The notes under the pieces are model-generated. The model searched no databases. It saw only the letters and a program-made list of their open reading frames with translations, and had not been told where the DNA came from. Made by a program: the position numbers and the translations under genes. Positions 1 through 64,000 of a stretch of DNA of 64,000 bases are shown in pieces. Positions within the stretch are counted from its first letter, which is position 1; every line of letters begins with the position of its first letter. This DNA is from Schmidtea polychroa (lineage: Eukaryota): assembly GCA_044892525.1 (NCBI GenBank), contig CM097886.1:75392001-75456000 (forward strand). Direction: 5' to 3'.

Positions 1-798
1 ACAGTCTTCTCCGTCGAACAGTCCTATTATTTCTTTCTCGGTCATACCATGCGCATGCGATTGGTAATGTTTGACCTGTGCTCTGGGGGTGACTCTCGTG
101 TTGAGTATCAGATCGCCATTGAAATGTGAGATTGAAATGGCCACGATTGCCGTTTTCAGGAATTGTCGTAGTGTAGCGTAGTGAGCTGCTACGAAAATGG
201 TGAGGTTATCCTCTTGTCTAGGGTCCAGACGCTGTCTGACGAAAGACTTAAACGTTTTAATGTCGTTATCATTGACATTATATGTCCAATTTGGGTCATT
301 AATCCATCTCGTTGGTGTTTCTCTGTGAGGTTCCAGAATTTCCATTGCTATGATGGTATCTATTCCTTCACATAACAGTGAGATGTTCTTTTCCCTTCCA
401 TCCCCGTTTTCTATTTCGAGGGTTGTGTGCTTTTGCAGCAAAATAGGGTTTGTGGCGCCAGGAACATAAACCGTAAATGGTTTGTTAATGGCGTGTATCC
501 ACAGATGGTTGGTCAGAGTATGTCTGCCAAACTCAGGCATGACCTCGGTAAGCCTAATACTGCCGTTATGCTTGCCTGGGATTCTTGAGATAATCATTTG
601 ACACTTTGGGGCCTCGTCAAATTTGAAATTATTGGGTATGCCTGAACAATGACCGTAAAACCAGTGCCTTTGGCCTTTTCTACTTTGCTCCATAACCTGC
701 TTCTCCAGCTTCTTGTAAATGAGTTTTTCTTTTAGTAAGGTCGTAGCACGTATAATGCTATGTCTTCCTTGGTATTGGGATATTGGATGGCTCTGCAT
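1..798 (-). CDS. Accessory ORF2 of family A, N-terminal 266 aa (runs off the window), function unknown
   Basis: Manual translation from ATG at 798 (MQSHPISQYQGRHSIIRATTLLKEKL...HWFYGHCSGIPNNFKFDE...GMTEKEIIGLFDGEDC) is stop-free to base 1. It is absent from the ORF track because its stop lies outside the window. Homologous to 36337-38413 and 25146-25483. Confidence 0.85.
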   Translation of the reverse strand, partial: MQSHPISQYQGRHSIIRATTLLKEKLIYKKLEKQVMEQSRKGQRHWFYGHCSGIPNNFKFDEAPKCQMIISRIPGKHNGSIRLTEVMPEFGRHTLTNHLWIHAINKPFTVYVPGATNPILLQKHTTLEIENGDGREKNISLLCEGIDTIIAMEILEPHRETPTRWINDPNWTYNVNDNDIKTFKSFVRQRLDPRQEDNLTIFVAAHYATLRQFLKTAIVAISISHFNGDLILNTRVTPRAQVKHYQSHAHGMTEKEIIGLFDGEDC

Positions 799-800
799 TC

Positions 801-915
801 CTGAAATAAAAATCATTAACCATAATATCAGATATACTGATATGCCATAATAGGCTAAAAGGATATGCATGAGTCTTATTATAAAAGATCTACATATGCT
901 GAATTTTAATGCTAC
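801..915 (-). promoter_or_regulatory. Putative 115-nt intron immediately upstream of the ORF2 ATG
   Basis: Minus strand donor CCAG|GTAGCA at 915 and acceptor TTTTATTTCAG|GAATG at 801. Both sites recur in copy 2 (~38416-38530) and in the diverged relative (~25486-25580). Confidence 0.5.
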
Positions 916-996
916 CTGGAGCTCTACGTAAATATAGATTTTAAGATATATATAAATAGTTATATATGATTTTTGCCTCGGGGGAGTCTGTAATTG

Positions 997-2517
997 TCAT
1001 AATTGCGACATCAGTACTCCATCGTAAGCCCTTATGGCTTGTCTGAAATATAGCTTGGTCCATATACCCATAGCTATCAATGTAGTTATTAGTGATAGTA
1101 CGGCCGATACCGTAATCCATACCCCTATGGGTATTTTCAGAATGTATCCTGCATTAAAGTTTGTGATGGCATTACAATCACAACAGTTTGTCATGTTTGG
1201 GGGCGTTTGACAAGATATTTGTTTAATGGGTGACAACTGTTTAAGATGTTGCCACATTGCGGGATGTATCACCATGTTCTCCCTGACTACTTTTGGTGGT
1301 GTTTCCGTTACAACTGGCTGTTTCAGAGGTAATATCTCCTCAAATACCTCGAACCACCTATCGTCCTGTCGTTTCCTCGGACAATAGTATATAACATGAA
1401 CCGAATATTCTACTGACTGATTTAGATACATTTCTTGGGAGGGAGAGTTCTGGTCTAACCATAATGTTCCTCTCGTGGTTGATCCGTCTAGAATGCTGAT
1501 TTTCACTTTCTCCTCCCTGTTAATTTGCTGGCTAAATTTTACTTTCTCCTTCTCGTAGGATATCGATATGCGATTTGTGAAATCTGCCGTCCGTAGGATC
1601 CAATTTGATACGTGATAGGTATACCAACCATTCCGATATAACCGTGACGCTGCGATATGCAGTTTATAATCCGTCTCTGCTTTTAAATCATATAATTCCC
1701 ACTCTTTGTCTTCTGAATCGAGTTGGCGGATCCGCAAGTACCTGTTGTAGAAGTGTAAATTGAACTTTGTAGCATTATCGCACGTCGTGAGTATGCTAAT
1801 TCCGTGGTATGTCCTTATAAAATGTAAATGCTCTACTTGCATCGCCATAGGCTGAAAATATGCCTTTCTATCCCTTTTTGCCATTGCTAAAGTCATCATA
1901 CAGCTTATTATCAACAAAAAGTATACCGATTTTGGAACACCCCGTGATCTCAATGGGTATCTGTGCTCTTGTGGTTCTTCAATAGTGTTTAGTTTCGCTT
2001 GTTTCTCTGGTGCTTTTACTTTTGAATTTCCCGAGGTTCCTTTTGTTGAGATTTCGCACTTTTTACACCGATTAGCATGCACCATTATTGGTTCTGCTTT
2101 TCTGTTGGCTACTAGTTGTAATATGAGGTTTGTATCTGTGGTTCTCAATACCTCGTATGGCCCTTTGAAATTTCGCATGAGCTTTGGTGATAAGCCTTTC
2201 TTGTTGTAATGACTTTCCAACATCACCTGGTCTCCAACTGATATGCCATGATCCTTGGCTTTTCTGTCATGATAGTCTTTGGATGCCTCCTGATTATATT
2301 TTATACTGAGACCCGCTCTAGCCCATGCTTCCTGCATTCTTTCCCTCATTTCCATTAGATAATCTTCCTGATCTAAATACTGTGTTGCTATAGGGAAAAA
2401 CAGCAGATCTACCGGCATTTTACTTTGCCTTAGGTACATTAAGTAAAATGGCGTTTCACCTGTTCCTTCGTGTACTGCATTCCTGTATGCAAATAAACAG
2501 GATGGAATGTGGATATC
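997..2517 (-). pseudogene. Integrase C-terminus (GPY/F) plus C-terminal extension with signal peptide-like segment, ectodomain and TM anchor
   Basis: KLMRNFKGPYEV motif, hydrophobic YFLLIISCMMTLAMA, and C-terminal IPIGVWITVSAVLSLITTLIAMGIW. Separated from the INT core by a TGG>TAG nonsense at 2518; copy 2 reads DWD in frame here. Confidence 0.85.
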
Positions 2518-4743
2518 CTAATCCGTTTGCCCTGAATTTTCATATGATGCTAACATATTAGCTAATGTTCCATTAAATCGCTCTACTAGCCCATCCGTCT
2601 GAGGGTGATATGGGGAAGTGTTTAACTTTAGAACTCCGAAATAATCATTTATTCCTTTGAGCAAATTACTCATGAAATCAGCTCCTCGATCTGTTAATAG
2701 CTTCGTAGGTACTCCATACCTAAAGACAATTTGTTCAACGAAAATTCTAGCTATTGTATCAGCTTTGTGATTAGGCATCGGGTAGGCTTCTGGCCACTTA
2801 GTCAAGTAATCGCAGAAAACTAATATGTACTTGTTTCCGCTATTAGATTCTTTGAATGGCCCCAACACGTCCATTGCCGTCATTTCCATAGGTGTAGATG
2901 GTACCGGCATCGGCTTCATTGGTACGTGTGGTTTCTTTCCGGTATTTCTTCTGGTGATACAGATCTTACATGTCTGACACCAGGTTTTAACATCTTGTTT
3001 CATACCGGGCCAAAAATATTTTTGTTTTAACCTCGACAATGTTTTTCTAGATGACAGGTGGCCTCCTAAGGCTCCATCGTGATACTGCAACATGAGTGCT
3101 TCACGGTATTTCTTAGGAACCATTATAACGTTATCTCGTATATCTGAATATTTAACTAATCCCTCTTCCGGCACAAATTTATCTTTATTCTTTTCCCAGT
3201 ATTTCGTGAATTCTGTGGGCACGTATTTCGCTTCTAAGGCTTGTCGAATGGCATTGATTTCTTCATCAGCTTTTTGTGCCTCCATTAAATCAGCTAGCCG
3301 GTCGGCTTCTCGAGTCAGTGTGAAGATAGTCCCTTCGAGACGTCCTTCCTTCACATCTTCTGCTTCCTCCTCCTGGTCCATTCTCGATAAAGCGTCTGCA
3401 TTTCCATTATGATCTCCTTTTCTATAATGGATTTCTATGTCATATGGCTGTAAAATTAATGCCCATCTGACCAGTTTTGATGTATCCATTGTGTGTTTTG
3501 TCAGCCACTGTAATGGTCTATGATCGGTGTATACTATGATCTTCCGACCCCATAGATAAGTCCTAAACTGGGTTATAGCATACACAATTGCTAAAGCCTC
3601 TAGTTCTATCACTGCGTAGTTTCTCTCGTGTGGTTTTAATCCTCGGCTTGCGTATGCAATTGCATACTCGTCTCCTAGGTCATCTCTCTGACCTAGCACA
3701 GCACCTATGCCCCGAGTGCTGGCATCTGTCATAACCAAAAATTGTCTCTCAAAGTCTGGAAATCGCAATATAGGTGGCTTGACGAGCTTTTCCTTGAGCA
3801 TATCAAATGCTTCCTGCTGTTCTGTTCCCCACACAAATTTGACGTTTTTGCCTTCTAACTGCGTGAGTGAAAAGGCTATAACCGAAAAGTTTCTAATGAA
3901 TTTTCTGTAGTATCCAACTAGACATAAAAACCCTTTGATATGTTTAACGGTTTTAGGCTCCGGGAAATTCTTTACCTTTTCGACATTAGCTGGATCGGGT
4001 TTAACCCCGTCTCGTGATATGATATGGCCAACATATACCACTTCAGGTTCAGCCCATTTACATTTGGTTGGTTTCACTTTCATGTTGGCATTGATCAACC
4101 TCTTGAACACATCTTCCAAATGTTCCAAGTGTTTTTCCAAATTTGGCGAGAATACTATGACGTCGTCAATGTATACCATCGCATGATGTACATCCATGAG
4201 CATCAAATTCATTGCTCTTTGAAATGTGGCTGGAGCTCCGGTGAGTCCAAATGGCATTACGTTATATTCGTAATGACCCATACTCGTAGAGAACGCTGTT
4301 ATTGGTATAGTCTCGTCTTTTAACTTAATTTGATAAAATCCCTTTTGGGCGTCCATTACTGAGAAGAACCTAGCGTTTCTCATACGTCCATAGATATAAT
4401 CTAACAATGGCAATGGATGGCTATCTTTGCACGTAGCTTCATTAACCATGCGATAGTCGTTACATAATCGTACTGATCCATCCTTCTTAGCCACCACTAT
4501 CATTGGTGATTGATATGGTGATTTACTATGCCTGATTATGCCATGTTTTAACATCAATTTCACCTGTTTATCTACTGATTCCTCCAGACTGAATGGAATA
4601 CGGTATGGTCTCAGCTTTATAGGTTTTGTATTTGTGAGGACAATCTCATGTTCTAACAGGTTTGTTTTTCCTAGATCGTATTCATGTTTCGCGAATACCT
4701 GGTCGTATTTCCTCAACAGCATATTTACTTGAATGTTTTCCTT
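2518..4743 (-). pseudogene. Gypsy reverse transcriptase - RNase H - integrase core
   Basis: RT motifs CNDYRMVN, MPFGLTGAPATFQR, YIDD. RNase H TDAS...ELEALA...YTDHRPL. Integrase HHCC (H..GGHLS...CKIC) and MDVLG/TDRGADF/DGLVERFN. Domain order PR-RT-RH-INT. Confidence 0.95.
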
Positions 4744-5130
4744 TCAGGTTAGCACTTTGCTGTTTGCTGTAGGTGCATCATAGTACTCAATGTCTGGATC
4801 TCTTTCTTCTGCCTTTACGGTGAGTATCGACCCTTCTCCCGTGGCTTGTGGCTCGTTTTGTTTCCAGATTCTGCCCACTCTGGTATCTGGATATAAGTAA
4901 AGTGGTTTAATGTCCAGATTGGCTACCCTAATTGGTATTCTGCCATTGACTATTAAACCTAAGCTATGCGTGACTGGTATATTGTATTTCTCCGAAAACA
5001 ACTTCACCTTCCCAATTATTGCTTGTAGCTACAAAGCAAACTGTTTCCGCTCTGGGTGGTATGATAGTTGTATGATCTATATAAGCTGTATCATCGTTGT
5101 AAATTTTCCTCTTTTTACCTCGTGCTCGGA
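4744..5130 (-). pseudogene. PR-RT linker resembling a degenerate dUTPase-like fold
   Basis: IIPPRAETV...EP...IPIRVANL...LYPDTRVG pattern, as seen between PR and RT in many animal gypsy elements. A 20-nt deletion relative to copy 2 (EPDEK missing) causes a frameshift. Assignment is an inference. Confidence 0.5.
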
Positions 5131-5480
5131 TTAACAATCCAGATGCACAATCGAATACTACTCCTCGAAGTCTTTTTAGGATGTCCATACCTAATAGACA
5201 TTCGGCTGGGAGACTTCTCATCACTATGATGTCGTGATGGAGCTCCTGATCACATAGCTTAATCTGGCATGATAATGACCCTATTACGTTTAATGAGGAT
5301 CCGTTTGCTCCTGTTAATTTTACTCCTGCCGGTTTTAGCGACTGTAGTTCATGATGGTTTAACAATTTTGCTTCAATTATGGTACCATCTGCTCCTGAGT
5401 CTATAACCGCATTGACTGTATGTCGGTTCACTCTTATTTTTATCATTGGCTTTTTATCCAAGTTCACTGGGTTATTGACC
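5131..5480 (-). CDS. Retropepsin-type aspartic protease domain
   Basis: KIRVNRHTVNAVIDSGADGTII...ECLLGMDILKRL within ORF 4964-8455. Confidence 0.9.
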
Positions 5481-5989
5481 ATCAAGATAGTATCGTGCGA
5501 GATACCGATTGTGTTTGCTCTCGTTTGTTCTGCTTCCAGTAATTCAGGATCACTCAGTTGAGGGTTGTACTCTTTAAATTTAGCTTTAATTGACTCTAAC
5601 GCTTCCTTTGGATAGTGCACTTTAGGTAATTCTGGCAATGTTGAACATGTCAAATTATTAAATATGGTATCTTCACCGATTTTCCAATGGTGTCGTCCTG
5701 TTCTGAGTGTTGTTTCCTTTGAGTGTTCCCGCCTCTCGTTTGGTGTGGATGGTAAACTCCTCAAAGTTGGCAATTGTACATATCTTGGGCTTTTCTTGAA
5801 TCTGGGTGACCTTATGTCGAATTTTTGGTCGGAACTGTCATATTCTCCTTCTGAGGACTGTTTTCTCACATAGATTTCCTTTGATTGGTCATATGGAGGA
5901 AAATATTCCTTAAATCTCGATTTTCTTTGTTGCTGACTCGGTTTTTTGTTGTAGTTCTGTTTTCGTGATTGATTTGATCTTGAAGATGT

Positions 5990-7993
5990 TTCACGAGAGC
6001 CTCCATTACCTCCTCCCTTTGAATTGTTATCGTCCCGATAACTAGAATACTCTTCCATTTCTGTTCCAATTACTTCATGCTTGACCAAATGTTTCTGTCT
6101 AATTTCTTTAATTTCCTTTCTGTGATGTTTGAATAATGCAAACTCTGCACACATAGGAGATAGTCCTAATAGCAGTTTCCATGACAATCCTCCAATTTTG
6201 GATATGCTATATGTTGACATCAGTTGTGTAATTATCAGCTTTAAAATTACAAATATTGCGTAAATTCCTGAACATCCAGCAACGAAAATACCAAAATTGG
6301 TAAATCGTCCCCATATTTTCATCATTACGTTCTTTGCTGCTTCTTTATAGTGTTCCGGTCCAAATAATAGATTGTAATCTGGTCGTATCAAATTATCATG
6401 ATAAATCGTTCTTATAATTTCCGTGATACCTCTGTCTCTGATTTGTGGGAATAGCAATGTCCTTCTTGCCTCCTCGATATCGTCGGGAGTATAAATCCCT
6501 CCTTTTGCTAGTTCGTCTAATGACCTGAATTCCAGATTATCCTTTAGTTTAGTTACCTCCAGGGTCTCTACCCGTTGTGTAGATGGTTTTCTTTCCGGCA
6601 GAGATATCCACATGTCATTTATTTTATATAATGGTGATATTGCTGGGTTGCATACTGCTGGTTGAGGTTTGGCGTTTTCCTCAAGTAACTTTCTGGTTAC
6701 TGGCATAACAAATCTCAATTTTCCTTGGTAAGATACTGGCAGTTCTAGAGTGCATTGATTAAATCTGGCTAATTGTACTTCAACTGGTTTACACTCATAG
6801 CTATATATAGCTTCTCCCATGATTCTGCCAAACATTCCATCTTCCAATAACATTGGAGTAACCAACTCTGGGTTAACAATAGATATTGCTAATCTATTTC
6901 GAACTATTTCACGATTTAGCTTACAATCGCTTAATATCACCTCTTGATACATATCTTGCATTTGTCCTTGCAGAATATGATATAAATAATCTACTTTATT
7001 ATTTATATAATTCGTGATTTTGATATCCTTTACATGGAGGACCTTAGAGTTTCGAATATATTCCCTTGACAGGAAAATTCCTTTGTAGTTCGTCTCGTAT
7101 ACTCTTTTCCCACATTTAGTCTTTTTATCTTTTCGGACAAATCGAATTGCTTCCGTCTTGTCTTCCGATATCAACACTAGAGGTGTGTTTTCCTCTCCGA
7201 TGTCTTCCTTCTCTTGTTTGTTGATTTTCTTCAACGTTTTTGCTTTATCCCAAACCTTTTCTGGATTCTGGGAGTCCCGATATTTAGTTCCATTTAGTTT
7301 TCTAAAAGGAATTTTCTTGAGAAAGGCCAACTCACAATGATCTCTCATTTGTTCGTAAATTAATGTAGTGGTTCCCGTTTTACAACTACCGAACTTGGCA
7401 TTGCATTGCGGATGTGCCATCAATTTTCCTGTGGCCACATCGAATGTTCCCTCGTATTCTCGTAGCTCCACTGAGTAATCTTCTATGTCTACCACATAGG
7501 AAACTAAATTGCTACCGCGAATTTTCTTTCTTCCTTCGCAGGTTCCATCTGAGGCAATTGTTCCTCCTCGAGTGATTGTTATTCCCAATGTTTTCCCAAT
7601 TTCTGCTGAAATTGATACCTCGTTGTCTATCCTCACACTTCCTTTTCGAAATGCATCTAGGCAATCTTCGGGCATTATGTTTACCGGCCTTGGTATTAAT
7701 GTTGAGGATAGAAAAGCAGAATAGCTATTACTACCGCAATAATATTCGAATGTAGCTCTCTGAACTCTACATTCCTTTATCGTAGTTCTATAGAATTCAC
7801 TCTCTTGGTAGACATAATATTCTACCTTTTCCCCTTGATGGACCTTCTCGGGATACGCCTCTTTGCACTCAATTGCATCTACTAGCGAATATACCCGAGA
7901 TAGTTTAGGGTTTCCACAGTCAAATACCGTTAATGAGTTTGTTTGTTTTAATATGCCCATCATTACTAGGAACATCAGGATCATGCTTGTCAT
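5990..7993 (-). CDS. Envelope-like glycoprotein of chuvirus-G type (class III fusogen-like) embedded in the polyprotein
   Basis: Signal peptide MTSMILMFLVMMGILKQTNS followed by LTVFDCGNP...SLVDAIEC...YYCGSNSYS...TCEG...YINNKVDYL...DCKLNREIVRN...GEAIYSYECKPVEV...CTLELPV...CNPAISPLY, then TM FGIFVAGCSGIYAIFVILKLII. The cysteine and motif spacing matches chuvirus-like glycoproteins as I recall them; needs HMM confirmation. Confidence 0.8.
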
Positions 7994-8472
7994 GTTTCCT
8001 GTTCCTGAACTAACATTATTTATGGCTTCTTCCACGACTTCATATCGTGGTTTTGGAATCGTTTCCTTTTCCCAAAATTTGTTTACGGTCATCCATACCT
8101 CCAGGTAATAATCTACCATTTCGACTATTTGATCGATTTCTCGTTCTATAAGCCTTTTATCATCCCCTACTCGGGCTAAGGCATTTTGAATTAACAATGA
8201 TAGTGATGTTAACACTTTCCCTCTTGTTAATCCTTGCTGTACGAATGCTTCTATGGTATCCTGAATATCTCCTGTTGATACATCTTTGGATATTCTATCC
8301 ATTGTCTTTTTGGCTTCTTTTGTTATCTTCTTAACTTCGATCTCCTTGATTTTTGGAATTCTCCATTCGGGCCTGATAATCCCGACCATTTGTTGTATAC
8401 GTTGCCACAATAACAACCTTTCTGACGTTGTCTCATCTCCCGCCTGGTCGTCCATTTCTTGGGCTATCCCTG

Positions 8473-9582
8473 CTAATGTTTTAACTGGATTTTCCGAATC
8501 GTTTCCGGATTTAACTGCTCCTTGGGTGGAGGTTTCATTTGATCCTTTCTAGGACGTCCTCGTCCATCTTTTTTCACTTTCTCCGGAGGTTTTTCAGTAT
8601 CCGGATTTGTTACTGCTTGTGACCTAGTAGCTCCTACGTTTGTTTCTCCTGGATTTAATCTGACGTATTCTGAGAAGTAATCTTCCTCGTCAATGTCCAC
8701 CATTTGACAGGGATTAATTTCCTCTAGTCTTATTTCCTCGATTTCTTCCGCAATTTCGTTTGCTATATCTGGCAGTCTCATTAATGACCATTGTGACTCG
8801 GGTGGAGTTACTGGGATGATCATTACCGTGGTTGTTGCCAACGGTAGACAACCCACATCCACTAGATATTCATCATCATCCACTTGCCTGCCATGAACCA
8901 TTATCAGGAATATACCTGTAGTTTGATCGGTGGCAATCACATCTCTCCTCAATATTTTAACCTTGATATAGCAATTATAAATCATTGTTAATGGTTCTTT
9001 TCCCATCATTCTCACGTCTAGATTAATGTTGCCTTGTCTATCAGGCTGACTTCGGATAGCTTTCCCATTTTTCCTCATTAGCGCTTCAATTTGCGTCTGG
9101 AATGGGCTTGTTTCCTTTACCACTGGTAGTATAAGTGGAATTATTGCTTCCAACAAATCTACTGGTATTCGTAATACTAACATCCAGTCAAGTATTTCCT
9201 TTATAGTTTCTCCATCCCGTGGGGATTTCTGCAATTCCAACCCTAGTCGCTGGGATAATTGTTGAGTTTCCTCCAATCTCTCGATTTCCATCTGAGTAAT
9301 CAAGAATACGCTATCTTGATCCATTACTGCCACTGGCTTTGGTGCTCTCTTTGCTGTGAGCTTCGTCACTCTACCTGGGAGTATCCCGTTCTGTAGAAGT
9401 GTTTGGTTTGCTTCTAATTTTATTCCACATAAGTATAAGTCATATCCTTGATGCTTAATACTTGTCAACGTTTCCGTAAATTTATCGGCTCGACTTCTTA
9501 CATTTATATCGAGATTATACTCTTTATTCTGTGGGAGTCTTATATTGAGCTGGGCATCTTGGAGATCCCACTCATGTTCCAT
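8473..9582 (-). pseudogene. Gag-env spacer with two ubiquitin-like segments and an AT-hook
   Basis: LYLCGIKLEANQTLLQNGI and INLDVRMMGKEPLTM...IMVHGRQVDDDEYLVDVG resemble the ubiquitin LIFAGKQLEDGRTLSDYNI pattern. KKDGRGRPRK is an AT-hook motif. Copy 2 is in frame on both sides; copy 1 has a TAA at 9586 and a 1-nt deletion at ~8480. Confidence 0.6.
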
Positions 9583-9585
9583 GAG

Positions 9586-11097
9586 TTATCCTAATTTCCT
9601 TAGGATTTTGTACGTGTCGTTATGATACTTTGGATCATCTTCGACCTGCGATATCAGTTTTACTACTGTATCGATTTCGTGAATTTTAATTTCTGTTTCT
9701 CCCAATTTTCCCAATTGTCTGGCCAGCTTCTGCTGGTACTCATATCTGGAATCCGCCAGTTTTAAACATTTTGTTAGGGTATCTGACCCTTCTTTTACCT
9801 TTGCTTTCCCTGGCAAGGTTCTATCGAACTCGCTTAGTATGGTGGCCATACTAGGTTCATCATCGGAACTCTCCTTTGATTCCGTTTCCTGAAGGTCCTC
9901 TCTAACGGAGTCCTTTTTTCTGAGAAATTCATCTCTTCCAACTTCTACCATAAAAATGGTGCCTTCTTGGTCGGTTAATCTAGCCAACCTATTCTTTTCC
10001 TCCTGGATTTCCATTTCCAGTTGTTGCAGATAAGTTAACCCTTGATCCTGGTTAACCATAAAAGTGGTCTTAGGCTTGTTCACATTACCCTTATCGGTAT
10101 TTTTATTGAACTGACCCGTATTTCCACTCTGATTCTGAGGACATGACCTCATCATATGTCCGAATTTCCCACATCCGTGACATTTTATCTTTCCTGATGA
10201 ATTTACATCATCTCTTTTAATTGTACTAAAATTATTGCTGTTCTGAGGACTTCTAGTCTTGCAGACCGCAGCAACATGTCCCTTACGTTTACATTTTTCG
10301 CATTGCAAATTCTGCACTCTACAATTTTCCGCACCGTGGTTATTCCGTCCACATTTGGTACATTGTATACTTTTGCGATTGTCCATACTTTTCCTGCTGG
10401 TACAATCTTTCGCTATATGTCCTTTTCTATGGCAATTGAAACACTCTACCGGTGTTCTTTCACTGTTTACCAGGAACATAGTTGACTTTTCCAAGCTGCT
10501 TTCAATTACGACAGCTTTCCGTGTCAATTCGTCAAAATCATCACTAGTATGTAATATTAGAGCGTTCCTCATTGTAGGAGTAAGTCCTGCCCATAGCTGA
10601 TCCTTAACTAACAATTCTGTTGGCTTTGCCCATGCGGTTTTTGGTCCAAATGCTCTTTCAGCGATTAATGATAGCTGGTGTGCAAATTCCCCCACATGTT
10701 CATTGGCATTTTGTTTTCGATGATAAAATTGTTGTCTAAATATCCTTCCCGCATCTCCGGGCAATATTCGAGCAGTCATTTGTTCTCTCATTTCCGCCCA
10801 TGTTTTTGGTGCTTGAGCAACTGGTAATGCCATAATGTCATTATATTTTTCTCTTGCCAGCCCCTTCAAATATATAGGTAGCCTTTGTATCATGATATTA
10901 TCTGGATAAGCATATGCTTTGGCCATCTGCAGTGCTCGAAGTGAGGCGGGATAGCCGGGATATTATCCCGGCATTGATTATGTAGGCGGAATTGCATCCC
11001 GGCACTTCATTTCATATAATCTATAGGTTTATCCCGGTACTTATTTCATTTTTTAGGCACACAAATACTGCAATTAAGGTCACACATAGTACATCCA

Positions 11098-11158
<61 letters not shown>

Positions 11159-11507
11159 TTTATCCTCTATTCTCTATTCAATTAAGAATTTCCCAAGCAG
11201 CAGTAATGGATTGGTAGGTATATTCTCTTATTTATTTTAGTTTAGTTACACCGCCCCCCCCCAAAAAATTTGTTGGACACCCCATAAAGTTTTGCAACAC
11301 CCCCAACTGAAAATTTCTGCATAAAAGCCTGGAATCCCGGGTGCCACAGCATGCCTATCCCGGCACATATTTTGTTCCACTTCGAGCACTGGCCATCTGA
11401 TAATATTCAGACATAAACTCTGGGAATTCTCCCGGATCACCGCTGAATGCCTTTACGGGCAGAGCGGGATATCTGGCAAATGCATTTACATTAGCTTCCT
11501 CTGCCAT
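9586..11507 (-). pseudogene. Gag (retrotransposon gag domain + multiple CCHC zinc knuckles), interrupted by a MITE
   Basis: ATG at 11507 (MAEEANVNAFARYPALPVKAFSG, as in copy 2). Knuckles CFNCHRKGHIAKDC, CTKCGRNNHGAENC, CEKCKRKGHVAAVC, CHGCGKFGHMMRSC. Confidence 0.9.
10930..11391. mobile_element. hAT-type MITE (462 bp) inserted in gag
   Basis: Perfect 14-bp TIR CAGTGCTCGAAGTG...CACTTCGAGCACTG and 8-bp TSD GCCATCTG (10922-10929, 11392-11399). The empty site is present in copy 2 at ~50344. Contains a (TA)n tract. Confidence 0.92.
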
Positions 11508-11585
11508 TTGATTATCCAGTTTTACTCTGGCTCTAGTTCCTAACGCTATTTTGTTTTATTTCAATATCTACCCGCTGATAATTTT

Positions 11586-11603
11586 ATCACGTCGGGCTCA
11601 CCA
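11586..11603 (-). promoter_or_regulatory. Primer-binding site complementary to tRNA-Trp 3' end
   Basis: Minus strand TGGTGAGCCCGACGTGAT, 3 nt after the LTR end. It is the complement of ATCACGTCGGGCTCACCA, close to the eukaryotic tRNA-Trp 3' end ATCACGTCGGGGTCACCA. Confidence 0.85.
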
Positions 11604-11606
11604 AAA

Positions 11607-11750
11607 TGTTAGGTTCGATGGGTATGTCTTCGAACTAACACAAAAATGTTCTATCTGACTCCAAGTAAATAATTTAGGCGTGTAGGTAAATCAATAAATA
11701 AGAAATATGTTTTAAATATTTATTTGTCAATAAAAAGTTAGTTACACGTT

Positions 11751-11836
<86 letters not shown>

Positions 11837-12734
11837 CACCACGCTGCCTTTCTCTAAGTAAAGAAAACGGTTATTCAAACCGCCCTGAAGAGTGTTACTA
11901 AGGATCAAGGCTGGCCCTAAATGCGCCAACAGCCCGATATAGGTGTAAGGAAAAGAAGCAGGGTAGATCACCAAATTTTACGCTATAGAGTTAACCCAGA
12001 AATTGGTTATTTGATATTGAATTATTTGATATTATTTGATATTGAATAACGATACAACACGAAATCAGTGATGATGTTATATTGTCCCTTTATTTAGTTA
12101 AAATAAATAAATAAATATTTTCAAGAATAAAACAATAATAATACTAACTATACGATAATCCGACCACTAATATGAACCTCAGATGGGTGGTTGAACTTGT
12201 TAATCTAATCTTCCCTTTTTCTTAAATTATTTCTTCAATAAAAGTTAGAGTTAAGCGAAAATAAAAAATTCCAAATTATTTGTTAATCAATAATCGTTGA
12301 TTGACTAAGACTGTTAAATGATGATCTGTCCAAATTTAATGTAACTATCTGTCTCTTAATGCGAGCTAATCAGTTTCGATTTATGTCGACTTTTTTTTTG
12401 AACTACTTTTAATCTGTCGTGTCCGATCTTTTTCTCTCGTCCCTTCAATCTAATTTTCATCTGCTATTTATATAATTTTTTACTTACTTAATTCTATTAA
12501 TAGTAATTGTTTAATTACTATTTTTATTATATATTTTTAAATAATTTCCATAATTCTATTTGTAGTAATTATTTATTACTAATTTTATTTTAGTTTTAAT
12601 TTTAGTGTTTAATTTCTATTTTTGGTAATTTTAAAATACTATTTTTATTTTACTTCATATTTTAGTAATTAATTATTATTTTAATTATTATTTAATTTCG
12701 AACCTTCAATTTCGGTTCCTACTGAACCCCAACA
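11607..12734 (-). repeat. 5' LTR of family A copy 1
   Basis: TGTTAGGTTC...GAACCCCAACA termini shared with the copy 2 LTRs. Adjacent PBS. Internal (TA)n expansion at ~11754-11831. Confidence 0.93.
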
Positions 12735-13319
12735 CAGCCTAAACTTGATGTTCTGGAACTCCTGGCACCTAATTTTACTCAGCCTGTAACTTCACTATAT
12801 CAGAACTGAAAGCTCCAAAAAGTTTTTTTTACTAATAGAAAATAGAGAGCTTAAATGCGACTGTGTCAACTTATCAACTCGTCGCCTAAGTTCTTATTGG
12901 GAAGATTTGGTAAAGATTAACGGTCACGGGCGTCCACAAGGGTGGGGGCAGGTGGGGCACTTGCCAACCCCTGAATTTCCCAAACCATCCTATTTTTCGA
13001 TTAATTTAAACATATTTTAATAGATGCGCTCAAACAATGTTGGAAAAACCCAAGACAAAAATTTTAATTTAAAGAAGCTTCCTGTTTACTTTAATGTTAT
13101 TAATTATATCTGGAAATCAATGATTTCAAATCATCTTATTTGTATAAAAACTTTCAATATTAACTGAAGTTCTGATTTTATAAAAAGTGTTCTATTTTGT
13201 AAATTAATGAAAATAGTTTTCTATTTTGTAAGTAAACGGAAAAAAGTAGTATTTTGTATAATGCCCCAAATATTTATTATACACATGCAAAAAAGCAAGA
13301 AGTAGTGCATGAAATCAAC

Positions 13320-14850
13320 TCAAACATAACATAGACACCTAACAGAAGTAAACCAATTTAAATTAATGGTGATAAGAGAAAGTAGGGAGGAAAAGTAGAA
13401 AGATTTCCATAAAATATCATCAGAAAATATAGAATATTCTATAAAAATGCTAAAATCCATATACTCCTTCGACTCTGTGTGTATAAAGTGAGAATCCTGA
13501 TAAATATGAAAAATTGTATCGTGTGTTACAATTAATTTTTTGGATTTGCCTCTGGGAAATTCTCTACATCTTACAATAAATATTTTTGCCTCCACATTGG
13601 GTTTGGACAGTCATATGCGATTATAATGTTATTTAATAATAATGCTATGATTACTATTGTTGGGTTTTGGTTAATTTAAGTCGGTTCCCTCTGACTCCTC
13701 GTGTCCTTTAAATCAAAACAATAAAGACCCAACGTATATTGAAATAACAAAATTCACAATTTTTTCTCACCACTTTACAATTAATAATCACATTTACGTT
13801 TGACCGATTCTCCGCTCGGTGTTGATGCTTTGTAAATAGTTAATATTCACCTTTTATTTATTTAGATTCTCTTGACCCACGTTTTTCTCTTTTTCTGTTT
13901 GAGTTGATTCTTTTTCACCTTTCCGTATTCCTATTCTATGTCTTCTTTTCCCTAATCTCCTTAATTCGTTTTACCTATTCTTAACTCGGTTTCTTCTAAC
14001 CCTAGCTGAGGCAAAATGCCGATTTGCTCGGATTTTCCCTTTCCTTATATACTCCTCGAAATCTTTCACTTTACATTTGCTACCACGTATCTGCTTCGGT
14101 TGTCACCCATAATGGTCCAACGAACCAAGATAATTAATGGCCCTTCCGGCCTTTCTACACGCACTATCTTCTCCTTGCTCTTTTCCAATTAATCATTGTG
14201 TCAAGCTAATGGGCCCAAATCTTCCTTCTGTTTGCTTTTCGTCTTGTTTACCCAGCTCGGGTTTCCTTCATCTCTCGGGTTCTCCATTGGCTCGGGTTAA
14301 CCATTAGCTCGGGTTTTCTATTAGCCAATTAATTAATTAATTAACTTTTTCTGTTTTTACACATTTGCATACTTTTCGACCCTTCCTAACCATTTTCTGA
14401 TAAATCCCTAACCATCATCTTGTTGACCATTAGCTACTCTATACCTGTCCCGTTTTCCCCATTCGATTTCAATGATTTTACCATTTATTGATTTTTCTCG
14501 GATTTCTGGATTCTTGCCTTTCGTAATTGCTTTTGGCATTTTCTAATACTGCTTCCATCACACTTTCCTTTACTATCGATTCTGTGCATGATCCCGCTTT
14601 TATTTCTCTTTTTTCTTCACTTACTTTTTATTTTAATTATTAACCTAAATTTCATTTAAATTTATTTTAATTTACGGACCTCAACACTATTATTATTGAG
14701 ACTTTGACTTTCCTTCCTTTTTGCTTGGTCCCAATGTCGTTTTATTTACTAACTTTTTTACTACTTCCTTGGTATCATCCACGTCAATCGCTGCATTTTC
14801 GTCACAGATTTCCTTGTAATTTTTTGTAATACACTCACTAGGGTAATAAC
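13320..14850 (-). pseudogene. Fragment of a second chuvirus-type env gene (signal peptide and N-terminus) split by a solo LTR
   Basis: IIALLLNNIIIAYDCPNP...KKLIVTHDTIFHIYQDSHFIHTESKE matches 29920-30111. Segment 14691-14800 matches the pre-signal region at ~31235-31330. Confidence 0.7.
13658..14686. mobile_element. Solo LTR (~1,029 bp) of another LTR family
   Basis: TGTTG...CAACA termini and 4-bp TSD CTAT (13654-13657, 14687-14690). Removing it restores the env signal-peptide reading. Confidence 0.75.
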
Positions 14851-16399
14851 TATCATCATTATTTTTTGTACCGAAACTGAAACTCCTGACATTCGAGGAA
14901 CAATTTTATGCAGATGACAGTAGCAACTTTATTTTTTTTAAAAATTGAAAAAAGTTCCCCCACCTTTTTGTTTTTCTTTTTCACACATCGTGCAGTTTGG
15001 CTATCGGTTTCAAGTTCACACTGATTTTTTATATGACATTCCAGACTGATTTAAAGCACATTCCAGTCAGCTGTTTCCATTTGTTTATAAACAAGGCATT
15101 TACAGATGGTTGTAAATTTTATTTTCTTTGTTTTGATTATTTTAGATAAACTATTTCGTTTTCAGTGTAAGATTGCAAATCTTATAATGAGGAAGAAAAT
15201 TACAAGATATTTATTAACTTTTAAAACACAAGAAAATGTCTTATAGGAATTCAAGCCACAGTATAAAGTCAAACATGTGTATTTGGATGAAGAATCTACC
15301 CTCATCTTCTAAACAAAAAAGGGATCCAAGGATTCCATCTGTTGAAAAGCTTACCAATCTCACAAACGCTGAGAAAACTGTCAAAATTTTGGAAACTTCA
15401 CTTTTCTGTTCAACAAGAAACGGCGACTGCATCGAATCAAAATTATGATTACGGATGTAGAATTGCTCTGGAGGGAAATTCTAGACTTTCCACTATTATC
15501 CAGCGCACTCATCAGAAAGAAACTCAATAGTCGGATTGATATATATAACAAAAACGAAAAAAAACCGTCTAGTAAATTCACTGCAACACTTTCTCAGTTA
15601 TTTGATGTCACTAAAGTTAAACAAAATGGAAAAGCACTGGAGATAAAGAGCTCTACCAGAGGCAAGTTAAGATTGGAAGAAAGATTGGTTATTCAATGGT
15701 CAAACAAGCCCTTTGGAATCAATCACCCAAGAAAATGAATCCGACTATCAAAATCTCAACCTCAAGCCAGCTCCTTTCAATCGCAACCCACACAAATACA
15801 TAAAATTGTCTCCGATTCTTAGGATTCTGAAACCTCTGCTTCTTCACCTTAGTCACCAACCTCTTCTTCCAAGAAATCTTCTCTATGTTTTTTTAGTTTT
15901 ATTCAAAAGAGTAATAGTATTAAATAAGATAAAGAACAGTTAGTAATCTGTACAAAATGTACAAGAAATGTTTAAAAAAATATTTTTTCCTATGAACTTC
16001 AGTTTCAAACATTTCAAACATACTATTAGGATTCTAATCCGCGAATCACTAACCGTGAACATCACTAAATAATTCCGTAAATTTTATTTAATAACTTATA
16101 CACTCAAAAACTTGTCTTTCCTTATTTTTTTTTATTTAAACAAATTTCAGTTTTTCTTAAAATATTTCCTCGATAAAAATATTTTTTAAAAATGATAAAT
16201 TTCGTTCTTCTTTTTAAAATATATTTCAATAAAAATATATTTTAAATTTTAACAAAATTTCTAATTAATCTTTAAGAATCTTTCAACTTCCGCATATCCC
16301 CCTCCTTAAGAAATTTTAAAGTTTTCCACGTTTCTTTCAATCTTTTTACCATTCTCGTTTCATAAGATATATCGTCTGTCATGTACTTTCTCGATAACT

Positions 16400-19300
16400 T
16401 TATATGGTCCCTCATATCTGTCCTGGCTTTTGTTGCGTGTTTCTAATTTTACTAACACATCTTCTACGTCAAATTTCCTCCTTGTTTGTTATTCTTTTTC
16501 TTCCTTTATCTGTTTTTCTTTTAACCCATACCATTTGTCCATGCTAATCTTTTTTTCAAAAACTATCTCTGTCGGGGTTTTTCATGTCGTTTTTTGTTTG
16601 GTTGCATTTAATGTAAATTCGACTTCTGGTAGTATATCTGCCCAATCCGTCTTCCTTCTGTCTCGTAAAGTAGCATTTATCAGCTCTCGTATTGTCCTGA
16701 ATTGCCTTTCTATCTGCCCATTTGTTTGGTGATGGTATGGACTCGAAAAACATAACTTAATATCAAGTTTCTTTGTGAATTCTCTCAACATTCCTGATTC
16801 AAACGCCTTCCCACAATCAACTTCCATCTCCTTTGGGCACCCAAATCTTAAAATCCATTTTTCTAAAATCGTTTTCTTTATTGTTTCCTCGTCTTGTCTT
16901 GTTATAGCTGTCAAGACTTGATACTTACTATACTGGTCTATTATACCCAATATATACTTCTTACGTCCTTTTGTTTCTTGCATTGGTCAACATATATCCA
17001 CGAATATAATTTCGAACATTTCGATTGACTTAATATCAAGTTTCTTTGTGAATTCTCTCAACATTCCTGATTCAAACGCCTTCCCACAATCAACTTCCAT
17101 CTCCTTTGGGTACCCAAATCTTAAAATCCATTTTTCTAAAATCGTTTTCTTTATTGTTTCCTCGTCTTGTCTTGTTATAGCTGTCAAGACTTGATACTTA
17201 CTATACTGGTCTATTATACCCAATATATACTTCTTACGTCCTTTTGTTTCTTGCATTGGTTCACATATATCCCCGAATATAATTTCGAACATTTCGATTG
17301 ACTTAATATCAAGTTTCTTTGTGAATTCTCTCAACGTTCCTGATTCAAACGCCTTCCCACAATCAACTTCCATCTCCTTTGGGCACACAAATCTTAAAAT
17401 CCATTTTTCTAAAATCGTTTTCTTTATTGTTTCCTCGTCTTGTCTTGGTAAAGCTGTCAAGACTTGATACTTACTATACTGGTCTATTATACCCAATATA
17501 CTTCTTACGTCCTTTTGTTTCTTGCATTGGTCCACATATATCCACGAATATAATTTCGTACATTTCGATTGATTCTAGATTTTTTACTGGTTCCTTCGTT
17601 GTGATTGTTATAGCCTCGATTTTTTGACAAGTCTCACAACTTCGAATAGTTTCCTGAATCTGACTCCACAGATTTTTCCCAATATATCTATCTTTCATAT
17701 AATCAGCTATCTTCCCGACTCCAGCATGACACAATAGTCTATGTATTTCCTTTATGGTTTCTTGTATCTCGTTTTCAGGTATCATCGTTTTCTTTCGTAA
17801 TTCTTCTTCCAAATTTATTTGTTGATTGGTGCTTCTACCTTCTTCTCTGATCGAGTCTAGTAATCTAGTTTTTATCTTTCCTTTTTTAGCTTCCTCGTGA
17901 GCCATTTGACATTGAACACACGTTTCACATTTAGTTCTGGACACCATGTCTGCATTTTGGTGATTAACACCCTTTCTATATTCAACGATTATATCCAAAC
18001 TTCTCAAAAAATTGATCCAGGTTTGGAATTGTGAAGTAATTAGCTTCTTGGTTGTTATCATAAACGTGATCGCCTTGAGGTCTGTCCTTAGCGTGAATCT
18101 TCTTCCGTAGAGATAGTGCTTAAAATGAATACAAAAATAATATACCGCCAATAGTTCCTTCCTTGTAATGCAATATCCTTTTTCATGGCTCGTCATCGAG
18201 TGTGATCCATACGCAATTACTTTCTCCTTTCCATCATTATCTCCTTGCGAAAGCACTGCTCCAATGGTGTCAAAACTAGCATCACTATCTAAAATAAACT
18301 CTTTTCTCAGATCCGGAAAGCATAGGATCGGTGCCGTTGTGAGTGCTAACTTCATTCCCTCGAATGCGTTATTCGTTTCTTCAGTCCATTCCAGTTTTTG
18401 TTACTCGGACCGCTACATAATTGTTCTAACATCCTTGCTTTCTTTGCATACTCACTGATGAATCTTCTATAATAATTGCGAATCTCTAGAAAGCTTCGAA
18501 GTTTTTTTACGCAACTGGGCTTCCCAAAGTTTTGTATAGCTTGAATCTTAGAAGGATCGGTTTTAACTCCTTCTTTACTGATTATGTGTCCTAAGAATCT
18601 GATTTCTTTCTTTATTATTTGACACTTTTCTGGGTTAATCTTTAGTCCTGCTTCATCGATCGCTGTTAATACTTCACTGAGTATTGTATAATGTTTTTCT
18701 TTACTATTCGAATAAATCAGAATGTCATCCAAATAGACCATTGCTCCATTTATTTTACCTATTACCTTTGTCATCATTTCCTGGAACGTAACTGCTGCTG
18801 CAGCGATTCCGAACGGCATTCTATTGAAACAGTATTGCCCTTTCTTTGTCGAGAATGCTGTTTTCTCTTGCGATTCTTCGTCTAACTCCACTTGGTAATA
18901 TGCGTTACCAAGATCGATTGAGCTAAAATAAACGGATATTCCCAACAAATCTAACATCTCGTCTATGTTTGGCATTAAGAATGCCTGCCTCTCTGTTACT
19001 GCATTCAGCTGTCTGAAATCCAAGCATAGCCTAATATCTTTTTTCTCTTTTTTCCATACGCAGATTAACGGCGTGTTCCATGGGGAGTTAAATTTCCGTA
19101 TTATCCCGTTATCGTACAAATTTTGTATTGCTTCTTCAATTTTTGTTTCCAAATTCAATGGTTGACGATATGGTTTTATGTTTATCGGTTCACCTCTTGT
19201 AATTATCTTATGTTTTACTAAATGCGTGCGACCCACATCCCATTTATCCTCCATAAACAAGTTTCCACTGTTCGTTATTATTTCCTTTAATTTACTATCC

Positions 19301-20230
19301 TCATCAATCTTTAGATGTTCCAACGCTCGCGACAATCTTTCTCCATCCTTTATTTGTCTGCCTAATTTTGTTTCAATGTTACAAATATAGTTCTTGTTTT
19401 TTTCACTAGATTCGATATCTTTCTTTTTTGCCAGCCTATATCCAAACGCTTCTTGAAATTCTACTCCTCCAATCATCTCAGGTGCCACTTTCTCCGCCAC
19501 AATGAATCTAAATTCCTTGGAAATATCTCCGATAGTTACTTTAACCTTTGTTCTTCCAATTGTCCCTATCGTACTTTCGTTTGCACATCGTAACTTATCG
19601 TCGCTTCTCATCAATTGTTGTCCTCGTAACTTGAAAACAGTTCACACTCATTACGTTTATTCGTGCTCCGGTGTCTAATAAACAGTCGAAAATTTCCCCA
19701 TTCATCATTACTGTTACACTAGGTCTTCCCTGTAGCTTGTTATACACAATTTCTACCTCCTGCCCCGTTTCAATTGTTCCAATTTTTTCCACTTCCTCTT
19801 CAAACTTTTCTCTCATTAGGAACCTTTATACTTTCTCACCCTTCCTACATTCTCCCACTTTTCTACCCCTTGAAGATATCCCATCCACTTTTCTGTTAGT
19901 ATATGGCTCCAACCAACTCCCATACTGATGGAGCCCTGTTGTTTGGGTACATCCTACTAAAATTGTCTTCATTTGTCTCGAAGCACGATTCCATTTCCTC
20001 TTCTTCTTCGATTCCATTAATCCGGCTGTATTTGTTTCCTGTCGGTCTTTGTTTCTCTATCGATTTCTTGTAACTCGACTTTGTATAACATTCTTCGGAT
20101 CTATGACAATTTATGTTGCATCTTTTACACCGTATTTCTTGACATAACCTTCTTATATGACCTTCTTTCCCACAGCCAAAACATCTTGGCACTTTTTTAA
20201 CTGGAAAATTCCTACTTACATGTCCACTTC
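16400..20230 (-). mobile_element. Decayed Ty3/gypsy element (family C): gag knuckles, PR, RT, RNase H, integrase
   Basis: CFGCGKEGHIRRLC, LLDTGARINV, CLDFRQLN/YLDD, DSDAS...RKELLA...RTDLKA and VDCGKAF...TNGQIERQF. Multiple frameshifts; no LTRs recognised. Confidence 0.88.
16756..17572. repeat. Tandem triplication of a 273-bp integrase segment
   Basis: Units start at 16756, 17029 and 17302 (CTTAATATCAAGTTTC...). The third unit is 2 nt shorter. The peptide KYILGIIDQYSKYQVLTA...KLDIK is repeated in the ORF track. Confidence 0.9.
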
Positions 20231-20928
20231 TGTGACACGTCCAATTTTTAATTTTGTAATTCTCTATAGTAAACTATTACTATAGAGAATTACTATATAG
20301 ATTATTTTATTATTCATAATTATTAAATTAAATAAAAACTTATAAAAATGTTAATTATAAATTAAAAGTTAATTATAAATGTTACAGTAAAATAGCCAAA
20401 AAAATTGATTCTAAACATGATGTTTGTGATAATCTGACAATGCAAATTTATGCACTCCTTTTTAAACAAATAACATTAATTAAAATGAATTTTTAAAAAC
20501 ACACTTTCATTTTGAGAAATCGAAATAAAAAATTTAAGAGTTTTAATTGTTTATTATTAAAAATTGCTGTTAAAAATCTTTTTTACACAATTTAAAATTT
20601 TTTTTACACAATTTAAAATTTTTTTACAAAATTGTTGATAATATTAATAAATATTATATATATTGATAAATATTAATAAATTTTTATAAACTTTAAAATT
20701 TTGATATTATATTTATTAAATAAATTTTAAAATCGCAATATTATATTTATTTAATAATTTAATAAATTTAACAATTAAAATAACTTCCATTTAAAAAATC
20801 ATTTAAAATAAATTTAGCCTAGAAAATTGGCGAATAATTTAAAATTTGAATTAATTAGATATTTTGAAATATGAAAACGACATATTATTGTTTTAATAAT
20901 AGTTAATTATGGGGTTATTTAATTATCG

Positions 20929-23660
20929 ATGGAACATTTGGAAAATAGTTTATTTCTTAATTTTATTAAAAACTTTAACTCTCAAGATATTGAGCAAATT
21001 TTCAATTCTTCATATACATGTGCAGTTATTTTTCGGTAATTTTTATTTTATCATAAATAAATTACTTTAATTTCAGCGAATTGTCAAATTTGAGTAAACA
21101 TATTGTTTCTCGTGTATTATTAATTGATGAAGCTGTACGCAAAAGCCTAATATCTTCATGGGTAAACAAAGATTATTTAAGCATGCTCACAAAATCTTTT
21201 GAAGAATTAAATGATTTGAAAATATTTACAAGAGTGAGTAATGGAGCTCAAGGAGAATGTATGAAACTTAACAAAAAGTTTCAAGAAAATCTCAAATGTT
21301 CTATTTTTGATGAGTAATACTTCTTTATCTTCAAATCTTTAATATTAATTAAAAATCAAACTTATTTAAAATTTAATTAAATAAAAAAATGGTATAATTG
21401 AATTTTAATTAAAAATATAAATTTTCTAGAGAAACATGCACATTAGTCAAAGAATATAATGAATCGCGTTTTAAATCAATAAATTCTGATGTTTTAATAA
21501 AGAAATCAAATCTTAAGTGGGAAGTAAGATTTATTATCAACGATTTAATTTAATTTAAGCTATTAATAGTCAGTTTTATCCTTGGTTGCTGGTATTCATA
21601 AAAATTCAGGAAATAATATTGCTCGGGGCGTTATTATGAATGCCGGTTACATCAAGTAAAATTCTTATATTTAAAAATTATTAATTATAATCAAAATTTA
21701 GAAATGATGAAATTACAAATAAAGGCTTTCAATTTCTTTTATTACAAAATAAGAAACAAGTTTGGCAGTTTCTTATTTCTTATCTGGAATATATAAAGGT
21801 TAATAATTTTTAAGTGATAAATTAATTCAAGGGTTTTGAAATAGAAATGATTAATTTTCAGGAATTTGAAAAATTTTAAATGTCACAATAATTGTGTAAA
21901 AGTAATTGAAGTCACGATGTTTGGCATTGTAATTAAGGACTAGAAGCTTGAATTTGTAATTGACACTGGTCTTAATAAAGGGAAATTTATATTAACTAAG
22001 CTGGTAATGATTGTTAGCATATTTTAGAAAAATAATGTAGGTTATTTGTTACCACGGCAACCAATAAGATAACCAATAGTATTATTTTAAAAATATATAT
22101 ATTTATATTACTGACAAATTGTAATAATATTAATATAATTTCCCATAGTTTCTAAGTATCTGACAAATTTTATATTCGATCTTTGCTTCGTCTAGTAATT
22201 GAACAGTGTTAAAAAATTTATCAGTAATAATTGTTCAGGAACCTTCAAGCATTATTGATATCCTACCGTTGCTTTTCCAAATTGGTTGCGGATCAATTGA
22301 TCAAGTAGGATTATTACATAAATCCACCAGTTAATTTGAGAAACAAATTACTAGGTATATACTTGCACAAAACCCACGAAGGCCCAACGTGCAATGTTAC
22401 AGCATTTTTTGGAATTCGGTTTCATCGTTTCGGAGACAGAACCGCACCTGGCGTTCCAGGTGACCCCGTTATTGGTGGGTTTGTTGTCTGGAAATGATCG
22501 AATGTCAATGAAGGAAGGACGTGACCATTCCACATCGATCATCAACAGCCAGGGATATATCGTAATGGAATCAGATGATCTTATATACGCTACGACAAGT
22601 ATTTGATAACTCTTCCTATTTATCATTCTTACGATCACAATTTCAGGTTCTAAATTGCAAATTGCGGTTTTAGGAATGTTTTGCAAACTGCATAAACTTT
22701 TCGCTTTCTCTGCTGTCTATCATATAACTGATCAGTCAATTTACAAGGCACTTGATAAAGGAATCACTTCAGATCAAATAATATCTTTTCTTGTGAACAA
22801 TCGTCACCCGGGGATGAAAGAAGTTTGTAGATTAATGCAGTTAATGGTATCTTGATGATATAATTATAGAAATCCCTTATTCCGATCGCATTAGTGGATA
22901 AAATCAAATTAGTCGAGTTTAACCGCTGCATGATAAAGCCAGCAAGTGGGTTCATGTACACCTTTGCTAAACAATCTGAATTCGACACGCTCGTCAATTT
23001 TGCTGAGGTAATATTATTTTTATATTTATTTATTATAATTAATAATTATTATTATTTTTATTATAATTACTTTTTATTTATAACTTTTTTTTTAATATCA
23101 TTAATTATTATTTTTGTTGTTGTTTTGGTTAATATATTAAAATTTATTTATTTTTAATTATTTATTAGAAAATTTATAATTATTTCTTTAATTATTTTTA
23201 TTAATTTTAATTATTTTTATAATTATTTCTTTGTTATTAATATATTAAAATTTAGTTATTTTTAATCATAATTAAAATTTATATTAATTATTTTCTAGTA
23301 ATTAATTTTATTATTAATTATTTTTATAATTATTTATTTGTTATTAATAATTATAATTTTTTATTTTAATAATTTTTATAATTAATTTTATTATTAATTA
23401 TATTAAATAAATTTATAATTGTTGCCAACCTCAAAATTCTGTAAATATTGTTGGTTACTAAGGCAACGAAATAATTACTCGGAAAGTTTTCCCTATTATA
23501 TTTTTAAAAGTAGTTTTATTTGTTTTTATATTATTATTTGTAGCCTAAAAATGCTATTGCCTGGAAGAATCGTGAGAAGCTCCAGGTCATGGTATATGAA
23601 GACAGTCATTCTATGATTCGCAAATTCTGGAGAAATGGGAAGAATCCGGATTACTTTTGA
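20929..23660 (+). CDS. GTF2H4: TFIIH subunit p52 (Tfb2), multi-exon host gene
   Basis: Exons give MEHLENSLFLNFIK...TCAVIFR|ELSNLSKHIVSRVLL...SWVNK, GYIVMESDDLIYATTS, ITDQSIYKALDKGITSDQIISFL, PIALVDKIKLVEFNR and AWKNREKLQVMVYEDSHSMIRKFWR*, which parallel Tfb2 motifs. Short GT-AG AT-rich introns. Internal exon boundaries only partly resolved. Confidence 0.8.
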
Positions 23661-24553
23661 TGAAGGAATTTCCAAATTGTTCATTAATTTGATCTTCAGA
23701 TATTGTATTTATTAATAAATTTTCTACTTTCTTTTTTTTTATTTTATTGCTCTTTGTAAATTGAAATTGGATGATTGAGTTTGCATACATTTTTCAAAAT
23801 AAAAATTTTTTCTTTTTATTGATTCGTAAATCATTCGTTTTATTATTAATTTTTTTACATTTTTAGAAAATTTTTGCTGGAGTGATAAATTAAGTTTGCA
23901 TTTTTTTGGAAGCTGATAAAATATATACGGAGGTTCCCTTGTCAAAATTACTTCAAACTGTCATTGTGAAATCACTCGGTTTTTTACTTAAAAATAGATT
24001 CCAAAATCAAAGTTATTTCAAAGTTATCAATTTCAAATACCAGGTTAAATTTATACGACTTAATGGATGGCCAAAGCAGTTTACTCACTCAAAGTGTTGT
24101 TGCTTAGTAGTAAGTTCATAATTGATTGTTATTTTCTTTAAATATATTTTCTTTAAAAGTACCGCCCCATCTATTTTATTTTATATGAATTTATCTCATT
24201 TTTTGATATGCGCCATATCAGTTTTGGCTCATTCTGAAATCATGATAATTTAATTATTTATTATTTTTATAATTATTTATTTTAATTATTTAATTTCTAC
24301 TAATTATTTTTTTATTATTAATTATAATTTTTTATTTTAATAATTTTTATAATTAATTATTTTCTAGTAATTAATTTTATTATTAATTATATTTGATTAT
24401 TTTTATAATTATTTATTTGTTATTAATATATTAAAATTTAGTTATTTTTAATTATTTATTTTAAAAATTTTTTACAAAATAATTTTTATAATTATTTATT
24501 TATTATTATAAGAACTTTTATTTCTTCCTATTTCACCACTGATTATTTTATCC

Positions 24554-24624
24554 ATTGAATTGAAAAGAGAGTTTGAAGACTATAAATCAGTGATTTATAA
24601 TCTTCAAACTCTTTTCAATTCAAT
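24554..24624. repeat. Near-perfect inverted repeat (~34-bp arms, 1-nt loop)
   Basis: ATTGAATTGAAAAGAGAGTTTGAAGACTATAAATCA-G-TGATTTATAATCTTCAAACTCTTTTCAATTCAAT. Confidence 0.9.
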
Positions 24625-27222
24625 TATTTATTTGTTATTAATAATAATATTTATTATTATTGGCCTTGTCTAATAAATTTTTTAATTGTTGCCAACCTCA
24701 AAATTCTGTCCACTCGACAAACAAGTATTCGAACAAAGAAACAGATGCGCCGTTATTCAGTTAATTTAACTAGAAATGCTAACCCTACTTATCGAAAAGT
24801 TGGATGTTATATAATATGACATATGTGATAATAAATTATTATCATGTAAAGCATTGTTCTCCAAACTTTTTTCGATGTCCTAAACTTAAAAAATATTTCG
24901 CGACACCCCTGAAAAATATTTTTGATGTAAAATTTTGCATCAAATTTTATGAAAGTTTAATGCCGTTTAACTTGGAGGTTTGAGAAAAAAAGATTAACAC
25001 AAATTATTTTTATTTTACGTATTTTTATTTCTTTTGTGCTCGATGTTCCGAGCAAACAACATCGAAACGAGGCAAGAGCGACGACAAACTAACTCGCATT
25101 TCTTCATCAACTGTCTGCAATCTTTCATGTTTCTTTGATTTGATCTCAACCAGTACCGAAAATCAAAGTTCGTATGTAGAAAACGGAAGAAATAATTGTC
25201 ACGCAATGCCTACCAAATTCAGAAATGACGTCTATTAGTCTAACGCTGGCATTGTGTCTACTAGGGATTTTGGTAGTTCTCATTTGTCGCTTTGGTGATT
25301 CGTCGAATTTAAAGTTATTGGGGATTCCCATGCAATTGCCGTAGAACCAGTGCTGTTCTTTTCCAGCTTAATTCTGTGATTTGCTTTTCAAAGTTTTTAT
25401 ATATTAATTTTTCTTTGAGGAGGGTGTTAGCATATATAATGCTATGTCTTCCTTGATATTGGGATACCTGATGACTCTGCATTCCTGAAAATACCAGATA
25501 ACTGATATGCCATAATAGGCTAAAAAGATATGCATGAGTTTCCTTATAAGAGATATTCGCATGCTGAATTTTATTGCTACCTGGAGCTCTCCGTAAATAT
25601 AGATTTTAAAATAAATATATAAATATTCATATATAATTTTTCCCTCGGGAGAGTCTGTAATTGTTATAATTGCGATATCAGCACTCTTTTGGCTTGTTTG
25701 AAATACAGCTTATTCCAAATGCCCACAGCCACTATTAGTGGTTGCTAATTATAATATTGCTAACACTAATCAATACCCCTATGGGTAATTTAATGAGGTA
25801 CGCTGCCTTGAAATTTGTAATGGCATTACAGTCGCAACAATTTGTCCAATTTGGAATGGTTTGTAATGGCATTACAGTCGCAACAATTTGTCCAATTTGG
25901 AATGGTTTGGCAGAATATTTGTTTCGTATTTGGTAATTATCTGAGATGTTGCAACATAGCGGGATGTATCACCATACTCTCCCTGACTACCTTTTTTGTA
26001 ACATTTTTGAAATAGGTTTTCTAAGTTGTTTTCCTCAAATACCTCAAACCACTCGTCAATTCCTCATTTTTTCGTTCTATAGTATATAACTAGAACCAAA
26101 TATTCTTTGGACCGATTTAGATACGTTACTTTGGTAGGATTGTTATTATCTAACCATACCGTTTCTATCGCTGATTTTCCATAACCTTTACTCTCTCCTC
26201 ACCACAGTTTTGCCGTCGGAACACCAATTTTGTTGAGGTCTCAATATTTGAGATGTTCAAATTTACTAGTTCTTAGGTAAATATAATGAAAATAAGTCAT
26301 GATATAAATATTTATTAGTAATAAAAATTACCGAAAATAAACAATTCCAATTTCCAAATAAATTTGCTTCAAACAATTATCAACACTAGATGATTTCTTT
26401 TAATCAATTGCTTCCTTGAGTTACTTTCGAAATGATTGCAAAATATGTATTTCTGTTAGTATGTTATGTAGTGCTTGCGTATGTACGATTACTGCAATAT
26501 TTTTATAAAGATTTGTGAAACAATTTCTGTGCTGTTTCGGGTTTTGATTATTTCTCAAGATTTACCTTTGAAATTGCTCTGTCGCTAATTTTTGGGCAAT
26601 TGTAATGAATAATGTTAGGGTATTTATACTATTTTAAAATTTTATAAATAAATTATTTTATTTCCGGCCTATACGCACGGAATAATATTATATGATTTTT
26701 TATATATTTTACCAGATGTTTTTATAATATTAGGTTATTTTCTTTCCTTTATATCTGTTTCGAGTGAAAACAAGAAAGAGAAATAATTTCAATTAACTCA
26801 GACAATACAAATTGACCATCATCTGACATAGCAGCCTCATCTTCAAGGTCATCCCAAATAATCATTGATTTATTCCTTGAAACAGAAATATGACTCTTTG
26901 AATAGATATTGGTTGCAATCTTTTATTTTGAAGCAGCCTTGATCATACGACTATTGATTTTCATTGTGATATCAAGCAGTGGAATGTTCATTGAATACTT
27001 TTTCATTTCATCTGTGAAGTCATCATAATAATCACCAGATGATTTAATAACATTTTCCAACGATTCTTTAATAATTGAATATTTGCATAACGGGTCTGAT
27101 TCTTTAAGATTCTTCATTTCAAAAATTCACCAAAAACTTCCTGGTTAAACAAAATTTAAAAACTCTATCACAATCAAAATTACAAAAACTAATTAATAAA
27201 ATAATATGACATACCTATTACT

Positions 27223-27339
27223 CGCGTCTGTGTGCGCACATCAATATTACCATAATTCTGCACACAGACGCGACAACACTCAACAAACAAACTGCCAGTC
27301 AGAGGTAGACGTCATTCCCCCCTCTGACTGGTCGAAACA
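27223..27339 (-). repeat. LTR-like fragment sharing a hairpin with the BEL/Pao LTRs
   Basis: CGCGTCTGTGTGCGCAC...GCACACAGACGCG arms also occur at ~34520-34581 and ~51649-51709. Second hairpin CCAGTCAGAGG...CCTCTGACTGG. The minus strand begins TGTTTCG. Confidence 0.45.
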
Positions 27340-28449
27340 ATATCAGTCTTTAAGAGCAGATGTTATAATAATTTAATACAATATTAACTTATTCTCTTTA
27401 TACTTAATTTATTGTAAGAGCAGATGTTATAATAATTTCTCAAATTGCGTGAAGTAATAATTTATTTCATTTATGTTCTAATGATTTTATTTTTAATATA
27501 TTATTTAATTGAGCTGTTTGAACTGAAATTAATAATTTACTCTTCTGTTAAAATTTATTATTAATATAAAATAAAATAAAATACATGACAGGATAAAGTC
27601 TAATAAGATAAAATATAAAATATGAAATCAATACATAATTGATGATAATAAATATATACACATAAAATATGAAATTGTCATAGAAATAAAAATAGTCAAC
27701 GCTGCTAAAATTGATAACATAAGGTATCATTGATTGTTTCTGAATGGATATTGTCTGGACTGTTGCTGGACGAATATTGCCTAAATTGTTGCCCCATGAT
27801 TCAATCTATTGCCTTTCTTTGGCACATATATTAACCCCATATTTTCTGGGCCTCGTCCTGTAGTATTTGTTGAGGGTGGATGTGGTGATGGGTCTACCCT
27901 CATCATCCAACATTCCTCCCTGGGCCGTCAAGATTATGTCCGCATTATCTCTGATGCTTTTTATTAATTCAATTTCGCAATCCTGGATTAACATCGTTGT
28001 TATGTTAAATCCTTTTCCTAATGCCATACTCAAGACATCTCCCTCGTTTATTCGTCTACCGAAATAAACGAATTGTTTTCCTGTTCCTCCATTGAGAAAT
28101 ATTCGTCATCAGAGACGAGATCACATTCCATTAATCTCTCTAGGTCGAATTTCTGTTCCTGTGGTTCGAGTTTGACTTGTGACACAGGTTCTGGATTCTT
28201 TTTCTCTTCGACAAATATTACATCATCATCGCTATCTGTGAATTCATCCTCAAATGTTCGTCTTGTTCCATCTCTATGAAATTTCAATCCAAATTGGGAA
28301 GGTTCAATATACATGTCCTCATCCTCCAAATTTAAGGCTCCCTCTGGTTCACTTGTCGATGGGTGTTGATCATCTTTCTGCCATCATTTTATATGAATTA
28401 CCAAAAACTTTTATCAATTGTCTTAACGAGACTAGTGATGAGCAAATCA

Positions 28450-30139
28450 TTTTTAATAATGTGACTGTTTAATATATTCCTAATATAGTTGAGAACGTAT
28501 TTCCGAGAATCGCAAAATATCCCCATATGCTACATTACACTCTATACACAACTTTCTTGAAATGCTCTTTTGATAATAATACATCAAAGTTGTAATTCCC
28601 TCCGTACCTATTCTCGATGATTTTGTTTACCATTATTGAAAGGACTTTTTATTTTTCATGAGGAAACAACATATGTTTTCTGGCGCTCTATATTGCTTCT
28701 CTCGTATACATCCAACTGTTATCCATTTCGTTAACTTCATGAAATTCTAATTTTTTTTCAAGTTGAGTTAGTTCTAGCTTTTGTGGTTTAGTCGCTACTT
28801 TTCTATCCGACATTGTGATCCACATCTCATCGTTTATTTTATATAAAGGATCTAACAGGTTAGTACATTTATCAATTTTTCTCGGAACATAGTCTTTATC
28901 TGTCAATATTCTTGTTATTGGTTGAAGATATACAGTTTCTCCTTTATAAACGACTGGTAATTCGTTTGTACATTTGTTATTCGTTGCTAAAGATAAGCTG
29001 ACCGGTTTACACTGAAATGCTTGTATCACTTCTCCGACGACTCTTGCAAATGTCCCTTTCTCTGAAAATAAAATCGGTGCCATCAAATCTAGGTTTGTAA
29101 CTGCAACCGTCATCTTTGTTCTTAATATCTCTCTATTAAGTTTACAATCATTTGCGATGGTTGGTTGATATACTTTGTCTAATTGTACTAACTAATGATG
29201 ATAAAAATAATCGATTTTATTGTTAAAATATGAGGCTAATTTAACATCATATTTGTCTATTTTTGATTTTACCTCTTTGATTTCACTTCCGCTGATATAA
29301 ATACCTTCATAATTTGTTTGTATGACTGCTTTACCGCATTTAATACTTTCACCTTTTCCCGTAAATCTCATAGCTTTTGTTTCAGAATCAGACATGTATA
29401 TCGTTGGTGTATCTCTCTTGGATAACTGTTGCTCGTCGTTTTTGATCTTTGATGTTCTTGGATTCTACATCCGTGAACTGTTTACCTTGAATGGTTCTGA
29501 ATTTTAGTGCTTTCAACTTGGTTAGATGACATTCATATTTGTTTATTTTATACACCATCATTGACTCGCCTGTATCACAGCTTGTCTCATTTGATGTGCA
29601 AAACTTGTGTGTCATCATTTTCTTTGATGAGCTATCAAATGATGCCCTGAACTTCCTCAATTCAACGTAATACTGTCGTCTTTTATTTTATATTTTCCTC
29701 CTTCACAATACCATCCTTAATGCCCATACAACAACATTTACCCTTGCTCCCACTTGAGCATTTAACTCGATTCCATCTGGTGTTTTAAACTTTTTTGCTT
29801 TAAATGCGTTTTCACACTCAATTGGAGCTATTATTAGTGCTTCTGGTGCCCATGTTGGGTTAAAATTGTCTTGCTATCTTATTACACACAAAACTTTCCT
29901 CTGTATATTTAATGATGTACTATCTCGCTTCAGTGTTAATAAAGTCAGATTCTTGATATATATGAAAAATCTTTGGATCTGCTACAATTAATTTTGTTGG
30001 ATTTGCTTTTGGGCAATTTTCCACATCTAGTAATGAATATTTTTGTCCCCATTTGGGATTCTGACAGTCATACGCTATAATCGCATTATTCCCTTTTATC
30101 AAATCTAACAATAATGTTATTACTATTATTACTATTGAC
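28450..30139 (-). pseudogene. Chuvirus-type env pseudogene (second lineage)
   Basis: IIAYDCQNPKWGQKYSLLDVENC, KCGKAVIQTNYEGIYIS, YFNNKIDYFYH, VVGEVIQAFQCKPVS, KCTNELPVVYKG and PLYKINDEMWI, all colinear with the family A env. Several frameshifts and stops. Confidence 0.85.
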
Positions 30140-31226
30140 TAAGGATTGTATACCGGTTTACCGTTAAATTGGCAAAAAAACACTCGGTAAATTTACCGGT
30201 AAATTCGGTAAATTAAAAATCCTTGATAGAAATTTTTATTCTGAAATTTTATTCTGATATTTCCGATAGTGAATATGATTAGTTACAATTTCTTCACAAA
30301 TCATAATAACAATTAACAAATAAAGTATATTTAAATATTTAAATAATCCAACATGACTTTTCTATTATCAAAACAACTATAATTAATAAATAATAATTAT
30401 CGGACATCACTCTCCACTTCATTTTCTTTGCATCTCTTCAGCCATTCAATTCTTCCTGATTTGATTGAGTGTTTGGAAATTGTAATTCAACCTGTCTTGG
30501 TGATAAGAATTTTAAAATTTTGTAAGGTCCCTCATTTGAAATCCCTCCCTCTTTCGTCTATGTGGTTCCAAACGAACTAATACTTCCTCTCCCACCATGA
30601 ATACTCGAGTACCTCGCTTGTCTATATCTCTATTTTTGATTGTTGTTGCTGCTTTCTCTTTGTTTTTGTTTTATCTACAATTTCTTCTCTGCTTTTTTGT
30701 GTGTGTCCTAATCTAGAATATAAATTAATCTTTCAACCATATACAATTTCAAAGATGAAAAATTTGTCGAGTTTTGTACTGTTGCATTCAAACTAAATTC
30801 AATCTTTGGTAACAATTTGCACTAATTATTCTCTGTTCTAATATCTCTCAATGATGTTGTCAACATGTCCCGAACTGTTCTTATTATTCATTCAGCTAAA
30901 CCATTTGATTGATGTTGGTATGGTGAACTAAATTCTTGTTTTATGCCAAATTTTTTCATCCAATCATGAAACATTGATCCAGCATTGACCCAACAATATT
31001 ATTATAGTTTGTTTAGATTTATAATAATACATTAATCTATATTTTTCATATTTTATATTTTTGAAATAAAAATCATGAAATGGAAATTTAAACTTGTTTA
31101 TTTGTCAACTTTATTTTATCTTTTAGTAAAAATAAATTTCCCAGTAATTTCCCGGTAAACCAGTAATTTTATTTTCATTTACTGATTTACCGGTAAATGA
31201 AAAAATCGGTAAATTTACAATCTCTA
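30140..31226. mobile_element. Non-autonomous hAT-type element (1,087 bp)
   Basis: Imperfect TIR TAAGGATTGTA...TACAATCTCTA, subterminal CCGGTAAA repeats, and 8-bp TSD CTATTGAC (30132-30139, 31227-31234). Confidence 0.85.
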
Positions 31227-34200
31227 CTATTGACATTGTCGATTTTCTCTCTTTTTGACTTGGTTTCATAGTTGTTCAATTTACTAGATTTTTTACTGTC
31301 TCCTTGGTATCATCTACTTCCGCAGTGGTTATTGTCTTTGTGCTTTCACTCGGACTTTCAACTAGGTTCTCATAATACAATATTTTCCATCCTCCCTTTA
31401 AATTTATCCACGGCATAGCATCCATCTATAGTTTATTATATATCATTCTAGCTATGTATCGTTTTCATTGCTTTCTTGTCTTTCTATTACAGCAGATATA
31501 ATATTATTATCAATGGCGTTTACTCCATAGTCGATCATATTCGTTATTCATCATTTCTACGCCGTCAAAATACAACTTCACTTTATCATTGTCTCCTAAT
31601 TTTTCGGGCCAATTAGCTCTGGCCATTTGTTTAACTTTATTCACTTTTGTGCAAACGTGTACCCCTGTACATCGCGTAAGTGTTCTCCAAAGGTCCTTTG
31701 CCTCAATAGTTATATTCAATGACTCATGTAATTTCGGATTTTTCTCATAAATTCAACATAACATTTTATCATTTCTTTCAACCCTATTTCTAATTCTAAT
31801 ACTCGTGTCATATTTTGTCTCTTCACCATTAGTGGTATCAAAATTTTCAAGCATTCTAAGTCAATTCCCTCAATTAGAACTTTATTTATTATACACAATG
31901 TTTCATTATTATCATAAAGCCATTTTTCTAATGTTTCTCTCAATTCCTCTTTTAATTCATTGCATCTATTTGCTTCGGAAAGTAGTTTCTCATCTGCCTC
32001 TCTCTCCTCTCGAAACTCATCATTATCTATATCCATATCATTTGTAAAACACTGATTGAATTCGTTTGGGACACTGCGATCGTTTTTTATTGTCTTGATC
32101 ACTACCATGCAGTTACTGGTAGTTATTAATGGTGTCCTGTCTTGACAGATAGACACTTCCGTCTTTGTAATGTGGAACAGTATTCTGTGAGGTACCTATT
32201 TCACTTCTGTTACTGCCTCTTCCGCGTTCAGGAACTGATCAAATGTTCCAATTAGATCTTTAAGTTTTATTCTTCGAGCTTCATTAAACTTGATGAGATG
32301 AAGTTCTCTTTCTTCTATTTCGACCATTTCATTTTTGGATGCAAACTTGGTTGGGGTAGCTTCTAATGGTGATAGGAGTGCCATCCGTGCAGATCCTATT
32401 CTTCAGGTTCTTATAGAAGCTGTTATAATGTTTATGTATAATTTTATAGATCCATACAGGTCATATTAAGGTGCAAGCAGTATATACAAATAATATTAGC
32501 ATATACCCATAGGACCTAGGGGTGATCTAAAAAATTTTCTTTATCCAGATTTGTAAAGGTACATTAATGCAATTATAAGATCTAGTTTATCGATTTATGC
32601 TCCCAGATAATATATAGGGTTAATATATGAATACTCGTAGATAAAATCATTAGCTTCGCTTTTATCAAGATTTCGGATGCATTTGGCATATAAAATATTA
32701 CACTTTAATAAAATAGATTTAGTAAAATTAAAGGTAGTCATAAGATGATATCTATAGATTTGGAACTTATGAATAAGGTAACATAACCATATATAATTCT
32801 AAGTGCGGTTAGGAATAAAACTGAATATTAAATTATATAATTATGAGAAAGGGTTAAGCATAAAATAGACATGAAATTATCATAGAACATTATAAAAAGA
32901 AAATTATACATAAATTGTTAATTATCAAGTTAGATATTAAACTGTTATTTTAGAGTTGATGAAAATTATCTTTAGGTATCAGTATTCGATTTATATTTTA
33001 ATAAAAGGTTCACTGCTATAAATTTGCTTAATTTTAAAATCGGCAAGTTGATGTTTAGTTAATTGAATGAATTGTGAATTCCTGAATTACGCATATGCAT
33101 TTCGAATTGTCCCAAACTGTAGGCGTTCTCTTTGCTCAAATTTTCCGCTTACGACATTTAATCCTTCTTTGTGATTATCCATTCATTATCTCTGAACATT
33201 GGAAGTATCATTGCAGTAATTGAAGGTCTATTCCACTTTCCTTTAATTTATAATTTTCAGTTCGAAATGCATAGGCATAATGGGAATCCGCGTATAATCT
33301 GATATTTGTTATGATTTAGTTTTAGTCAACTACATTCGTGTTCCATACTGTGATTAATTAAGTCTAGAGCTATACACCTTTATCATCCCTAGGGTACTGT
33401 ATTGGTGTTGATTTTAATTTTGTATGTTATGTGTATTTTATACATGAAAAAGGTCGAGTTAAAGAAAAGTTGCTTGCTTTCGGGGCCTCACTGTGCTCCC
33501 TACGACAAGCCCTAATGCGTATATACGTCGGTAATATACTACCGTATTATAATAACGATAACGAGTTCCGAGAACTCCATCGCCCGGAGGTAATTCATCG
33601 ACGAACCCAGTGGCCTATACCACTGAGTCGGTACGACCTCCGACGACCCACCATTTATAATATCGATGTACTTGCCAGGCAGTGGCCTGCGGACGTCAAG
33701 GCTGCTTGCACAATGACGTTAGATTTTATGAAATAACAATTTTTATGCGAGACGGATCAAATCGATGATAAGTTCGATCAATGTTGATCCCTCTTGGAAA
33801 AAATTTAAAAGGAAATTCCTTTACCAGAATCATATTAAGATAAACGCATAAGAACTTTCAACATAAATGTTTTAATAGATACACAAAATACGGTTAACAT
33901 GATAATAATGCATAAAATAAAAGAATATTTCTTACTTCAAAATTTTCCAATAAAGTAATAACAAAAAAAAAATTTTGGCATAAAGATTAAATTGTGACCA
34001 AAATGCGTCGGTATATATACCTATTTTTGTGTGTGCAAGTACACGTGTATGTATTGATGCATTAAAACAAACTCGAATTCTTTTTATTCTGGAATTTTCT
34101 ATTTTCTATTTTTTGTATTTTTATTGGCAATTTTAGTGCAATAATTTTTGTTTTTATTTTTAAATTTTTATTTTTTATATCATTTATACACTCTAAATTA

Positions 34201-34410
34201 ACCCCTATAATATCCTACACTTAAATGTTCGGATTACTTTTATTATTGCATAAAAGTTTTGAATATGTTACTTATCTATAATTGTGAAACCCCTATAATT
34301 ATTAATACATTATTTACCTACATATTACTTATAAATATACTATTTACATATATATTACTTATAAAATCGGAAAACCCCCATAAGCATTAATTAAGATATA
34401 CTACTTATAA

Positions 34411-34995
34411 ATCATTGAACAAAAATTAAACTCGAAAAAATTAAACTCAAAAATTAAACTCGAACAAAAATTAAACTCGAAAACCATTCTCGAAAAACAT
34501 ACTTGCCATGCACAATTTTACGCGTCTGTGTGCGCACACAACCAAAATACACAAGGAAAGTCAAAAGCGCACACAGACGCGAGCATCGAATTAAACATCC
34601 TCCTCCCCTTGACACTTTGGTGTCAATCTCTCATCCCCATTAACTTCTCCTTCTTTTGTGATCAAGCATAATTTGGATATGCACCTTAACACCTCCTTTC
34701 CTTCACATTTTATCCTCATCACGCGTTGCTTTCCGTCTTCTCCAGGTATCACTTCGATTACTCGCCCCATTGGTCACAAAAATATTAGTAAACATATAAT
34801 ACGCATAATATACACATAATATACATAAACACAAAAAAGACATTTTATAATCATTAATTATCTTGTTCCGGCTGGCTAGCGGGAACCACGCTCTGCTACC
34901 ATGTTCATTTTTAAATTCAAAATAAAGCATAATCATTTTATTTCTGAATAATAACAATTTGTCCCTGTCCATACCAGGAGATAATGCCATCATTG
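34411..34995 (-). mobile_element. Miniature BEL/Pao derivative, left part (partial LTR, PPT, integrase C-terminus, iMet PBS, LTR segment)
   Basis: Minus strand 34595-34775 encodes PMGRVIEVIPGEDGKQRVMRIKCEGKEVLRCISKLC...GEEDV* (DUF5641-like BEL integrase tail). PPT GGGGAGGAGG precedes TGTTTAATTCG. PBS TGGTAGCAGAGCGTGGTT at 34884-34901. Confidence 0.8.
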
Positions 34996-36031
34996 TGTTA
35001 GGTTCGATGGGTATGTCTTCGAACTAACACAAAAATGTTCTATCTGGCTCCAAGTAAATAATTTATGCGTGTAGGTAAATAAATAAATAATATGTTTTAA
35101 ATCTTTATTTAGCAATTAAAAAAGTTAATTACACTTTCGTTCAAATATATCTAACAAGCTGCTTTCTAGAAGTACAGACAACGGTTATACAAATCGCCCT
35201 AAAGAGTATTACTAAGGATCAAGTCTGGCCCTAAATGCGCCAACAGCCCGATATAGGTGAAAGGAAAAGAGATAGGGAAGATCACCAAATTTTACGCGAT
35301 AGAGTCAACCCGGAAATTGGTTAACTCTTTCTCAAATAACGATACAACACAAAAATCAGTGATGACGTTACGTTATCCCTTTAATGTTAGAGTAATTTAT
35401 TTAGATAAAATAAGTATATAAATATTTTCAAAACAAAACAATAACAATACTAACTATATAATATTCCGAAAGCAAAATAAACCACAGATGGGTTGTTGAG
35501 CTTGCTAATCTATCCTTCTTGTTTCTTTAATTAATACTCCAATAGATATTGAAGATAAGCGCTTGTATAAATAAAAAATTCCAAAATATTTGTTAATATA
35601 TTCCAATCGATAATTGTCTATCAATTAAGGCTATCAAATGATTGTCTATCAAATTTCAATGTGAATTCTCTATCGCTTAATGCGAGTAAATCTGTTTCTA
35701 TTTATATCGATTTCTTTAAACTAATTCTCGCTCTTATCTGTCGCGTCCGATTTTCTCCGTCCCATAATCTAATTTTTAACTATTATTTATATGAATTTTA
35801 TTTACCAAATTCTATTAATAGTAATTGTTTAATTACTATTTTTATTATATATTTTTAAATAATTTCTACAATTCTATTTTTAGTAATTATTTATTACTAA
35901 TTATATTTTAGTTTTAATTTTAGTGTTTAATTTCTATTTTTGGTAATTTTAAAATACTATTTCTATTATACTTCTAATTAATTATTATTTAATTTCGAAC
36001 CTTCAATTCTGGTTCCTACTGAACCCCAACA
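34996..36031 (-). repeat. 3' LTR of copy 2 (1,036 bp)
   Basis: TG...CA termini. Differs from the 5' LTR by an 8-bp indel and two substitutions seen by eye. Confidence 0.97.
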
Positions 36032-36034
36032 TGT

Positions 36035-36043
36035 CTTCCCCCT
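36035..36043 (-). promoter_or_regulatory. Polypurine tract
   Basis: Minus strand AGGGGGAAG, 3 nt before the 3' LTR. Confidence 0.8.
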
Positions 36044-36336
36044 AACAAGATTTTCGTCCCGAAAATTAAAGCGGTAAAGATAAGATAATTTGCAGCTGAT
36101 ACAAAAAAATAAAAATATAAAAATAAAATGAAACAACTGAATAATATATATATGTATAAAGTAATCAAAGTCAAAATCAAAATAATCAAAGATTGTTAAA
36201 CAAAATCAACACCGAAATCAAATATTGTTCATAATGTCTGTCAATTTAAATAACTGTATTGGATTGAATTGTGGAAGGTGCTGGAATTGAGGACGTATAG
36301 CAGATTGCTAGGTCCATTGAACACATAACCGAATTG

Positions 36337-38413
36337 CTAGTATTTTCTTCTTTTCATGACCTTGGCACTTTCGTTACGGATCTTTTGTTCCACTATGTCT
36401 GGTCTGTAACTGACCACCAAAGTCTCCCGTGTAATCACCTCTTTGTACACGATTGAGGAGATGATGTACGAGCCCTCATTAGCCTCCAATACTCCGTAAT
36501 CGGGGAAATTGGATACGGCTACTTCATGGATTGGGCCTCCGTCGTATTCCTTGATACGCGGTTTCCATTTGCTGTCGGGTCTCTGCCACCAACTAGGATC
36601 TTCTCTGTCGAGATCTTCCCGTATTTTGATTGAGTTGCCCCTTCCGACGAACTCGCCTTCCTTCACGATGATCGGCTCTCCTGCAATCGTGGGTTCACTC
36701 TTTGTTGCCAATATCTTGGTCAACGCAGGATCTGGTGGCTGATAGTGGGTTTCTAAGAGATCCTCATCCTCATCCTGGATGGATATCCTAGGCATTTTCT
36801 TTTTCGTACTCTTAGGAATCTCCTTTTTCCTTTTTGTAGAGGTAGGGACATTTTTCTCCTTGTCCTCTTTCTGGGGGGGTTTCTCCGTTGTTTTCTTTTT
36901 AAACTTCAAGTTTTGTAGCTTAAGTAATGGTGCTACAGCTTGGGGTAATGTTGCTCCTTCTGCTCCTTGTTTGGGTTCACCCAACGGGGCCAACGCTTTC
37001 AGGATCTTGGTGACCCGTTCAACTAACTTTTCTGCTGGCTGTGTTTTTTCTGTCTCCATTTTACCCGAATTCACCACTCTACCGTCATTGGTAAGGGTGA
37101 CTTGGAGGCAGTTATCGTCTGCACTCTCACAAGTGGCATAGTCGTCTTCATCAGCAATTGAAATGGCTGGCGGCGACAAGGAATCTTCTTCCACTATTTT
37201 CAGCAACTTCGACCTGGGGATATCTTCTTTCACATAGCTCTCCATAGCTAGAGGTTTCTGCCTGCTTGAGGTTCCGGGTTCCATCTGCTTTATTTGTGAA
37301 GACACCACCTCTTTCCGGGTGTCTGGTGAAATGTCATCAACCCAGATGTCTCGTAAATTGTTGTAAATCTCCTTAATGGTTGTGACATCATTCTCCGTTT
37401 GAAGATCCGAGAAGTGATGTGCCTCTTTACCGGTGACTGCCTTTGCCAAATATGCCAAACGGTAATACCCGTTGCATTTCTTTAGATCCCTACTTTCAAG
37501 GCATTTAGCTGCGCCTAACTCACGGATTCCGAGTGCACGCTGCATTGGGAATCTGATTACTTCTAATAGGTCCTTTACTAGCAATCCCACGATGATTTTT
37601 TCATCGCAGATTTTCCTAATTCTTTCGGCACAGTCCTCTCCGTCGAACTGTCCTGTTATTTCTCTCTCGGTCATACCCATGCGCATGCGATTGGTAATGT
37701 TTGACCTGGGCTCTGGGGGTAACTCTCGTGTTGAGTATCAGATCGCCATTGAAATGTGAGATTGAGATGGCCACAATTGCCGGTTTCAAGAATTGTCGTA
37801 ATGTAGCGTAGTGAGCTGCTACGAAAATGGTGAGGTTATCCTCTTGTCTAGGGTTCAAGCGCTGTCTGACGAAAGACTTAAACGTTTTGATGTCGTTATC
37901 ATTGACATTATAGGTCCAATTTGGGTCATTAACCCATCTCGTTTAAGGGTCTCTGTGAGGTTCCAGAATTTCCATTGCTATGATGGTATCTATTCCTTCA
38001 CATAACAGTGAGATGTTCTTTTCCCTTCCATCCCCGTTTTCTATTTCGAGGGTTGTGTGCTTTTGCAGCAAAATAGGGTTTGTGGCGCCAGGAACATAAA
38101 CCGTAAATGGTTTGTTAATGGCGTGTATCCACAGGTGGTTGGCCAGACTATGTCTGCCAAACTCAGGCATGACCTCGGTAAGCCTAATACTGCCGTTATG
38201 CTTGCCCAGATAATCATTCGACGCTTTGGGGCCTCGTCAAATTTGAAATTATTGGGTATGCCCGAACAATGTCCGTAAAACCAGTGCCTTTGGCCTTTTC
38301 TACTTTGCTCCATAACCTGCTTCTTCAGGTTTTTATAAATGAGTTTTTCCTTTAGCAAGGTTGTAGCACGTATAATGCCTTCCTTGGTATTGGGATATTG
38401 GATGGCTCTGCAT
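36337..38413 (-). pseudogene. Accessory ORF2 of copy 2 (frameshifted; C-terminal ~445 aa open)
   Basis: Pieces 38041-38358, 37943-38170, 37616-37858 and 36337-37686 join when aligned to the intact copy 1 frame. Reconstructed length ~700 aa; no recognisable family. Confidence 0.8.
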
Positions 38414-38611
38414 TCCTGAAATAAAAATCATTAACCATAATATCAGATATACTGATATGCCATAATAGGCTAAAAAAATATGCATGAGTCTTATTATAAA
38501 AGATCTACATATGCTGAATTTTAATGCTACCTGGAGCTCTACGTAAATATAGATTTTAAGATATATATAAATATTTATATATGATTTTTCCCTCGGGGGA
38601 GTCTGTAATTG

Positions 38612-41600
38612 TCATAATTGCGACATCAGTACTCCATTGTAAGCCCTTATGGCTTGTCTAAAATATAGCTTGGTCCAAATACCCATAGCTATCAGTGTAG
38701 TTACTAGCGATAGTACGGCCGATACCGTAATCCATACCCCTATGGGTATTTTCAGGATATATCCTGCATTAAAGTTTGTGATGGCATTACAATCACAACA
38801 GTTTGTCAGGTTTGGGGTCGTTGGACAAGATATTTGTTTGATCGGTGGCAACTGTCTAAGATGTTGCCACATCGCGGGATGTATCACCATGTTTTTCCTG
38901 ACTACTTTTGGAGGTATTTTCGTTATTACTGGCTGTTTCAAAGGTAATATCTCCTCGAATACCTCGAACCACCTATCGTCCTGCCGTTTCCTCGGACTAT
39001 AGTATATAACTAGAACCGAATATTCTATGGACTGATTTAGATATATTTCTTGGGAGGGAGAGTTCTGGTCTAACCATAATGTTTCTCTCGTGGTTGATCC
39101 GTCTAGAATGCTGATTTTCACCTTCTCCTCCCTGTTAATTTGCTGGCTAAACTTTACTTTCTCCTTCTCGTAGGATATCGATATGCGATTTGTGAAATCT
39201 GCCGTCCGTAGGATCCAATTTGATACGTGATAGGTATACCAACCGCTCTGATATAACCGTGACGCTGCGATATGCAGTTTATAATCCGTCTCTGCTTTTA
39301 AATCATATAATTCCCACTCTTTGTCTTCTGAATTGAGTTGGCGGATCCGCAAGTACTTGTTGTAGAAATGTAAATTGAATTTTGTAGCGTTATCGCACGT
39401 GGTGAGTATGCTAATTCCGTGGTATGTCCTTATAAAATGTAAATGCTCTACTTGCATCGCCATAGGCTGAAAATATGCCTTTCTATCCCTTTTTGCCATT
39501 GCTAAAGTCATCATACAGCTTATTATCAACAAAAAGTTTACCGATTTTGGAACACCCCTTGATCTCAATGGGTATCGGTGTTCTTGTGGTTCTTCGGTAG
39601 CGTTTGGTTTCACTTGTTTCTCTGGTGCCTTTACTTTTGGATTTCCAGAGGTTCCTTTTGTTGAGATTTCGCACTTTTTACACCGATTAGCATGCACCAT
39701 TATTGGTTCTGCTTTTCTGTTGGCTACAAGTTGTAATATGAGATTTGTATCTGTGGTTCTCAATACCTGAAATGGCCCTTTGAAATTTCGCATGAGTTTT
39801 GGTGATAAGCCTTTCTTGTTATAATGACTTTCCAACATCACCTGGTCTCCAACCAATATGCCATGCTCCTTGGCTTTTCGGTCACGATAATCTTTGGATG
39901 CCTCCTGATTATATTTTATACTGAGACCTGCTCTAGCCCATGCTTCCTGCATTCTTTCCCTCATTTCCATCAGATAATTTTCCTGATCCAAGTACTGTGT
40001 GGCCTTCGGAAAAAACAACAGATCTACTGGCATTTTACTTTGTCTCAGATACATTAGGTAAAATGGTGTTTCACCTGTTCCTTCGTGTACTGCATTTCTA
40101 TATGCAAATAAACAGGATGGAATGTGGATGTCCCAATCCGTTTGCCCTGAATTTACATATGATGCTAACATATTAGCTAATGTTCCATTAAATCGCTCTA
40201 CTAGCCCATCCGTCTGTGGGTGATATGGGGAAGTGTTCAATTTTAGAACTCCGAAATAATCATTTATTCCTTTGAGCAAATTACTCATGAAATCGGCTCC
40301 CCGATCCGTTAATAGCTTTGTAGGTACTCCATACCTAAAGACAATTTGTTCAACGAAAATTCTAGCTATTGTATCAGCTTTGTGATTAGGCATCGGGTAG
40401 GCCTCTGGCCACTTAGTCAAGTAGTCGCAGAAAACTAATATATACTTGTTTCCGCTATTAGATTCTTTGAATGGCCCCAACACGTCCATTGCCGTCATTT
40501 CCATAGGTGTAGATGGTACTGGCATCGGCTTCATTGGTACGTGTGGTTTCTTTCCGGTATTTCTTCTGGTGATACAGATCTTACATGTCTGACACCAGGT
40601 TTTAACATCTTGTTTCATGCCGGGCCAAAAATATTTTTGTTTTAACCTTGACAATGTTTTTCTGGATGACAGGTGGCCTCCTAAAGCTCCATCGTGATAC
40701 TGCAACATGAGTACTTCACGGTATTTCTTAGGGACCATTATAACATTGTCTCTTACATCTGAATATTTGACTAATCCTTCCTCCAGCACAAACTTGTCCT
40801 TATTCTTTTCCCAGTATTTCGTGAATTCTGTGGGCACGTATTTCGCTTCTAAGGCTTGTCGAATGCCATTGATTTCTTCGTCAGCTTTTTGTGCCTCCAT
40901 TAAATCAGCTAGCCGGTTGGCTTCTCGAGTCAGTGTGAAGATAGTCCCTTCGAGACGTCCTTCCTTCACATCTTCTGCTTCTTCCTCCTGGTCCATTCTC
41001 GATAGAGCATCAGCATTACCATTATGATCTCCTTTTCTATAATGGATTTCTATGTCATATGGCTGTAAAATTAATGCCCATCTGACTAGTTTTGAAGTAT
41101 CCATTGTGTGTTTTGTCAGCCACTGTAATGGTCTATGATCGGTGTATACTATGATCTTCCGACCCCATAGATAAGTCCTAAACTGGGTTATAGCATACAC
41201 AATTGCTAAAGCCTCTAGTTCTATCACTGCGTAGTTTCTCTCGTGTGGTTTTAATCCTCGGCTTGCGTATGCAATTGCATACTCGTCTCCTAGGTCATCT
41301 CTCTGACCTAGCACAGCACCTATGCCCCGAGTGCTGGCATCTGTCATAACCAAAAATTGTCTCTCAAAGTCTGGAAATCGCAATATAGGTGGCTTGACGA
41401 GCTTTTCCTTGAGCATATCAAATGCTTCCTGCTGTTCTATTCCCCACACAAATTTGACGTTTTTGCCTTCTGTGTGAGTGGAAAAGCTATAACCGAGAAG
41501 TTTCTAATGAATTTTCTATAGTATCCAACTATGAGCCTAAAAACCCTTTGATATGTTTAACGGTTTTAGGCTCCGGGAAATTCTTTACCTTTTCAACATT

Positions 41601-42113
41601 AGCTGGATCGGCTTTAACCCCGTCTCGTGATATGATATGGCCAACATATACCACTTCAGGTTCAGCCCATTTGCATTTGGTCGGTTTCACTTTCATGTTG
41701 GCATTGATCAACCTCTTGAACACATCTTCCAAATGTTCCAAGTGTTTTTCCAAATTTGGCGAGAATACTATGACGTCGTCAATGTATACCATCGCATGAT
41801 GTACATCCATGAGCATCAAATTCATTGCTCTTTGAAATGTGGCTGGAGCTCCTGTGAGTCCAAATGACATTACGTTATATTCGTAATGACCTATACTCGT
41901 AGAGAACGCGGTTATTGGTATGGTCTCATCTTTTAACTTAATTTGATAAAATCCCTTTTGGGCGTCCATTACTGAGAAGAACCTAGCGTTTCTCATGCGT
42001 CCATAGATATAATCTAACAATGGCAATGGATGGCTATCTTTGCATGTTGCTTCGTTAACCATGCGATAGTCGTTACATAATCGTACTGATCCATCCTTCT
42101 TGGCCACCACTAT
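38612..42113 (-). pseudogene. Copy 2 RT - RNase H - integrase - membrane tail
   Basis: ORFs 41529-42149 and 38612-41449. Small indels at ~41470-41540 break the frame. The RT N-terminus is cut by the hAT insertion. Confidence 0.93.
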
Positions 42114-45095
42114 CAGGGCCGGATTTAAGCATTTGTTGGCCCTAGGCAAAGGAGCTTTTTGGGGCCCTCAAAATTAATTAGTATATTTCAAGGAAATTAT
42201 GTAGGTTATTTTATTTGCTAAAAGTATTTAAGAAATAATTATTTACTACCTATTTATATTTTGAAATATATTTATTAAATAATTCCGTTTAAAAATAAGA
42301 TACATATGTCATGTCAAAAATATAATTTTACAAAACTTTCTTTCTAAATTTTTCTAGAGCATATTGATCAATCAATGAATCAAAATCAATAGCTTTCAAT
42401 TTATCAATGTTACAAGATAATAAGGCCAAATTATTCAAAATCTTTTGATTCATCGTTGACCTCAAAAAATTTTTAATCAGCTTCAATTTTGAGAAACTTC
42501 TTTCGCCAGTGCAATTAGCAATCATTAGACACAAAAAAATTCTTAAAATTGTTTCCAAATTTGGAAAAGCAATTTCCAAATTTTTTTCCTTAATTATCTC
42601 GTAGAAACTCAAATGATTTGGATGATCATTTGGCCAATCGTTCCTGATATATTCGTGAAATTGTAGTAACTCGAAAAAAAGTGAATCGTCTATATCATCT
42701 GGATATTTTTCAACAACGTTATTCACATGTTGTTTCAAATCTTCTTGCGACAATTCAATATTTGTCAAAAAACCAAACACTTTAGAAATTTCCAAGTAAC
42801 AATCAGAGCGCTGAATCAAATTCAAACTCCTCCATTTTATTCAATAAATTATTTGCTTCATTTCTAGTGTTTCCATCAAAATTTGCATCTTCAATGATGG
42901 CATTTAGTGCTTCCATTACATTTTCATAGTTTTCGTGAATGACCTTAACTGACTCAGAACGAGCACTCCATCTAATCTTTGATAACGATTTTACCGTTCT
43001 ATTTGAAAATTCAACTAACTTGTTCCATCTCTTAGTAGACGATGAAAAAAAATTGTAAATTTCCTGAATTAATCCGAAAAAATTGATTGATTCTATGCAA
43101 CAGTCCGCACCTGAATTTCCAACCAAATTCAAAGAATGAGCACTGCACGGTAAAAAAATTGCTTTATCATTTTTTTCAAGAACTTTTGCCCTCATTCCTT
43201 TGTATTTTCCGGCCATATTCATAGCGTTGTCATACGATTGTGATCGGCAATCTTGAAAATTTAACCCAATATCCTTTTCAAAAAATTCCAATGAAATGTC
43301 AGCTAAATATTCTCCAGTGTGATTCTCTATCTCAATAAAGTTTAAGAATCGCTCGATTGGTTTAAAATTGATTTGACCAACGTATCTGATAATCATGCAC
43401 AATTGATCTTTGTGTGATATATCAGGGTGGAATCCACAGACATTCCAAAATATTTTGATTGTTTGATGTCATCAGAAATCGACTTCAATACTGTTTTTGC
43501 CATCAGATCGAGCAATTCCTCAAAAATTGTTTTAGAGAGATAAGACGTTTTTCCAGATCCTGGATTACCAAACTTTCTAATGTGCTCTGCTAAAAATGGA
43601 TCAAATTTTGCAATAAGTTCCAAGAGTCCAATGAAATTGCCACTTCCTTCCATTCCAAAAATTTCATTTGATCCTCGAAATGGTAAATTTCGTTCAACAA
43701 TGGTGCAAATAACAGCTACAACTCGTTCTAAGACTTTTCTCCAGTAAATCCTTTCTTGTTGTATTTCTTTTTGCAATTGATCCGACACAGAATAGTTACT
43801 TTTTCTAGTTAAATATGTAACTAAAGCATTACGATGTTCAGAAGAGTTTTGATGGCTTTTGATTGAGGAACCAGCATTTTTCCAATCTCGCAGGCCATTG
43901 GTTGCTAAATTGAAATTTGAAGCAGTGAGTAATTTGCAAACAAAACAAAAAACATTTCCAATTTTAGGCGAATATACAAGCCATTCGCGAGTGTACTTTT
44001 CTCCATTTGTTTTTTCATCAAAGAATAAAGTCTTAGAGCAATATCGAACAGTATTGTCATTATAGAGCTGTTTGGAAGAATGAAAGTTTTCTGTTGAATG
44101 TTGGCAACTTTCAGGGCCCTTCTCAATCCAGTACAAAGTGTCTTCAGAAGACAATTCTCTCCATAATCCTACGTCATTCTCACGATTTGCATTTGGAGAT
44201 GATTTAATCAGGGATTCCACTAAATTTTCATTATTAATGTTATCTACCAGCTCCAAATTATTTTCGAAATAATTAAAAACTTGATTTGAACTTCCAGTGA
44301 AAATAGGTTGATTTGAAGTACTGGAAGAGACCTCTATTTGGTCGCTTTGGTGCCGATCTTCTTGTGCTACAAATTCACTTTCAGTTGCAGAATCTTTAGT
44401 GAAAAAACAATCTAGCTTAGGAATTTTCTTAATTTCTTCTTCTCTCTCTGCTTTTTTCTTCCTTTTAAACGCTCCGCTTGCGTAGTTTCGTTTCATTCTA
44501 TCTTAAATTTAATTAAAATATTTTTTAATTAAATTGATTAAATAATTTTAATATTTTTATACTATACCTAGATCTTAACAATTAATCAATTAAAAAAAAG
44601 CCTCACTTCGTCCTAAAATTGCTTTATTTTAAATTTTTTATTTTTAAGCCGATTTCCTTTGAAATAATTTTTTTCTTTTGTGTATAAAATTTTTACCAAC
44701 ACTCCAAAAAAATATGTTTCTACACAATAACAATTCGATTCCCGCCTTCGCAAATTTCAACCGACAAACTCCACTAATTATAACCCCCTTGGAGGTTGCG
44801 GAAATAAAGAAAAAATATTTTTTCAACTATAACAACTTTTAAAATTATTGGGGCCCCAAATTGTTGATATTTTAGAAAATTTCCTTAAATAAAAAAATAC
44901 GTACAATGTTTTTTTAATTCTTTATATAATACATGTATTTTATACTGTATTTTAATTTTTTTATATTTTAGTATATAAAAAATCCATTAAAAAAAATATT
45001 TTTTTGTGGCCCCTTAGATGATTTCGATTTTGGGGCCCCCAAAACTGCGGGCCCCTAGGCAGTGCCTAGTCTGCCTATAGGTAAATCCGGAATAG
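42114..45095 (-). mobile_element. hAT DNA transposon (2,982 bp) inserted in RT
   Basis: 8-bp TSD ACCACTAT (42106-42113, 45096-45103). Termini CAGGGCCGGATTTA / TAAATCCGGAATAG (right TIR degenerate). Confidence 0.93.
42328..44496 (-). pseudogene. hAT transposase (ZMYM1/DUF4371 type), two frameshifts
   Basis: CFVCKL TTF-type zinc finger, GNFIGLLELIAKFD, MSVDST, QSYDNAMNMAG, CSAHSLNL, WSAR and the hAT dimerisation motif ERSFSKLKLIKNFLRSTM. Confidence 0.92.
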
Positions 45096-48000
45096 ACCAC
45101 TATCATTGGCGATTGATATGGTGATTTACTATGTCTGATTATGCCATGTTTTAACATCAATTTCACCTGTTTATCTACTGATTCCTCCAGACTGAAAGGA
45201 ATACGGTATGGTCTCAATTTTATAGGTTTTGTATTGGTGAGAACAATCTCATGTTCTAACAGGTTTGTTTTTCCTAGATCGTATTCATGTTTCGCGAATA
45301 CCTGGTCATATTTCCTCAATAACATATTTACTTGAATGTTTTCCTTTCTGGTTAGCACTTTGCTATTTGCTGTAGGTGCATCGTAGTACTCAATGTCTGG
45401 ATCTCTTTCTTCTGCCTTTACGGTGAGTATCGACCCTTCTCCTATGGCTTGTGGTTCGTTTTGTTTCCAGATTCTGCCCACTCTGGTGTCTGGATATAAA
45501 TAAAGTGGTTTAATGTCCAGGTTGGCTACCCTGATTGGTATTCTGCCATTGACTATTAAACCTACGCTATGCGTAACTGGTATATTGTATTTCTCCGAAA
45601 ACTTTTCGTCTGGTTCGAATACAACTTCACTTCTCTTGAATCTGGGTGACCTTATGTCGAATTTTTGGTCGGAACTGTCATATTCTCCTTCTGAGGACTG
45701 TTTTCTCACGTAGATTTCCTTTGATTGGTCATATGGAGGAAGATATTCCTTGAATCTCGATTTTCTTTGTTGCTGAATCGGTTTTTTGTTGTAGTTCTGT
45801 TTTCGTGATTGATTTGATCTTGAAGATGTTTCACGAGAGCCTCCATTACCTCCTCCCTTTGAATTGTTATCGTCCCGATAACTAGGATACTCCTCCATTT
45901 CTGTTCCAATTACTTCATGTTTGACCAAATGTTTCTGTCTAATTTCTTTAATTTCTTTTCTGTGATGTTTGAATAATGCAAACTCTGCACACATAGGACA
46001 TAGTCCTAATAGCAGTTTCCATGACCATCTCCCAATTTTGAATATGCTATATGTTGACATCAGTTGTGTAATTATCAGCTTTAAAATTACAAATATTGCG
46101 TAAATTCCTGAACATCCAGCAACGAAAATACCAAAATTGGTAAATCGTCCCCATATTTTCATCATTACGTTCTTTGCTGCTTCTTTATAGTGTTCCGGTC
46201 CAAATAATAGATTGTAATCTGGTCGTATCAAGTTATCATGATAAATTGTTCTTTTAATTTCCGTGATACCTCTGTCTCTGATTTGTGGGAACAGCAATGT
46301 CCTTCTTGCTTCCTCGATATCGTCGGGAGTATAGATCCCTCCTTTTGCTAATTCGTCTAGTGACTTGAATTCCAGATTATCCTTTAGTTTAGTTACCTCC
46401 AAGGTCTCTACCCGTTGTGTAGATGGTTTTCTTTCCGGCAGAGATATCCACATGTCATTTATTTTGTATAATGGTGATATTGCCGGGTTGCATATAGCTG
46501 GTTGAGGTTTAGCGTTTTCCTCAAGTAATTTTCTGGTTACTGGCATAACAAATCTCAATTTTCCTTGGTAAGACACTGGCAGTTCTAGAGAGCATTGATT
46601 AAATCTGGCTAATTGTACTTCCACTGGTTTACACTCATAACTATATATAGCTTCTCCCATGATTCTGCCAAACATTCCATCTTCCAATAACATTGGAGAT
46701 ATTGCCAATCTATTTCGGACTATTTCACGATTTAGCTTGCAATCGTTTAGTATCACCTCTTGATACATATCTTGCATTTGTCCTTGCAGATCATGATATA
46801 AATAATCTACTTTATTATTTATATAATTCGTGATTTTAATATCCTTTACGTGTAGGACCTTGGAATTCCGAATATATTCTCTTGACAGGAAAATTCCTTT
46901 GTAGTTCGTCTCGTATACTCTTTTCCCACATTTAGTCTTTTTATCTTTTCGGACAAATCGAATTTCTTCCGTCTTGTCTTCCGATATCAATACTAGAGGT
47001 GTGTTTTCTTCTCCGATATCTTCCTTCTCTTGTTTGTTGATTTTCTTCAACGTTTTTGCTTTATCCCAAACCTTTTCTGGATTCTGGGAGTCCCGATATT
47101 TAGTTCCATTTAATTTTCTAAAAGGAATTTTCTTGAGGAAAGCCAACTCACAATGATCTCTCATTTGTTCGTAAATTAATGTAGTGGTTCCCGTTTTACA
47201 ACTACCGAACTTGGCATTGCATTGCGGATGTGCCATCAATTTTCCTGTGGCCACATCGAATGTTCCCTCGTATTCTCGTAGCTCCACTGAGTAATCTTCT
47301 ATGTCTACCACATAGGAAACTAAATTGCTACCGCGAATTTTCTTTCTACCTTCGCAGGTTCCATCTGAGGCAATTGTTCCTCCTCGAGTGATTGTTATTC
47401 CCAATGTTTTCCCAATTTCTGCTGAGATTGATACCTCGTTGTCTATCCTCACACTTCCTTTTCGAAATGCATCTAGGCAATCTTCGGGCATTATGTTTAC
47501 CGGCCTTGGTATTAATGTTGCGGATAGAAAAGCAGAATAGCTATTACTACCGCAATAATATTCGAATGTAGCTCTCTGAACTCTACATTCCTTTATCGTG
47601 GTTCTATAAAATTCACTCTCTTGGTAGACATAATATTCTACCTTTTCCCCTTGATGAACCTTCTCGGGATACGCCTCTTTGCACTCAATTGCATCTACTA
47701 GCGAATATACCCGAGATAGTTTAGGATTTCCACAGTCAAATACTGTTAATGAGTTTGTTTGTTTTAATATGCCCATCATTACTAGGAACATCAGGATCAT
47801 GCTTGTCATGTTTCCTGTGCCTGAACTACCATGTTTTATGGCTTCTTCTACGACTTCATATCGCGGTTTTGGAATCGTTTCCTTTTCCCAAAATTTGTTT
47901 ACGGTCATCCATACCTCCAGGTAATAATCTATCATTTCGACTATTTGATCGATTTCTCGTTCTATAAGCCTTTTATCATTCCCTACCCGGGCTAAGGCAT

Positions 48001-49759
48001 TTTGAATTAACAATGATAGTGATGTTACCACTTTCCCTCTTGTTAATCCTTGCTGCACGAATGCTTCTATGGCATCCTGAATATCTCTAGTTGATACATC
48101 TTTGGATACTCTTTCCATTGTCTTCTTGACCTCTTTCGTTATTTTCTTTACTTCGATCCCCTTGATTTTTGGAATTCTCCATTCGGGCCTGATAATCCCG
48201 ATCATTTGTTGTATACGTTGCCACAATAACGACCTTTCTGACGTTGTCTCATCTCCCGCCTGGTCGTCCATTTCTTGGGCTATCCCGGCTAATGTTTTTA
48301 ACTGAATTTTCCGAATCGTTTCAGGATTTAACTGCTCCTTGGGTGGAGGTTTCATTTGATCCTTTCTAGGACGTCCTCGTCCATCTTTTTTCACTTTCTC
48401 CGGAGGTTTTTCAGTCTCCAGATTTGTTACTGCTTGTGACGTAGTAGCTCCTACGTTTGTTTCTCCTGGATTTAATCTGACGTATTCTGAGAAGTAATCT
48501 TCCTCGTCAATGTCCACCATTTGACAGGGATTAATTTCCTCTAGCCTTATTTCCTCAATCTCTTCCGCAATTTCGTTTGCTATATCTGGCAGTCTCAATA
48601 ATGACCACTGGGACTCTGGTGGAGTTACTGGGATGATCATTACCGTGGTTGTTGCCAACGGTAGACAACCCACATCCACTAGATATTCATCATCATCCAC
48701 TTGCCTACCATGCACCATTATCAGGAATATACCTGTAGTTTGATCAGTGGCAACCACATCTCTCCTCAATATTTTGACCTTGATATAACAATTATAAATC
48801 ATTGTTAATGGTTCTTTTCCCATCATTCGCACGTCTAGATTAATGTTGCCTTGTCTATCAGGCTGGCTTCGGATAGCTTTCCCATTTTTCCTCATCAGCG
48901 CTTCAATTTGCGTCTGGAATGGGCTTGTTTCCTTTACCACTGGTAGTATAAGTGGAATTATTGCTTCCAACAAGTCTACTGGTATTCGTAATACTAACAT
49001 CCAGTCTAGTATTTCCTTTATCGTTTTTCCATCTCGTGGAGATTTCTGCAATTCCAACCCTAGTCGCTGGGTTAATTGTTGAGTTTCTTCCAAACTCTCT
49101 ATTTCCATTTGAGTAATCAAGAATACGCTATCTTGATCCATTACTGCCACTGGCTTTGGTGCTCTCTTTGCTGTGAGCTTCGTCACTCTACCTGGGAGTA
49201 TCCCGTTCTGTAGAAGTGTTTGGTTTGCTTCTAATTTTATTCCACATAAGTATAAGTCATATCCTTGATGCTTAATACTTGTCAATGTTTCCGTTAATTT
49301 ATCGGCTCGACTTCTTACATTTATATCGAGATTATACTCTTTATCCTGTGGGAGTTTTATATTGAGCTGGGCATCTTGGAGATCCCACTCGTGTTCCAAG
49401 AGTTTTCCTAATTTCCTTAGGATTTTGTACGTGTCGTTATGATACTTTGGATCATCTTCGACCTGCGATATCAGTTTTACTACTGTATTGATTTCGTGAA
49501 TTTTAATTTCTGTTTCTCCCAATTTTCCCAATTGTCTGGCCAGCTTCTGCTGGTACTCATATCTGGAATCCACCAGTTTTAAACATTTTGTTAGGGTATC
49601 TGACCCTTCTTTTACCTTTGCTTTCCCTGGCAAGGTTATATCGTACTCGCTTAGTATGGTGGCCATACTAGGTTCATCATCGGAACTCTCCTCTGATTCC
49701 GTTTCCTGAGGGTCCTCTCTAACGGAGTCCTTTTTTTCTGAGATACTCATCTCTTCCAA
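45096..49759 (-). CDS. Copy 2 polyprotein segment: spacer/UBL - env - (protease deleted) - linker - RT start
   Basis: The 1581-aa ORF is continuous across junctions that are broken in copy 1. Its last ~25 codons are read from the hAT end. Confidence 0.9.
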
Positions 49760-50459
49760 CTTCTACCATGAAGATGGTGCCTTCTTGGTCGGTCAATCTA
49801 GCCAACCTATTCTTTTCCTCCTGGATTTCCATTTCCAGTTGTTGTAGATACGTTAACCCTTGATCCTGGTTAACCATAAAAGTTGTCTTAGACTTGTTCA
49901 TATTACCCTTATCGGTATTTTTATTTAACTGACTCGTATTTCCACTCTGGTTCTGAGGACATGACCTCATCATATGTCCGAATTTCCCACATCCGTGACA
50001 TTTTATCTTTCCTGATGAATTTACAATTACTAACAATTCTGTGGGCTTTGCCCATGTGGTTTTTGGTCCAAATGCTCTTTCAGCAATTAATGATAGCTGG
50101 TGTGCAAATTCCCCCACATGTTCATTGGCATTCTGTTTTCGATGATAAAATTGTTGTCTAAATATTCTTCCCGCATCTCCGGGCAATATTCGAGCAGTCA
50201 TTGCTTCTCTCATTTCGGCCCATGTTTTTGGTACTTGAGCAACTGGTAATGCCATAATGTCATTATATTTTTCTCTTGCCAGCCCCTTCAAATATATAGG
50301 TAGCCTTTGTATCATGATATTATCTGGATAAGCATATGCTTTGGCCATCTGATAATATTCGGACATAAACTCTGGGAATTCTCCCGGATCACCGCTGAAT
50401 GCCTTTACGGGCAGAGCGGGATATCTGGCAAATGCATTTACATTAGCTTCCTCTGCCAT
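49719..50459 (-). CDS. Copy 2 Gag with in-frame internal deletion (one zinc knuckle left)
   Basis: KPTELLV-I-VNSSGKIKCHGC junction versus ~130 additional residues in copy 1. Confidence 0.9.
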   Translation of the reverse strand: MAEEANVNAFARYPALPVKAFSGDPGEFPEFMSEYYQMAKAYAYPDNIMIQRLPIYLKGLAREKYNDIMALPVAQVPKTWAEMREAMTARILPGDAGRIFRQQFYHRKQNANEHVGEFAHQLSLIAERAFGPKTTWAKPTELLVIVNSSGKIKCHGCGKFGHMMRSCPQNQSGNTSQLNKNTDKGNMNKSKTTFMVNQDQGLTYLQQLEMEIQEEKNRLARLTDQEGTIFMVEVGRDEYLRKKGLR

Positions 50460-50537
50460 TTGATTATCCAGTTTTACTCTGGCTCTAGTTCCTAACGCTA
50501 TTTTGTTTTATTTCAATATCTACCCGCTGATAATTTT

Positions 50538-50555
50538 ATCACGTCGGGCTCACCA
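50538..50555 (-). promoter_or_regulatory. PBS (tRNA-Trp)
   Basis: Identical to 11586-11603. Confidence 0.85.
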
Positions 50556-50558
50556 AAA

Positions 50559-64000: not shown

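Follow-up and report, generated by a model that had tools for sequence, protein, structure and literature searches.

A predicted FN3-like membrane-protein module behind the integrase of a gB-type Ty3/gypsy element in Schmidtea polychroa

The element and its copies

The window (the whole stretch of 64,000 nucleotides of Schmidtea polychroa DNA that was analysed) carries three related copies of a Ty3/gypsy element on the minus strand; Pfam matches and open reading frames (ORFs) place the module described here behind the integrase, at the element's 3′ end. The Pfam order is Gag with zinc knuckles, a Monjiviricetes (gB-type) fusion glycoprotein, protease (PR), reverse transcriptase (RT), RNase H (RH) and integrase (INT). 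Copy 1 begins, on the minus strand, with a 5′ LTR (11607-12734) recognized in the sequence by its TG...CA ends and a primer-binding-site-like stretch just inside, followed by Gag with three zinc knuckles (9586-10962, -; Pfam), which a stop separates from the next ORF. The internal gB/Monjiviricetes-type fusion glycoprotein (6218-7993, -; PF24664, E 6e-85) comprises, by sequence analysis, a signal segment (7934-7993), an ectodomain (6320-7933) and a transmembrane (TM) segment (6218-6295). A second short hydrophobic segment (WSWKL...), conserved in families A, C, D and E, follows that TM at about 6130-6180; if the protease is cytosolic, this segment cannot span the membrane completely. The protease, RT, RNase H and integrase core (2518-5500, -; ORFs and Pfam) are broken in copy 1: pol is split into ORFs 4964-8548 and 2518-4743, there are premature stops elsewhere too, and an in-frame stop at 2518-2520 borders the ORF at 997-2517 (-), which holds the module in frame with the integrase.

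In copy 2, the frame stays open from RNase H through the whole module (38612-41503). The module (38612-39544, -; from ORFs) is indeed in frame with the integrase, as the original prediction had it, and is 93% identical to that of copy 1. Its LTRs are 99.0% identical over 1036 nt and it is flanked by a 4-bp target-site duplication; beyond this duplication, the flanks at 34462-34995 and 51590-51872 have near-identical stretches of 170 nt and 112 nt in common. An insertion of about 2.9 kb (42116-45013) inside the RT of copy 2 has ORFs that we take to resemble hAT-type transposase. In copy 3 (25664-26180, -; sequence comparison), the diverged relative in which the module was said to be retained at about 25680-26230, it is present but truncated to residues ~149-310 and broken by stops, a frameshift and a short duplication; this decayed fragment is evidence of the module's presence, not of selection. 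Elsewhere in the window, non-LTR retrotransposon-type ORFs with zinc fingers and RT were seen by eye in several frames at 52961-60520 (+), and a 14-base unit forms a tandem array at 61543-62167.

A search of the organism's own genome with the module gave 132 matches (128/345 candidates scored), of which five rows belong to uninterrupted frames of 3366-3369 aa (one of these five has a stop within the matched part); this recurrence is not due to chance. In one such full-length copy, read from two adjacent stretches, Gag, gB, PR, RT, RH and INT are all in one frame. Besides the family of the window (A) and its sister family B, whose module is 38-41% identical to that of A, three further families (C, D and E) were located by way of the env Pfam family and a module search of the same genome, and their open frames (3334, 3419 and 3437 aa, respectively) encode polyproteins that end alike: signal segment, beta-rich domains, stalk, TM and short tail. 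The five families, A to E, are all those examined, and more may exist since the searches score only the best candidates. Families C and E are very young and numerous (>1000 first-look candidates per search, with many copies carrying near-identical modules). Between Gag and env (L077:3190-7998, L103:5268-8000), there are also weak ubiquitin-like matches in C and E and a weak Bcl-2-like match in C (Pfam E 7e-4, 8e-3 and 0.015).

The elements show the features of the Ty3/gypsy GAG-ENV-POL group with gB-type env: the PR-RT-RH-INT order, LTRs, a target-site duplication and a gB-type env between gag and pol (PF24664, E 6e-85 to 2e-87). An env in this position has been published for Platyhelminthes, Bryozoa and Nematoda (available text of PMC13524379), and the HSV/gB-type errantiviruses of Platyhelminthes described there (Chary and Hayashi, eLife 2026; Smed_errantivirus_1-6) likewise have a Ty3/gypsy Pol and a gB-type env between gag and pol, are also about 14-15 kb long and have many near-identical copies; the env of Smed_errantivirus_1 resembles the present one, as judged by eye only. 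The planarian element Burro/GYPSM1 is similar in having one polyprotein, an env in frame between gag and protease, and ubiquitin-like and Bcl-2-like cargo, but it is 25-30 kb long, of which the internal region takes up to 25 kb, and has an ORF of 4,873 aa and BIR and ankyrin cargo (available text of PMC6431247), whereas the present element has an ORF of about 3,366 aa and no BIR or ankyrin Pfam match and so falls outside Burro/GYPSM1.

Anatomy, predicted fold and selection

The module comprises 310 residues behind the integrase, in the same frame, in the order signal-like segment, two predicted beta-sandwich domains, cysteine stalk, TM and 19-residue tail. The layout originally described was found in full: ORF 997-2517 contains the GPY motif (about 2155-2163), HRYPLRSRG, a hydrophobic segment, LYDLKAETDYKLHIAAS, CCDCNA, a second hydrophobic segment some 28 residues long and a tail, and the stretch between both hydrophobic segments, earlier given as ~260 residues, is about 245-250 residues long. 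The integrase ends in a RYPLRS motif (1945-1962, -; alignment), which is kept in all five families, adjoins the signal segment in A and B and, we presume, resembles the foamy-virus chromatin-binding motif. A furin site at RSRG was considered and set aside, since RYPLRS would be cytosolic under the inferred topology. In family C (L077, near 3200), a RYPLRS-like RYNLRS stands directly before the Gag start.

The predicted internal signal peptide (1879-1929, -; 17 residues, Kyte-Doolittle peak 2.55 over 11 residues) has, on the basis of hydropathy and alignments, small residues at -3 and -1, in keeping with the von Heijne rule. It is followed by predicted FN3-like domain 1 (1588-1836, -; seven strands, the LYDLKAETDY motif and sequon N52) and predicted FN3-like domain 2 (1315-1581, -; seven strands and sequon N170), both drawn from the model, Foldseek and VIA, and then by a stalk (1150-1314, -; alignment) that is specific to A and B and holds conserved cysteines C240, C250 and C252 and sequon N245. 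The predicted TM anchor (1057-1143, -; hydropathy) peaks at 2.14 over 19 residues.

All three sequons are common to A and B and conserved among the rows that cover them (N52 in 9/10, N170 in 11/12 and N245 in 12/12), with a middle residue that varies. In each of the four families counted, the ectodomain has more sequons per residue than Pol does (3/246 vs 4/893, 4/305 vs 6/840, 8/335 vs 5/850 and 11/335 vs 3/850), and this density, together with their retention, fits a lumenal ectodomain. Hydropathy and sequon conservation agree with a putative type I membrane glycoprotein, which is what had been proposed.

The 19-residue tail (1000-1056, -; from the sequence), predicted to be cytoplasmic, has an S-Q-L end that forms a class I PDZ-binding motif, defined in the available text of PMC4810129 as S/T-X-hydrophobic-COOH. 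The C-termini are SQL in A, TTL in B, TRL in C, TWV in D and TFV in E; the motif is present in 4/6 rows of B (the other two, L043 and L044, end in KTL, which is no PDZ motif), in 12/12 of C and 2/2 of E, and D has TWV or TLV in 14/15 rows, with three places fetched twice. PDZ-type ends in five families fit a cytoplasmic tail.

AlphaFold2, given a 14-row alignment of all five families, produced two 7-strand sandwiches (pLDDT 75.9, pTM 0.55); the single-sequence model was poor (pLDDT 47), with one sandwich and a best Z of 7.9 to fibronectin. Foldseek against the PDB returned 263 matches at E<=0.001 (best 4.5e-6), and all 44 of the 44 among the matches listed are FN3-containing proteins, the receptor and tissue-factor entries being ones that we take to contain FN3. 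The TM-scores were low (0.27-0.45), probably because of the angle between the domains. In VIA, FN3 pairs rank first (Z 9.3, 9.2 and 8.8), led by the integrin beta4 FN3 pair (Z 9.3, rmsd 4.9, 165 aligned), with non-FN3 sandwiches (beta-galactosidase, DUF3244) within 1 Z of the top; for a single domain, CD148 (Z 8.2, rmsd 2.7, 81 aligned) and CD45 (Z 8.1, rmsd 2.6, 79 aligned) are tied with other sandwiches. Matches to viral structures include FN3 tail proteins, none of which stands out, and the Pfam fn3 family (PF00041) had no match in the A, C, D and E modules. The hallmarks of FN3 are a strand-B Trp and a strand-F Leu-x-x-x-x-x-Tyr motif; the L...Y is kept in the first aligned domain in 5/5 families, and W-x-P is found in C, D and E and missing from A and B. 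The module is predicted from these models to form two FN3-like seven-stranded beta-sandwich domains, which supports the FN3-like ectodomain of the original prediction, with two domains instead of one and the motif it had noted in the first.

In C, D and E, the alignment shows an extra N-terminal stretch corresponding to about one further domain, as against the two domains of A and B. The A/B profile matches the C/D/E profile over 122 columns (E 7e-6, probability 84%), with ectodomain identity between families as low as ~19% and RT-RH identity of A to C, D and E at 56-57%.

Selection was measured in 48 distinct family-A copies (54 loci less 6 fetched twice). These were chosen as best protein matches, which biases against amino-acid change, and because this choice biases singletons we relied on shared variants and on between-lineage values; singleton pN/pS in the integrase flank, which is inflated by truncated copies, was left unused. 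For variants in at least two of the 48 copies, the module has a pN/pS of 0.18 (70.5 N : 112.5 S, p 6e-30), compared with 1.11 and 1.50 in shifted-frame controls and 0.08 in the integrase, and the two domains have shared3+ values of 0.14 and 0.21. Between lineages, dN/dS is 0.15-0.25 within A and for A vs B and 0.27-0.39 among C, D and E, with dS saturated in deep pairs, including A vs B. The module is under purifying selection, and neutral evolution, an outcome that would have counted against the original prediction, is rejected. Its protein sequence changes faster than those of gB and Pol: D and E are 52% identical in the module against 82% in gB and 89% in Pol, and A and B are 41-43% identical in the module against 85% in RH-INT, at about the same pS. 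Lower identity at similar pS argues for faster protein change and not for a swapped-in piece.

The stop codon and the downstream open reading frame

The module ends in TGA followed by CAATTA (991-999, -; counterpart in copy 2 at 38606-38614), a CAR-YYA leaky-stop context seen in the sequence and its copies (motif from PMC2194720). TGACAATTA is found in 48/48 A copies and 5/6 B rows, the sixth reading TCA-CAATTA, although synonymous sites between A and B are saturated. A 22-base pattern across the stop gave 99 exact matches and its reversed control 0; the corresponding bases are TGA-TTATTA in a further, diverged copy (L038) and TAA-CAATTA in copy 3. In TMV, CAR-YYA alone drives readthrough, and the retroelement SIRE1 has an in-frame stop between pol and env (available text of PMC2194720); the present arrangement is similar to both: an in-frame stop closes pol, an additional ORF follows, and the six-base context is that of TMV.

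The in-frame downstream ORF (1-996, -; ORFs and profile matches) runs off the window and contains a first Met at codon 43, a hydrophobic segment and an exonuclease-homologous region. Its homologue behind the module in D and E (E 1e-20 to 1e-22 to the ORF of A and B) matches ISG20L2 (E 1e-7) and ISG20 (E 2e-6) and is an ISG20-like DEDDh exonuclease ORF; the catalytic motifs of A and B look degenerate by eye. No ORF of this kind turned up behind the stop of family C. LTR elements of rotifers likewise carry an exonuclease-type extra ORF (the DEDDy ORF3), in a paper whose available text does not describe the module (PMC5408684). The present element differs from these systems in the position of its leaky stop, at the end of the PDZ tail of a putative membrane protein, and in its additional ORF, which is related to ISG20-like DEDDh enzymes and has a degenerate appearance in A and B.

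Readthrough of TGA-CAATTA in A and B is, judging from its conservation, the more probable use of this context. Besides its retention at saturated sites, the 42-codon spacer ahead of Met43 is open and in frame in 42/48 A copies (in 15 of them, 3 nt are missing in frame, which may go back to a single event) and is also 42 codons long in B, while shuffled spacers are open in only 3-4%. There is a real, if lesser, possibility that the downstream ORF instead has a separate spliced or trans-spliced RNA that begins at Met43, with TGA-CAATTA kept for some other reason. Codons 1-42 are free of amino-acid constraint (pN/pS 1.37, 9 N : 2 S), whereas codon 43 onward is strongly constrained (0.08-0.10), and the spacer has no third-position excess between A and B (22/24/23 of 39). 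Met43 is preceded at a distance of 4 nt by an AG in A and in L039/L040, and pyrimidine-rich AG sites stand ahead of the ATG in D and E. On the other hand, B is missing the pyrimidine tract and L043 the AG, and D and E, with double stops and a spacer of 380-430 nt, have no leaky motif. In RNA folding 3′ of the stop, no structure common to A and B was found, and a low pN/pS in a shifted frame of the spacer (0.12; 2 N : 5 S, p 0.009, one of 18 tests) was taken as noise. The module is also covered by contigs from a single run that is presumed to be RNA; such contigs cannot show expression, splicing or readthrough.

Possible roles of the module

The sequence data establish that the module is fused in frame with the integrase, evolves under purifying selection, has homologues across the five families and keeps both its sequons and an S/T-x-L/V end. 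On this foundation and the structural models, we consider it likely (probability roughly 0.6) that the C-terminal module of the Gag-Env-Pol polyprotein is a second envelope protein, which would attach particles to cells or position gB at cell contacts, in line with the receptor-binding partner of the fusogen suggested in the original prediction. Its rapid divergence is what a binder facing the host would be expected to show. A single ORF would be translated into Gag, gB, Pol and the module, which would therefore be made in about equal amounts. The internal signal peptide behind the integrase would direct the FN3 domains into the ER lumen, where signal peptidase would free them and N-glycosylation would follow, with the TM stopping transfer, and the element's protease or a host protease would cut the integrase from the leftover signal anchor. 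The FN3 domains could then bind a host surface protein and the tail PDZ scaffolds, so that budding or fusion would be focused at junctions, much as with HTLV-1 Env and DLG1. In A and B, occasional readthrough of TGA-CAATTA would swap the PDZ end for an exonuclease-like extension. HTLV-1 Env and rabies G are likewise viral membrane proteins that end in a class I PDZ motif, which in HTLV-1 governs Env localisation and cell-cell fusion through DLG1, but there the motif is on the fusogen itself (available text of PMC4810129); here a separate companion carries it, because the tail of gB continues into the protease.

Taken as a whole, the fuller picture is possible but tentative: a gB fusogen and an FN3 attachment protein acting as a true two-protein entry machine, both cut from a Gag-Env-Pol polyprotein with several passages through the ER membrane, with a PDZ tail that steers spread to junctions and a leaky stop that swaps this tail for an exonuclease-like extension in one lineage.

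The main rival, which the same sequence evidence fits and which we regard as somewhat unlikely, is that the module is a real surface protein whose target is the host cell and which has no part in entry. As a receptor mimic or decoy, it would bind a ligand or occupy PDZ polarity scaffolds and might, for example, block superinfection or change the stem-cell niche, as the ubiquitin-like and Bcl-2-like cargo may do. The predicted architecture is that of cellular FN3 receptors and adhesion molecules, PDZ tail included: tandem-FN3 type I proteins (CD45, LAR, CD148, DCC/neogenin, integrin beta4, class II cytokine receptors) have a similar fold to that predicted and a similar signal-FN3-FN3-TM-short-tail plan, although the module is only 9-20% identical to them, has no Pfam fn3 match or signalling domain and is borne on a polyprotein. 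Cargo of this kind is known from Burro (available text of PMC6431247) and is suggested by the ubiquitin-like and weak Bcl-2-like domains of the related families. A fast-evolving surface protein would suit host manipulation equally well. Against the mimic, the module is fused to the polyprotein, hence made with gB and Gag, and keeps its position in all five families examined, whereas the exonuclease ORF was not seen behind the stop of family C.

It is improbable that only the membrane segments matter, tethering Pol to the ER or budding membrane with the ectodomain as a spacer. The signal segment directly after the integrase in A and B and the low (~19%) ectodomain identity between families would suit such a tether, but both domains are under purifying selection (0.14 and 0.21), the predicted fold and the sequons are kept, and a second TM and a conserved C-terminal motif would be superfluous. 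Least probable is a recently captured host FN3 exon in neutral drift: FN3 folds are typical of animal cell-surface proteins and have 90 matches in this genome, but the drift itself is refuted by the pN/pS of 0.18, the module occurs in five families that, for A against C, D and E, have only 56-57% identity in RT-RH, and its profiles score no better on host FN3 loci (best E 0.006 among the 30 best of 90) than on reversed controls (0.008).

Capture of a host domain, the alternative raised in the original prediction, is plausible as the ancient origin, but no close host donor was found among those 30 loci. Searches for relatives outside the genome gave 0/574 candidates of near length, 0 matches to profile A1 in 1.84 billion, 0/7192 longer proteins (weak evidence), 0 in PDB sequences and 0/271 viral-contig stretches confirmed; these blanks weigh little, as the protein collections searched may hold few eukaryotic retroelement proteins.

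The env-inside-polyprotein layout is already known, the second membrane-protein module is apparently undescribed, and the leaky-stop context is new here; the original prediction had mentioned neither that context nor the PDZ-type C-terminus. No publication describing the module was found in the literature on gypsy, errantivirus, planarian or Burro elements, with slight coverage of subscription journals and Repbase reports. The available text on the platyhelminth errantiviruses contains no mention of fibronectin, readthrough, attachment or accessory, and the sole domain it discusses after the integrase is a chromodomain (PMC13524379); likewise, neither FN3 nor a second membrane protein is described for Burro in the available text of PMC6431247.

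If the module is a second envelope protein, it would be a rare case of an LTR element retaining a receptor module of the animal FN3 type, and of a C-terminal docking motif that coincides exactly with a recoding signal. Herpesvirus gB requires partner proteins for attachment and triggering, and the fusogen is, to our knowledge, the only such protein described for gB-type errantiviruses. If true, a conserved surface protein at its side would name the missing attachment part of the gB-type errantiviruses, and the tropism and cell-to-cell spread of these elements would become testable in an animal where RNAi works.
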